Source of the DNA: an uncultured delta proteobacterium
GTDB taxonomy: Bacteria; Myxococcota; Myxococcia; Myxococcales; Anaeromyxobacteraceae
NCBI GenBank assembly: GCA_963766715.1
Contig: CAVYBH010000015.1
Coordinates: 1-64,000 of the forward strand
Length of the DNA: 64,000 nucleotides
Direction of reading: 5' to 3'
Within the stretch, counting starts at the first letter, position 1. Every line of letters begins with the position of its first letter. Shown piece by piece: positions 1 to 64,000 of this stretch. The notes under the pieces are model-generated. The model was given only the letters and a program-made list of their open reading frames with translations, did no database searches and was not told where the DNA came from. The position numbers and the translations under genes were made by a program.

Positions 1-78
1 GGGTTTCTCGATTGCCATGGTGGGCTCGGCGAGTGCGCAGAGGGCGAGGAAGACGGCGGGCGTCGTGAAGCGCTTCAT
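1..78 (-). CDS. N-terminal fragment of an exported protein, possibly SOUL heme-binding family (runs off window edge)
   Basis: ATG at 78 overlaps the TGA of the upstream gene (ATGA). Translates MKRFTTPAVFLALCALAEPTMAIEKP: a signal peptide followed by AIEKP, resembling bacterial SOUL N-termini. Only 26 codons are visible. Confidence 0.35.
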   Translation of the reverse strand, partial: MKRFTTPAVFLALCALAEPTMAIEKP

Positions 79-710
79 CGCGAGACCAGCGGCCAGGCCA
101 CGAGGACGGCCAGATCCCAGGAGGCGTGGGTGAGAACCGCCGGCCAGAGCGACCGGCCGGCCACTCGCAACAGGCCCCAGGTGAATCCACATCCGGCCGC
201 GAGCGCGCCCAGCAGGAGCGACCCGGACGCGAGGCTGGCCGCCCCGTAGAGAAGGGCCACGGCTGCCACGTGAGCCAGGGCACGGCCATCCAGTCGAGCG
301 CGGTCCGGCCCGGCGTCCACGTCTGCGAGTGGCCGGCCTCGCCAGACCACCTCCTCGCAGAAGGAGACCACGACCACCAGCGCGCCGAGCGCGAGAGGGC
401 GGTACCCGGCGGAGTTCAGCACGCCGTAGAGGCCACGGGTCGCACCAGGCAGCGCGGGGAAGAGCGGGACGAGCACCCGGTAGAGACCGTACGTCGCCCC
501 GGCCATGGCCACGCCACCTGCCGCGCCGAGTGCCAGGGCCCCGGCGCGGGGCCGGAGGAGCCGCCGCGTGCCGGGATCGCCAACGACGAGCCTCGCCGCC
601 GCCAGCGACGCCAGGATGGCGAGCGGGGTCCAGCTTCCGGCGAATCCCACCCAAGCGAAGCCCAGCAGCCAGCAGGCAACGGCGATGGGGAGGTCCAGTC
701 GGGGTGACAT
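75..710 (-). CDS. CPBP/Abi (CAAX protease-like) intramembrane glutamic endopeptidase
   Basis: Hydrophobic protein from MSPRLDLP with an EExxWRG motif (FCEEVVWRG) and C-terminal HxxxD (THASWD). Confidence 0.8.
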   Translation of the reverse strand: MSPRLDLPIAVACWLLGFAWVGFAGSWTPLAILASLAAARLVVGDPGTRRLLRPRAGALALGAAGGVAMAGATYGLYRVLVPLFPALPGATRGLYGVLNSAGYRPLALGALVVVVSFCEEVVWRGRPLADVDAGPDRARLDGRALAHVAAVALLYGAASLASGSLLLGALAAGCGFTWGLLRVAGRSLWPAVLTHASWDLAVLVAWPLVSR

Positions 711-743
711 GTGCAGGTGGACTGTAGCAAGGTGTGAGGTGTC

Positions 744-1730
744 ATGCCTGAGCGGGTCCTTCTCACTGGCGCAACGGGCTTCATCGGCCAGAACCTGCAC
801 GCCCCGCTCCTGAAGGCCGGCCATTCCGTCCGCTGCCTGACGCGGAGGTCCGATGAGGCGCGCTCTCGGTGGCCCGACCGCGACTGGGTCGGCGGTGACG
901 TCGGCGATCCTGGGTCCCTGGTGCGCGCGATGGAAGGCTGCGGGACCGCGTACTACCTCGTCCACGGCATGGCCTCCGCGAGGCCGGGCTGGGCCGAGGA
1001 CGAGCTACGCTGGGCGAAGGACTTCGCCCAAGCCGCCGGCGAGGCCGGCGTCCGGCGAGTGATCTACCTGGGTGGCGTGGCGCCTCGCGGCGAGCCCTCC
1101 GAGCATCTGCGCTCGCGGCTCGATACGGGCGAGGTCCTTCGCGGCGGCCCGGTGCCGTGCCTGGAACTGCGCGCCGGGATGATCATCGGGGCCGGCAGCG
1201 CGTCCTGGACCATCGTGCGCGACCTCGCAGCACGGCTGCCCGCCATGGTCCTGCCGGCGTGGCTCGCCTATCGAAGCGAGCCGGTGGCAGTCGACGACGT
1301 CGTGGCCGCGCTGGTCGCGGGGATGCGGATCGAGCTTCCCGCGAGCACCTGGTGGGACATCCCGGGCCCCGAGCCTCTCTCCGGGAAGGAGATCCTCCTG
1401 CGGGTCGCCGCGGTGATGGGTCGAAGACCCATCCTCCTGGAGGTCCCGCTCGTCACCCCGCGCCTCTCTTCCCACTGGATCCGGCTGGTCACGCGCGCCG
1501 ACTACAAGCTCGCCCGGGAGCTCGTCGAGGGGCTGACGAGCGACCTGCTGGCGACCCGGCCGGGCTACTGGGCCGCTGCGGGCCTTCCGCCGCCCATGCC
1601 ACTCGAGGAGGCGGCCCGCCGGGCGCTGGCCGCCGAGGCCGGGACGCTGCCGTTCCGCGGACGGCTCGCCGAGGCCGTCGCCGGACTTCTCTCCCGGCGC
1701 GCCCGGCCGGGCCCTCCCGCCGGCCGTTAG
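744..1730 (+). CDS. NAD(P)H-binding atypical SDR oxidoreductase (YbjT-like)
   Basis: LLTGATGFIG Rossmann motif, AYYLVH, SEHLRSR, ELRAGMIIGAGSAS. Confidence 0.85.
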   Translation: MPERVLLTGATGFIGQNLHAPLLKAGHSVRCLTRRSDEARSRWPDRDWVGGDVGDPGSLVRAMEGCGTAYYLVHGMASARPGWAEDELRWAKDFAQAAGEAGVRRVIYLGGVAPRGEPSEHLRSRLDTGEVLRGGPVPCLELRAGMIIGAGSASWTIVRDLAARLPAMVLPAWLAYRSEPVAVDDVVAALVAGMRIELPASTWWDIPGPEPLSGKEILLRVAAVMGRRPILLEVPLVTPRLSSHWIRLVTRADYKLARELVEGLTSDLLATRPGYWAAAGLPPPMPLEEAARRALAAEAGTLPFRGRLAEAVAGLLSRRARPGPPAGR

Positions 1731-1752
1731 GGACCCTCGTAGTACGGGTCCC
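1730..1752. terminator. Hairpin between convergent genes, possible bidirectional terminator
   Basis: GGGACCC...GGGTCCC inverted repeat filling the gap between two stop codons; no U-tract. Confidence 0.35.
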
Positions 1753-1753
1753 G

Positions 1754-2212
1754 CTACTTGCCGGCGGGGAAGAACGTGCTCTGGGAGGCCACTGCCTGCC
1801 AGTGCCCCTTGCGCTTCACGAAGACGTCGGTCCACGTGTAGCGCCCGCTCGTGTCCTTGCCCTTGTAGGAGCTCTTCTCCTCGTCGCTCCCGGTGACGAC
1901 GGCGGTGTCGCCATAGATGCGCACCTTCATGTCCCCGAGCGTGATCGACTCGATCTTGGAGTCGCCGGACTTGAGATCGGCGAGGGCCTGGGCCTTGGTC
2001 GCCGCGCCGGTGGGCCCCTGGCCGACCCAGTCGTCGGCGAGGATCTTTCCGAGCGCCGTGGCGTCCGCCTTCGCGCTGGCCTGCGTCCAGTCGCGTTCGA
2101 GCTGCAGCAATTCCTTCTCGTCCTTGGCGGTGTCCTTGGCGACCGCGAGTCCGGGAACGGCCCCGGCGACGGAGAGACCGACGGCGAGCGCGACCAGGGC
2201 GAGTCGTTTCAC
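1754..2212 (-). CDS. Exported NTF2-like (DUF4440) protein
   Basis: Signal peptide, then LLQLERDW...KVRIYGDTAVVTG...WTDVFVKRKGHWQAVASQ. RBS AAAGGTAGGA before the GTG. Confidence 0.85.
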   Translation of the reverse strand: MKRLALVALAVGLSVAGAVPGLAVAKDTAKDEKELLQLERDWTQASAKADATALGKILADDWVGQGPTGAATKAQALADLKSGDSKIESITLGDMKVRIYGDTAVVTGSDEEKSSYKGKDTSGRYTWTDVFVKRKGHWQAVASQSTFFPAGK

Positions 2213-2350
2213 GTGGTCCTACCTTTCATCTGTGAGGGAGGAGTTCAGACTCCCGGTTAAGTCCACCCCCTATCCAGGGAGTCGGGGCGTTGCACGGAAT
2301 CTCGGCCGCACCCGGGGAGGTCCCCCCGATTGCGTGAGGTACACTGCCGC

Positions 2351-3877
2351 ATGCCCTCGCGCCTCCGCCCCTGGCTGGCGCCGGCCATCCTGGCGGCCTC
2401 GGCGATCCTGCTGCACCTGGCGTGCGGCGGACGCTACGGCTTCTTCCGCGACGAGCTGTACTTCGTCGCCTGCGGCAAGCGCCTGGCGTGGGGCTACGTC
2501 GATCAGCCTCCTCTCATCGCCGCCGTGGCGCGCCTGGGCTGGTGGCTCTCGGGCGAGGGCAGCTCGGTGCTGGCCTTCCGGTTGCCGGCGATGCTGGCGC
2601 ACGCCGCCACCGTCCTCGTGGCCGCGGCGCTGGCGCGCCAGCTCGGGGGTGGCGCACCGGCCATGGCGCTCGCCTCGGCAGCGGTGGCCGTGTCCGCGGT
2701 GAACCTGGCCCAGGGCCACCTGCTCACCATGAACGTCTTCGAGATCCTCCTCTGGAGCGGCACGGCGCTGACCGCGCTCCAGGCCGCGGGTGGGCGACCG
2801 CGTCGATGGCTCTTCGCCGGCGCGCTCCTGGGGCTCGCACTCCTCACCAAGTACTCCGCCGGCTTCCTGGCGCTGGCGTTGCTCGCCGGGCTGCTCGCGA
2901 CGGGCGCACGGCGCGAGCTCGGCTCCCGGTGGCTGTGGGCCGGCGCCGGCATCGCCGCGCTCCTGGCCTTGCCCGCGGCACTCTGGCAGTGGCGAAACGG
3001 GCTGCCCTTCCTGGAGCTGATCCGCAACGGCCAGCTCTACAAGAACGAGCCGCTCTCGGCCGGGCAGCTCCTCGGCGGCATCGTGCTGGAGGAAGGGCTC
3101 CTGGGGTTCCCGCTGGCCGTGCTGGGCCTCGGCGCCCTCCTCTTCCGGCGAGACGACGGCCCATCCCGGGTGCGATTCCTCGGCGTTGCGCTGGGGCTCG
3201 TCGCCGTCGCGCTCGTGGTGCTCGGCGGCAAGCCCTACTACTTCGCACCGCTCTTCCCGCCGCTGTTTGCGGCAGGCGCGCGGGAGCTGGAACGGCGTCT
3301 CCCGTCTCCCTCCTGGCGATGGGCGGTGGTGGCGTCCGTCCTGCTCCTCGGCGTTCCCGGCGTGCCCGTGGCCATCCCCTTGCTGCGGCCCGAGGCGCTC
3401 GTGACCTGGCAGGAGCGGCTCGGCGTGGCGCCGCCCCGGCTCGAGCGCTCCCACACCGCGCCCATCTCGCAGCACTTCGCCGATCAGTTCGGCTGGGAAG
3501 AGCGGGTGGCGGCCGTGGCAGCCGCCTGGGCCCAGCTGCCCGAGACCGACCGGGCGCGCGCGGTCATCTTCACCACGAACTACGGCCGGGCCGCCGCCAT
3601 CGAGCTCCTGGGCCGGTCTCTCGGGGTGCCCCGGCCGATCTCCGGCCACAACAACTACTTCTTCTGGGGCCTACCACCCGGCCCGCACGACGTGGTGCTG
3701 GCGGTGGGCGGCCGGGCCGAGGACCACGCTCGATCCTTCGCCGAGGTGGTGGTGGTGGGCCGCACGCCCGTCATCCCGTACGGGATCCCGGACGAATCGA
3801 GCATCCCCATCTACCTGCTGCGCCGGCCGACCCGCCCGCTGGCCGAGTCCTTCCAGGGGGCGAAGAGCTTCCAGTAG
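2351..3877 (+). CDS. Glycosyltransferase family 39 (ArnT/PMT-like) membrane protein
   Basis: YGFFRDELYF, LAWGYVDQPP, LLTKY, many TM segments, NYGRAAAI and ISGHNNYFFWG in the C-terminal part. Confidence 0.85.
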   Translation: MPSRLRPWLAPAILAASAILLHLACGGRYGFFRDELYFVACGKRLAWGYVDQPPLIAAVARLGWWLSGEGSSVLAFRLPAMLAHAATVLVAAALARQLGGGAPAMALASAAVAVSAVNLAQGHLLTMNVFEILLWSGTALTALQAAGGRPRRWLFAGALLGLALLTKYSAGFLALALLAGLLATGARRELGSRWLWAGAGIAALLALPAALWQWRNGLPFLELIRNGQLYKNEPLSAGQLLGGIVLEEGLLGFPLAVLGLGALLFRRDDGPSRVRFLGVALGLVAVALVVLGGKPYYFAPLFPPLFAAGARELERRLPSPSWRWAVVASVLLLGVPGVPVAIPLLRPEALVTWQERLGVAPPRLERSHTAPISQHFADQFGWEERVAAVAAAWAQLPETDRARAVIFTTNYGRAAAIELLGRSLGVPRPISGHNNYFFWGLPPGPHDVVLAVGGRAEDHARSFAEVVVVGRTPVIPYGIPDESSIPIYLLRRPTRPLAESFQGAKSFQ

Positions 3878-3931
3878 CGGACCGCCAACAACCGCTTGCG
3901 CGCACTCCACTCCAGCGGCAAGAGGTCCCCA

Positions 3932-5062
3932 ATGACGCCCAGCCGGAAGGTGTTGATCGTCGGGGCCGGACCGGGAGGCCTGGCGGTTGCAGCCGCGCTG
4001 GGATCCGCAGGCGTCCCGGCCATGATCGTGGAACGGGCCACCTCGGTGGGGTCGAGCTGGCGCGGCCACTACGACCGCCTCCACCTGCACACGGCTCGCT
4101 TCCTGTCCGGGCTGCCGGGGATGCCGATCCCGCGCCAGGCGGGGAGCTGGGTTTCGCGAGATGACTTCGTCTCGTATCTCGAGGCGTACGCGCTCCGTCA
4201 CGCCCTCGACGTCCGGACCGGAACGGACGCGCGGCGGATCGATCGGACGCCCAGCGGCTGGCGCGTCGCGACGTCGGCTGGGGAACTCGACGGGACCCAT
4301 GTGGTCGTGGCCACGGGATACAACCGCGTGCCCCTCCTCCCCGAGTGGCTCGGCCGGGATTCCTTCGCGGGCACCCTCGTCCACTCCAGCAGGTACCGTT
4401 CGGGCGCGGAGTACCGGGGCAAGGACGTCCTCGTGGTGGGAGCGGGGAACAGTGGCGCGGAGATCGCGGTGGACCTCGTCGAGCAGGGCGCTTCCCGCGT
4501 GAGGCTCTCGATCCGGCGCCCGCCGAACGTGGTGCTTCGCACCGTCGCGGGGGTCGTCCCATCGCAACTCGTCTCGATCCTGCTCTCGAAGCTTCCCCTG
4601 CCCTTCGCGGACGCCGTGGCCCGCGCGACGGCGCGGCTGACCATCGGCGATCTCCGCAAGCTGGGCCTCCCCGCGCCCGACCGGGGCATCTACACCGAGA
4701 TGATCCGGGACAAGCAGATCCCCATCATCGACGTGGGTCTCGTGTCGGCGCTGCGGGCGGGCCGGGTGGAAGTGGTTGCGGCGGTCGAGGCTTTCGACGG
4801 ACCGTCGGTGCGACTGCTCGGCGGAGGGTCGATCCACCCCGACGTGGTGGTCGCGGCCACGGGCTACCGTCCGTCGCTCGAGCCACTCGTCGGGCACCTG
4901 GGCGTGCTCGACGAGCATGGGCTACCCCGCGGGCATGGGGAGACCCAGGCTCCCGGGGCGCCGGGGCTCCACTTCGTGGGCTTCTCCAATCCTCCCACGG
5001 GCAACCTCCGCGAGATGTCCATCGACGCCCGACGCATCGCCCGGCGGGTGGCGCGGAGCTGA
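3932..5062 (+). CDS. Flavin-containing monooxygenase (class B, FMO/YUCCA-like)
   Basis: GAGPGG (FAD), WRGHYDRLHLH, FAGTLVHSSRY (FMO motif), GAGNSG (NADPH), two ATGY motifs. Confidence 0.9.
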   Translation: MTPSRKVLIVGAGPGGLAVAAALGSAGVPAMIVERATSVGSSWRGHYDRLHLHTARFLSGLPGMPIPRQAGSWVSRDDFVSYLEAYALRHALDVRTGTDARRIDRTPSGWRVATSAGELDGTHVVVATGYNRVPLLPEWLGRDSFAGTLVHSSRYRSGAEYRGKDVLVVGAGNSGAEIAVDLVEQGASRVRLSIRRPPNVVLRTVAGVVPSQLVSILLSKLPLPFADAVARATARLTIGDLRKLGLPAPDRGIYTEMIRDKQIPIIDVGLVSALRAGRVEVVAAVEAFDGPSVRLLGGGSIHPDVVVAATGYRPSLEPLVGHLGVLDEHGLPRGHGETQAPGAPGLHFVGFSNPPTGNLREMSIDARRIARRVARS

Positions 5063-5082
5063 CCGAGACGGTCCCGTCTGCC

Positions 5083-6606
5083 TCACACCGTCAGCAACCG
5101 GATCAGGCGCCCCAGGTCCGGAGCGAGCTCCATCCCGGCGACGATCTCGACGACGGGATCGACCTTCGCCCGCGGCCATCCGGCGAACGCGGCGCAGCCC
5201 CGGAACTTGTCGGCGACCTCGCCGAAGCTCATCGGGTCGCTCGGGCTGCCCTTCGCGAACTGGGCTCGACCGGAGATCACCGAGCCGTCGCGAAGCTGGA
5301 TTGCGAGGATGCTGGTCATCTTGTCGAAGCCGGCCCGCTCCGCCTCCGGATCGACGTGGAACCTCACGCGACGGATCATCCGCTGGACGTCCTCTCGCTG
5401 GACCACCTCGTCGCGGTACTCGGCAAGCCCCGCCCGCCGCTCCAGCAGCAGGATGGCGAGGCCGAACTCCATGCTGAACTTGGCCTGGAGCCCCGTGACC
5501 GGCTGGTGGTGCAGGAGAGTGGTGACCATCTTGCTGTTGCCGCCGACGTCGACACGCTCCACGTCCGCCGGCTCGAGGTCGTGCTTCCGGATGAGACGCA
5601 TCATCTCGCCCATGGCCGGGTGCGTGAGGGATCCCGAGGGATAGGGCTTGATGGAGACGCCGGGCGACGAGAAGGTCCATGGCCTTCCCAGCCGGCCCAT
5701 GATCGCCGCGGGATCGAAGCCGCCGCCGGCCGCCTGGAAGAAGCCGTGACGCGCCTCGAGGATGCGCGGGGACGCGGTCCAGCCCAGCGACGCGAGGTCG
5801 GCCGCCACGACGCCCGCCTCCGCCGCTCGCCCGGCGTGAAATGGCTTGGTCATCGAGCCGAAGTTCTCGCGCAACCCGCCGGACTCCGCGGCGGCCACGC
5901 CCAGGGCCTGCGCCGTTCGTGCCGGGTCGAGGCCTCGCAGCCTCGCGCTCGCCGCGGCGCTGCCGAACGGGCCGATGGTTCCCGTGGTGTGGAATCCGTC
6001 GCCGTAGTGCCGGGGCGAGATCGCCTCCGCGATCTTGCACTCGACCTCGACACCCAGGTGGAAGGCCGTGAGCAGTTCCTTCCCGGAGCGGCCTTCGGCC
6101 TCGCCCAGGGCGATCACCGCCGGCAGGACCGGTGCCGTGGGGTGCGTGAGCAGGCCGTAGACGCGGTCGGGGGCGGCGGCGAGCTGCGTGTCGTCGTAGT
6201 CGTCTGCGTGGACGAAGCAGCCGTTCGCGAAGGCCGCGAAGCGTGGCGACGTGCGGAGCGCCGTCCCGAGCACGCTGCTCCTCCCGGCGCTCGTGCACTG
6301 GGCCTCCAGGTACTTCCGCAGCGGCGGCGCCAGGCTCGAGACCGACCCTGCCAGCGCGAGCCCGAGGCCGTCCAGGATCGACTTCTTGCCGAGCGCGATC
6401 ACGTCGGGCGGAATGTCCTCGAAGCGTCCCTCGACGATGAACGCGGCGACGTGGCGCGTGACCTCCGGAGGAGCCACCGGATCCGCAGGCGTGCCTGTCC
6501 CGGTCGACCCGGGCGCGGCCCTCGCCACGCGCACCGCACCCGTGGCGCCGGCCAGGGCCAGGCCGGCAGTGATGATGGAGCTCCTGCAGAACTCGCGCCG
6601 CTTCAT
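5083..6606 (-). CDS. MmgE/PrpD family protein with twin-arginine signal peptide
   Basis: MKRREFCRSS Tat motif plus h-region; HADDYDD, GFHTTGTIG, NFGSMTKPFHAG, IKPYPSG, AKFSMEF, KGSP. Confidence 0.88.
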   Translation of the reverse strand: MKRREFCRSSIITAGLALAGATGAVRVARAAPGSTGTGTPADPVAPPEVTRHVAAFIVEGRFEDIPPDVIALGKKSILDGLGLALAGSVSSLAPPLRKYLEAQCTSAGRSSVLGTALRTSPRFAAFANGCFVHADDYDDTQLAAAPDRVYGLLTHPTAPVLPAVIALGEAEGRSGKELLTAFHLGVEVECKIAEAISPRHYGDGFHTTGTIGPFGSAAASARLRGLDPARTAQALGVAAAESGGLRENFGSMTKPFHAGRAAEAGVVAADLASLGWTASPRILEARHGFFQAAGGGFDPAAIMGRLGRPWTFSSPGVSIKPYPSGSLTHPAMGEMMRLIRKHDLEPADVERVDVGGNSKMVTTLLHHQPVTGLQAKFSMEFGLAILLLERRAGLAEYRDEVVQREDVQRMIRRVRFHVDPEAERAGFDKMTSILAIQLRDGSVISGRAQFAKGSPSDPMSFGEVADKFRGCAAFAGWPRAKVDPVVEIVAGMELAPDLGRLIRLLTV

Positions 6607-7592
6607 CGGGGATCCCTCGAGAGGAGTCGAACCGCGTTCTCCGTTCCCATGGAACGCTGGAGGTCCGGAGGGAGGAGCTGGAGGAGCGCGGCGATCGCCT
6701 CCCATCGCTGTGGGCCGGCGGCCGGCTCGGGGTAGTGCTGATCCGAACCCATCACGAACCGGTCCGGGAAGTCGCGGAACAGCTGGAGCCACTCCGGGCT
6801 GACGGATGGCCGCGGGCCAGGGAGGAGCACCGGGTTCCTTCCCGGGCTCCCGGGATCGACCTTCACGTCCATGTAGAGATTGGGATGGGAACGCAGGAGC
6901 CGCCGGCACAGCTCGGGCGTTCGATCGCCGGTGCGATCCCAGCCCGCGTGCGCCCAGACGATCCGGGCCCGGGGATTGTGCGCCAGGAGCCGCTCCAGTC
7001 CGGCGATGTTGGCCGCCAGCTCCGGCTTGCCCGGCAATGGCCCGACCCCGGCGGGCACCGGCATGGCGTGGGCGATCGCCTCCATGTGCAGGACGATCGG
7101 CACCCGGTGCTCGGCTGCGACGTCGGCGAGCAGGAGGAAGAGCGGATGGTCGGGCGGCGCCGACTCGTACGGCGTCGCCCCCGGGAAATGCTCGGCCGCC
7201 AGTTCCCCGAAGCCCGAGATGCCCTGTCGCAGCAACTGCTCGGCGCGCTCCCGGAAACGGCGCTGGACCTCCGGGCCGGCCTGCCCCGTCCGCACCGCCT
7301 CGTGGATCATGGGATTGAGCGTCCCGCCCCCTCCGAAGACCACCAGCCTGTCCGCGTGGCCCTCGATGACCGGCAGGAGCAGCTCCGCGTCGTAGCGGGC
7401 CGGGTCGTCGGCCGTGAAGGGCGGGGGCTGGAAGACGAGCCTGGTCGCGTTCTCGCGCGGCATGGCGCGGAGCGCGGCCCGGGCGCCCGCCGCGGGGTCG
7501 CCGGTCTCGAGGTGCGTGTGCAGGTCCACGAATGGGACCAGGGACGCCAGTCCGAGCAGGAGGAACCTCGGGAATGCGGGGCTCGGTTCCAT
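6603..7592 (-). CDS. Amidohydrolase family (amidohydro_2) metal-dependent hydrolase
   Basis: DLHTH, GFGE, VLHME, VWAHAG, DRFVMGSD. Stop overlaps the next start (ATGA). Confidence 0.8.
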   Translation of the reverse strand: MEPSPAFPRFLLLGLASLVPFVDLHTHLETGDPAAGARAALRAMPRENATRLVFQPPPFTADDPARYDAELLLPVIEGHADRLVVFGGGGTLNPMIHEAVRTGQAGPEVQRRFRERAEQLLRQGISGFGELAAEHFPGATPYESAPPDHPLFLLLADVAAEHRVPIVLHMEAIAHAMPVPAGVGPLPGKPELAANIAGLERLLAHNPRARIVWAHAGWDRTGDRTPELCRRLLRSHPNLYMDVKVDPGSPGRNPVLLPGPRPSVSPEWLQLFRDFPDRFVMGSDQHYPEPAAGPQRWEAIAALLQLLPPDLQRSMGTENAVRLLSRDPR

Positions 7593-7706
7593 GCCCTCCT
7601 GTTATCGCGCGGGCGGCCCCGCCGCAGCCGTCCCGGATTGGCGGGTCGAATCCCGGAAGCGCCCGGGCGCGGGGCCGTTATGCGAGCCGCCCAAGGAGAG
7701 CGGCCC

Positions 7707-8078
7707 ATGAGCGTCGTGAAGTTCGTCCGGCTCCATTCCGACGTCCGAGGGGAGTCCCACATGGACCCTCAGGAGCTCGCCATCAAGTCCTCCGGGTTCG
7801 CCCCGCCCGCACCGCCTCTTGGCGTCTCGTCGATGGAGCCCGCCGCCGGTTGGCGATTCCTGCAACTGCCGTCCGGGTGGATCGGGGATTGGCATCCCTC
7901 GCCGAAGCGGATGTGGATCTTCTGCCTCGACGGCGAGATGGACTTCGAGTCGAGCGACGGCGCCGTGCTCCGGGTGAAGCACGGCAGCGCGATGCTCCTG
8001 GAAGACACGTCCGGCAAGGGGCATCGAAGCCGGGTGGTGGGCGACCGCGACGCCCTCCTCGTCGCCGTGCAGCTGTAG
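7707..8078 (+). CDS. Cupin domain protein
   Basis: RBS AAGGAG; GESH, DWHPSPKRMW...LDGEMDFE, LLEDTSGKGHRS. Confidence 0.8.
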   Translation: MSVVKFVRLHSDVRGESHMDPQELAIKSSGFAPPAPPLGVSSMEPAAGWRFLQLPSGWIGDWHPSPKRMWIFCLDGEMDFESSDGAVLRVKHGSAMLLEDTSGKGHRSRVVGDRDALLVAVQL

Positions 8079-8210
8079 GGTTGGTGAGGAAACCCTTACG
8101 CCCCAGGAGAGGAGCGCAGTGCTTCGGGCTTGCGATTGAGCAGGCCGGCGGTAGGTGCTGCCGTGGCCGCACCTGGGAGGGAGCGTGCCGCACGAGAAAA
8201 GGAGATGCAC

Positions 8211-8675
8211 ATGGCTACCGTGTCCACCCAGCCCGGCTCTGCTCCGCAAGTCTCGACGCCCACCATCGAACCGTCCCTCGCCGACATCTGCAAGAAGTTC
8301 AACGCTGCGTTCAACCGGGCCGACGTGAAGGAGGTCGCCGGCTTCTGGGAGTCTGACGGCACGCTCATCGGGCCGACCGGGAACAGGGGTATCGGGCGCT
8401 CCGGCGTGGAGAAGGTCTACGCGGACGACTTGAACCAGTTCCTCCGGGGAACCACCTCCACGTTCACGATCGAGAGCGTCAGGCCGATGGGGCGCGACCT
8501 CGCCTTGCTCGACCTGGACCACGTCATCCAGGGCGCGCGGTTGCCCGATGGGACCACCGGCACCATGAAGCTGCACACCGTCATCCTCGCCCGCCGGCAA
8601 GGCACGGAGTGGCGCTGGCTCGACGCACGTCCCTACGGCTTCCTGCCATCGAGGCCGGCGACGTCCATGCACTGA
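8211..8675 (+). CDS. NTF2/SnoaL-like protein (SgcJ/EcaC or DUF4440 type)
   Basis: RBS AAAGGAG; FNAAFNRADVKEVAGFWESDGTLIGPTG...GRSGV, then a C-terminal beta-sheet ending EWRW. Confidence 0.8.
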   Translation: MATVSTQPGSAPQVSTPTIEPSLADICKKFNAAFNRADVKEVAGFWESDGTLIGPTGNRGIGRSGVEKVYADDLNQFLRGTTSTFTIESVRPMGRDLALLDLDHVIQGARLPDGTTGTMKLHTVILARRQGTEWRWLDARPYGFLPSRPATSMH

Positions 8676-8695
8676 GTCGGGGGACACCGGGGCGA

Positions 8696-9184
8696 TCAGG
8701 GCGTCGTGGGGTCGGCCTGATCGCCGCCGTACACGGCCGGCTCCCCGAGGCTGCCGGCTGGCGGGAGGCGCCGGATGTAAAGGACGATCCTCCAGATCTC
8801 CGGCTCGCTCAGGACACCTGCCGCCGCCGGCATCCCGGAGGGGGAGAGCCCGTTCCGGATGATCCAGTGAAGTTGCCCGTCCGTGTAGGCCTGCACGTCC
8901 TGCCCCCCGAGATCGGGCACGGGGGGCGACATCGCGCGAGCGAAGGGCACGCCGGTGCCGTGGCCGTCGAGCCCGTGGCAAACCATGCAGTAAGACCCGA
9001 AGGCGTCCTGGCCGCGTGAGACCTCCTCGGGGTTCGCGGCGAACGGATTCACGTCGGCTGCGCCGCCCACGGTGAGGTGCCGCTTCACCTGGGCCGCGAC
9101 TGCGCTCTCGAGTGCCCCGGGCGGCGAGACCTTGCAGGATCCCAGCAGCACGAGCACCGCCACCCAGGGAACTCGTCCTGCCAT
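8696..9184 (-). CDS. Monoheme cytochrome c lipoprotein
   Basis: Lipobox LLGSC, CMVCH heme motif, DGQLHWIIRNG...SGMPA. Confidence 0.88.
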   Translation of the reverse strand: MAGRVPWVAVLVLLGSCKVSPPGALESAVAAQVKRHLTVGGAADVNPFAANPEEVSRGQDAFGSYCMVCHGLDGHGTGVPFARAMSPPVPDLGGQDVQAYTDGQLHWIIRNGLSPSGMPAAAGVLSEPEIWRIVLYIRRLPPAGSLGEPAVYGGDQADPTTP

Positions 9185-9256
9185 CGTCGCGTCCTCCCGG
9201 TCACCCTTCCCAAACGGGGAGCGGGCGACTTGGTTCCCTGGGCGCCGGCGGGAACT

Positions 9257-9987
9257 CTACCGCCCCGCCCTCCACCCCGCGTCCCACCCGAACGCCCGTC
9301 GCGCCTTCTCGCTCGACACCGCACCGTCCGCCTCCGCGACGTTGTAGATGCCCGGGGCCCCCTGGGTGAGCGCCAGCTCGGTGGCCTTCGCCGCGGCGTC
9401 GACGTGCACCGAGCCCGGGGCGATGGGTGCGTCGAAGCCGGAGCCCGGGCCGTAGAACAGGCCGAATCGGAGGACGATCCCGTCGAGGGGCGCCTCGAGC
9501 ACCTGGCGCTCGAGACGGAGGACGCCGGTCACCGTGCCGCCGTAGGCCGCGTGCGTCTCCGGCAGCAACGGGTCCTCCTCGCGGTGTGGCAGCGGCCCCT
9601 CCGCGTAGATGAAGGAGATGCTCTGGGCGACGAGGCGCCTGGCGCCGGCGTGGACGGCGGCCGCACGAGGTTGCGCGTGCCCTCGTCCCGCAGGCGCGCG
9701 TTGCGCACCAGGGCCTCGGCCATCTTGCTCGCGTCGAGCGCGAAGGGCAGGTCGGTGAGCTGGTGGATCACGATCTCCGGGCGATGCCCGGCCACGGCGT
9801 CCCGCAGCGCCTGGGCGTCGAAGACGTCGACCACGACCGGCTCGACGCCCATCTCGCGCAGGAGCGGCGCCTTGTCCTTCGACCGCGTGGAGCCCACCAC
9901 CCGCCAGCCGCTGGCCACGAGAAGGGGGGCGAGACGCCGGCCGATGGCTCCGGACGCACCTGCGAGGAAGATGCACTTGTTTGCCAT
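9257..9987 (-). CDS. NAD-dependent epimerase/dehydratase (one frameshift near 9655)
   Basis: IFLAGASGAIG and IHQLTDL in ORF 9529..9987, continuing as RRLVAQSIS...LRFGLFYGPG in ORF 9257..9976. Confidence 0.8.
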
Positions 9988-10016
9988 GAGGTGACTCCTG
10001 GGTGTTCGATGCTCAT

Positions 10017-10794
10017 ATGAAACGACGCTCGCATCCGCCGTACCGTCTCTCCTACTGGCCCGGGATCCAGGGCCGCGGCGAGTTCGTCCGGCTCGCCTTC
10101 GAGGCCACCGGAACGCCCTACGTCGACGTGGGGCGCCTGCCGGCCTCCCGGGGAGGCGGCGCCGCCGCCGTGGCCCGGCTCCTGGAGGAACCCGGGCCCT
10201 GGCTCACTCCGTTCGGTCCGCCGGTGCTGATTCACGGAAAGACGCTGGTCGCGCAGACCGCCGCGATCCTCCAGTATCTCGGCCCGCGCCTCGGCCTCGT
10301 GCCGCGGGACGAGGGGAGCCGGCTGAGAGCCCACCAGCTCCAGCTCACCATCGCCGACCTGGTCGCGGAGACCCACGACACCCACCACCCGATCGCGAGC
10401 TCGCTCTACTACGAGGATCAGGAAGGCCGAGGCAGCGAGGCGCGCCGCCGCCTTCGTGCGCGAGCGCATCCCCATGTTCCTTCGCTACCTCGACCGCGCC
10501 CTCGACTCGAACCCTGCCGGCAAGGGGCGCTGGCTCGTGGGGCGGAGGCTCTGCTACGTCGACCTGTCCACCTTCCAGGTGATGGCCGGCCTCCGCTACG
10601 CGTTCCCGCGCGCCATGGCGCGCCACGAGCGGCGCGTACCGCGGCTGGGTGCGCTGCACGACCGGGTGGCCGCCATTCCGGACGTTGCCGCCTACCTGGC
10701 CTCGGAACGCCGGCTTCCGTTCAACGAGGCGGGCATCTTCCGGCACTACCCGGAGCTCGATCCCGCGCCCCGCGTGGTGCCGCGAAAGCCGTAA
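10017..10794 (+). CDS. Glutathione S-transferase (frameshift near 10425)
   Basis: YWPGIQGRGEFVRL, PFGPPVL, AQTAAIL, HDTHHP; then YVDLSTFQVMAGLRYAFP...RRLPFNEAGIFRHYPELD in the next frame. Confidence 0.85.
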
Positions 10795-10823
10795 CCCGGC
10801 CGTGACCTGACCTCCCGCGCTCG

Positions 10824-12736
10824 ATGGTGCAGGCTGTCAGGGTGCGTGTTCTCCTGACCCTCGTCGCGCTCGCCGTGCTCGGCGCTCCCGCGTCCCCCGC
10901 CGCGAGCCCGAAGACCCTGCGGTGGCGTTCGCTCGACGTCGAGGCGCGGCTCGACGCCCAGGGAGACCTTCACGTCTCCGAGCGTCACGCGATGGTCTTC
11001 TCCGGCGCGTGGAACGGCGGGGAACGCATCTTCCACCTCCGCCGGGGCCAGCGACTCACCTTCGAGCGGCTCCTTCGCGAGGATCCGGGTGACGCGTCGG
11101 CCCGCGAGGTTCGACGCGGCAGCCTCGACGAGGTGGACCGCTGGTCGTTCGCGGACGCACGGACACTCCGGTGGCGGAGCCGCGCGCCGGGCGACCCGGA
11201 GTTCGACGGGACGGAGATCGTCTACGTCCTCGAGTACGTGCTCTCGGGAGTTCTCGTTCCGGAGGGAGACCGGCGTTACCGGCTCAGCCACGACTTCGCG
11301 TTCCCCGATCGCGAGTGGCCCATCGAGCGATTCACGGCGCGCCTGACCCTGGACCCGGCCTGGCAGGTCGAGTCGGGAGCGCCGCTCACGATGGAGGCTC
11401 GGGATCTCGCGCCTGGTGTCGGGTTCGTCGCGACGCTCGATCTGGTCCGGGACGCCGCGAGCCCTCCGCTGCAAGTCCGGGCGCGAGGAGCTCCCGTCGC
11501 GGTCCGGATCGCCCTCGCCGTCTTCTTCGCCCTGGTGCTGTCCTCGACCGCGTTCGTGATCATCCGCCACGCGCGTGCCCGGGGGCAGTGCGAGCCACTC
11601 CCCGGCGGCATCGACGAGGCGTGGCTCCGCGAGCACGTCTTCGCGTTCCCGCCGGAGGTGATCGGGGCCGCCTGGGATCGGACCGTCTCGGCGCCCGAGG
11701 TCTCCGCGGTGCTCGCGCGGATGGCGATGGAGGGCAAGATCCAGGGGCGTGTCACCTCGGTGAGGTCGTGGTTCGGACGCACGCCGCGAGCTGAACGAGC
11801 TTCGCCTGTGCGTGAGCCGGGAGCAGCTCACCGGGCGCGAGCGGGCGCTCGTGGACGGGATCTTCGTGGACGGAGATTCGATCGATCCGGATCGCCTGCG
11901 GGCGCACTACAAGGGCCGCGGGTTCGACCCGGCCGACTTGCTGCGCGCCGACCTCGAGAAGGAGGTCGCGCGACTCATCCCCGAGGGCGCGCCCGGGCGG
12001 AAGTGGCCGCTGCTCGTCTCCGTGGTGTTGCTGTTCGGGCTCGGCCAGGCGGTGATCTTCACGGTCGCGTTGCTCGACCAGGACACGGCGATGGCCATGG
12101 GGCTCGCGATCCTGAGCCAGCTGCCCATGCTCCTGGTGCTCGCGGCGTCGCTCCGCCTGCAGCGCACCGTCCTGCGAGCTCGAGCGTCCATCGTCGCGGT
12201 GCTCCTGCTGCTCGCGGCCTGGGCGGGCGTCATCTCGTGGGCTGCCATGGCGAACCGTGGAAGTCCACCCGTTCGTGCTCCTGGCGTGCGCGGCGCTCTG
12301 GGGTTGCGGTGCGGCCGTCGCCGCCTGGGTGGGCCGGACGAGGACGAGCGCGCAGGGAATCGCCGTGCGCAAGCGCCTCACGGCCGCGCGCGCCTACTTC
12401 TCCCGGGAGCTGAAGGCTCCGCACCCTCGCCTCGACGATGGCTGGGCGCCCTACCTGGCCGCGCTCGGCCTCGGCTCCCAGCTGGACCGGTGGGTCCGCG
12501 TACACGGTGGACCCGGCGCCGCCGGCGTCTCCGGGTCAGGTGGCGGATCTTCCGGTTTCGGCCCTGGCAGCTGGACGGGCGGCGGGGGCAGCTTCGGCGG
12601 AGGAGGCGCCACCGGGACGTGGACCGCCCTCGCCGGAATCTCCACCGCGATTCCATCGCCGTCCTCCTCGAGCAGCGGGGGCGGCGGAGGGGGTGGAGGC
12701 GGCAGTTCCGGAGGCGGTGGCGGGGGGGGATGGTGA
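10824..12736 (+). CDS. DUF2207 family membrane protein (frameshifts near 11790 and 12260)
   Basis: Signal peptide, LDVEARLDAQGDLHVSE...FSGAWNGGER, TM helices, and the typical Gly/Ser tail GGGSSGGGGGGGW, spread over three frames. Confidence 0.78.
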
Positions 12737-12750
12737 CGGGGAAGCGGCGC

Positions 12751-13266
12751 TCAGTCGTTCGTTCCACATTCAGAAGCGACCCACTTCGCGGTGAAGCTCA
12801 TCGTCATCGAGCCGCTCCCGGATGCCACCTTCATGCTGCCCTTCGCGCTTTCGCGAGACGCCGCCTCCACCCGCCATTCCTTCCTCTGGGGGTGCGCACC
12901 GGTGCATTCGATCGTGATTTCCTGCTTCGATGACGTTGCAACGTGGACCGTGCGCGAGCAGTTCTTCTCCTCGTCCGCTTCCGCCTTCTCGAAGGCTCGG
13001 TCCAGCTTCTCCCGGGTGAGGCACGTCCGGGTGGTGCGCAGCTTCGGTCCGTCCGCCTCCTTCTTCTTCATCATGGTCTCCATGCGCTCCCGCTGAGCCG
13101 GCGGCATCTGCTGCAACTGGGCCTCCGACACGAGCATCCCGCTCATGGTCGTCGTCGTCGATGCCTCCCAGAGCCCGGGCTTCAGGTCGAGCGGGGCGGC
13201 GCGAGCGGACACCGGCGTGAACATAGAGAGGGCTCCGAGAATCGCCATCCATTCGCGTGTCGACAT
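12751..13266 (-). CDS. DUF3617 family exported protein
   Basis: Signal peptide; LKPGLWE, TCLT, terminal AKWVASEC. Confidence 0.8.
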   Translation of the reverse strand: MSTREWMAILGALSMFTPVSARAAPLDLKPGLWEASTTTTMSGMLVSEAQLQQMPPAQRERMETMMKKKEADGPKLRTTRTCLTREKLDRAFEKAEADEEKNCSRTVHVATSSKQEITIECTGAHPQRKEWRVEAASRESAKGSMKVASGSGSMTMSFTAKWVASECGTND

Positions 13267-13423
13267 GCGGTCCCCTCGGCGTCAGCCGTGAGTTGCTCGG
13301 GGGACTGCATGTTCGGACGCCTGAGCGGAATCAACCCGCGGAAACGGGTGGCTTGGGTTGGCCCCTACGGATTCTTGCCCCCCCGATTGTCCCGACCTCT
13401 CGGGCTCACCTCGCGTCCGTGCG

Positions 13424-14182
13424 TCACGCGAGCAGGGGGTCGTCCTTCGCCACGTAGACGACGCCCTCCTCGTTCGACTCCCCGTCGAGCCCGGCGAGCG
13501 CGGCAAACTCCTCACGCCGCTTCTCGTCGAGGCCGAAGAGCTCGACCCCGAGGCCGGCCCGCTCTGGAGGACACTCCACGCGGCGCCTCACGACCGTGTC
13601 CACCGCGATCGTCTGGCCGGTCAGGGAGTGCGTGACGAGCAGGCGGAGCTCCGAGCCGATCGCGACGTCGAGTCCGGTGAGCAGGAACATGCCTCCACGC
13701 GACACGTCCTCGGTCACCAGCGGCTGGAGCTCCCGGACGGATTGCGCGCTCACCGAGAGCGCCCGGCTGACGCGCGGGAACTGCCGGTTCACGGCGTCGG
13801 GGACCGCTGCGACGGGCTTCACGGAAGCTTCGAGGCTCTCGGGGAACGTTTTCGCCACCCATTGGACGAACCGCTCCCATTGCTGTCGGGCCTCGCCGCT
13901 GACGGCATAGAGCTGGAGCCCGACGCCCGGAGCGCGCCCGGCGGTCCCCGCCGGCACCACGAAGACGGCCATCGCGTGCACCGTGAACTCCTCGTTCCCG
14001 GGCGGCAGCGAGAGCTTCACCTGGAGCAACTGCCGGAGAGTGGGCGGATCGTCCGTGCGAAGGAAGAGGCCCCGGTAGCCGACGTCGCCGGTCAGCAGCC
14101 GTACTTCCTTCGAGCCGCGCACGAGGATCGCGGGCATCTGGTACCGGTAGCGCCTGTCCCGACGCTTGTCCGAGCCTCCCAC
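13424..14182 (-). CDS. Tandem PilZ-domain protein
   Basis: Two RxxxR / DxSxxG-like pairs: RRDRR...DVGYRGLFL and RQFPR...DVSRGGMFL; GVGLQL and GLGVEL. Confidence 0.85.
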   Translation of the reverse strand: MGGSDKRRDRRYRYQMPAILVRGSKEVRLLTGDVGYRGLFLRTDDPPTLRQLLQVKLSLPPGNEEFTVHAMAVFVVPAGTAGRAPGVGLQLYAVSGEARQQWERFVQWVAKTFPESLEASVKPVAAVPDAVNRQFPRVSRALSVSAQSVRELQPLVTEDVSRGGMFLLTGLDVAIGSELRLLVTHSLTGQTIAVDTVVRRRVECPPERAGLGVELFGLDEKRREEFAALAGLDGESNEEGVVYVAKDDPLLA

Positions 14183-14194
14183 GGTGCGCCTCCT

Positions 14195-14836
14195 TCAGCC
14201 GCCAAAGAGGGGGTGCGGCCCGACTCCGAAGCGCCCCTGGAAGAGCACCGCCACCAGGACCACGTACGGCACCAGCCCGAGCAGGATGAGGAACTGCGCC
14301 GGCGAGGTCTGCTGGATCGCCTGCCGATCCTCCACCTCGCACACCTCTCCGGGGCAATACTCGGGCTTCTCCCGGGCGACGAGCGCGTAGAGCTTGCAGC
14401 CGATGCAGATGCCGAAGGCCGTCTCGCAGAAGAGGAACACCAGGCAGACGAGGCAGATGAACCCGGAGATCGGGCTGACGGTGTTGAGCACGTTCACCAG
14501 GACGAACATCACCGAGGCCAGCGCCACGCCGATCACCCAGGCGAACTTCTTCTGGCGGGCTCCGACGTACTCGGGCACCTGGTTGCGAACGATGAGCCGC
14601 CCCAGGATCAGCGTGGGGGCGTACCGCGGGCTCACGAGGACCCGGATGAGCATGTCGGGCAGGAAGATGGCGATGGCGTACTTCAGGAGGACGAAGTTTC
14701 CCTTGAGGGCGGCCGCCGCGATGGCCGCGAACATGAGGGCGAAGAGGATTCCGGCAGCCGCCCGGATCTCCCGCTCGTTCAGCACGGGGATGCGGTAGCC
14801 CTCGACGTCCTCACCGAACTTCACGATGCCGCCCAT
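14195..14836 (-). CDS. DUF4395 family membrane protein
   Basis: LNEREIRAAAG, QKKFAWVIG, ETAFGICIGCKLY, CPGEVC. Confidence 0.85.
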   Translation of the reverse strand: MGGIVKFGEDVEGYRIPVLNEREIRAAAGILFALMFAAIAAAALKGNFVLLKYAIAIFLPDMLIRVLVSPRYAPTLILGRLIVRNQVPEYVGARQKKFAWVIGVALASVMFVLVNVLNTVSPISGFICLVCLVFLFCETAFGICIGCKLYALVAREKPEYCPGEVCEVEDRQAIQQTSPAQFLILLGLVPYVVLVAVLFQGRFGVGPHPLFGG

Positions 14837-15065
14837 GGTTCGCCCCCTGACCGTGCCGCGCCTGGTGGCGCAGGGTACCTCGCCCCGGCCCGTGGCTCCA
14901 CTGTCCGGAGTGGTCGACTGGATAAGGTGGGTCGCGCTGCCTCGCGCCGCAACTACCCGGCCGAGCCAGAGGGCTGTCCCGGCGGGGGATACCCCGGAAG
15001 CCGCCCTTTTCCTGTCCACCGGCGACCCATGATGAAGCCTCACCGGCATGGCAGAGGCCCCCGTC

Positions 15066-18000
15066 ATGAAACGATCCGTGAACACCGTCATCGCCCTCGT
15101 CGTCGCGTTCGTCCTGGCGAGCTGCTCCAGCTCGAGCACCAGCACCAACGGCGCCCTGGCCTTCGGCCAGGCCAGCTACAGCGTGACGAGCGGGAGCACG
15201 GGCGACGTCGTCGTCCGCCTGAGCGGCAACACGAGCACCTCGGGTGTGACGGTGACCCTCGCCTCCTCCAGCTCCGCCGTGGCGGTACCGGTCTACACGC
15301 CCTGCGTCCTGTCGGACGAGCCCGGCTCGACGAGCTCCTGCGAGATCCAGGTGAAGGGCCTCGCGAGCGGCTCGGCGACCCTCACCGCCACCGCCCCGGG
15401 CGTCAAGAGCGCGTCCGCGACCGTGTCGGTCTCCACGAGCCCGGTCGCCGGAACGCTTGCCTTCCTTCCCACCCTGGAACAGGTGTCGGTCGGGAGCGTC
15501 CAGCACGTCACCGTGAAGCTGAGCGGCAGCTCCGGGGTCGCCGGTCAGTCGGTCACGATCGCGAGCTCGGACACGACCATCGCGAAGGTGACCCCCTCCG
15601 TGGTCGTCCTCTCCACCGGCGCACCGACCCAGACCATCACCGTCTCCGGCGTGCTGGTGGGGACCGCCTCACGGTCACGGCGAGCGCCACCGGGTACGCG
15701 AGCGCGACGAACGCGGTGACCGTCGCGGCCGCTCCGGTCCCCGGCACGCTCGCCTTCGCCGGCAACGTGAACCTCGCCGTGGGCGAGTCCATGGGTGGGA
15801 CGCTCTCACTCGCGGGCAGCTCGAACGTGAGCCCGTTCACCGCGACCCTGACCCCGGACAACGCCGACGTGACGGTGGTGCCCGCCACCTGCCCGCTCTC
15901 CACGGCGAGCCGCACGTGCCCGTTCACCATCAAGGGGAGCCTGGCGGGCAGCGACAAGATCACCGCGACGGCGACCGGCTACACCCCGGCCACCATGATC
16001 GCCAGCGTCTCCCAGGATCCCGTGCCCGGCAATTTCTACTTCTCCAAGGCGGCGGAGACGGTGGTCATCGGAACGCCCGGGTCGGTCACCCTCACCTACT
16101 CGGGCGGGTCCGGCGTCACGAACCTGCCGGTGGCGCTCAGCACGAACAACGGAAACGCCGCGATCTCACCGACCTCCTGCCCCATGAGCAACACGAGCGG
16201 CAGCTCGACCTGCACATCACGATCACCGGGGTTTCGGCCGGGCCCACCCCCACCCTCATCACCGCCGCGGCGACCGGGTACACGAGCGCCCAGAACACCG
16301 TGACCGTCCAGGCGGCCGGTCCGGTCTACGGCACCCTGTCCTTCTCCTCCGCGAACGTGCCGGTGCCGCTCGGAGGGAACGTCCAGCTGACGCTGACGCT
16401 GAACGAGAGCTCGGACGTGGCGAGTCTCCCGGTCACGCTCGCCCCGTCGCCCACCGGCATCGCGAACGTCTCCACGACCCCGAGCCCCTGCGTCCTCTCG
16501 ACCGCCAGCAACACCTGCACCGTGAACGTCAGCGGCGCCGCCACCGGCTCGACCACCCTCACGGCCACCTCGACCGCGGGCCCCCCCACGCCCATCTCGG
16601 CCGTCGGCCGCGGTGACGGTGGGCGCCGCTCTGACGCCCTCGCTGGTCTTCACCCCGGATCCGCTGGTCCTGATGAGGCAATCGTCGGTGGAATCGCGGT
16701 CACCCTGTCGATGGCGAACCCACCGGTGAACCCCGTGCAGGTCGCGTTCACCTACTCGCCGACCCTGGCGCAGAGCGTGACTCCCGACCCGTGCGTGCTG
16801 TCGGCCGCCACGCCGACCTGCGCCCTCGCCATCAACAACACCTCCGTGAGCAACCCCACCGGGCAGTACTTCTTCACGGCCACGCCCCTGAATTCCTCCA
16901 TCCCGGCCGTGACGCTGCCGGTGTACATCTCCACGCTCCAGCCGGTCGCCCGGACGCTGACGGTGACGAACAACTGCCCGTACACCGTTTGGGCGGGGAT
17001 GAGCGGCGGGGCGGTCGCCAGCGTGACCCCGATCGCGGCCGCGAGCCAGCAGGCCTGCCCGGCGGGAGCCACCTACGCGAACGGCTACTGCTGCCCCACG
17101 GGGTCCTCCACCGTCGCCGGTGACTACTGCTTCTGGAGCAACCCGACACCGACGAACGGCTACGTGCTCCCCACCCCCACCGGCCTCAGGAGCACCCATT
17201 TCGTGATCCCGTCCAACTCCCTGACCACCGCCACCGGCCTCACCCACATCTGGAGCGGCGGAATCATGGCGCGCCTCAAGTGCGACGGCTCTGGCGACTG
17301 CGCCGTCGGAGGCTGCAACGGCGGGGCAAGGGCGGGGCCTCGCCTGCGCCACCGGCGTGGGCTTCAATACTCCGGCAGACGGTGGCGGAGTTCACGCTCC
17401 TCCAGGGTGGGCCCGACGCCTACGACGTCCAGCATCATCACCGGCGTGACGGCCCGATCTCGATGGGGCCGACCAGTCCCGATGGCGGACTCCGGGCAAT
17501 CCCTTCATCGGTGGCGTGGCCGGATCGACCCAGAGCCAGGTGGGCTCCCAGTACACGCTCAACCCGGCGACCTGGACCTTCACGCCCCCTGCGATCGGCA
17601 CTCCTGCCTCGAGTACCTATCTCACCCTGGTGAGCGGCGCCTCGGGCGCCACGGAGACGTGCGCCGGCGACGCAGATCTGTGGCAGCACTGGCGTCTGCG
17701 GATACGCCCTGAACTCGATGTAGACCGTGCCGACGGCCACGCCGCCCGGGCCGACCTACAACCGGACCTGCGGGAACGTTCCTCGGCTATCTGACGGCGG
17801 ACGCGCTCTGGAAGGGCAACCCCACCGGATCGAACGCGGCACCGATCGCGTTCGCCTCGCAACCCGCCATGGGGACGCAGTCCGCGACCCTCCCGTATCC
17901 CGAACCTGAACGGATACCCGCTGTGCCTGTTCGTCGACTGCCCGAATCCCCCCCTCAACAGCGGTTACCAGCCGGCGACCACGTTCCCCACCGCCTGTGG

Positions 18001-18268
18001 CTGCACCAACTGGACCGGCATCGCGACCCCCACCTCGACCTGCCAGGGCACCGGCGCCACGGGCTACACCGGCACCACCCCGGGGATCGGCTTCAACTCG
18101 GCGTGGACCCAGGAGGTGCTTCCGCTCCTCACCTGGCTGAAGCAGGGATGTCCCACCTGCTACACGTACCAGTTCGACGATGCTTCCGCGTCGTTCCAGG
18201 CCTACGTCGCAGCGACGACCACCAACGGCTCCAACGCGACGAACTACACGATCACGTTCTGTCCTTGA
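15066..18268 (+). CDS. Large lipoprotein: six Ig-like repeats plus C-terminal thaumatin (PR-5)-like domain (multiple frameshifts)
   Basis: Lipobox VLASC. Repeats start at G(A/T)L(A/S)F. Thaumatin motifs TLTVTNNCPYTVWAG (16951), TVAEFTL, YDV.SIITG, LKQGCPTCYTYQFDD and terminal YTITFCP-stop (18268). Confidence 0.8.
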
Positions 18269-18735
18269 GGGATCACGCGCCGGTACGAACCCTTCATCAT
18301 CGTCTCCCAGGTCTTCCCGTCCCGCATCCCCTCGATGGAGAAGTGGTAGAGGTCGTCGCCCTCGAACCTGTACGTGTACCGGGAGTGACCCTCCGGGAAG
18401 TCCTGGGTGAGCACCAGCGTGTCCCCGTCCCATTGCCCGGTCACTGCCTGCGCGGGCGGGGTTCCCATCGAGTCGACCCAGTACCAGGTGACGACCTGCC
18501 GCCTGGGATCCCATCCGTAGACCGAATGGCCGCGGAAGGAGATCCGCCCGTCCTTCTCCTCCTCGTAGTCGGCGGCCACGAAGAACCCGTCGCAGATCGC
18601 GCGGCCGGTGACGCGGCCCATCGCGGGTCCGCCGGGGCCCCACGGCGACGGCGAAAGTGTCTCGTCCCCCACCCAGCTTCCGATGAACCGGTGCAGCTTC
18701 CGATGCTCTGCGGTCGTCTCGGGCATCCATGCCAT
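18244..18735 (-). CDS. DUF1579 family protein
   Basis: EHRKLHRFIGSWVG, FRGHSVYGWD, WVDSMG, MMKGSYRR. Overlaps the 3' end of the convergent gene by 25 nt. Confidence 0.8.
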   Translation of the reverse strand: MAWMPETTAEHRKLHRFIGSWVGDETLSPSPWGPGGPAMGRVTGRAICDGFFVAADYEEEKDGRISFRGHSVYGWDPRRQVVTWYWVDSMGTPPAQAVTGQWDGDTLVLTQDFPEGHSRYTYRFEGDDLYHFSIEGMRDGKTWETMMKGSYRRVIPQGQNVIV

Positions 18736-18940
18736 CGGGGTCTCCTCCTCCGGTCGGTCCGGCCACCGAACGTTCTAGGAGCGGCCGTCCTCCTTCGCCA
18801 GCCCCAGGATCCGTGCGCCGCCTCCCGGCCGCCCAGGATGTGCGACACGCACCCACGCCGCGCACGGCAGGGGCGCACCTCGCGTGACGGCGACCCGACG
18901 AGGTCCTGGCCCGGATCTCCGCGCGCCCCATACTGCGAGC

Positions 18941-20839
18941 ATGATCACGCGCTCGCGATCCCTCGCGAGGTTCCTTGCCCTCGCGGCAGGAGTCTCGCTT
19001 CTCTCCTCGTGCAACGGCTCCACGTCGACGCCGGATCCGCTCGCCCCGTTCCGTGACCAGACCCTCACCTGGACGCCCTGCGATCCCACGGTCGTGCCGG
19101 CGGGCTTCCGCGCGGATCTCGCCTCGGTCTCCACCCGCGCGACCTGCACGTTCATGCGCGTCCCGGTGGACTACGCGAGCCCGGGTTCGGGCGAGATCCT
19201 CGTGGCGCTCCTGCGCGTGGCCGCCGAGGACGCGTCGGCGCGGCGCGGGGCCATCCTGATGAACCCGGGTGGGCCTGGCGACGACGGCCTCTTCATGGCG
19301 CCCGCCTTCGGGGCGCTCTGGGCCGCCGCCAATCCCGCCGATCCGGTGGGCGCGATCTACAAGGAGATCTCCCGTCGCTACGACCTGATCGGATTTTCCC
19401 CGCGCGGCACGGGCGCGAGCACGCAGCTCGACTGCTCCTCCCCGGAGCAGCTCTCCTTCGTCGCGAACCCGGCCGCGGACCGCAGCCCCGAAAACATCGC
19501 CGCCATGCTCCGGAACGGGGGCATCCAGGCGGCCGGATGCCGGACGAGCCCGCTCACTCCCTTCGTGAACACCGACGCGACGGCGCGCGACATGGACCTC
19601 GTCCGCGCGGTGCTCCGGGATCCGAAAATCGGCTACATCGGCGCTTCGTACGGGACCTGGCTCGGCGCCTGGTGGGCGAGCCTCTTCCCCGACCGGGCGG
19701 ACCGCGTGCTCCTCTCGGGCGTCGTCGACCTCACGAAGGGCCTCTCCAACATCTTCCCCCTCCAGGCCATGGGACAGCAGCGGGTCTGGGACGAGGTGAT
19801 GGTGCCCTGGGCCGCCCTCCACCCGGACACCTACCTGCTCGGGAGCACGATCGCCGAGGTCGCCGGCGTCTACCCGGCGCTCCGCCAGGAGACGCAGCAG
19901 GCCGTGAGCGTGATCCTCACCGGGGGCATGGGAAACGAGCACTCGCGGGACCACCTGCTGCACGCACTGCTCGCGGCGAGAATCGTCGACGGGATCCTCG
20001 CCCAGTCGCCCCCGCCCCAGGACCAGTTCGACGCCTACGGGCGGGTGGAAGCGGCGATCGCCTTCGTCCCCGACGACGGGCGTCGCGCCGACGTTCGCTC
20101 CCTCGTGCAGCAGCTCCTCTCCTCCGACTTCGAGATCGTCGCCCAGGTCACCGGCACCTCCAGCTTCTCCGGCTCCGGGGCCACGCAGTGGGCCGTCATC
20201 TGCAACGACGTCCCGTTCGGCTACGACGTGGCCGCATGGGTGAGCCTGCAAGACCAGCTCGCGGCGCTCTACCCGCTCCAGGGCGGGCTCATCACCGGGA
20301 GTCCGTGCCTCTACTGGGGACCGCCCACCGTGACGCGACCTCCCCTCTCTGCGGCGAGCCTGGCGGGCCCGATCCTCTTCACCCAGACCGAGCTCGATCC
20401 CCAGACTCCCCTCGAGGGAGCGCAGGCGAGCCTCGCCGCGATGCCCACGGCGAGCATGGTCCAGGTGGACGGCGGGTGGAACCACGGCGTGATGGTCCCG
20501 TCGGGGAACCCCTGCGTGGACGTGCCGGTGGGACGCTACCTGCTCGACGGGACGCCACCCCCGCTGCGAGACACGCACTGCTCGCACGCGACGGCGGCCT
20601 CGTCGCGGGGGCTCTTCGTGGACGCCGCTCGTGCGGAGGCGATCCGGACGAGGCTGGAGGAGGCGATCGGGCCCACGCCGCCCGAGATGAGCCGCGGGCG
20701 GGCTACTCCTTCACGAGCTCGACCCGCCGGTTCCTCGCGCGCCCGCCCACCCAGGTTCGCGTGCCTCGAATGGGGACCGATCCCCAGGGTCACCTGGGCG
20801 CGGCTTGCCCGTCCCGGATGTTGCCGAATCCGGGGATGA
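18941..20839 (+). CDS. TAP-like alpha/beta-hydrolase (tripeptidyl-peptidase family) lipoprotein; true end probably near 20690
   Basis: Lipobox LLSSC, NPGGPG, GFSPRGTGAS, ARDMD, GASYG nucleophile, DPQTP and NHG. The last ~50 codons look non-coding. Confidence 0.85.
   Translation: MITRSRSLARFLALAAGVSLLSSCNGSTSTPDPLAPFRDQTLTWTPCDPTVVPAGFRADLASVSTRATCTFMRVPVDYASPGSGEILVALLRVAAEDASARRGAILMNPGGPGDDGLFMAPAFGALWAAANPADPVGAIYKEISRRYDLIGFSPRGTGASTQLDCSSPEQLSFVANPAADRSPENIAAMLRNGGIQAAGCRTSPLTPFVNTDATARDMDLVRAVLRDPKIGYIGASYGTWLGAWWASLFPDRADRVLLSGVVDLTKGLSNIFPLQAMGQQRVWDEVMVPWAALHPDTYLLGSTIAEVAGVYPALRQETQQAVSVILTGGMGNEHSRDHLLHALLAARIVDGILAQSPPPQDQFDAYGRVEAAIAFVPDDGRRADVRSLVQQLLSSDFEIVAQVTGTSSFSGSGATQWAVICNDVPFGYDVAAWVSLQDQLAALYPLQGGLITGSPCLYWGPPTVTRPPLSAASLAGPILFTQTELDPQTPLEGAQASLAAMPTASMVQVDGGWNHGVMVPSGNPCVDVPVGRYLLDGTPPPLRDTHCSHATAASSRGLFVDAARAEAIRTRLEEAIGPTPPEMSRGRATPSRARPAGSSRARPPRFACLEWGPIPRVTWARLARPGCCRIRG
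20703..20750 (-). pseudogene. 3' remnant of an OmpA/MotB-family gene
   Basis: Minus strand reads VGGRARNRRVELVKE-stop, the canonical OmpA-like C-terminal motif. No OmpA-like sequence upstream. Confidence 0.5.
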
Positions 20840-22004
20840 GCGGCAGGTCGAGCGCGGAGATCAGTCCTGCGCCGGCGGCGCACACCGCCGGGATCGCGTG
20901 GACGGCCCTCATCCCGGTGGCGAGGCAACCGGCGCGATTGGCGTCCCGCGTGGCCGCGTCGCGCAGCGCCGTCTCCTGCTCGATGCAGGGCTCGCCGTCG
21001 ACGACCACCCGGTACACGTCGTGCTCGTACATCTTCCCCTTCGGCCAGTGCGGCGCCGCCGCCTTCGTCACCCGGTTGCAGTGCTCGAGGACGATCCGCG
21101 GCTCACCGGCGACCCAGCCGCGGATCTCGAATCGCACCGCCGCGCAGCAGCCAGCCGGGATCACGCCGTGCTCGTAGCGGATCTCCTCGGGGGTGGCCCA
21201 CTTCTCCCAGGTCGAGTCGATCTTCTCCAGGCGGACGCCCATGGCGTCGGCCATCATCGGGACCGTCATGCCCCATCCGAACTGCAGCACCTCGGGCTCC
21301 TCGAGGATGGCGCGGTAGTCCATCGGCTGGCCCAGCCCCATCGGCTTGTAGTCGCCGGCGTAGGACGAGTAGTCGAGGATCTCCTGGACCCGCACGCGAT
21401 CGACCCGCCCGCAGACGCCCATGAGCGTCATGGGGAGCAGGTCGTTCGCGAAGCCGGGATCGATCCCCGTCGTGAAGCAGGTGCGGCCGGTGCGCCGGCA
21501 GACCTCCTCGAGCGTGCCGGCGATGGCGGCCGGGCACTCCTTCGGGTAGACGAGCGGCGTCATCGACGTGGAGACGACGTCCTTGCCCATCTCCATGCAG
21601 AGCGTCAGGTTCGAGAGGTTCTCGGCGAGGAACTGCGCGGTCGGGCCGAAGTAGGCGACCGCGTGCGCCTCCCGCGACAGCACCGCGCGGGCGTCCCGCG
21701 ACGCCGCGAGTCCCACCGGCGCGACCCCGCACAGCGTGCCCACGTCCACGCCGTCCTTCTCGGGGGAATTCACGATCACGCCCACCAGCTCGAAGCGGGG
21801 GTGGTCGAGCAGGATCCGCACCACCTGCCGGCCCACGAAGCCCGTGCCCCAGACGATCACCTTGTAGCGGGGGGCGTCGCGGACGAGCACCTTCTCCCGG
21901 CCACCCGGGAAGCCCTTCCCCGACTTCAGGAGGAGCAGGAAGCCGAGCAGCTGCGCTTGCCGGTCCAGCACGCGGGTCTTCCAGGAACGGAGGCCTTCGA
22001 GCAC
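20790..22004 (-). CDS. DapB-like NAD(P)H-dependent amine dehydrogenase family protein (2,4-diaminopentanoate dehydrogenase-like)
   Basis: RBS GAAGGAG; VIVWGTGFVG, EKDGVDVG, TGIDPGFANDLLP, EILDY, ATGMRAVHAIPAVC. Confidence 0.8.
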   Translation of the reverse strand: MLEGLRSWKTRVLDRQAQLLGFLLLLKSGKGFPGGREKVLVRDAPRYKVIVWGTGFVGRQVVRILLDHPRFELVGVIVNSPEKDGVDVGTLCGVAPVGLAASRDARAVLSREAHAVAYFGPTAQFLAENLSNLTLCMEMGKDVVSTSMTPLVYPKECPAAIAGTLEEVCRRTGRTCFTTGIDPGFANDLLPMTLMGVCGRVDRVRVQEILDYSSYAGDYKPMGLGQPMDYRAILEEPEVLQFGWGMTVPMMADAMGVRLEKIDSTWEKWATPEEIRYEHGVIPAGCCAAVRFEIRGWVAGEPRIVLEHCNRVTKAAAPHWPKGKMYEHDVYRVVVDGEPCIEQETALRDAATRDANRAGCLATGMRAVHAIPAVCAAGAGLISALDLPLIPGFGNIRDGQAAPR

Positions 22005-22119
22005 GTTCTTTCTCCTTCGACGATCGGGTCCACACGGGGCTGCGGGCGCCCCGTGGCCCCACTATGAGTCCTACCTCGCCCTTTTGCACGACCCGATGCG
22101 GGGCGTGGGTGGAGGAGAC

Positions 22120-22513
22120 ATGAAGAGCCGATCGAAAGGCCCATCTCCCTCCGAGCTGATCGACGCCAGGATCGAGGAGCTGGGCGACTGGCGGGGCAAG
22201 GCGCTCTCCCGTGTGCGCAGCCTGATCCTGCAGGCGGACCCCGAGGTGGTCGAGGAGTGGAAGTGGAGAGGCGTCCCCGTGTGGTCTCACGACGGGATGA
22301 TCTGCACCGGCGAGACCTACAAGGAGGTCGTGAAGCTGACCTTCTTCAAGGGCGCCTCGTTGAAGGACCCCTCACGCCTCTTCAACGCCAGCCTCGACGG
22401 CAAGGCCAGGCGCGCCATCGACCTGCGCGAAGGGCGAGAAGATCGACGGGAAGGCGCTGAAGGCCCTCGTCCGCGCCGCCGTCGATCTGAACCAATCCGC
22501 GGCGCGCAGCTAG
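22120..22513 (+). CDS. DUF1801 (YdhG-like) protein (frameshift near 22432)
   Basis: IDARIEELGDWRG, EEWKWRGVPVW, KLTFFKGASL, RRAID; then IDGKALKALVRAAVDLN in the shifted frame. Confidence 0.85.
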
Positions 22514-23507
22514 GGCGGCAGCGGGAAGCCGCGGGCGGCGAGCATCTCGAGGCTCTGCCGCCAGAGGCGCTCGCCGTTCCGGGGATCGGAGGATCGCGCA
22601 TCGGCTCCGGCCACGTGGCGCAGGTAGAGGTAGAGGCCGGTCCGGCCCTCGAGCGTCCGGCTGGCGGCGCAGTGGATGGCCGGCCACATCGCCACCTTCG
22701 GGTCGATGAAGTAGGCGGTCATGATCTTCCCGGCGAGTCCGCCCTCGCGGGAGATGTTGGTCCGGACGGCGCCCGGGCAGTACGAGAAGACCGACACGCC
22801 GGGCGTGCCGTCCGCGCGGACGAGCCGCCGCGCCAGCTCGCACGCGAAGGTCTGCACGTACAGCTTGCTGTGGCCGTACCAGGTCGTGCCCTCCAGGAGG
22901 CCGAAGTCCGGGAACTGCCCGAACCGCTCGAAGTCGATGGGCGGACACTGCCGGTGCGTCTCCGAGGAGGTGATCACCACCCTCGGCGCCGGACCCGCGT
23001 CCCCACGGGGCAGCACGCCGTCCGCGAGGAGCCGGTTCACGAGGAGGAAGCTGGCGAGGAAGTTCACCTGGAAGAGCTCGGCGAGGCCGTCCCGCGTGAG
23101 CCGGTTCCCGAGCGGCGCGACGCCGGCGTTGCTGACGAGGAGGTCGAGCCTCACCCCGTCGCGCAGCGAGCCCGTCGCAGAGCGCCGTCACGCTGGCGAG
23201 GTCCGAGAGGTCGAGCGGGCGCTGGGAGACGTCCGGGTTGCCGCTCTCGCGCCGGATCGCGTCCGTCGAGCCCGTCGTGCCCCGCGCGGCAGGCGAGGAT
23301 GACGCGGCAGCCGCGCCTGGCCAGCTCCGGCGCGATGGCGCGACCCAGGCCCGAGCTCGGGCCCGTGACGAGGCACGTCTTCCCGTCCAGGCGGTCGGCC
23401 TCGGTGAGCGGCGGCAGCGTGCTCCGCTCGCGGTGATGATCGAGGACGGCCTTCAGCCCCGAGAAGATGGGGTCAATCCTGCCGGGAGTCCGCGGTCGGA
23501 AGAGCAT
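22510..23507 (-). CDS. Short-chain dehydrogenase/reductase, retinol-dehydrogenase-like (frameshifted around 23150-23270)
   Basis: [49 protein letters not shown]. Confidence 0.8.
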
Positions 23508-23641
23508 GGCGAAGGACGGGCGCGACCATACCCCAGGCGATCCCGGGCGGCACCCTCTTCAGGGTTCGCCCTTCGGGGCAACCCAAGCTCCGGCTGGCTT
23601 TGGTTCCCTCCCGGGCGAAGGCTACCGAGGGGGGAACAGGC

Positions 23642-26087
23642 ATGAACTCCGTCCATGCGCGGTGCGTGCGTGCATTGCTGTCCTCGATTCTCGTCTTCGC
23701 GGGTCAGCCGGCGGCGGCCGCTCCTGCAGCACCCGCGGTGCCGCTCGATCGAACCGTGCTGCCCATCCCGGAGCCGACCTACCCGCACATCACCGAGATC
23801 GACGCGCGGAAGGCCACCTCGCCGCCGCGCTTCGAGGTGAAGGCCCCGGCCGGCGCGCCCAACGTGCTCCTCATCCTCATCGACGACATGGGCTTCGGCA
23901 TGCCGAGCGCGTTCGGCGGGCCCATCCACATGCCGACGGCCGATCGGCTCGCGGGCGGCGGGCTGCGCTTCAACCAGTTCCACACCACGGCCCTCTGCTC
24001 GCCCACGCGCGTGGCGCTCCTCTCCGGCCGCAACCACCACACGAACAACATGGGCGCGGATCACCGAGATGGCCACGGCCTTCCCCGGGAAACACCGGCA
24101 AGCGCCCCGACAGCGTGGCCCCGCTCGCCGAGATGCTGCGGCTGAACGGCTACAGCACCGCCTTCTACGGGAAGAACCACGAGACGCCCACGTGGGAGAT
24201 CAGCCCCTCCGGCCCGACCACGCGCTGGCCGAACCGCTCCGGGTTCGACGAGTTCTACGGCTTCATGGGCGCCGAGACCAACCAGTGGTCGCCGTTCCTC
24301 TACCACAACCAGGCGCCGATCCGAGTTCCCGGCGATCCCGAGCTACCACTTCATGAACGACATGACGAACAAGGCCATCGCCTGGATGCAGTTCCAGAAG
24401 GCGCTGACGCCGGATCGGCCGTTCTTCATGTACTTCGCGCCGGGCGCCACGCACGCGCCCCACCACGTCCCGAAGGAGTGGATCGCGAAGTACCAGGGCA
24501 GGTTCGACAAGGGCTGGGACGCCATGCGGGAGGAGACCCTCGCCCGCCAGATCCAGCTCGGCGTCGTCCCGCCCGGCACGAAGCTCGCGCCGAAGCCCGA
24601 GGCGATCAAGGACTGGAACAAGCTCTCCGCCGACGAGAAGAAGCTCTTCTCCCGGCAGATGGAGATCTACGCCGCCTTCGCCGAGTACACCGACACCGAG
24701 ATCGGCCGGCTCGTCGACGCGCTCCGGGACATCGGGCAGTTCGAGGACACGCTCGTCGTCTACATCCTCGGCGACAACGGCACGAGCGCCGAGGGCGGCA
24801 TGAACGGGATGTTCAACGAGATGACCTGGGCGAACGGCGTCGACGAGACCGTCCCGGACATCCTGAAGCACTTCGACGAGCTGGGCGGGCCGCTGTCGTA
24901 CCCGCACATGTCCGCCGGCTGGGCCGTCGCGGGTGACGCGCCGTTCACCTGGACGAAGCAGGTGGCCTCCAACTTCGGCGGCACGCGGAACGGGATGATC
25001 GTCCACTGGCCGAGCCGGATCCGGGCGAAGGGGGAGATTCGCTCGCAGTTCCACCACGTCATCGACGTGGCGCCGACCGTCCTCGAGGCGGCGGGGCTCC
25101 CGGAGCCGCGCAGCGTGAACGGGGTCGTCCAGAAGCCGATCGAGGGCGTCAGCATGGCCTACGCCTTCGACGACGCGAAGGCGGCGAGCCGGCACCGGAT
25201 CCAGTACTTCGAGATGATCGGCAACCGCGCCATCTACGCCGACGGCTGGTTCGCCGGAACCGTCCACAAGCTTCCCTGGGCGCAGAGAGCCGCTCACCAC
25301 CCTCGCCGACGACCGCTGGGAGCTCTACGACACGCGCAGCGATTTCAGCCTGGCGAACGACCTCGCGGCGAGGAACCCGGCCAAGCTGAAGGAGCTTCAG
25401 GCGCTCTTCCTCACCGAGGCGGTGAAGTACGACGTGCTTCCCATCGACGACCGGCTCATCGAGCGGCTCAACTCGAAGCTGGCCGGTCGGCCCGACCTCA
25501 TGGGCGACCGGATGTCGCTCACGTTGCACGCCGGCATGACGGGGATGACCGAGGACGCCTTCATCAACGTGAAGAACCGCTCCTTCTCCATCACGGCGGA
25601 TCTGGAGATCCCGCCCGGCGGCGCGAACGGAGTCGTCGTGGTCCAGGGCGGCCGGTTCGGCGGATGGAGCTTCTACGTGAAGGACGGGAAGCTTGCCTAC
25701 ACCTACAACTTCCTGGGCCTTCAGCGGAACACGATCACCTCGGCGAGGCCGCTGCCGGCCGGCCCGGTCACGGCCCGGATGGACTTCGCCTACGACGGCG
25801 GGGGCGTCGCCCGGGGCGGCGTCGTCTCGCTCTACGTGAAGGGTGAGAAGGTCGGCGAGGGGCGCGTCGATCGCACGCAGCCGTACGGCTTCTCGGTCGA
25901 GGACGGCGCCGACGTCGGCGTGGACACCTGCACCCCGGTGATCGAGGACTACCAGCCGAGCAGCACGAGGTTCACGGGCACCATCCGGAAGGTGGTGGTG
26001 GACGTGAAGGAGATGACGGCGGGCGAGAAGGCCGCGGCGAAGCAGGCCGCTGCCGAGGGAGCCCGGAAGGTCGAGGAGGCGAACTAG
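23642..26087 (+). CDS. Arylsulfatase 1, Cys-type, exported (frameshifts near 24060-24090, 24340, 25290)
   Basis: Signal peptide; [44 protein letters not shown]-terminal LamG-like domain. Confidence 0.9.
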
Positions 26088-26119
26088 CGGCGCAAGGGGG
26101 AACGGACATGGGACCAGTC

Positions 26120-28547
26120 ATGACGGGGCGTGCACTTGGACTCCTCTCCGCGCTCGTGATCGGCGCGGCCCAGCTGGCGGAGGCCGCACCGCCGCGCGGC
26201 GACGAAGCTCGACCGCACGGTGTTGCCCATCCCGGAGCCGACCTATCCGCCCATCACCGAGCTCGACGCGCGCAAGGCCACCCCGCCGCCGCGCTTCGAG
26301 GTGAAGGCGCCTGCCGGCGCACCCAACGTGCTGCTCATCCTCATCGACGACATGGGCTTCGGCATGCCGAGCGCGTTCGGCGGCCCCATCCACATGCCGA
26401 CCGCGGACCGGCTGGCGAGCGACGGGCTCCGCTACAGCCAGTTCCACACCACTGCCCTGTGCTCGCCCACGCGCACCGCCCTGCTGAGCGGCCGCAACCA
26501 CCACACGAACAACATGGGCGCGGTCACGGAGATGGCCACGGCCTTCCCCGGGAACACGGGCCAGCGGCCCGACAGCGTGGCGCCGCTCGCCGAGATGCTG
26601 CGGCTGAACGGCTACAGCACCGCCTTCTACGGGAAGAACCACGAGACGCCGACGTGGGAGATCAGCCCCTCCGGCCCGACCACGCGCTGGCCGAACCGTT
26701 CCGGCTTCGACGAGTTCTACGGGTTCATGGGCGGCGAGACGAACCAGTGGGCGCCGCTCGTCTACCACAATCTCACGCCGATCGAGCTTCCCAGGGACCC
26801 CAAGTACCACTTCATGAACGACATGACGAACCAGGCCATCGCCTGGATGCAGTTCCAGAAGGCGCTGACGCCGGATCGGCCGTTCTTCATGTACTTCGCG
26901 CCGGGCGCCACGCACGCGCCCCACCACGTCCCGAAGGAGTGGATCGCGAAGTACAAGGGCAAGTTCGACAAGGGCTGGGACGTGATGCGGCAGGAGACGC
27001 TCGCCCGCCAGATCAAGCTCGGCGTGGTCCCGCCCGGCACGAAGCTCGCCCCCAAGCCGGACGCGATCAAGGACTGGGACAAGCTGTCGGCCGACGAGAA
27101 GAGGCTCTTCGCCCGCCAGATGGAGGTCTACGCCGCCTTCGCCGAGTACGCGGACGTGGAGATCGGCCGGCTGGTCGCCGCGCTTAAGGAGACCGGGCAG
27201 TACGACGACACGCTCGTCTTCTACATCCTGGGCGACAACGGCACGAGCGCCGAGGGGGGCATGATCGGCCTCTTCAACGAGATGACCTTCCTGAACGGCG
27301 TGGACGAGTCGATCCAGGACATCCTGAAGCACTACGACGAGCTGGGCGGGCCGATGTCGTTCCCCCACATGGCGGCGGGCTGGGCGATCGCGGGCGATAC
27401 CCCGTTCACCTGGGCCAAGCAGATCGCTTCCAACTTCGGCGGCACGCGCAACGGCATGGTCGTCAGCTGGCCGAGGCGCATCCAGGCGAAGGGGGAGGTG
27501 CGCTCGCAGTTCCACCACGTCATCGACGTGGCGCCGACCGTCCTCGAGGCGGCCGGACTTCCCGAGCCCAGGAGCGTGAACGGCGTGGCCCAGAAGCCAA
27601 TCGAGGGCGTCGGCATGGCCTACACCTTCGACGACCCGAAGGCCGAGAGCCGGCGCAAGGTCCAGTACTTCGAGATGTTCGCCAACCGGGCCATCTACGC
27701 CGACGGCTGGTTCGCCGGGACCGTGCACAAGGCGCCCTGGGAGGCGAGACCGCGCAAGGCGCTCCTCGAGGACACGTGGGAGCTCTACGACACGCGAAAC
27801 GACTTCAGCCTGGCGAACGACCTCGCGGCGCAGAACCCCGCCAAGCTGAAGGAGATGCAGGACCTCTTCATGACGGAGGCGGTCAAGTACAACGTCCTCC
27901 CCATCGACGACCGGTTCATCGATCGCTTCAACGCCAAGCTGTCCGGCCGTCCCGACCTGATGGGCGACCGGATGTCCCTCACCTTGCACCAGGGGATGAA
28001 GGGAATGCTGGAGGACGCCTTCATCAACGTGAAGAACCGCTCGGTGACCATCACCGCGGAGCTCGACGTCCCGAAGGGAGGCGCGAACGGGGTCCTCCTC
28101 GCCCAGGGCGGCCGGTTCGGCGGCTGGACCTTCCACATGACGGGCGGGAAGCTGGCCTACACCTACAACTACCTCGGGCTGCACCGGACGACCGTCTTCT
28201 CCCATGAGCCGGTGCCGGACGGGAAGGCGACGGTGCGGATGGACTTCGCCTACGACGGGGGCGGCATCGGCAAGGGCGGCGCCGTGTCCCTGTTCGTGAA
28301 TGGCAAGAAGGCCGGCGAGGGCCGGCTGGAACGGACCCAGCCGCTGGCCTTCTCCTCCGAGGATGGCACCGACGTCGGGATGGACCTGGGCACGCCGGTG
28401 GTCGAGGACTACCAGCCCGCGAGCACGAGGTTCACGGGCACCATCCACAAGGTGGTGGTGGACGTGAGCCCCCTGGGCGCGGGCGAGAAGGCCGAGATGA
28501 AGAAGGCCGGCGCCGAGACCGCCAGGAAGATCGAGGCGTCCCAGTAG
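26120..28547 (+). CDS. Arylsulfatase 2, Cys-type, exported (frameshift near 26200, after the signal peptide)
   Basis: Same motifs ([16 protein letters not shown]); close paralogue of arylsulfatase 1. Alternative start at 26108. Confidence 0.92.
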
Positions 28548-28552
28548 GAGAT

Positions 28553-28569
28553 CGGCGTTCGATACGCCG
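28553..28569. terminator. Hairpin between convergent genes
   Basis: CGGCGT-TCGAT-ACGCCG. Confidence 0.3.
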
Positions 28570-29253
28570 TCACTTCAGGTCGACGAGGATTCCCTCGAAC
28601 CGGGCACCGGTGTTCTCGACCGTGTGGGACAGGGCCGGCCGGTAGCGGGCCGCGCGGGCCTTCCCGGAGATCTCGGCCACCTTGCCATCCGGCGTGGTCT
28701 GCCGGGCCCGCGCGTCGGTGAGGAGGATCTGGACGCCGGCCGGATGTTCGTGCATCGGGGTCGTCTCCCCGGCGGGGATGACGTACCGGACGATCCGCAC
28801 GCGGTCGTTCTCGAACTCCAGCCGGTCCGTGCTCGTCACCTTCACCGCATCCCACTGCGGGGGTTTCCAGTCGGGGTTTGCGGGTCCCTTGGGCTCGACG
28901 AGGACGCCCTCGAAGGTGCTGGACCCGACGTTCACGACCTTGTGGACCGTCGGACCGCGCCAGGCAGCCGTCCCGGCCTTTGGGTGGATCACCGTGGTGC
29001 TCCCGTCCTGCGCGGTCACCTGCAGGTCCCCGTCGGTGAAGAACACGTTGACCTGGGCGGGGTGGGAGTGCATCGGCGCGGTCTCGCCGGGCGGGATGAC
29101 GTAGCGCACCACCCGGACCACATCGTTCTCGGACTCCACCTTGTGGTGGGTGGGGTCCGCCCGGGGAGAGTCCAGGTCGTCGGCCGCTCTGGCGGATCCG
29201 CCCGCGAGCGCGGCCACGATCACGGAAGTGAGGGCAGCAGTCGTGCGTCGCAT
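28570..29253 (-). CDS. Exported bicupin protein
   Basis: Signal peptide; internal duplication ENDVVRVVRYVIPPGETAPMHSHP / ENDRVRIVRYVIPAGETTPMHEHP, each followed by HxVxN. Confidence 0.82.
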   Translation of the reverse strand: MRRTTAALTSVIVAALAGGSARAADDLDSPRADPTHHKVESENDVVRVVRYVIPPGETAPMHSHPAQVNVFFTDGDLQVTAQDGSTTVIHPKAGTAAWRGPTVHKVVNVGSSTFEGVLVEPKGPANPDWKPPQWDAVKVTSTDRLEFENDRVRIVRYVIPAGETTPMHEHPAGVQILLTDARARQTTPDGKVAEISGKARAARYRPALSHTVENTGARFEGILVDLK

Positions 29254-29325
29254 GTTCCAAGCCTCCTGCCCCGCGCGATTAACGTGCGGGAACGGAGGGC
29301 TCGGGGCCTTTGGGGGCGTAAGCGG

Positions 29326-31662
29326 TCACTTCCCGAGGTCGATCGTCACCTTGTCGAGGTGGCCCGTGAACCGGAAGGGGACGTCGTAGGTGAGATTCAC
29401 CGGCGTTCCGGTGTCCTCACCCACGTCGAGCCCCTCGTCGAGCGAGAAGCGGAACGGGATGGTCTTCTCGATCCGCCCCTCGGCCACCTTCTCGCCGTCC
29501 ACCTTCATCGTCGCGACCCCGCTGCCCCCGATGCCGCCGCCGTACTGGAAGGCGAGGACGAGGGTGTGCTTGCCGGGACCCAGTGCGGCGGGTGAAGCAA
29601 CGGTGGCGTGGTGCACGTTGGCGGTGTTGTAGAAGAAGACCGGCCTGCCCTTCTCGAGGTACAGCGCCCAGCCGCCGAACAGTCCACCCTGGGTGACGAC
29701 CACGCCCTCGGCCGGGGCCTTCGCGAGGTCGACCTTCGCCGTGATCGTGAACGACTTGTTCTTCACGTCGGGCGCGGCGCTCTCCGGAATGCGGACCATC
29801 CCGCCCGCGTAGGAGAACGACGTGCGGCCGCGCGTGAGGCTGGGCCGGATCGTCGTGTCGAAGCGCTCGACCTTCCTGTTGTCGAGGGGGAGCACGTTGC
29901 GGCGCGCCGCCTCCACGAGGAAGAGCTCCTGCATGCTGCGGAGCCTCTCGGGCTGGGACGCCGCGAGGTTCTCCGCCTCGCTGAAGTCCTTCGACGTGTC
30001 GTACAGCTCCCACGCGTAGCCGGTGATCACGTCGGGCATGGGGCCCGGCGGCTGCCAGGGCATGAACTGCGGCGTCGTCGCCGCCACCCACCCGTCCCGG
30101 TAGATGGCGCGATCGCCTGCGATCTCGAAGTACTGCGTGCGATGGGTCGAGGGCGCCTTCGCGTCCGCGAAGGAGTAGACCATGCTGACTCCCTCGACGG
30201 GCTTCTGTGCCACGCCGTTCACCGACTCGGGCATGGCCAGCCCCACGGCCTCGAGGACGGTCGGCGCCACGTCCACGACGTGGTGCCACTGGGAGCGGAG
30301 GCCGCCCCGGTCCTGGATCCGCGCGGGCCAGGAGATCACCATGCCGTTCCGGGTGCCGCCGTAGTGCGACGCGACCTGCTTCGTCCACTGGAACGGGGTG
30401 TCCATGGCGTGGGCCCATCCGACCGGGTAGTGGTTGTAGGTCTTCCAGGTGCCGAGATCGTCGATCTGGGCGAGCACCTTGGCGGGGTCCTCGGCGATCC
30501 CGTTCATCCAGGTCACCTCGTTGGCCAGCCCGTGCAGGCCGCCCTCGGCGCTCGCGCCGTTGTCGCCGGCGATGTAGACGACGAGCGTGTTGTCGAGCTG
30601 CCCCTCCTCCCGGATGGCGTCGATGACCCGGCCGACGTTGTGGTCCGTCTGCTCCAGGTAGCCCGCGTAGATCTCCATCATCCGGGCGCCGAGCTTCCTC
30701 TGGTTGGCGTCGAGCGACGCCCAGGACTGGATCACGCTGGGACGCGGAGTGAGCTTCGTGCTGGCGGGAACGACGCCGAGCTTCTTCTGCCGGGCGAGGG
30801 TCTCCTCGCGGACGACGTCCCAGCCCTGGTCGAACTTCCCCCGGTACTTCTCGACCCATTCCTTCCTGGGGTGGTGCGGCGCATGGGTGGCGCCTGGCGC
30901 GTAGTAGACGAGGAAGGGCCGGTCGGGAGCCACGGCCTTCTGCATGTGGATCCACTCGATGGCCTTGTCGGCCATGTCGTAGTCGAAGTTGTAGTCGGGC
31001 TTCCCCTGGTACGGCTCGATGGGCTTCGTGCCCTCGGTGACCGATGGGCGCCACTGGCTCGTGTCCCCGCCGATGAACCCGTAGAAGTGCTCGAAGCCCA
31101 GCCCGCTCGGCCACAGGTCGAACGGTCCGGCCTGGCTCGTCTGCCAGTCGGGGACGTTGTGGTTCTTCCCGAACCAGGCCGTGTTCCAGCCGCTCTGCCT
31201 CAGGACCTCCGCGATGGTGGCGGTGTCCCGCTGCATCAGCGAGTCGTAGCCCGGGTATCCGGTCGAGACCTCCATGACGACGCCGGTGTGCGCGGAGTGG
31301 TGGTTGCGCCCGGTGAGGAGCGCCGCCCGCGTCGGCGAGCAGAGGGCCGTGGTGTGGAACTGGTTGTAGCGGAGGCCTTCCTGCGCGAGGCGGTCGAGGG
31401 TCGGCGTGTGGGCGGGGCCGCCGAACGTGCTCGTCGCGCCGAACCCGACGTCGTCGAGGAGCACGAGGAGGACGTTGGGTGCGCCCTTGGGTGCCTGGAG
31501 CGGCTGCGGGAAGTCGGGCCGGGAGTCCTTCGCCGAGAGCCCGATCTCCCCCTTGAAGGGCGGAGGCGCCTTCGGGAGCACCTGCTGGGCACGCGTGGGA
31601 CCGGCGACGAGGACGAGTCCGAAGGCAGCGAGACGGACTGCCACCGCGATGCGCGCGTTCAT
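29326..31662 (-). CDS. Arylsulfatase 3, Cys-type, exported
   Basis: Intact 778-aa ORF; PNVLLVLLDDVGFG, LCSPTRAALLTGRNHH, GKNH, HAPHH, GDNG. Confidence 0.93.
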   Translation of the reverse strand: MNARIAVAVRLAAFGLVLVAGPTRAQQVLPKAPPPFKGEIGLSAKDSRPDFPQPLQAPKGAPNVLLVLLDDVGFGATSTFGGPAHTPTLDRLAQEGLRYNQFHTTALCSPTRAALLTGRNHHSAHTGVVMEVSTGYPGYDSLMQRDTATIAEVLRQSGWNTAWFGKNHNVPDWQTSQAGPFDLWPSGLGFEHFYGFIGGDTSQWRPSVTEGTKPIEPYQGKPDYNFDYDMADKAIEWIHMQKAVAPDRPFLVYYAPGATHAPHHPRKEWVEKYRGKFDQGWDVVREETLARQKKLGVVPASTKLTPRPSVIQSWASLDANQRKLGARMMEIYAGYLEQTDHNVGRVIDAIREEGQLDNTLVVYIAGDNGASAEGGLHGLANEVTWMNGIAEDPAKVLAQIDDLGTWKTYNHYPVGWAHAMDTPFQWTKQVASHYGGTRNGMVISWPARIQDRGGLRSQWHHVVDVAPTVLEAVGLAMPESVNGVAQKPVEGVSMVYSFADAKAPSTHRTQYFEIAGDRAIYRDGWVAATTPQFMPWQPPGPMPDVITGYAWELYDTSKDFSEAENLAASQPERLRSMQELFLVEAARRNVLPLDNRKVERFDTTIRPSLTRGRTSFSYAGGMVRIPESAAPDVKNKSFTITAKVDLAKAPAEGVVVTQGGLFGGWALYLEKGRPVFFYNTANVHHATVASPAALGPGKHTLVLAFQYGGGIGGSGVATMKVDGEKVAEGRIEKTIPFRFSLDEGLDVGEDTGTPVNLTYDVPFRFTGHLDKVTIDLGK

Positions 31663-31830
31663 GGTTCCCCCCCGGGGATCGGGCGCGACGAGAGCGCCGA
31701 TCTTACGCCTCGACCCTGGACCGATTGGGCTCCCGGGAGGGCGCCCTCGAAGGTCCCGGGCCCGTTCGGGTCGCCTCGTCTCAGGGCTTCTTCGATCAGT
31801 TTTCCTTCACGATGTACGCGAGGACCCGTC

Positions 31831-32302
31831 TCACAGCGGGTGCAGCGGCGGGTAGCCCCGGTCGAGGCGGTAGTCGCGCCACACTTCCTCCAGCGAGTCC
31901 GGGCTCTCGTCGCCCAGCCGGGCGCTCTCGACCGCGGCCGCGACCTCCTTCCACCTCGATTTAGCCGGCCATGCCTTGGCGGCCTCGTCGAATCTCCCGG
32001 GATCGGGCGCGTGGTCGGGCCAGTGGCGCTCGTACCAGTCCAGCGCGGCGGCGGTCCCGTCGTGCTCGGCGGCGTGCTCGACGGCGCGCATGAGATTCGA
32101 ACTGCGTGGCCGGCACGAGGTCCACCAGCTGCTCGTGGGCGCCCCATCCCCGGTCCACCATGGCGAGCATCTCGGCACTCGGGGACTTGTCCTCCGATAG
32201 CCCGCGCGCCACGCGGGCGAACATCTGGGCGAGCTCGACGGCACGCTCCAGGGTTACCTGCAGGGAGGGGTTCGCCGCTTTACTGGGAAGGTCGACGTGC
32301 AT
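31831..32302 (-). CDS. Hypothetical helical protein (probable frameshift near 32092)
   Basis: RBS GGAGGAA before ATG 32302. MHVDLPSKAAN...QFES joins MRAVEHAAEH...YPPLHPL; protein-like composition, no family recognised. Confidence 0.5.
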
Positions 32303-33059
32303 GGCTTCCTCCGGGTTGGGCCTCCTCGAGGACCTGGTCGACGAGCCGCTCCATGCTCTGGCGGTGGGAGCCGGCCCAGTAGACGCGCCCACAGGACGGG
32401 CAACGACGATACGCATCGTGGCGCTCGCGGACGCGCGGTGGGAGGCCTCCCGCGACGTCCTCCTTCCGGACCGCCTCGAGGAGCGCGTTGCAGCGAAGGC
32501 AGCGCGAGAACGGAGCGATGGAGCGAGCCAGGTCGAATCGGCGGACGACCTCCGGCAGCTGGCGCCGGGGTTCGAGCTCCCGCACGTAGTATCCGCGGGT
32601 CACCCTGCGACGCTTGAGCAGGCCCAGATTGCGGGTGAGGACGATCCGGTCCTGGGCCGCGGCGACCTGGGCGATCTCCTCGTCGCACGCATCCCGCTGC
32701 CAGGCCGTGTCGAGGCCGAGCATCCGGAGGTGGCGCGCGAGGCGTCCGAGGTGTCCGTCGGCCACGAAGCGGATCTCGCGGAGGGAAGCGGGCCGGACGC
32801 GGGCGACCGGCCCGACGTCGATGGAGCGGAAGACGGGATAGACGCTCACCCGAGCCCCGTCCCGGAGGATCCACGAGAAGTCCACGGGTTCGCCATCCGC
32901 GAGGAGGAGCTCGACCTCGGTGTGCGGGACGCCCAGCGACTCGACGACGTCCTTGACGGACGGGCCTCCCTGGAACTCGCAGGGGAAGGTCACGCCCCGA
33001 CGGGCCCGCGGGAGGAAGTCCCCCAGCTCCGCGTAGAACCGGAACTCGGCACGCTTCAC
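32280..33059 (-). CDS. Ubiquitin-like (Ub-Mut7C) plus Mut7-C RNase (PIN-fold) protein
   Basis: FRFYAELGDFL, SVKDVVESLGVPHTEV, FVADGHLGRLARHLRMLGLD, RIVLTR, RCLRCN, CPSCGRVYWAGSH. Confidence 0.92.
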   Translation of the reverse strand: MKRAEFRFYAELGDFLPRARRGVTFPCEFQGGPSVKDVVESLGVPHTEVELLLADGEPVDFSWILRDGARVSVYPVFRSIDVGPVARVRPASLREIRFVADGHLGRLARHLRMLGLDTAWQRDACDEEIAQVAAAQDRIVLTRNLGLLKRRRVTRGYYVRELEPRRQLPEVVRRFDLARSIAPFSRCLRCNALLEAVRKEDVAGGLPPRVRERHDAYRRCPSCGRVYWAGSHRQSMERLVDQVLEEAQPGGSHARRPSQ

Positions 33060-33232
33060 GCTGCGACCCCCCGTCTTCAGCCTCCACGGTACGCCCTCTC
33101 GAGGGCCTCGGATTGGCCCCTTCCGGAGTCATCCCAACGCCGCAACCCCGACGACCGGCGGACCGGCGGCTCCAGGACCGGTGCGGCGCCTTACCCTTCC
33201 GGTGGATGGGCAAGTGTCGCAGGGGGTGCGCC

Positions 33233-33688
33233 ATGGCCGTCTGGAAGCGGATTTGCTGCCCGGTGGATGACTCGAACGCGTCTCGCACCGCACTCGTCGA
33301 GGCCGCGGAGCTCGCCCGTCGCATCGACGGCGAGCTGACGGTCGTCCGCGTCACGGAGATCGAGCCGGCCGCGGTGACGTTCGATGCCCCGCCCGTGATC
33401 TCCCGCCAGGAGGCCGGCGAGGCCAGGCGAGAGCTGGACCGCTGGGTGGGGGACGCGGCTGCGATCGCTCCCGGACGGGTTCGCGGTGAGTTGCTCTCGG
33501 GCGAGCCGGCCACCGCGATTGTCCAGTTCCTCCGCAACGGACGGTTCGACCTGGTGGCCATGGGCACCCATGGCAGGAAGGGGGTCGAGCGCCTGGTGCT
33601 CGGATCCGTGACGGAGCGGGTCGTGCGGGAGGCGCCGTGCTCGGTGCTCGTGGTCCGCCCGGAGCGCTTCGACTCGGAACCCGACTGA
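33233..33688 (+). CDS. Universal stress protein (UspA family)
   Basis: KRICCPVD, DLVAMGTHGRKG..LGSVTERVVREAPCSVLVV. Confidence 0.92.
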   Translation: MAVWKRICCPVDDSNASRTALVEAAELARRIDGELTVVRVTEIEPAAVTFDAPPVISRQEAGEARRELDRWVGDAAAIAPGRVRGELLSGEPATAIVQFLRNGRFDLVAMGTHGRKGVERLVLGSVTERVVREAPCSVLVVRPERFDSEPD

Positions 33689-33709
33689 GCGCCTGGAGCG
33701 GCAGGCGGA

Positions 33710-34705
33710 TCAGGCCGCTGCGACCGTCACGACGACGTTTCCCCGCTTGTGCCCCGTGTCGACGTGGCGGTGGGCCTCGACCATCTCGTCGAACCGGTAG
33801 CGACGATCGATGACCGGCCTGTAGTGGCCGGCCTCGGCGAGGCTCGCCAGGAGACGCAGGTCCTCGACGCTCCAGCTCGCCACGCCTCCGATGATCTTCT
33901 TCGTCGACGTGAGTGACACCCAGGGAGCCCGAAGCATCTCGGGGAGCGTACCGAGGACCACGAGCAGCCGCCCCCCTTCGGTGAGCGAGCCCTCGCAGCG
34001 GGAGAACGGCGCGGTGCCGGCCGTGTCGACGATGACGTCGTAGCGCTCGCCGTTCCTCGTGAAGTCCTCCTTCGCGTAGTCGATCGCCCGATCGGCACCG
34101 ATGGACCGCACCAGCTCGAGGTTGGCTGCGCTGCACACGCCGGTCACGTGTGCCCCGAGGTGCCGGGCGAGCTGCACCGCGGCGGTCCCCACGCCGCCCG
34201 AGGCGCCGACGACCAGCACCTTCTCTCCGCGCTTCAGCTTCGCCTTCCGGAAGAAGCTGAGCGCGGTCGTGCCGCCGAAGGAAAGGGCCGCCGCCTCCTC
34301 GTGGCTCAGGTTGGCCGGCTTGATCGCCACGGCCTCGTCTTTCCGCCCGTGCCCCTCCTCGGGGAGGCACCGGTACTCGACGTGGCAGCCCATGCGCGTG
34401 CCGGTGAAGCCGAAGACCGGGTCGCCCACCTGGAACCGGGTGACGGCTTCCCCGACCGCCTCGATCTCCCCGGAAAGTTCCGCTCCGAGGATTGGCTGTC
34501 GTGGCCTGGAGAAGCCCAGGGCGAGTCGCGAGAGGAGCCCGAATCCTCTCGGGAGCTCGAGGCTGCGAACCCGCCAATCGCCCGCCGTGACCGTCGTCGC
34601 ATGGATCCGGACGAGGACCTCGTGGCCCCCGGGAACGGGCTTGGGGAGCTCTCTCGACTGCAGGACCTCGGGAGGCCCGAACCTGTCGTACGTGTAGGCC
34701 CTCAT
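33710..34705 (-). CDS. Zinc-independent MDR oxidoreductase (quinone oxidoreductase / alcohol dehydrogenase-like)
   Basis: FGPPEVL, GASGGVGTAAVQLA, PVIDRRY, GHKRGNVV. Confidence 0.9.
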   Translation of the reverse strand: MRAYTYDRFGPPEVLQSRELPKPVPGGHEVLVRIHATTVTAGDWRVRSLELPRGFGLLSRLALGFSRPRQPILGAELSGEIEAVGEAVTRFQVGDPVFGFTGTRMGCHVEYRCLPEEGHGRKDEAVAIKPANLSHEEAAALSFGGTTALSFFRKAKLKRGEKVLVVGASGGVGTAAVQLARHLGAHVTGVCSAANLELVRSIGADRAIDYAKEDFTRNGERYDVIVDTAGTAPFSRCEGSLTEGGRLLVVLGTLPEMLRAPWVSLTSTKKIIGGVASWSVEDLRLLASLAEAGHYRPVIDRRYRFDEMVEAHRHVDTGHKRGNVVVTVAAA

Positions 34706-35163
34706 GTTCTAGGCCCTCCCGTTCGCGACTGGCTGCTTCGGGACTGGGCCGGCCACGACAGGGTGAGGAGCAGCGCGCTCTCCGTCGGCGCTTGGACGCC
34801 GAAACCGGTGCCACCCTCGAGCGTCACGAGGTGCCCGGCCGGGATGTCGGTCAGGCCCTCGGGGAGCCGAAGCTCCAGGTGCCCGCGAAGGACGTGCAAG
34901 GAGATCCGGGCATCCGTGCTCGTCTCCGCGAGGCTTCCTCCCGCCCGGAAGAAGAGGAGGACCACGCGGAGGTCCGGGTACTTGACCAGGGTCACCGCGC
35001 TGTGACCCTCGACCTCGAGGGCCACGTCCCGGCGAAGCTCGCGCTCCATGGCCGGAAGGTCGAAGCGACCGACGCGGTCCTGCAGGTGATCCAGATGGGC
35101 CCGGACGACACCGGGCGCCGGCCGGACGAACCACACCCCACTCTCGGCCTGGGTCCTTGCCAT
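34702..35163 (-). CDS. Cupin-fold protein
   Basis: AVTLVKYPDLRVVL, ISLHVLRG, SALLLTLSW; metal His residues appear lost. ATGA overlap with the next gene. Confidence 0.65.
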   Translation of the reverse strand: MARTQAESGVWFVRPAPGVVRAHLDHLQDRVGRFDLPAMERELRRDVALEVEGHSAVTLVKYPDLRVVLLFFRAGGSLAETSTDARISLHVLRGHLELRLPEGLTDIPAGHLVTLEGGTGFGVQAPTESALLLTLSWPAQSRSSQSRTGGPRT

Positions 35164-35241
35164 GTGCGTTCTCCTCGCGCCATCCATAGCGCTGGGGATC
35201 GCGCGCTGCAGCGGACGCGGGGTAATCGATCGTTCGGTGGA

Positions 35242-35628
35242 TCAGCCCCCCATCGCCTTCAACATGTGGTCCATCACGAGCGTATGCTCCTGCACGGGGC
35301 TGAACAGGATGACCTCGGCGTCCTTCACGACCCGCACGCTATGTCCGGGCGGCCAGTGGAAGAGGTCGCTCTCCTTGCAGGTCTCGACCTTGCCGTCGGT
35401 GTACGTGACCACCAGCTCCCCGGACAGCATGTAGCCCCAGTGCGGCGCCTGGCAGGCGTCGCCCTGGAGCCCCTTCAGGAGCGGCTGGATGTCGGTACCG
35501 GCGCCGAGGGAGAACCATTCGCCCCCCATCTTGCCGAAGCCCGTCGCATCTCCGAAGCCGGCGAGCTGGCGCGCCACGGCGCCCGGGACGTCGATCTTGG
35601 CGGGAATCCCGTCCTTGGAAACCTTCAT
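35242..35628 (-). CDS. Cupin domain protein
   Basis: MKVSKDGIP..., PLLKGL, CQAPHWGYMLSG, FHWPPGH, FSP. ATGA overlap with the methyltransferase. Confidence 0.8.
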   Translation of the reverse strand: MKVSKDGIPAKIDVPGAVARQLAGFGDATGFGKMGGEWFSLGAGTDIQPLLKGLQGDACQAPHWGYMLSGELVVTYTDGKVETCKESDLFHWPPGHSVRVVKDAEVILFSPVQEHTLVMDHMLKAMGG

Positions 35629-36482
35629 GCTGGCCTCCCTCGGACGAGGACCACTTCGAGGTACTCGCCGGGCACGACCATCGTCGAGTCGCCCGAACGG
35701 TTGAACTGCCCGATCAGCTCCAGGAGGTCGCGCGTCAGGGCTCCCTGCCCCGCCGTGTCGAGCGCGGCAAAGGCCTTGAGCATCGGTCCGTAGTAGGTCC
35801 GGAAGACGTCCAGCCAGTGCTCCGGCGAACGGTAGCGAAAGACGAAGTACCGGACCTTCGCCTCGATGGCGCTCGCGTGCGCGGCGAACAGTTCCCCGAT
35901 CCGCTCGCGCTTGCCCCAGAGGGCAGGCGACCGGAGCCCGGCGGCCGGTGGCACGTACCTGCCGATGGTCCGGAAGAGCTGGCCGATGAATCCTTCCGGC
36001 GTCCAGCTGGCGAGGCCGATCTTCCCCCCGGGGGCGCAGACGCGGACGAGCTCTGCCGCCGCCTGCTCCTGGTTCGGGGTGAACATGACCCCGAAGGTCG
36101 ACAGGACGGCGTCGAAGGCGCCGTCCGGGAAGGGCAACGCCTCGGCGTCGGCCTCGCGGAAGGAGACGTCCAGGCGGTCGGCACCTGCCCTCTGGCCCGC
36201 GCGCGCGAGGAGAGCGGGAACGTAGTCGGTCGCGGTGACCTGGCACCACCGGCGGGCGGCCGCGAGCGATGCGTTGCCGTTGCCGGCAGCGACGTCGAGC
36301 ACCTTCTGGCCTGCGCGGAGGTCGAGGGCCTCGCAGAGCTCCTCCCCGACGATCTGCAGGGTGGTACCGACGACCGCGTAGTCTCCGGACGACCAGGCTG
36401 CCCGCTGGCGGTCCTTGATCTGGCCGAGGTCGGGGATGGCGGGGGGTGGCGATTGAACCGGCGTGGCGAGGGTCTTATCCAT
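35625..36482 (-). CDS. Class I SAM-dependent methyltransferase (UbiE-like)
   Basis: WSSGDY, VLDVAAGNGN, ADAEALPF, STFGVMF, WTPEGF, YLEVV. Confidence 0.92.
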   Translation of the reverse strand: MDKTLATPVQSPPPAIPDLGQIKDRQRAAWSSGDYAVVGTTLQIVGEELCEALDLRAGQKVLDVAAGNGNASLAAARRWCQVTATDYVPALLARAGQRAGADRLDVSFREADAEALPFPDGAFDAVLSTFGVMFTPNQEQAAAELVRVCAPGGKIGLASWTPEGFIGQLFRTIGRYVPPAAGLRSPALWGKRERIGELFAAHASAIEAKVRYFVFRYRSPEHWLDVFRTYYGPMLKAFAALDTAGQGALTRDLLELIGQFNRSGDSTMVVPGEYLEVVLVRGRPA

Positions 36483-36515
36483 GGCGTTACCTCCACCCGA
36501 AGCCTAGGGAGGAGG

Positions 36516-36558
36516 CGTGGTCGCCAACGTGGAAGCCAGCGTGGAAATGCGCGTGGAA
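36516..36558. promoter_or_regulatory. Four direct repeats CGTGG(AA) with 12-bp period, putative operator
   Basis: CGTGGTC 36516, CGTGGAA 36528, CGTGGAA 36540, CGTGGAA 36552, at the junction of the divergent methyltransferase and regulator genes. Confidence 0.55.
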
Positions 36559-38564
36559 TCGGATGCCCCGCCCCGCCCGGCCGAGGACTGCCGGCTGCGC
36601 GTCCGGATGCTCGGCTCGCTGGAGCTCCGGAGGGACGGCACCATCCTGCCCCTGCCCGCATCGCGGAAGGTGAAGGCCCTCCTCGCCTACCTGGCCCTGG
36701 CGCCGCGCGGATCCCCCGGAGCCAGCTCTGCGAGCTTCTCTGGGACGTCCCGAACGATCCTCGCGGCGAGCTGCGCTGGTGCCTGAGCAAGATCCGGCGC
36801 CTCGTCGACGACGCGGATCGGCAGCGCCTCCTGGCCCGGGAGGACGCGGTGCAGCTGGACCTCGCGGGGTGCTTCGTCGACGCCGCCCAGATCCAGCGCG
36901 CCATGAAGGACGGCGCGGCGCCGCTCGACCCCGGCGAGGCGGCGGCGCTCGAGGCGCTGTTCGGCGGCGAGCTGCTCGAGGGTCTCGAGATGGAGCGCAG
37001 CCCTGCCTGCGCGGCGTGGCTGGCCGGACAGCGGCGACGCTTTCACGGCGCGCACGTGGCGCTCGTGGAACGGCTGGCGACGCAGGCAACCGGCGAGGAG
37101 GCCTTCCGATACCTGGAAAGGTGGCTCGAGCTCGAACCCTTCGACCGCCGCGCCCACGAGCTTCTCCTGGGCGCGCTCGCCCGGAGCGGCCGCATCCGGG
37201 AGGGTGAAGCGCATCTCCACGCCGCCGCCCGGCGGTTCGAGGAAGAGGGGCTCGACGCCGGCTTCATCCGCCGCGCGTGGCAATCGTTCCACGAGGGTCA
37301 GGTGGGCCCGGCGCTGGACGTGGCCCGCGCGCCCGAGGTGGCCGACCCGGGAGAAGACCGGGGCCACCTGAGCGCCCCTGCCCGACGGGCCTCCGTCGCC
37401 GTGATGCCTTTCCAGGAGTGGAACGACGGCGCCGATCGCCCCGGGTGGGCCGGCGCGCTCGCCCACGACGTGATCGTCCGCCTCGCCAAGCTGCGAAGCC
37501 TGTTCGTCATCGCCGAGGGCACGGTGTTCGCGTTGAAGGAGCGGCAGCTCTCCCCGGAGGCGTCCGGGCGCATGCTGAACGTCGACTACCTGGTCGCCGG
37601 GTCGATCCGGGTGCAGGGGAGCCGCCTGCTCGTCGAGGTCCAGCTGGACGAGACCCGGACCGCACGACTCGTCTGGAGCGAGCGCTTCGACCAGCCCCGG
37701 GACGAGGCCTTCGACGTGATCGAGGAGATCGGCAACCGGATCGTCGCCTCGATTGCCAGCGAGATCGAGGCCAACGAGCGAAACCGCGCGATCCTGAAGC
37801 CCCCGAGCTCGCTGGACGCGTGGGAGGCCTACCACCGTGGCCTGTGGCACATGTACCGCTTCACGAAGGCCGACAACGAGGCCGCACAGCGTTTCCTCGA
37901 GCAGGCGGTGTCCCTCGACCCGACCTTCTCCCGGGCCCACGCGGGCCTGTCCTTCACGCACTGGCAGAACGCCTTCCAGGGCTGGGCGGACCGCGAGCCG
38001 GAGATCGCCCGCGCGCTCGAGTCAGCCCGCCGGGGCATGCTGGTCGACGACCGCGACCCCGCCGTGCACTGGGCGCAGGGGCGTGCGCTCTGGCTTCGCG
38101 GCCTTCACGACCAGTCGGTCCTCGAGCTCCAGCAGGCCGTCGACCTCAGCCCGAACTTCGCCCAGGGCCACTACTCCCTGGCGTTCGTGCAGGCGCAGGC
38201 CGGCGATCCCCTGGCGGCCATCGCCGCGGCGGATCGCTCGCGCAGCCTGAGCCCCTTCGACCCGCTGCTCTTCGGGATGCTCGGCGCCCGCGCCATCGCG
38301 CTCGTGCGCCTGGGCCGGTATCCGGAGGCAGCCGAGGCCGCGACGCGGGCCGCGGCCCGCCCCAACGCGCACGCCCATATCTTCGCCGTCGCGGCCTTCA
38401 GCCTCGCCCTCCACGGGGCTCTCGAGGAAGCGCGCGCCCATGCGGCCGCGGCCTGGAGGCTTCTCCCCGGGTACAGGTTTGCCCACTTCCGCAACGCCTT
38501 CCGGCTCGATCAGGAAGGCGGGGCCCGTTTCGCGGAGGGTGCGCGCCGGATCGGGATGGCCTGA
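36547..38564 (+). CDS. SARP/BTAD-family transcriptional regulator with TolB-like and TPR domains (frameshift near 36715; start uncertain, 36517 possible)
   Basis: LRVRMLGSL, SRKVKALLAYLAL, RSQLCELLW, LRWCLSKIR, BTAD region, SVAVMPF, LDAWEAYHRG, TPR helices. Confidence 0.85.
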
Positions 38565-38567
38565 CGC

Positions 38568-39398
38568 ATGGCGCTCTTGCGGGAGGGGCGGGATCAGGAC
38601 GCCGTGATGGAGCGGAGCGTCGTCCTCGATGCCATGGGCGTCGCACACGAGGTCCAGCCGACGCCTGACGGGGGCTGGGCGCTCCTCGTCGAAGACGTGG
38701 ACGCCCCCGCCGCGGAGGCGGCCATCTCCGCCTGGGAAGCCGAGAACCCGCCGCGGCCCGCCCCGGTCGCGAGGCCGGACCCCGGGGGGTCGCTCGCCGG
38801 CGCGGTCGCGGGGCTGGCGATCCTCGCCTTCGCCGCGCTGGCCGGACTGGGCCCGGCGGGAAGCCTTTTCGCGCGGGGGAACGCCGACGCGGCGCGCATG
38901 CTCCAGGGCGAGTGGTGGCGCGCTGCGACCGCGCTCACGCTGCACGCCGACCTCGCCCACGTCGCCGCCAACGCCGTGGCGCTCGGCATCTTCCTCGGCG
39001 CGGTCGCGCGCCGGCTCGGCCCTGCCCTCGCCACCTGGCTGGCGCTCGCCGCCGGCGTCCTGGGGAACGTGCTCACGGCGCTCGTCCTGCGCGGCGGCCA
39101 CGTGTCCATCGGCGCCTCGACGGCGGTGTTCGGCGCGCTCGGCACGCTGAGCGCGCTCCAGGTGCCCCACCGGAGCGCCTGGCTCACGCTGGGCGCCGGA
39201 GCGGCCCTGCTCGGGCTCCTCGGCACCGGCGAGCGGGCCGACCTCCTGGCGCACCTCCTCGGATTCGCCGTCGGCGTGGTGGAGGGGCTGGCCTTTCGCC
39301 GGATGACCCCGCCGCCACGCTCGCTGCTCCAGCCGGCCATCGCGCTCCTGGCCGTCGCGCCCATCGCGTTCGCCTGGTGGCGAGCGCTCGCCCCGTGA
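38568..39398 (+). CDS. Rhomboid family intramembrane serine protease
   Basis: GEWWR, LHADLAHVAAN, catalytic SIGASTAVFG, AHLLG. Confidence 0.9.
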   Translation: MALLREGRDQDAVMERSVVLDAMGVAHEVQPTPDGGWALLVEDVDAPAAEAAISAWEAENPPRPAPVARPDPGGSLAGAVAGLAILAFAALAGLGPAGSLFARGNADAARMLQGEWWRAATALTLHADLAHVAANAVALGIFLGAVARRLGPALATWLALAAGVLGNVLTALVLRGGHVSIGASTAVFGALGTLSALQVPHRSAWLTLGAGAALLGLLGTGERADLLAHLLGFAVGVVEGLAFRRMTPPPRSLLQPAIALLAVAPIAFAWWRALAP

Positions 39399-39408
39399 GC
39401 TCGGCCCC

Positions 39409-39903
39409 TCAGGAGAGGACGGCGAGCTCCGGCCCGGCCGTCCGGGCGAACACCGGGAGGATGGGCTTGGAGAGCTGTGCGGCGCGACCGCCGCGGATGT
39501 AGCTCTCCAGCGAGTCGATCGACCACTGCTTCTCCTCCACCACCATCTTGACGAGGTCGAGCAGGGAGAGGATCCCGACGATCTCGCCACCCTCCACCAC
39601 CGCGAGGTGGCGGGTGTGGTGGGTCCGCATCATCTCGGCCGCCTCGCTCTCCGTGGCGCAGCAGGAGACGACCGCCGGGCAAGCCGGCATCGCCTTCAGG
39701 ATCGGGGTCGCCGCGGCGTTCCCGCCCTGGCTGGTGATGGCGAGCAGGTCGCGCTCGGTCACGATTCCCAGGAGCTTTCCGTCCTGGCGCACGCCCACGG
39801 CCCCGATACCGCGTTCGGCCATGAGGCGGGCGGCCTCGGCGCAGGTGGCGCCCAGGTCCAGGGAGACGACGGAGCGGACGACGTGGTTCGCGATGCAGGC
39901 CAT
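39409..39903 (-). CDS. CBS-domain pair protein
   Basis: AARLMAERGIGAV, GIVTERD, HTRHLAVV, GILSLLDLV, LESYI. Confidence 0.9.
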   Translation of the reverse strand: MACIANHVVRSVVSLDLGATCAEAARLMAERGIGAVGVRQDGKLLGIVTERDLLAITSQGGNAAATPILKAMPACPAVVSCCATESEAAEMMRTHHTRHLAVVEGGEIVGILSLLDLVKMVVEEKQWSIDSLESYIRGGRAAQLSKPILPVFARTAGPELAVLS

Positions 39904-39996
39904 GGGTTCTCTCTCCTCGGGCCGGAGCGAAATGCCGGCGCGAGAGGCATCCTGCACCTGGACCGTCCGGAGCACATCGCGGGAGATCGGATGCGT

Positions 39997-40014
39997 CATC
40001 CATTTTTCTGATGG
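39997..40014. promoter_or_regulatory. Putative LysR-type binding site
   Basis: CATC-N9-GATG dyad (T-N11-A) with an AT-rich core, between the divergent CBS and LysR genes. Confidence 0.5.
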
Positions 40015-40053
40015 CTCGTCTTCATCGCATGGCATTGCTGTTATGGTCTGGCC

Positions 40054-40957
40054 ATGGGACGGATCGATCCGAGAAAGCTCGAGACCTTCCGCGTCGTCGC
40101 GCAGGCGCGCAAGGTGTCGACCGCCGCGAAGCTCCTCCACCTCTCCCAGCCGGCGGTCACGGCGCAGGTCCGCGCGCTGGAGGAGGAGTGCGGCCAGACG
40201 CTGCTCCTTCGCTCCTCGCGCGGGGTCACGCCCACCGACTGGGGCCTTCGCCTGCTCGAGGCGGCGAGGGACGTCCACGGCCTGCTCGAGACGCTCGAGA
40301 CGGACATGCGCGGCGAGCCCGCGATCGAGGAGGAGGTGGTGGTGGGCGCCTCGATGAACTCCGCCGCCTACGTCCTGCCGCCGCTCGTCGCGGGGTACCG
40401 GGCTCTCCACGCCCGCGTGCGCTTCCGGGTGCAGGTGAGCAACACGGCCAAGGTGCTCGAATGGGTCGCCGACCAGCGGGTGGCTCTCGGGCTCGTCGAG
40501 GCGCGGCAGCGCTCCCCGCGCGCCCACCTCGAGCGCTACCTCGACGACGAGGTCGTCGCGGTCGCAGCGACCTCCGCCCGCGACCTGTGCCGGGTGGCGC
40601 GCGCGGCGGACCTCGCGCACGTTCCGGTGCTCCTGCGGGAGCCGGGCTCCCACACCCGCGCCCTGGCGGAGGACGCCATCGCCAAGGCCACGGGGGGCAA
40701 GGTCGTCCTGCGCCCGGAGCTGGTGTTCGGGTCGAACCAGTCCATCAAGATGGCGGCGGTGGCGGGGCTCGGCGTCGCGTTCGTGTCGCGCTGGGCCGCG
40801 CAGGACCAGGTCGTCGCCGGTTCGCTCAAGAATCCTGCCGCTGCGGGACGTCCGCATGGTCCGCGCCTTCTCGTGGGCCACGGCCTCGCGCGAGCTGCAC
40901 AGCGGGGCGGGGCGATTCCTGGCCTGGGCGCGCCGGAACCCGCCGCCGAGGCCCTAG
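40054..40957 (+). CDS. LysR family transcriptional regulator, CysL/YeiE-like (frameshift near 40830)
   Basis: HTH AAKLLHLSQPAVTAQVRALEE; SNT, LGLVE, REPGSHTR, SNQSIKMAAVAGLG. Confidence 0.9.
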
Positions 40958-41100
40958 GGGGCGCCGGGCGAGCGCACTCCGGGTCACGGCGCCGCACCCA
41001 CCCCGGAAGTCTTCGTGATGTCCGAGCGGGGGCGGCTGACGGCTTCCCGGAAGCCCGCGACGTAGACCTAGGTTGGACCCGCCCGTTGCGCGAACCTGGC

Positions 41101-41751
41101 CTAGCGTCTCCCCTGGGCCACCATCACGAGGTTGACGGCCACGGTCTCGACGTAGGTCGCGAGCAGGTGGTCCCCGACCTTGAGATTCTCCAGGCGGATC
41201 GTGGGGCCAGCCTTCACCTCGTAGACGTTGCCGCCCGGCTCCTGGAACGTGACCAGCCGCGCGGCCGGGTCAATCGCGGTGACGGTCACGGTGCCCTGGA
41301 CGCCCGCCGATTCGGAGACGCCGGGAGCCTGGTCCCGGTCGGTGCGATTGAGCGTCACGCCGGACTCCATCGGCACCGCCTTCGTGCCAGGGGCCTGGTA
41401 CTCGAGCTCGAGCGTCTGCTGGTAGTCGACGCGGATGACGTCGCCCACGGCGAACTCGGAGAGCCGGGCGACGTCGGGCGCCACCTGGATCGTCTGGGTC
41501 TGGCCCGACCGGCGCTTCAGGGTGAGGGTGCGGCTGGGCACGTTCAGGGCCACGATGGTGGCGGTGTCGGTCGCCAGGCGCGACGCGGTCGCCTTCCCGG
41601 GCGCACCCGTGCGGTTCACCTCGATCGAGCCCGCCTCGGGAGCGGGGGGCCTCTCGACGGGGAGCGGCATCTGAGGCAGCGGGCCCGGGGACTGGGCGCC
41701 AGCGGCGGACGCGGCGAGTGCGACGAGCGACGAGAAGAGCAGCTTCCTCAT
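41101..41751 (-). CDS. Exported protein with two OB-fold-like repeats
   Basis: Signal peptide; ATIVALNVPSRTLTL...FAVGDVIRVDY and VTVTAIDPAARLVTF...LKVGDHLLATY. Confidence 0.7.
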   Translation of the reverse strand: MRKLLFSSLVALAASAAGAQSPGPLPQMPLPVERPPAPEAGSIEVNRTGAPGKATASRLATDTATIVALNVPSRTLTLKRRSGQTQTIQVAPDVARLSEFAVGDVIRVDYQQTLELEYQAPGTKAVPMESGVTLNRTDRDQAPGVSESAGVQGTVTVTAIDPAARLVTFQEPGGNVYEVKAGPTIRLENLKVGDHLLATYVETVAVNLVMVAQGRR

Positions 41752-41791
41752 GGTGGATCTCCCTGCGAGCCGTCGAGGCGTCGCCTGTGGA

Positions 41792-42211
41792 CTACTTTCC
41801 CGCCCCCGATACCCCGACCTCGAGCGTGTAGCTCGTGCTCTCGTTGCGACGAGCGGCGCTCCGCATCAGGTAGACGCGGATCGTGTAGTCGCCGTCGACC
41901 GGCAGGGGTCCCTCGAAGCGGTTGCCCGAGGTGGAGCCGACGAAGAATGCCTCGGCGGCGCCGGACTGCATCACGTTGAAGTACGCGGACGGGTTTCCTG
42001 GCTTGAAGGTCACGACCATGGACTGTCCCGCGGCGGCCCGAACCTTGTAGTCCACGGTCTCGTCGCCCTTCAGCTTGCCCTTCAGGGTGGCGCTGGTCTG
42101 GCCCTTCTCGAACCGGACCTGCACTTCCCGGACCGTCGGGCCGGCCGAGGCCACGATCGGCGCGAGCAGCGAGCCCGCCAGGAACATCGCGAACAGGGTG
42201 CGAGGGGTCAT
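41792..42211 (-). CDS. PliG-like (g-type lysozyme inhibitor family) exported protein
   Basis: Signal peptide; VRFEKGQTSATLKGKLKG..VDY..AAAGQ, LPVDGDYTIRVYLMRSAARRN..SYTLEV, matching the PliG pattern as I recall it. Confidence 0.65.
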   Translation of the reverse strand: MTPRTLFAMFLAGSLLAPIVASAGPTVREVQVRFEKGQTSATLKGKLKGDETVDYKVRAAAGQSMVVTFKPGNPSAYFNVMQSGAAEAFFVGSTSGNRFEGPLPVDGDYTIRVYLMRSAARRNESTSYTLEVGVSGAGK

Positions 42212-42276
42212 CGTGGCAGCAACCTGCCTCATTTGGCTTTGACTGCCAATGGCTGCAGGGTTAGCAAGTCCGCGCG

Positions 42277-42732
42277 ATGCCCACTGCCCTGCCCGACCGC
42301 ATCGACAAGCAGGTTCTGCTCCATGCGCCGAAGGCCCGCATCTGGCGCGCCCTCACCGATTCCGCGGAGTTCGGCACCTGGTTCGGGGTGAAGCTCGACG
42401 GACCCTTCGTCCCCGGCGAGCGCGTCTCCGGACACATCACGCACCCGGGCTACGAGCACCTCCGGATGGAGGTCTGGGTCGAGCGGATGGAGGCGGACCG
42501 GCTCTTCTCCTTTCGCTGGCATCCGTACGCCGTGAATCCCGACGTGGACTACTCGGTCGAGCCCGCGACGCTCGTCGAGTTCCTGCTCGAGTCGGCCGAG
42601 GGAGGAACGCGGCTCCGGGTCGTGGAGTCCGGTTTCGACGGGATCCCGGAAGCGCGGCGCGACGAGGCCTACCGGATGAACAGCGGTGGATGGGAGCAGC
42701 AGATGAAGAACGTCGAGCGCCACCTGGGATAA
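42277..42732 (+). CDS. SRPBCC / AHSA1-like protein
   Basis: RIWRALTDSAEFGTWFG, FSFRWHPYA, TLVEF, GTRLRVVESGF, NSGGW. Confidence 0.9.
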   Translation: MPTALPDRIDKQVLLHAPKARIWRALTDSAEFGTWFGVKLDGPFVPGERVSGHITHPGYEHLRMEVWVERMEADRLFSFRWHPYAVNPDVDYSVEPATLVEFLLESAEGGTRLRVVESGFDGIPEARRDEAYRMNSGGWEQQMKNVERHLG

Positions 42733-42911
42733 TCGGACGCTTGGGGGAACCCATGTGATTCCGGGCACCCGGAATGCGCTTCCGGCTCGCGAGGAGCCTC
42801 GCCGCCTGACCGATGTGTGCGCATTCCGACATTTCCCAGGAGGAAGGGACTCGCTAGCATGTTCCTCGTCCTGCCCCCTGCGGGGCATCCGGACGTCCTG
42901 GAGGGGACATC

Positions 42912-43748
42912 ATGACGACGACGCATCGGTGGTTCGGCCTTGGCGCGGCGCTCCTGCTCGCAGGGTGTGGCGGGAGCAGCACCTCGCAGACGAACGCGGC
43001 GGCCAGCACCCCCTTCACCTACGGCCAGTCCCAGCCGGCCACCGCCGACCAGACGGGAGCGATGGGCGGGACGGTCGCGAGCATCGACGCCTTCCTGGCC
43101 TCGCCGGGAACGGGCTCGGGTCTCGGCGCCGCGGACGCGGGCAGCGTCACCGGAGCCATCCTCCAGGGAGGCGGGGTGGATTCCTTCTCGCCGTCCGCCG
43201 TGGGCGCGACCGGGGCGTCACCCTTCGACGTCCCTTCCTGCGCCGTCGTCTCGAGCGGCAAGGTCACCTTCACCGGCTGCAAGGTCACCGTCTCGCAGAC
43301 GAGCGGCAGCACGTCGACGAACGGCTCGGTGACGGTGAACGGCGACGTCTCGCTGTCCGCCGACCATCGGACGCTCACCTGGGATCTCACCTACGGGGTC
43401 GCGCTCACCATGAGCGGCACGAGCGCACTCTCGATGTCCGGCACCCAGCACTCGACGGGAACCATCGTGACCACCGCCACGTCGGCCGTGGGCGACATCG
43501 CCTCCGAGGTCTCCCTGACGGTCTCCGCCGGCGGCCAGACGGTGTCCGCGGCGGTCGACGAGAGCCTGACCTTCGACGTCACCCGCTCCGACACCTGTGC
43601 CACCGGCGTGACCGGCGGGACGCTCGAGGCGAAGCGCGTCTGGACTTCGCGGCCGGCCGGCGCGTCGTCCGCGGATCTCCCGGACGAGGCCGCCAAGATC
43701 ACGTGGAGCGGCTGCGGGGCGGGCACGATCCAGTTCGGGAATCGTTAG
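42912..43748 (+). CDS. Hypothetical beta-rich lipoprotein
   Basis: RBS GGAGGGG, lipobox LLAGC, Ser/Thr-rich alternating beta pattern, four further Cys. Confidence 0.75.
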   Translation: MTTTHRWFGLGAALLLAGCGGSSTSQTNAAASTPFTYGQSQPATADQTGAMGGTVASIDAFLASPGTGSGLGAADAGSVTGAILQGGGVDSFSPSAVGATGASPFDVPSCAVVSSGKVTFTGCKVTVSQTSGSTSTNGSVTVNGDVSLSADHRTLTWDLTYGVALTMSGTSALSMSGTQHSTGTIVTTATSAVGDIASEVSLTVSAGGQTVSAAVDESLTFDVTRSDTCATGVTGGTLEAKRVWTSRPAGASSADLPDEAAKITWSGCGAGTIQFGNR

Positions 43749-43912
43749 CCGCGGGTCGTCGCGTGCTGCCTCGTCGCGGGGCCCTCCCGGGTGGGGGCCT
43801 TCGCGGGGCGTGATCGTGGCCCTGGCTCGCCCGGGGTGCGCCGTCATGACCCGCGGGGCGCTCGGACCCGGATGGAATGGCGCGAAGTCTCGGGAATCCC
43901 TCGGCGTCGAGG

Positions 43913-43928
43913 CGGCACGAGCGATGCT
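43913..43928 (+). promoter_or_regulatory. Putative sigma54 promoter
   Basis: CGGCACGAGCGATGCT: GG(-24) and GC(-12) separated by exactly 10 nt, about 90 nt upstream of ATG 44019. Confidence 0.55.
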
Positions 43929-44018
43929 CTCCCCTCGGAATCCCCGCAGGGAGCGGGTGCCTCATCTGCCCGCGACACGAACGGGTCTCTTCGCTTCGCC
44001 CCACGCCTCGAGGTCACC

Positions 44019-44366
44019 ATGAACAGGATGTTTCGGTATGGCGCCGCGCTCCTCCTCGTCGGTGCGATGTCGGCATGCGGCGGCTCCAGTTCTCCGTCTG
44101 GCCGCACCGTGACCATCTCCTGGGCCCCGAACAGGGACGCGGGCGTGAACAAGACGGGGGGCGGCTACCGGATCACCATCCCCGGCCAGCCCACGGTCAA
44201 CGTCCCCTACGTATCCGGATCGGCTGCTCCGACCTCGACGGACGTCACGCTCCCTTCGGGCACCTACACGGTCACGGTCGTGGCGTATGCGGCCCTCGAT
44301 GCCCAGGGAGGCGCCACGGGTAGCTCGAGCGCGCCTTCCACCCCCATCACGGTCACGGTGCCGTGA
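44019..44366 (+). CDS. Small lipoprotein with fibronectin type III-like domain
   Basis: Lipobox MSAC; TVTISW, GYRI, LPSGTYTVTVVAY, SAPSTPITVTVP. Confidence 0.7.
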   Translation: MNRMFRYGAALLLVGAMSACGGSSSPSGRTVTISWAPNRDAGVNKTGGGYRITIPGQPTVNVPYVSGSAAPTSTDVTLPSGTYTVTVVAYAALDAQGGATGSSSAPSTPITVTVP

Positions 44367-44383
44367 TGCACCCAGGAGGAACC

Positions 44384-46237
44384 ATGACAACCCGTTCCGT
44401 CGTCCTCGCTGGTCTCCTGCTCTCCCTCCTCGTCCCGGCTGGCCATGCGCTGGCTGCCGGCACCGGACTGCAATCCGTCACCGATGGTCTCGGAACGTAC
44501 GTTCCCGGCGAGGTCCTCGTGAAGTTCACGCCGGGCGTCACCGCCCGCGCCAGGGCAGCGTCGCTCGCGTTCCAGGGGCACGCGCTCATCGCCGAGCTCC
44601 CCGAGCCGGGCTGGGCACAGGTTCGGCTGGAAGCCGGCCAGACCGTGGCCGGCGCGCTGGCGGCCTACCGGAGCAATCCCGGCGTGGAGTACGCCCAGCC
44701 GAACTACGTCTACCGGCCCTCGGCGATACCCAACGATCCGATGTACGGGCAGCTGTGGGCCCTGAAGAACACGGCCCAGACCATCTCGAACGCTTACACC
44801 CAGCCTCCGGGCTCGCCCGTTCCCTACGCCACCAACAATCCCGGCACGTCGGGCAACGACATGAATCTCGAGAAGGCCTGGGACACCATCACCGACTGCG
44901 GCGGCGTGGTGGTGGCCGTCCTCGACACCGGCGTCAACTACAACCAGCAGGACCTCGCCGCCAACATGTGGACCACCGCGGCCTACCCCAAGCACGGGAA
45001 GAACTTCATCGACAACAACGACGACCCGATGGACGGCGAGGGCCATGGCACGCACGTGGCAGGCACCATCGGCGCGGTGGGCAACAACGGGCTGGGCGTC
45101 TCCGGCGTGTGCTGGAAGGCGTCCATCATGGCCGTGCGGGTGCTCGGCGTGGGTGGCGGCAGCACCGCGACCATCATCAGCGGGATCGACTTCGCCATCG
45201 CGCAGGGGGCAAAGGTCATCAACATGAGCCTGGGCGACAACAACCCGCTCGATCAGCTCTTCAGCAACGCCATCACGAGGGCCAGGACCGCCGACATCGC
45301 CGTGGTCGTGGCCGCCGGGAACGAGAAGGCCGACAACGACGACGCCACGACCCCCACGTGGCCTTGCAACTTCTCGAAGACCCTCGACAACGTCGTCTGC
45401 GTCGCCGCGCTCGACCAGAAGTACGCCCTCGCCGCCTTCTCGAACTGGGGCGCCACGACCGTCACCGTCGGGGCTCCCGGGACGAACATCCTGAGCACCT
45501 GGGCGGGGACGGCCTCGAGCATCCAGGACCCGCTGAACGCCGCGACCGCCGGATGGACGCTCAGTGGATGGTCCTACCTGGCGTGCATCACCACGGGATC
45601 ATGCCTCGTCGACCCGTCGAACTTCCCGGACGGCCTCTACGCCAAGAACGCCGACAACCGGGCGTACAAGACCTTCGCCGTCGGCGCGGTGGACGTCGCG
45701 GTCCTGAAGTTCTACACGGATTTCACCGTGGCCGCCGGCGACACGTTCAAGATCGGCTACCAGGCAGGGGCCTCCGGCATCGATCCCTTCGCGGGTGGCG
45801 GGACGATCCTGGCCGCCACGAACGCGACGACGGGAGAGGGCACCGGCGGAAAGTTCATCGAGCTGGGGTACAACGTGACGGCTTGCAAGAGCTCGAGCTG
45901 CAACATCGGATACCAGCTCCTGTCCGGGAGCACGGGCTCCGCCGCGAAGGGAGTGGCGGTCGCGGCCTTCGAGATCTCGATGCTGAACTGGAACGCCACG
46001 AGCTACAACACGATCAACGGAACGTCCATGGCGACCCCGGCGGTGGCAGGCGTGGTGACGCTGGTTCGCGCCTACAACCCGCTGTACACCTACGCCGACG
46101 CGGTGAAGTCGGTCACGGCATCGGGCCGCGCGGTGAGCAGCCTGGCCGGCAAGACCGTCACGGGAAGGGCCGTCGACGCCATGGCGGCGCTGGCGTTCAT
46201 CCAGGCGCCGACCGGCGTGTCGGCCACGGTGAAGTAG
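44384..46237 (+). CDS. S8 subtilisin-family serine protease
   Basis: Signal peptide and propeptide; catalytic VLDTG, GHGTHVAGTI and GTSMATP; oxyanion AAGN; ~170-aa insert before the Ser motif. Confidence 0.95.
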   Translation: MTTRSVVLAGLLLSLLVPAGHALAAGTGLQSVTDGLGTYVPGEVLVKFTPGVTARARAASLAFQGHALIAELPEPGWAQVRLEAGQTVAGALAAYRSNPGVEYAQPNYVYRPSAIPNDPMYGQLWALKNTAQTISNAYTQPPGSPVPYATNNPGTSGNDMNLEKAWDTITDCGGVVVAVLDTGVNYNQQDLAANMWTTAAYPKHGKNFIDNNDDPMDGEGHGTHVAGTIGAVGNNGLGVSGVCWKASIMAVRVLGVGGGSTATIISGIDFAIAQGAKVINMSLGDNNPLDQLFSNAITRARTADIAVVVAAGNEKADNDDATTPTWPCNFSKTLDNVVCVAALDQKYALAAFSNWGATTVTVGAPGTNILSTWAGTASSIQDPLNAATAGWTLSGWSYLACITTGSCLVDPSNFPDGLYAKNADNRAYKTFAVGAVDVAVLKFYTDFTVAAGDTFKIGYQAGASGIDPFAGGGTILAATNATTGEGTGGKFIELGYNVTACKSSSCNIGYQLLSGSTGSAAKGVAVAAFEISMLNWNATSYNTINGTSMATPAVAGVVTLVRAYNPLYTYADAVKSVTASGRAVSSLAGKTVTGRAVDAMAALAFIQAPTGVSATVK

Positions 46238-46245
46238 GAGGCGGC

Positions 46246-46587
46246 ATGCGGGCTCTCGTCCTCTGTCTGGCGGCGGTCCTGATCCCCGGTGGTGCCGGGT
46301 GCGCAGGATCGCCGCCGAGCCCCGCCGAGGGACCTGCGAGCCCTTCCCCCACCCGGTCGGCCGTGCCGGGCGAGTACCTCGTCACAATCGCGCCCGGCGC
46401 GGGCGCCGGGGTGGTCGAGCAGGTGTACGGGCGCTTCGGGATCAAGAAGACCCAGGACCTGGGGAACGGGGTCGTCCTCGTGGCCCTGAAGGAAGACCCG
46501 GGGCTTGCGCGGATGACGGAGCTGCAGGCGCAGGACCCGCGGCTCACGGCGGTCCAGCCGAACTTCGTCTACAGGGCCCTTCACTGA
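46246..46587 (+). CDS. Lipoprotein resembling a free-standing subtilase propeptide (I9-like)
   Basis: RBS AGGAGG; MRALVLCLAAVLIPGGAGC, Pro-rich linker, VPGEYLVTI...AVQPNFVYR. Confidence 0.75.
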   Translation: MRALVLCLAAVLIPGGAGCAGSPPSPAEGPASPSPTRSAVPGEYLVTIAPGAGAGVVEQVYGRFGIKKTQDLGNGVVLVALKEDPGLARMTELQAQDPRLTAVQPNFVYRALH

Positions 46588-48280
46588 GCGATCCGGGCCC
46601 GGAACTCCGCTGTCCGAGCCGGCGGCTGGCCGGGTCGCTCCTGGCGCTCCTCTCCGCCGCCTGCGCGACCCCGGCGACAATCTCGAGGAACGTCGTCCAG
46701 ACGGACACAGGCGCCGTCCGGGGCGTCGAGCGCAACGGCGCGCTCGAGTTCCGCGGCATCCCGTTCGCCGCTCCCCCGGTGGGCGACCTTCGCTGGGCCC
46801 TGCCCCAGCCGGCCGCGGCCTGGCCGGGCGTTCGCGACGCGACCACCTTCGGCAACGCCTGCCCGCAGACCCGGCGCTTCGAGCTGACCGAGCGCAGCAC
46901 GACCGAGGACTGCCTGTTCTTGAACGTCAGCGCCCCACCCGACCTGGCGGCCGGGGAGAAGCTCCCGGTGCTGGTCTGGATCTACGGCGGAGCCTTCGTC
47001 GGCGGCTCCGGGAGCCTCTACCGGCTCGACAAGCTCGCGACGCGGGGACGGATGGTCGTGGTCTCCATGAACTACCGGATGGGCGTCCTCGGCTTCATGG
47101 GGATCCAGGGGATCGACGGCGACTTCAACGGCGACGTGGGGCTCGAGGACCAGCGATACGCGCTTCGCTGGGTGCAGCGAAACATCGCGGCCTTCGGAGG
47201 GGATCCGGACAACGTCACGGTGGGCGGAGAGTCGGCCGGAGCCGGCTCCACCTGCATGCACCTCATCAGCCCGGACCGCGTGAAGGGGCTCTTCCACAAG
47301 GCCATCGTCCAGAGCGGCGGCTGCCTGCAGCCCATGCCCACCCTCGCGAAGGCAATCGACGACGGCGACCCGAAGAGCCCCCCCATGTGGAAGAAGGTGG
47401 CGACCGAGGTGGGCTGCGGCGACGCCTCCGACGTCGTCGGGTGCCTCCGCGCCGCATCGGTCGACCAGCTGCTCCAGGCGCAGGGCAGGCTCAGCGTCGG
47501 GATCATGGCCCTCGGCCCGGTGGTCGGGAACGGGACCGTGCCGGCCCAGGCGGCGGACGCGGCGAGGACGGGCGCCGTGATGCGCGTGCCCTTGCTCATG
47601 GGCGGCACCCGCGACGAGCTTCGCCTCTACGTGGCCTACTCGAAGCTCTTCTCCCCCTTCCTGTCCGACTACTCCGAGGCGGGGCTGCGGAAGGACTGGC
47701 TCCCCACCTACTACGGGCCGGATGCGCCCGACCCCACCCACCCCGGCCAGACCCGGTACGAGTCGATCCTGAAGGAGTACCGGGTCGCGGAGGGCATGGA
47801 CGGGGCACGCCTCGGCTCGATGCTGTCCGACCACCAGGAGGCGGTCGGCCTCGACAACTGCCTGTACCTCGAGACCTCCGACGCCTTCCTGGACTGGGTG
47901 CCCGCCATCTACCAGTGGGAGTTCGCCGACCCCGCCGCGCTCGTGCTGGGGGTGGGCATCGCCAAGGGAATGGACCCCGGGTTCGCGCTGGGGGCCGTCC
48001 ATTCCTCCGAGCTCAACTACCTCTTCCCCCACCTGTCGAACACGGCGGCCATCGACGCCCCCGACCTCCCGCCGGCCTCCGAGGCCATGGGCGACCAGCT
48101 CGTGGCCTACTGGGCGAGCTTCGCGAGCACCGGGCCCCGGCGCCGGCCGGCCAGCCTTCCTGGCCCCGCTACGTGAAGGGCGGGACGAAGGTCATGCGCT
48201 TCACTCCGGGGAACGTGGCGCCCCACGACGCGCACGCGGCGCACCGGTGTGCGTTCTGGAGCACCCTGGGCAGGAACTGA
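46584..48280 (+). CDS. Type B carboxylesterase, probable lipoprotein (start codon unclear; frameshift near 48135)
   Basis: [69 protein letters not shown]. Confidence 0.88.
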
Positions 48281-48295
48281 CCCCGGCCAGCGCCT

Positions 48296-49539
48296 TCAGC
48301 CCAGGTCCTTCTCCTCCACCCGGTCGGCCGAGATGGCGTCGGCCTCGTGGTCGCGAAGCCGCAGCGCGGCCCTCTCCTTGCGGTACTCCCGGTACCACTC
48401 GCTCGCCACGATGAGCGACATGACCTCGTTGGTGCCCGGTCCAGATGGAGGCCAGCCGCAGGTCGCGGACGATGCGCTCGATCGGGAAGACGTTGGTGTA
48501 GCCGATGCCGCCCATCACCTGCATGCGTTGTGGGCCACCTTCTGGCAGGACTCGGTGACGAACTTCTTGGTCTCCGAGACCAGGCGCCGGATGTTGGCGG
48601 GCGGCGCTCCGGCGACCACGGCGCGGCTGGTCGTGTAGACCATGGCCCGCGCCGCGTCGAGCAGCATGGCGGCCTCGGCGACCTGGAAGCTCACCCCCTG
48701 GAAGTGGTTGATGGTCTGGCCGAAGGCCTTGCGCTTGAGCGGTGTAGCGCGTGGCGATCTCGCAGCGCCGGGCGCGCCGCGCCGATGGTCATGGCCGCGG
48801 TGCCGAGCCGCTCCGGGATCATCATCGTGTTGAAGACCGCGGCCCCGCCGTGGACCGTGCCGAGCAGGTTCGCCTGTGGGCACCCGCACGTCCTTGAAGA
48901 CGACCCGGCCGCGCCGCCGCCGCGGCAGCCCATCAGCCCGTAGAGGTACTCGGTCTCCACGCCCGGGGCCGCGATCGACGATGAAGCAGCTGATCGCCTG
49001 CTGCGGCTTGGCCGACGGGGTCGGTGCGCGCGTAGACCAGGAAGTAGTCGGCCGCCTCGCCGCCGACGATGAAGCGCTTCTGGCCGTTGAGCAGGAAGTG
49101 GTCGCCGCGCCGCTCGGCGGGTGGTGGTGCCGAAGAAGTCCGAGCCGCCGCGCGGCTCGGTCAGGCACTCGGCCGCGAAGATCTCGCCCCCCAGGAGCGG
49201 CTTCACGTACTGCTCGTGCTGCGCGTCGGTGCCGTGAAGACGATGGCGTCGCAGACCAGCTCCGCGCCCACGCCGAACACGCAGGCGAAGATGTAGCCGA
49301 GCGTGCCGACCTCCTCGATGACCATGGAGGTGCCACCCAGTCCATCCCGCGGCCGCCCCACGCTCGGGTAGCGGACCCCGAGCAGGCCGCGCCTGCCGGC
49401 CTCGCGCAGAAACTCCTTGGGGAAGCGGATCTTGCTCCTCGTCCATGTCCAGGATCATCTGGCGCGGCACCCAGCGCACCAGGTCGCGCACCTCCTCGCG
49501 CAGGGCCTTCTGCTCCCGGGTCAGCAGGAAGTCGAACAT
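48296..49539 (-). CDS. Acyl-CoA dehydrogenase (many frameshifts)
   Basis: [62 protein letters not shown]. Confidence 0.85.
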
Positions 49540-49546
49540 CACGTCC

Positions 49547-49969
49547 TCAGCGGACGTCGCCGGGGTGGATGGTCATCACCGGGCACCCGGCGTTTCGCAC
49601 GACGCTCTCGGTCACCGAGCCCGCGAGCATCTTCTCTCGATCCACGCGACCGTGCGTCCCCATGACGATGAGGTCGACTCCGTTCCTGGCCGCGTAGTCG
49701 ACGATGACAATCTCGGCCTGGCCCGTCACGCGCTGCAAGGTGACGTTGCCCACCCCCAGCCGCTTCGCGTCCGTCTTCCAGGCGGCGAGCGTCGTATCGA
49801 TCAGCTCGACATCGGCCACCTCCTCGGCGACCTTCCCCCCTCCGTCGACGTGCAGGAGGACGAGGTCCGAACCCAGCCGGCTGCACAGGTCCGCGGCGAC
49901 GCTCAAGGCGGCCTGCGTGGGTTCGGAGAAATCCACCGGACAGCAGATGGTCTTCCATTTCATTGCCAT
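49547..49969 (-). CDS. Universal stress protein (UspA family)
   Basis: WKTICCPVDFS, DLIVMGTHG, GSVTESVVRNAGCPVMT. Confidence 0.92.
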   Translation of the reverse strand: MAMKWKTICCPVDFSEPTQAALSVAADLCSRLGSDLVLLHVDGGGKVAEEVADVELIDTTLAAWKTDAKRLGVGNVTLQRVTGQAEIVIVDYAARNGVDLIVMGTHGRVDREKMLAGSVTESVVRNAGCPVMTIHPGDVR

Positions 49970-50015
49970 GATGCCCTCCGCTCCTTCCTCGGCGCCATCC
50001 TGCCTGCGGGTCGCG

Positions 50016-51158
50016 TCACCGTGCCGCGACGGCGAGCGGCGGAGCCTTCACCGGTCCGTTCAGCTTTCGCCGGACATGCTCGCCCAGGAGGAAGCGGAGG
50101 CGCTCGCAATCGACCTCGAGCGTTCGATCGACCTCCGGGTCGCCCAGTAGACCGCGCGTGCGGATCGTGTCGAAGACGGGCTCCTGCGAGAAGATGTAGG
50201 GCTCGTACACCTCGATGCCGTGGCGAAGGGCCTGCTCTTCATCGGAGAGGACCTCGGGCAGCGCTCCGGTGAGGCGCAGGCAACGGATCCCGAGCAGCTC
50301 GACCATCGCGGAGTAGAGCTCCCGGACGCTCACGGTGCGCGGGTTCACGAGGTGCAGCACCGAGCCCGGCGGCGGCCCCGCACGGACCGCGGCGAGCAGG
50401 AGCCGGATGACGTCGTCCACGCAGATGAGGTTCTTCTCCACCTCGTCGTGGCCGAGGACCGCGAAGGCCCCCGCGGGAAGCGCCGCCACGGCGGCTTCCC
50501 CGTACTTGCCCTCCAGCATCGTCCGGAAGCGCCAGAGCACCTTCAGGGCTCCGTAGATCATCTTGTCCGACTCGGCCGCGCCGTTTCGCGAGTCACCCAC
50601 GATGATCGACGGACGCAGGATGACCCAGTCGAGCCCCGATGCCCCCACGAGCCGCTCGGCCTCGTACTTGGACTCCTCGTACGGGTTGCAGAAACGGGGC
50701 GCTGGCGCGAGCAGCTCCTCCCGTACCTTCTCGCCGGGGCGGACCCCCGCCACGTAGGCCGTGGAGACGTGGAAGAGCTTGCCCGGCCGTTCGAGGCTGC
50801 GGAGGAACGCGATCAGGTTCCTCGTGCCCTCGACGTTGGCCTGGAAGGTCTCGGCGCGCCGGACCTCCTTGAAGTCGGTCCTCGCGGCCAGGTGGAAGCA
50901 GGCGTCGAGCGCTTCCGGGACGCCGTGCACGCCCTCGCGCGGCTCCAGGCCGAGCCCCGCGAGCGTCACGTCTCCCTCGACCACGTGGAAGCGCGGGTGA
51001 CCCACCAGGTCCCGGAGCTCCGGCCGCTGGGTCGGGAGCCCACCGTCCTTTCCTCGCGCCAGTGCCCAGACGTGAAGCTCGGGGTCGTCGCGGAGGAGCG
51101 CGCGCGTGAACACGCGGCCGACGAAGCCGGTCGCGCCCGTGACCAGTGCCTTTCGCAT
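50016..51158 (-). CDS. Extended SDR, male-sterility / fatty acyl-thioester reductase type
   Basis: LVTGATGFVG, HLAA, NVEGT, HVSTAYVAG, YEESK, RPSIIVGDS. Confidence 0.88.
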   Translation of the reverse strand: MRKALVTGATGFVGRVFTRALLRDDPELHVWALARGKDGGLPTQRPELRDLVGHPRFHVVEGDVTLAGLGLEPREGVHGVPEALDACFHLAARTDFKEVRRAETFQANVEGTRNLIAFLRSLERPGKLFHVSTAYVAGVRPGEKVREELLAPAPRFCNPYEESKYEAERLVGASGLDWVILRPSIIVGDSRNGAAESDKMIYGALKVLWRFRTMLEGKYGEAAVAALPAGAFAVLGHDEVEKNLICVDDVIRLLLAAVRAGPPPGSVLHLVNPRTVSVRELYSAMVELLGIRCLRLTGALPEVLSDEEQALRHGIEVYEPYIFSQEPVFDTIRTRGLLGDPEVDRTLEVDCERLRFLLGEHVRRKLNGPVKAPPLAVAAR

Positions 51159-51274
51159 CTTCTTGCCCCCCTTCCCTGGTCGATCTCGCCACTTGTTCGA
51201 TTGGCGGTAAACGGCCGGGAATCCGGCAAAAGGGGTCCCTCGTAGGTGTCGCCCCGGGCATGGCGCAGCCAGCG

Positions 51275-52402
51275 TCAGGCCAGCTGCCCGATGGTCTTGC
51301 GGAACCGGGCCAGGGAGACGAGGAAGAACACGGCGCCGATCCCCACGAGCGCGACGAACGGCGGCCAGACCACGTCGAGGCCGGCGCCCCGGTAGAGGAT
51401 GGCCTGGCGCAGCCGACGAAATGGGTGGTCGGCGCGGCCAGCATGAGTCCTGGACCAGCTCGGGCATGCTCTCGCGCGGCGTGCATGCCGCCCGAGAGCA
51501 TTTGCAGCGGCAGCAGGACCAGCATCATCAGCAGGCCGAACTGCGGCATCGAGCGCGCCAGGGTCGCCATGAAGATGCCCATCGACGTGGTGGCGAACAG
51601 GTGCAGCGCGCGCCGACCAGGAAGAGCGCCACCGAGCCCTCGATCGGCACGCCGCAATGCGCCCCTGGACGACGAAGACCAGCGAGACCGACGCGGCGAG
51701 CAGCACCACCAGCCCCATCGACCAGACTTGGCGAGCATGATCTCGGCGGGCGTGACCGGCATCACCAGCAGGTGCTCGATGGTGCCGTGCTCGCGTTCGC
51801 GGATCAGCGCCGCGCCGGTGAGGATGATCGACAGCATGGTCACGTTGTTGATGATCTCCATCAGGGAGCTGAACCACGATTGCTCGCAGCGTTGGGTTGA
51901 AGCGCGACGCGCAGCGCCAGATCCACCGGCGGCACTGCGACGCTGCGGTACCGCTGGACGAACTCGTTGACCTCGCCGATCGACGATCTGCTGGATGTAG
52001 CGCTGCCGGTGAAGGCCTGGCTCATGCGGGTGGCGTCGACGTTGAGCTGGATCGCCGGCGTGCGCCCGGCCAGCACGTCGCGCTGGAAGTTCGGCGGAAT
52101 GTCGAGCGCAAAGGTGTAGTCACCGCGTCCATGCCCGGCATCGACCTCGGCCAGGGCGATCCGTGCCGGCAGCTTGAAATGCGGCGGATAGAAGGCGGAC
52201 ACGATGCGCGCCGAGAGCGGCGAGCCGTCCTCGTCGACAATGGCGATCGGCGCATTGTGCAGGGTGTCGGGCATCGCCGTGGCAGCGACGTAGATCTGAG
52301 ACGGTGAAGGTGTAGACGATCAGCACCAGCATCATCGGGTCGCGCACCAGGCTCCACAGTTCCTTGACGCCCAGGCGGTAGACGTTCGCCAGGTGACGGC
52401 AT
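51275..52402 (-). CDS. yhhJ: ABC-2 transporter permease YhhJ-like (frameshifted)
   Basis: LGVKELWSL.RDP, IQLNVDATRMSQA, IREREHGTIEHLLVMP, ARSMPQFG, RFRKTI across frames. Confidence 0.8.
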
Positions 52403-52407
52403 GCACG

Positions 52408-55196
52408 TCAGCGCCTCCTGCTTCCTGAGCAGCGCGATCGCCAGGCCCGAGGATCACCGGGACGGCGACCAGCAGCGGCCAGAACGACGCGTGCAGGTCG
52501 GCAAAGCCAAGCGCCTTGCTGAACACGCCGCGGCTGATGGTCAGCAAATGCGTGGCCGGGTAAATCTCCCCGATGAACGCGCCCGATGCCCTCCAGCGAC
52601 GACACCGGGTTGAGCAGCCCGGAGAACTGCATCACCGGGATCATCGTGCCGACATGGTCAAGAACATCGCCGCGATCTGGCTGCGGGTGAAGGTCGAGGC
52701 GAGCAGGCCGAAGCCCGGTGGCGCTGAGGCATGAACAGGCAGCGCCGCCAGCAGCGAGCGTCAGGAAGCTGCCCTTGATCGGCACCCCGAACACGGTGAT
52801 CGCCGTCAGCGCTCATCAGCAGGAAGTTGACCATCGCCAGCGCGACGTAGGGCAACTGCTTGCCGAGCAGGAACTCGCTGCGCGTGACCGGCGTGACGTA
52901 GAGGTTGATGATCGAGCCCAGTTCCTTCTCGCGCACCACCGACAGCGCCGTCAGCATCGCCGGGATCATCAGCAGCAGCATCGGGATCACCGCCGGCACC
53001 ATCGCCGGCAGGCTCTTCACGTCCGGGTTGTAGCGAAAGCGGGTCTCGATGCGCGGCAGGCCGGTCGCGGCCGTCCGGCCGCAGCGCGCTTCGCCTGCTC
53101 CACGAGCCAGTCTGGTGCATGCCCTGAACGTAGCCGCGCACGGTCTCGGCGCGCTGCGGCATGGCGCCGTCGATCCAGGCGCCGATCTCCACGGCGTCGC
53201 CCGCGCTCCACGTCGCGCGCAAACCGGGCGGGATCTCGATGGCGAGCGACGAGTTCGCCGCTGCGCATGCGCCGGTCGAGCTCCGCATGGTCGGCGATCG
53301 GCGGCTGCTCGACGAAATAGCGCGAACCGGACGAGGTTGAGCGCGTAGTTCTGGCTCAGCGTGGTCTGGTCGCGGTCGAGCACGGCATAGGTGAGGTTCT
53401 CGACGTCCAGGCTGATGCCGTAGCCGATGCACGAACATCAGGATCAGCGGAGCCCAGCAGCGCCAGCGTCGCGCGCACCGGGTCGCGCCGCAGTTCCAGC
53501 GTCTCGCGCCGGGTGTAGCTCCAGGACGCGGTCGACCCGCGAGGCTGAACGGACGTCGTCGCGGGGCGGCGCCGGCGCGGCGTCGTTCGCCGGCCCGGCC
53601 GGCGGGTCGACGCCTGCGGGCGCCAGGGGCTCGCCGCGCCCCCGGCCTCCTCCAGGTAGCTCGATGAAGGCCTCCTCCAGGGTCGCGGCGCCGCGCTGGC
53701 GCACCAGCTCCGCCGGGCTATCGCTGACGAGCACCCGGCCGGCGTGCATCAGCGAGATGCGGTCGCAGCGCTCGGCCTCGTTCATGAAGTGGGTCGAGAT
53801 GAAGATCGTGACCTTGTCCCGGCGCGACAGGTCGATCAGCAGACTGCCAGAAGATGTCGCGCGCGATCGGATCGACGCCCGAGGTCGGCTCGTCGAGGAT
53901 CAGCAGCTCGGGCTCGTGCACCATCGCCACCGCCAGCGACAGGCGCTGGCGGATGCCCAGCGGCAGCTGTCCGGGCAGGGTGTCCAGCGACCTCGCTCAG
54001 CCCGAAGCGCCGCGACCAGCTCGTCCACCCGCGCCGGCATCTCGGCCTCGGGCACGTGGAACAGCCGCGCGTGCAGCACCAGGTTCTGGCGCACCGTCAG
54101 CTCGCCGTAGAGCGAGAAGCGCCTGCGACATGTAGCCCACGCGGCCCGCGTCGCCATGTCCTGCGCATCGACCGGCTGGCCGAAGAGCCAGGCGTGCCCT
54201 CGCTCGCGGGCAGGAGGCCGGTGAGCATCTTCATCGTCGTCGTCTTGCCGCAGCCGTTGGAGCCGAGGAAGCCGAAGATCTCGCCGCGCCGGATCCGGAA
54301 GCTCACATGGTCCACGGCGACGAAGTCGCCGAAGCGCATCGTCAGGTCCCTGGCCTCGATGGCTGATCTCGCTCCCCTGCCATCGTCGAGCGGCGGGATC
54401 ACGCACGGGCTGGTGCTCGCGCCGCTGCTTCCTCCGGCAGCAGCTGCGATGAACGCCTCCTCGAGCGAGACGGCCTCCGGTGCGGCGAGCAGGTTCGGCG
54501 GCGTGCCGGTGGCCAGCATCTTGCCGGCGTCCATCGCCACCAGCCAGTCGAAGCGCTCGGCCTCCTCCATGTAGGCGGTGGCGACGATCACGCTCATCGC
54601 CGGGCCGTCGCCGCGGATGTGCTCGATCAGGTCCCAGAACTGGCGCGCGACAGCGGGTCGACGCCGGTGGTCGGCTCGTCGAGGATCAGCAGGTCCGGGT
54701 CGTGGATCAGCGCGCAGCAGAGCCCGAGCTTCTGCTTCATGCCGCCGGAGAGCTTGCCCGCCGGGCGCGTCAGGAAGGGATGCAGGCCCGGTGCTGCGGG
54801 TCAGTTCGTCGATGCGGCGGCGGCGCTCGGCGGCGGTATGGCCGAACAGGCGGCCGAAGAACTGGAGGTTCTCCTCGACCGACAGCGTCGGGTAGAGGTT
54901 CCTGCCCAGGCCCTGCGGCATGTAGGCGATGCGCGGGCAGACGCCTCGCGGTGGCGCGCGCTGCGCCATGTCGCCGCCCAGCGCCTCCACGCAGCCCTGC
55001 TGCACCGCCCGCGCGCCGGCGACGAGCGCGAGCAGGCTCGACTTGCCCGACGCCGTCCGGGCCGATCAGGCCGACCATGGACCCGGCCGGGATCTCCAGC
55101 GTGACCCCGTCGAGCGCCGACGGTCTTGCCGTAGCGCAGGCTGCACGTCCCGGCAGGCGCACCGACGGCGCGGCAGTCGGTGCCGCCGACGGTCAT
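52408..55196 (-). CDS. rbbA: RbbA-type dual-ATPase ABC / permease fusion (many frameshifts)
   Basis: [83 protein letters not shown]. Confidence 0.85.
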
Positions 55197-56267
55197 TGCG
55201 GGAGCTTCACCGTCCAGTGCGGCCGGCCAGCGGCACCTGCGAATCCGAGCCTGCACCCAGGCGACGCCGGGCAGGCCGGTCTTGACCTGCTGCAGGTGCT
55301 TCTGCAGCAGGTCGCGATCGATCTGCGCCTTGACGCGGAACATCAGCTTCTGCCGCTCGCTGGCCGTCTCCACGGTCTTGGGCGTGAACTGCGCGGTACT
55401 GGCGACGAACGAGACCTTGGCCGGGATGACGACTGCGGGCGCGGCGTCGAGCACGATGCGAACTTCGCTGCCCGATCGCCAGCTTGCCGGCAACGGTCTC
55501 GGGCAGGAAGAAGGTCATGTAGACATCGGTCAGGTCGACCAGGTTGAGCACCTTGCCGCCGCCGCCGACCACCTCGCCCGGCTCGGCAACGCGGTACTGC
55601 ACCCGGCCGTCGCGCGGCGCCCGGAGCTCGCAGTCCGCGATGTCGACGTCGATGCGGGCGATGGTCGCCTCGGCTGCACGCACCGTTGAGCGCGCCCCGG
55701 TGACCTGCGTGCGCGCGGCGGCGATGGTCGCCTGCGCGGCGTTGACCTGGGCCCGGGACGCCGCAGTGCGGCCTCGTCGCTGCGCACGCGCGCGCGGTCG
55801 TCGTCGAGTTGCTGCTGCGTCAGGCTGCCCGCCGCGGCGAGCATCTCGGAGCGCTCCAGGCGGCGCTGCGCGGCGTCGAGGTCGCTCTCGCGCTGCACGA
55901 CCAGTGCGTCCACGGCCGCGCGGTCGCTCTCGCGCAGGGCGACCTGGGCTTCCGCGCTGGCCACCCCCTGGAGCGCCTGCTGCCGGTGGGCGCGCGCCTC
56001 GTCGCGCTGGGCCTGCAGGCTCTCCACCTGCATGCGGGCCAGCAGCTGGCCTGCCTTGACGAAGTCGCCATCGGCGACGAACATGTCCTCGAGGCGCCCT
56101 GGCAGCTTCGTGGCGACGTCGACCTCGGTCGCCTCGATGCGGCCGTTGCCGCTCGAGAAGCCCTCGCCGGGGCCGTTCTTGCGGAGGGCAACGTAGGCGG
56201 ACACGCCTGCTGCTGCCACCGCCACCACCACGACGATGGGGACGAGCCTTTTCAGCGTGGGATTCAA
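55193..56267 (-). CDS. yhiI: HlyD-family membrane fusion protein YhiI-like (frameshifted)
   Basis: N-terminal [58 protein letters not shown]. Confidence 0.85.
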
Positions 56268-56456
56268 GATGTCGCCCCCTGGACGGAGAGTACCAGCCGC
56301 GTCAGGGGAAGGTTCGGTCCCGGGGGGGCTGCCCGCGCCCGCGTTGCGTGATCGCGGTGGCCCGGATGGGGCTCGAACGTGGACTCCTCGGGGCGATCTC
56401 GTCGCTCCACGGGCGGAAAAGCCGAGGGCCCGGAGTGGCTGAAGTTCGACGTGGAG

Positions 56457-56642
56457 CTAGGCGCCTACTCGTCGTCTCTTCGTGCCTCGACCGTGAACTG
56501 CGCCGTCGTCGCCCCGGTGGACGGAGAGCTCGATCGGGCGGCAACAGACGGGGCAGTCCTCGACGTAGCGCTGCGAGTTCCTGCCCCCTTCGTCGATCGA
56601 GATGGGGACGGTCTCGCCGCAGTATGGGCATTCGACGTCCAT
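56457..56642 (-). CDS. CPXCG-motif cysteine-rich protein
   Basis: [10 protein letters not shown]...[12 protein letters not shown]. Confidence 0.85.
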
Positions 56643-56837
56643 GGGCCTCGCCATAGCGGCCGGCGGCGCGGGACGCATGTCCTGGAGCAGGCGGCCCGTT
56701 AAGAAGGAGCACGTGAACCTGAACGATCCCAGGCAGGCCGTGCCCGGCGGTGGAGCGGGTACCTCTCGCTCGCCTGCGCCGCGGCTGCCCTCGCGGCCCC
56801 GGCGCCTGCCCTGGCCCAAGGCAAGAAGGAGACGCCC

Positions 56838-57365
56838 GTGAGCAGTTCCCCTGTCGTCGAGAAGCCGGTGAAGGACCGCGAGGTGGCCGTCCTGGCGGGC
56901 GGCTGCTTCTGGGGCATGCAGGACATCCTGCGCAAGATCCCGGGGGTCCTCGAGACGCAGGCCGGGTACACCGGCGGCTGGCTCGAGAATCCGCGCTACG
57001 ACGACACCCACGACTCGAAGTCGGGCCACGCCGAGTCGGTCCGCGTCGTGTTCGATCCGCGGCTGATCTCCTACGAGGACCTGCTCGAGAAATGGTTTTT
57101 CCGCATGCACGACCCGACCACGCTCAACCGGCAGGGCAACGACGTCGGCACGCAGTACCGGAGCGCCATCTTCTACGAGGACGAGGCGCAGAAGGCCACG
57201 GCCGAGGCGGTGAAGGCCCGCGTCCAGGCCTCCGGCAAGTGGAAGGGGAAGATCGTCACCGAGATCGTGAAGGCCTCGACCTGGTATCCGGCCGAGGGCT
57301 ACCACCAGGACTACTTGCAGAGGAACCCCGGCGGCTACACCTGCCACTTCCTGCGGAACTGGTGA
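56838..57365 (+). CDS. msrA: Peptide-methionine (S)-S-oxide reductase MsrA (possible longer exported form from ~56713)
   Basis: [49 protein letters not shown]. Confidence 0.95.
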
Positions 57366-57396
57366 CGCCCGGGTCGCGCAGGAGCGAGCCGGGCGC

Positions 57397-58272
57397 TCAG
57401 TGGGTGACCGACCGGGCGGCCTCGTCCGACATCGCGGCGTACCGGGGACCCGATCGGATGAAGGTGATCGAGGTCTGCGTTGAAGTCGTCGGCGCGCGTG
57501 GTGGCGAGCCCATGGGGCGCGCCCTTGTAGACCTTCAGCGTCGCACCCTGGATCGAGTTTCGCGGTCCGGAGCGCCGAGGTCGCGATCGGGACGATCTGA
57601 TCGTCGTCGCCGTGGACGATGAGCGTCGGCACGTCGAACTCCCTCAGGTCCTCCGTGAAGTCCGTCTCGGAGAACTGCTTGATGCAGTCGAGCTCGCCCT
57701 TCACGCCCCCTTGCATCCCCTGGAGCCAGAACGCGTCGATGGCGCCCTGGGAGACCTTGGCGCCCTCGCGGTTGTAGCCGTAGAAGGGAATCGCCAGGTC
57801 CCGGAAGAACTGCGAACGGTTCGTTCGCACGCCCGCGCGGATCTTGTCGAACGCGGCGAGCGGCAGGCCACCCGGATTCGACTGCGTCTGGAGCATCAGC
57901 GGGGGAACCGCGCCCGAGCAGGACGACCTTCGCCACCCTCCCCGTCCCGTGCCGGCCGATGTAGCGGGCGACCTCGCCGCCTCCGGTCGAATGCCCGACC
58001 AGGACGACGTCGCGCAGGTCGAGCGCATCGATGAGCCCGGCCAGGTCGTCGGCATAGGTGTCCATGTCGTTGCCGTTCCACGTCTGGCTGGAACGGCCGT
58101 GGCTGCGCCGGTCGTGGGCGATGACGCGGTTCCCTCGCTCGCCCAGGAACACCATCTGGGCGTCCCAGGCGTCGGCGCTGAGCGGCCACCCGTGGGAGAA
58201 GACGACCGGCTGCCCGGTGCCCCAGTCCTTGTAGAAGATCTCGGTTCCGTCTCGCGTCGTGTACGTGCTCAT
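57397..58272 (-). CDS. cpo: Non-heme chloroperoxidase / arylesterase (frameshifts near 57912 and 57550; end approximate)
   Basis: [44 protein letters not shown]. Confidence 0.88.
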
Positions 58273-58330
58273 GCACGCAACACTGCGCGATCGGGCACCG
58301 CGGATCCACGGACGGTCCAGCTAATCCGGG

Positions 58331-58349
58331 TACACTATAAGTAAGTACT
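58331..58349. promoter_or_regulatory. AT-rich dyad resembling HxlR/DUF24-type operators, upstream of cpo
   Basis: TACACTATAAGTAAGTACT contains ACT-N7-AGT (58334-58346) and is strikingly AT-rich for this genome. Confidence 0.4.
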
Positions 58350-58379
58350 GACTCCTCCGGGGCTTCATCCCAGGTGGTC

Positions 58380-58742
58380 TCACCACTCCACCAGCACCTG
58401 GAATCCGCCCATCGCGAAGCGCTTCGGATCGAAGGGCATCGAATCCTTCATGACGGGGTCGTTCATGCGCGGGTCCTTCATCACCGCCGCGGTGACCTTG
58501 TCGCGGTGGGCGCGCGACCTGTAGACGACCCAGGAGAAGACCACCGTCTCGCCGGCCTTGAGCTTCGCCATGCGCGGAAAGCCCATGCCGAACGGGACCT
58601 TCAGGTCGTCGCCGACGCATTCGGCGTACGCGAGCGCACCGTGCTCCTTCCAGAGCTTCGCGCCCAGCTTCGCCATGCGCAGGTAGGCCTTCACCTTCTT
58701 CTTCGGGATGGGGATGACGAAGCCGTCGACGTACCGCGCCAT
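58380..58742 (-). CDS. DUF1428 family protein
   Basis: YVDGFV, WKEHGAL.Y.EC.GDD, ETVVFSW, MPFDPKRFAMGGF. Confidence 0.92.
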   Translation of the reverse strand: MARYVDGFVIPIPKKKVKAYLRMAKLGAKLWKEHGALAYAECVGDDLKVPFGMGFPRMAKLKAGETVVFSWVVYRSRAHRDKVTAAVMKDPRMNDPVMKDSMPFDPKRFAMGGFQVLVEW

Positions 58743-58792
58743 GGAGCGCTCCTTTCGGTGGAGCGCTTCATAGCGAGCAGGGACTGCGGGTG

Positions 58793-59158
58793 CTACGCCA
58801 AGTCCCTCGTCAGGTCCCTCAGGCCAACCCCCCGGTGGTCGTGGCGGCGGGCGTGGTCCGCCAGTTGCCGCCGTGCCTCCCGGAACGCTGCGTCGATGGC
58901 GGCGTCCAGGTCCTCGTGGAACTCGGCCTTCGGCGCGTTGCGCCCCACCACGAGCTTCTCGCCGGGGACCGTGAGCTCGATCCGGGCCCGGCAGTGCTGC
59001 CCCATCCGGTGGTGCCGGCCCGGCCCCTCCAGGGTGACCTTGCAGCCGACGATGCGCTGGAAGTGGCGCTCCAGCTTCTCGGCCTTGGCTCGAACCCGCT
59101 CCGAGACGACTTCGGAAGGAGTCACGCCACGAAACGCGATCTGAATCGGCTTCTGCAT
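58793..59158 (-). CDS. HPF/RaiA family ribosome-associated protein
   Basis: RBS AGGAGG; IQIAFRG..PSE, KLERHFQRIVGCKV, IELTVPG, EDLDAAIDAAFREARRQL. Confidence 0.85.
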   Translation of the reverse strand: MQKPIQIAFRGVTPSEVVSERVRAKAEKLERHFQRIVGCKVTLEGPGRHHRMGQHCRARIELTVPGEKLVVGRNAPKAEFHEDLDAAIDAAFREARRQLADHARRHDHRGVGLRDLTRDLA

Positions 59159-59222
59159 GCGAGCCTCCTGAAAGGAGCATAGGCCGCGCAACCGGACGTG
59201 GCGGCCGCTCTTTCGGGGTGCC

Positions 59223-60918
59223 CTACCCGAGCAACCGGTACTGGACCTTCGGCGCCCGCCGCTCCACCACCCGTTCCGCCGCGTGGGCCAGCCGCAGCAG
59301 CGTGTGCTCGTGCCAGTAGCGGCCGATGGCCTGCAGGCCGACGGGCAGTCCGCCCGCGTCGTATCCGGCCGGGATCGAGATGGCCGGGTGGCCGGTGAGG
59401 TTCGCGAGCGTCGAGAAGCGCATGATGTCCAGGGTGGTCGTGAGGTCCGACTCGCCGCAGGGGAGCGCATCGTCCCGGAGGGGCGGCGCCGTGATTCCGG
59501 TCGACAGGCGTGACGATGGCGTCGACCTGGGCGAGGACCCGCTCCACGTGGCCGATGGCCCGGGTGCGGATCCGCTGCGCCTGCGCGTAATCCCGCGAGG
59601 TGAGCGCGCGGGCGAGCGCGAGGCTCACGCGCACGTCGAGGCCGAAGTCGCGCCTGTGCGCCCGGTAATCCCGCTCCACCCCGGTGGCCATCTCCGAGAT
59701 GATGGTGACCAGGTGCGCGATGCGCGACGCGTCGAGCTCGGGGATCTCGATCTCCCGCACCTCCGCGCCCATTGCCTTCAGGCCCTCGACCAGCCTCGAG
59801 CAGCCCTCCACCATGGCGGGCGACGCGTGCTCGAACCACGGGCGATAGACGCCGAGCACGAGCCCGCGAAGGTCCAGGTCGTCGAAGCCCTCGAGCGTCA
59901 CCGGCGGTTGCCGCCTCGTGCCGGGGTCCTTCGGATCCGGGCCGGCCATCACGGCGTAGGCGATCGCCGCGTCCTGGGCCGACCCTGCGATGGGGCCGTA
60001 GTGGTCGACGGTCCAGGCGAGCGGCGCGGATCCGAAGCTGCTCACCCGGGCATAGGTGGGGCTGAGGCCGACCTGCCCGCAGAACGCCGAGGGGATGCGA
60101 ATCGAGCCGCCGCCGTCCGCACCCAGCGCCACCGGGCACAGCCCCGCGGCGACAGCGGCCGCCGACCCGCTCGAGCTGCCCCCGGAGACGTGCAGCGGGT
60201 CGTGGGGGTTCCGGGTCGCGCCGTGGTGGGGATTCACGCCGGTCACGCCAATCCCGATCTCGTGCATGTTCGACTTGCCCACGAGCAGCGCCCCGGCGGC
60301 TCGCAGCCGCGCGACCGCGGTGGCGTCCTCCCTCGCCGGCGACCGGCCCAGGAACGACGTCCCCACGGTGGTGGGGTACGGCACCATGTCGAACTCCTCC
60401 TTCACCGCCACCGGGACGCCGTCGAGCACGCCGAGCGGCCGCCCGTCGCGGAAACGCTGGGCGGACGCGCGCGCCTGGGCCAGGAGATCCTCCTGCAGGC
60501 AGGCGACGATGGCGCGGAGCGGTTCTGGCCGGGCGTCGCTCTCGGCGATGGCCGCGATCACCTTCTCGGCCACCTGGACCGGAGTCGCGCTGCCCGAGAG
60601 GTAGGCAGACGCGTAGTCGCGGATGGTGGGCAGCCCGGATCCCGCGGGGCCCCCGCGCCTCGTCGCCAGGAAGGGCGACAGGTCGAACGGGCCATCCTGC
60701 GCGACGGGTCCGTCGCACGGTGCGTGCGGGCGGTAGGTGGGCGGCTCGTCCACGGCCATCTTGCGCAGGGTCGAGATCCCGCCCGTCTCGAGCATCTGCC
60801 GGACGAGCAGCCCGCTCGTGGCAGGGTTCTCCAACAGCGCGACGAACGCCTTGAGCTTCCATCCGGCCAGGCGGGGGAGATGGACGGACTCGAGGTCGTA
60901 GCGGGAGGGGTTGGCCAT
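59223..60918 (-). CDS. Amidase-signature enzyme, fatty acid amide hydrolase-like (frameshift near 59505)
   Basis: LDGVPVAVKE, GKSNMHEIG, GGSSSGS, GADGGGSIRIP, NLTGHPAIS, GLPVGLQ. Confidence 0.9.
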
Positions 60919-61064
60919 GGGCACCTCGGCCGGACCTTACGTCATTCTTCGCTTACGCCCCAAGCGCCCCTGGACCCGTTTCCACGCTCAGCAAAGAACC
61001 CGCACTCGCGGCCCGAGGTTCGAGGAGCCTTCCTCGTCCGGGACCGGTCCAGGGGGGAACACCG

Positions 61065-61352
61065 ATGTCCTACGTGATCGTGCATCACTTTCCCGGCGGC
61101 ACGAAGCAGCAGTACGAGGCCTCCATCGCGGCCGTCCATCCCGGCAGGGAGACCCTGCCGAAGGGGCAGATCCACCACGTCGCCGGCCCGTCGTCCGGCG
61201 GCTGGACAATCGTGGTGACCTACGACTCCAAGGAGAACTGGCAGAAGTTCCGCGATGGCGTCCTGATGCCGAAGATGAAGGCGGGCATCCCGGGCGGGTT
61301 CGCCACGCCGCCGCAGGAGACGAGCTTCGACGTCTACAACCAGCAGCCCTGA
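61065..61352 (+). CDS. Small hypothetical protein, dimeric alpha-beta barrel-like
   Basis: RBS AGGGGG; HHFPGGTKQQYE, LPKGQIHHVAGP, GWTIV..YDSKE.W.KFRD. Confidence 0.75.
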   Translation: MSYVIVHHFPGGTKQQYEASIAAVHPGRETLPKGQIHHVAGPSSGGWTIVVTYDSKENWQKFRDGVLMPKMKAGIPGGFATPPQETSFDVYNQQP

Positions 61353-61410
61353 GGCTTTCGGCGACGAGAACCTGGCGCTCAGTCCCTGACGAGGACCCTG
61401 GCCTCGCGCG

Positions 61411-63503
61411 TCAGGCCTCGGGGACCAGCCCCTGGGCCGCCTTCTGGCGGTGGAGCATGGCCTCGAACTCGGGGGCGGGGACGGGCTTGCCGAAGTGGTA
61501 GCCCTGGGCCCTGTCGCACCCCTTCGACAGGAGGTACTCGAGCTGATCCTGGCGCTCCACGCCCTCGGCCAGGACCTCCATGCTCATGGCCTGCGCCATC
61601 CCGATGATCGCGTTCACGATGGCGCGGTCCTGCGGGTCGTCCATCATGTCCTTGATGAAGGCCCGGTCGATCTTGAGGGTCTGGATGGGAAACCGCTTGA
61701 GGTAGGCCAGCGACGAGTAGCCCGTGCCGAAGTCGTCGATCGCCACGCGCATGCCCTCCGCGCGAAGCCCCTGCAGGATGTGGAGGGTCTTCTGGAAGTC
61801 GTGCATGGCGACCGACTCGGTGATCTCGATCTCGAGGTGGCGCGGGTCGAGCCCCGCCTCTCGCACCAGGCCAGAGACCTTGGCCGCCAGGCCGGTGTTC
61901 TGGAAGTCCCGTCCCGAGAGGTTCACCGCCACCACGAGGGAGGGCAACTCCTGGTCCTGCCAGGCCTTCAGCTGCCGGCAAGCTTCCCGGACCACCTGCT
62001 CCGTGATGGCGACGATGATCCCCGTCTCCTCGGCCAGGGGGATGAACTCCATCGGGGGAACGAGCCCCGTCTCCGGATTCACCAGGCGTACGAGCGCCTC
62101 GGCGCCGACGATGCGCCGGGTCCACAATCCACCGCCGGCTGGTAGTGCACGACGAACCGCTTCTTCTCGACGGCGTCGGCCAGCTCCGCCTCCAGGCCGA
62201 TGCGCCGGGACACGCTCCGGCTCATCTCCGGCGAGAACATCTGGACCTGGTTGCGCCCCAGCCGGCGCGCGCGGGACAGCGCGACGTCGCACTGCTTGAG
62301 CAGGGAGGAAACCGTCTCCGTCGCGTCCTGGCCCGCCAGGGTCACGCCCGCACAGGCGGTGAAGTGGACGGTCATCTGGTCCACCGAGGTTCCCTGCGAG
62401 AGGAGGTCGAGGATTCGCTGCACCACCAGGGTCGTCGAGTACTTGCTCTCCAGATTGGTGAGGAGGAGGCCGAACTCGTTGGGCGAGATGCGGGCGACCA
62501 TGTCGGTCTCCCGCAGGCTTCCCGCCAGCGAGCCCGCGAAGCTCCGCAGGATGCGGCCACCGACGTGATCGCCGTACTCGTTGACGAACTCGCGGAAGAG
62601 GTCGAAGCGGAGGATCGCCACGGCGAACCGCTCCTCGTAGCGGCGCGCCCGGGCAAGCTCCTCTCCGAGGCGCTGCACGAAGCGCGCCCGGTTGGGGAGC
62701 CCCGTCAGCGCGTCGTGGAGCACGAGGGGGGTGAGGCGTCCCTCCCGCTGCCGCCGCCGCGTGATGTCCCGCAGGAAGGCGATGACCTCGGATTCGCCGC
62801 TCGCAATCGTGCGAGCCTCCAGGTGGCGCATCCTCCGGACGCCAGGAAGCTGGAACTCGGCGGAGTGAAGCCCACCGGTCTCGAGCGACCGCTTCACCAG
62901 CTCCAGGGCCTGCGCGGCCACGTCCGGGGGCAGCACGTCGGAGAGGTTCTTCCCGAGGTATCCCTCGTATCGCGAGCGGCGGACCCGGCTCTGCTCCATC
63001 CGGGCCTCGAGGAGCACGCCGTCGCGCGAGATCCGGAGGACGAGATCGGGAATGGCCTGCAGGAGGGCCCGGCTGGTCCCGTCGGCGCGGTACGCCTCGT
63101 CGGAGGCCTGTCCGGCCCGGATGAGGTGGTCGACGCGGAAGCCGAGGATGCTCCCGTGGATCGGCTTCGTGGCGAAATCCGTGGCGCCGGCCTCGAACGC
63201 GTGGCGGATGGATTCCACGTCGTCGAGACCGGTCATCATGAGGATCGGGGTGCGACCGCCCGAGGGCAGGGCGCGGATCGCGGCGCAGGCCGCGAAGCCA
63301 TCCATCTCGGGCATCGCGGCGTCCATCAGGACGAGGGCCGGTCGCAGCCGCTTGAAGGCCACGACACCCTCCCGGCCGTTCGCAGCCTCCTCCACGTCGA
63401 ACCCGGCGTTCTCGAGAGCGGCCCGGGCGATGAGGCGAGGCACGACGTCGTCGTCCACGACGAGCACGAGCGGGCGGTCCGCGGGGTCGTGGACGCGCCT
63501 CAC
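61411..63503 (-). CDS. REC-PAS-GGDEF(degenerate)-EAL c-di-GMP phosphodiesterase (frameshift near 62125)
   Basis: LVVDDD, LMDAAMP, FATKP; PAS; HDALTGLPNR, ARISPNEF; YQP, AEALVR, AVNLS, EITE, DDFGTGYSS, LKID, AEGVE, QGY. Confidence 0.9.
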
Positions 63504-64000
63504 GGCGGACCGGCCCCCGGGGCCGCCGTCCTCTCGCCGTGAAGCCGGACGCGATCGCGTCCCTCCTGCTTGGCGCGGTACATGGCGTCGTCCGCGCTCT
63601 CGAGGAGCTCGTCGAGCCCGATGGGGAAGGCGGTCGGACGGGCGGCGGCCACCCCGAGGCTCGCGCGGAGCTTCACCGGCTCGGACCCGCTCACCTGCAG
63701 CTCGATCGACTGGATCGCCGTCCGCATCCGCTCGGCCACGAGCCCTGCCTGGGCCAGCGAGGCGCTCGGGAGGACGACGAGGAACTCCTCGCCGCCCCAG
63801 CGCCCGGTGAAGTCGTAGTCCCTCTGGTTCTTCTGGAGCACGTCGGCGACCCGTCGAAGGGCCTCGTCCCCGGCGGCGTGACCGAACCGGTCGTTGATGA
63901 GCTTGAAGTGGTCGAGGTCCACCATGATGAGGCCGATGCTCGTCCGGGTGCGGGCGGCGCGGCTCAGCTCGACGCGGGCGCGCTCGTAGAGGGCGCGGCG
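63500..64000 (-). CDS. Diguanylate cyclase, C-terminal part (runs off window edge)
   Basis: DLDHFKLINDRFGHAAGD, RDYD I-site, GRWGGEEF, ADDAMYRAKQEGRD. Stop overlaps the next start (GTGA). Confidence 0.92.
   Translation of the reverse strand, partial: RRALYERARVELSRAARTRTSIGLIMVDLDHFKLINDRFGHAAGDEALRRVADVLQKNQRDYDFTGRWGGEEFLVVLPSASLAQAGLVAERMRTAIQSIELQVSGSEPVKLRASLGVAAARPTAFPIGLDELLESADDAMYRAKQEGRDRVRLHGERTAAPGAGPP

Follow-up and report, generated by a model that had tools for sequence, protein, structure and literature searches.

A conserved subtilase-lipoprotein gene module in which the protease tail is proposed to supply the missing first strand of an FN3 anchor

Short modules that recur on many unrelated secreted proteins and bring them to a surface anchor are known from cohesin-dockerin pairs and from the LPXTG, PEP-CTERM and MYXO-CTERM systems. 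To our knowledge, the known C-terminal sorting signals all depend on a membrane segment, on a secretion machine or on a transpeptidase. Type V fimbriae use lipoprotein anchors (FimB/Mfa2) and a C-terminal donor strand, and complementation between engineered fragments of an FN3 domain has reportedly been obtained in one study. In chaperone-usher pili, according to PMC4789730, an incomplete six-stranded immunoglobulin fold is completed by a donor strand; the same paper describes the Type V fimbriae of Bacteroidota (FimA/Mfa1), in which strands are exchanged among exported proteins and two-domain pilins are cleaved by gingipains into a filament. The potempins of Tannerella forsythia, as described in PMC9890683, are outer-membrane lipoproteins of 98-132 residues whose genes lie just upstream of the peptidase that each inhibits; they are OB-fold or up-and-down β-barrel inhibitors of the active site that form stable membrane complexes with their KLIKK peptidases. 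Among FN3 domains, PMC13233970 describes the strand-deficient anastellin, and PDB 4m6a contains N-terminal strand swapping in a consensus FN3 domain.

The locus analyzed here lies within a 64,000-nucleotide stretch of DNA (the window) from an uncultured delta proteobacterium. Three close-set genes on the plus strand form the module: a 115-aa lipoprotein (44019-44366), hereafter the anchor, a secreted 617-aa S8 subtilase (44384-46237), and a third gene of 113 codons (46246-46587). The module is real and conserved, and from its properties we infer that the C-terminal tail of the protease binds the anchor. A sigma-70 promoter and a plus-strand terminator were looked for and neither was found. Just 5' of it, a plus-strand gene at 42912-43748 encodes a probable lipoprotein of 278 aa that is rich in Ser and Thr and matched nothing in Pfam; directly 3', at 46572-48176 (+), is a carboxylesterase-family gene whose product lacks the tail and which was not seen in two other loci (L007 and L008). 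On the minus strand at 48201-49542 and 50593-52274, text resembling acyl-CoA dehydrogenases and ABC permeases runs, as read by eye, across several frames, indicating frameshifts or assembly errors.

As in chaperone-usher pili, an incomplete six-stranded β-sandwich is predicted to receive one strand from another polypeptide. Unlike in pili, the fold is an FN3 domain without its first strand, the proposed donor is the C-terminal tail of an enzyme, and groove and donor strand are encoded by different genes in all loci read; as no protein here has both, no polymer would form. No chaperone or usher genes were seen by eye in the flanks read. The likeness to Type V fimbriae would lie in a strand exchange between exported partners that has a lipoprotein as its foundation, but here a single FN3-type domain of 88 residues would hold one enzyme, and cleavage is not implied. 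With the KLIKK-peptidase/potempin pairs (PMC9890683) the locus shares a small lipoprotein gene directly 5' of a secreted peptidase and, by our reading, a stable membrane complex; it differs from them in having one half of an FN3 domain, a proposed contact through a tail, and cargo that is not always a protease. Like cohesin-dockerin and the C-terminal sorting signals, the proposed tag is a short module common to unrelated secreted proteins that would anchor them, yet no transmembrane segment, transpeptidase or folded dockerin is involved, and a tag of 10-12 residues would complete the fold of its own anchor. Anastellin and 4m6a demonstrate that FN3 domains can lose or swap N-terminal strands; the former is an animal fragment and the latter an engineered scaffold, whereas we propose a gene-encoded, two-part anchoring system. 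The module thus lacks a defining property of each of the pilus, potempin and sorting-signal systems compared. A literature search that covered subscription journals thinly returned, in the text available, no description of a strand-A tag and anchor. The binding mode itself is known from pili; new would be donor-strand complementation used as a cargo tag or sorting system.

The anchor begins with a hydrophobic signal peptide ending in Cys20 (44019-44078; Cys codon 44076-44078), from which we predict lipidation, and only seven Gly, Ser and Pro residues (21-27) separate this cysteine from the first strand. Cys20 is invariant in alignments of 84 and 125 rows, and a lipobox-like cysteine was present in 210 of the 236 lipoprotein homologues long enough for the test. 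The remainder (Gly28-Pro115, 44100-44363) was modeled by AF2 from 84 homologues as six strands (residues 28-34, 49-53, 60-63, 73-79, 81-91 and 110-114), with pLDDT ~90 over most of residues 31-115. When this model was compared by VIA-align with 48,161 chains, the top matches were FN3 domains with Z scores of 7.6-8.5, middling on the program's own scale, and, for most, rmsd of 1.3-1.8 Å over ~70 residues; nearly all of the 50 matches listed were FN3-type. These domains align from their second strand onward (e.g., 3teu 16-91 and 6xax 20-96). Foldseek returned nothing for the model at E≤0.001, the best rows below the cut-off again being FN3. The B, C, C', E, F and G strands and the Trp/Tyr core of an FN3 domain are all present, Trp35 and Tyr50 being invariant, and the BC and FG loops are long and conserved. 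A strand A within the same chain was sought in the model and in the fold alignment and was absent, which bears out the view in the first-pass annotation that the lipoprotein is an FN3 domain lacking this strand.

Searches of Pfam, NCBIfam and PDB sequences gave no family for the window lipoprotein; it did not match NCBIfam NF058595 (invert_tail, cut-off 37 bits), to which two distant anchors scored 21-22 bits over signal peptide and linker. Distant anchors match Pfam fn3 above cut-off starting at model position 8-15, and an Atlas search ranked unnamed clusters first and fn3 clusters next. The lipoprotein has 147 close relatives and, at 50% identity, 397 clusters of relatives. Of 268 homologues examined, fusions included, 256 could be parsed; in 255 of these nothing resembling strand A lies where it would be expected, and the segment in the sole scoring row resembles the last strand of the preceding domain. 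Some relatives carry additional N-terminal domains, among them intact FN3 domains that include a strand A, and still their last domain starts at strand B. These 255 homologues rule out that the linker or a fused domain provides strand A in cis.

The protease matches Pfam Peptidase_S8 (E 1e-48) and has a signal peptide, a fervidolysin-type prodomain (residues ~36-112), a catalytic triad (Asp181, His221 and Ser548) and a β-rich insert (~376-535). His221, Ser548 and the oxyanion residue Asn313 are invariant across homologous proteases and Asp181 is nearly so, in agreement with the fold matches. With the triad, oxyanion Asn and prodomain all present, the protein is an S8 subtilase and is predicted to be proteolytic. 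Shorter forms of ~450 aa, seen in L015, L016, L017, L066, L080, L082 and P0302, have the same tail and apparently no β-rich insert. The last helix of the protease model ends at residue 604, and the following 12-residue tail is without secondary structure (pLDDT 54 in the last block). This tail (Ile606-Lys617, 46199-46237 including the stop), in which Gln607-Lys617 occupies 46202-46234 ahead of a TAG at 46235-46237, has the alternating pattern P-T-G-[LV]-x-A-x-V across 45 homologous proteases. Pro609 is invariant, and the stop codon follows eight residues after it in 44 of the 45 and seven residues after it in the remaining one. C-terminal membrane segments with a basic tail are absent, the tails ending within eight residues of the proline, and sorting-signal models matched neither the protease nor two cargo proteins.

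Resemblance of the tail to an FN3 strand A was scored with a matrix whose only training data were 13 first strands from intact FN3 domains; the training rows include a few that are spurious. By this matrix the C-terminus of the window protease ranked first among 2,598 ORF ends in its genome, and scores of at least 8 were obtained for 34 of the 45 homologous tails against 9 of the 2,598 background ends. The window's genome contains one such anchor and one clear tail. Among 16 intact FN3 domains listed from the same data set, the distance from the last proline of strand A to the tryptophan of strand B is 16 residues in 13 and 17 residues in two, the other row being spurious. The protease tail contributes eight residues after its proline, and Gly28-Trp35 of the lipoprotein contributes the other eight; the sum of 16 places the cut at the A-B turn with neither gap nor overlap.

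Complex prediction with lipoprotein residues 21-115 and protease residues 584-617 gave an ipSAE of 0.54, compared with 0.01 for the best of three controls; at least 93% of contacts were reproduced between runs, and the partner pLDDT was at least 57. The ipSAE mark is reached by 116 of 157 solved pairs and 2 of 215 mismatched pairs, and at values up to 0.60 by 18 of the solved pairs together with both mismatches, which makes this weak support for binding; in addition, the halves of a split domain can pass complex prediction through their likeness to solved FN3 structures. The interface that had been called for at first pass was therefore predicted above its controls, though weakly, and its contacts were not given. 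The original reading of the tail as the missing strand A, acting in trans, draws its support from the length fit, the conservation, the gene linkage and the variety of cargo, and we regard strand complementation between tail and anchor as very probable.

Linkage of the two genes was examined in metagenome loci and in genomes. From 218 metagenome loci the best 80 were taken, which are related to one another and not independent; an S8 gene lies 3' of the lipoprotein gene in 73 of them, and the other seven end within 192 bases; all 37 complete S8 proteins in these loci end in the tail, in 23 distinct versions. Among 103 genomes of the order that holds L008 (Sulfuricaulis sp.), which is also the order of G401, 16 have a strong match to the anchor, and the same 16 of 16 carry a tailed S8 protease on the contig of the anchor, the correspondence holding in both directions. 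The additional matches in these 103 genomes were two tail-less S8 proteins and one unrelated repeat protein; no anchor was found in the DNA examined around the two tail-less relatives, both of which start at contig edges with their upstream DNA outside view. In 92 genomes of the window's own family, the anchor was found in eight and the tailed protease in seven, the contig of the eighth ending 538 bases past its anchor. These genomes are kin, so that the counts are not independent trials. The adjacency first noted in the window is thus repeated elsewhere. No single-ORF fusion of lipoprotein and S8 protease was found in the metagenome loci or among the best 150 of the 397 representatives (with the 3,906-aa P0199 left out). 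Probable decayed copies were also noted: a lone 105-aa fragment of a tailed S8 in G075, a member of the window's family (L177:1312-1626), and anchor fragments in G516 and G515 (L186:5426-5608 and L190:5311-5547).

The third gene was overlooked when the module was first described as a pair. It has no match of its own in Pfam or NCBIfam, but aligns with the prodomain of the protease by hhalign (97.1%, E 6e-11). Of 32 loci long enough to include it, 26 have it and six lack it, 29 of 30 copies have a lipobox-like cysteine, and its ribosome-binding-like AGGAGG overlaps the protease stop codon. The product is thus a probable lipoprotein and a standalone copy of the subtilase prodomain. Subtilase prodomains act as chaperones and inhibitors of their own enzyme. 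Judged by sequence, the third protein is probably an inhibitor or chaperone of the tethered protease, and as a membrane-bound spare copy it would most likely restrain it.

Tail and anchor are not confined to proteases, and in this respect the initial proposal, sound in its pairing, understated their scope. Lipoproteins with a strand-A-less FN3 domain appeared as weak matches in the genome search, and several adjoin proteins that are not proteases and whose C-termini carry a shortened version of the tail. In G525, 19 co-oriented tail-pattern matches lie behind one anchor (G525:C238:1754-23844; L178, L197), and in G527, 18 tails are distributed over six contigs (C51, C81, C225, C241, C300 and C331) with a single anchor gene; the tails of both genomes display synonymous codon variation. 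The array ORFs that were read by eye begin with signal-peptide-like segments. By Pfam, several array cargo proteins are polysaccharide-lyase-like or β-helix proteins, and 6 of 15 cargo proteins scanned have no family. Further tail-anchor pairs occur in G464, G466, G467, G471, G475, G478, G489, G512 and G514, and in G928 anchor-cargo pairs alternate. Single matches to the tail DNA pattern are noisy, its stop term admitting TGG and several matches looking like the shadow of another gene; for this reason the analysis relied solely on arrays and on cases that had been translated. A search that started from the tail pattern found adjacent anchors in G071 and G038. The pattern matched 12 of 401 genomes of the window's phylum; of seven examined, three have an anchor, either adjacent or on other contigs (G081), and in four (G126, G115, G147 and G306) no anchor was found in the DNA examined. 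In a tree of 65 rows, the backbone of which is unresolved, the tail-linked anchors are spread over several distinct groups with support.

More distant anchors set a boundary to the claim. Fifty distinct distant anchors were found anchor-first (57 rows minus two duplicates minus five reached through tails), and 14 of these have a co-oriented neighbour with a tail score of at least 6, against 16 of 2,598 background ORF ends. Another five, judged by eye, show tails that are weak or degenerate, and the rest, some of them on short contigs, show none. Solitary strand-A-less anchors cluster in several supported groups of the tree, and in five genomes that contain them the tail-pattern counts (18, 34, 30, 25 and 19) are not in excess of a reversed control (24, 27, 25, 22 and 20). 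Together, the clustering and the lack of a tail excess mean that the six-stranded domain may fold or work without a linked tail; solitary anchors may fold alone, pair with themselves or bind unlinked tails that escape the patterns used. The S8 module and the linked subtypes make a strong case for tag and anchor, one that does not extend to every strand-A-less FN3 domain. Seven solitary strand-A-less FN3 lipoproteins (L259, L261, L263, L266, L194, L319 and L321), with no tailed neighbour, directly follow a gene that looks by eye like a CRP/FNR-type regulator. At L326:4498-6510, a strand-A-less FN3 domain ends a 671-residue frame in a locus with a gene that we take, from its motif, to be PEP-CTERM-like.

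The mechanism that we favor, and consider probable, is a stable tether formed by donor-strand complementation. The lipoprotein would be exported, lipidated at Cys20 and carry strands B-G of the FN3 domain, one edge being left open. The protease would be exported separately, and its last 12 residues would insert as strand A, completing a seven-stranded fold in trans that holds the enzyme non-covalently at the membrane. With the cut at the A-B turn, FN3 topology would place the lipid linker and the enzyme at opposite poles, the arrangement of an ordinary S8-FN3 fusion; this placement rests on the standard topology of the domain. The third gene would add a spare prodomain, bound to the membrane, to restrain or chaperone the protease held there. 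The tag would be portable, being carried by lyase-like, β-helix and other secreted proteins in other lineages. Lipidation, binding, register, stability and the role of the third gene are all predictions of this scheme.

Complementation might instead be transient, with the lipoprotein serving as a recycling adaptor or chaperone that recognizes in the tail a signal for export or folding and later releases its cargo. The single anchor genes that accompany 19 (G525) or 18 (G527) tailed genes would suit a shuttle as well as a permanent tether, and conservation of the tail to its last residue on unrelated cargo is reminiscent of a sorting signal. Most loci are one-to-one, however, the alternating anchor-cargo pairs included, and no conserved secretion genes were seen by eye beside the module in the loci read. 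Completed FN3 folds are also usually stable, and we regard release of the cargo as unlikely, if the most serious competitor of a stable tether.

Less likely by a wide measure is a self-sufficient lipoprotein that folds alone, homodimerizes or binds something else, the tail being the vestige of an old S8-FN3 fission or having another partner. The 36 of 50 distant anchors without a clearly tailed neighbour are in keeping with self-sufficiency, as is the confident isolated six-strand model, but AF2 confidence is no measure of stability. A vestigial tail would drift, yet length and pattern are kept in 45 of 45 proteases and the tail recurs on unrelated cargo beside anchors from several separate tree groups; moreover, the gene order, anchor and then protease, is the reverse of that left by a simple fission. 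A potempin-like inhibitor of the active site, with the tail uninvolved, would account for the gene layout and the size of the lipoprotein, but potempins are β-barrels (PMC9890683) and the anchor is an FN3 sandwich; relatives of the anchor accompany non-protease cargo, and the third gene is the better inhibitor candidate, making this reading highly improbable. That a sequencing or assembly error truncated an S8-FN3 fusion at 46235 is virtually inconceivable and, as a sequencing error, refuted: the assembly is 84.6% complete and other parts of the window look frameshifted, but the stop has the same position in all 45 homologues and in all 37 complete copies from the loci, none of the 45 (lengths of 339-1080 aa searched) has a full FN3 domain, and the next gene is a separate conserved ORF, so the stop, on whose validity the earlier proposal depended, is genuine.

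Extended beyond proteases, the stable tether would become a general, enzyme-free sorting system in which exported proteins from several phyla, dozens of them and unrelated to one another, carry a strand-A tag of 10-12 residues that dedicated strand-A-less FN3 lipoproteins capture, so that one cell displays swappable enzymes (19 in one array); we judge this broader reading somewhat more likely than not. If true, anchoring would be achieved through fold completion alone, and a function would be available for many lipoproteins now called hypothetical or fn3-containing: the relatives form 397 clusters at 50% identity, and a search at E≤1e-10 adds 995 distant proteins, the absence of strand A having been checked for part of them. 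The tag would provide a searchable signature for envelope-tethered enzymes, and the 9-kDa domain with its peptide would make a compact natural binding pair that might be useful to protein engineers. As a natural tag-and-catcher pair it may, in addition, come in cognate subtypes that are orthogonal. In one subtype (L184, L264, L267 and L276), the cargo has a Cys-x2-Cys just before the tail and the anchors have an extra cysteine in the BC loop; the tails of G518, which belong to this subtype, are degenerate.
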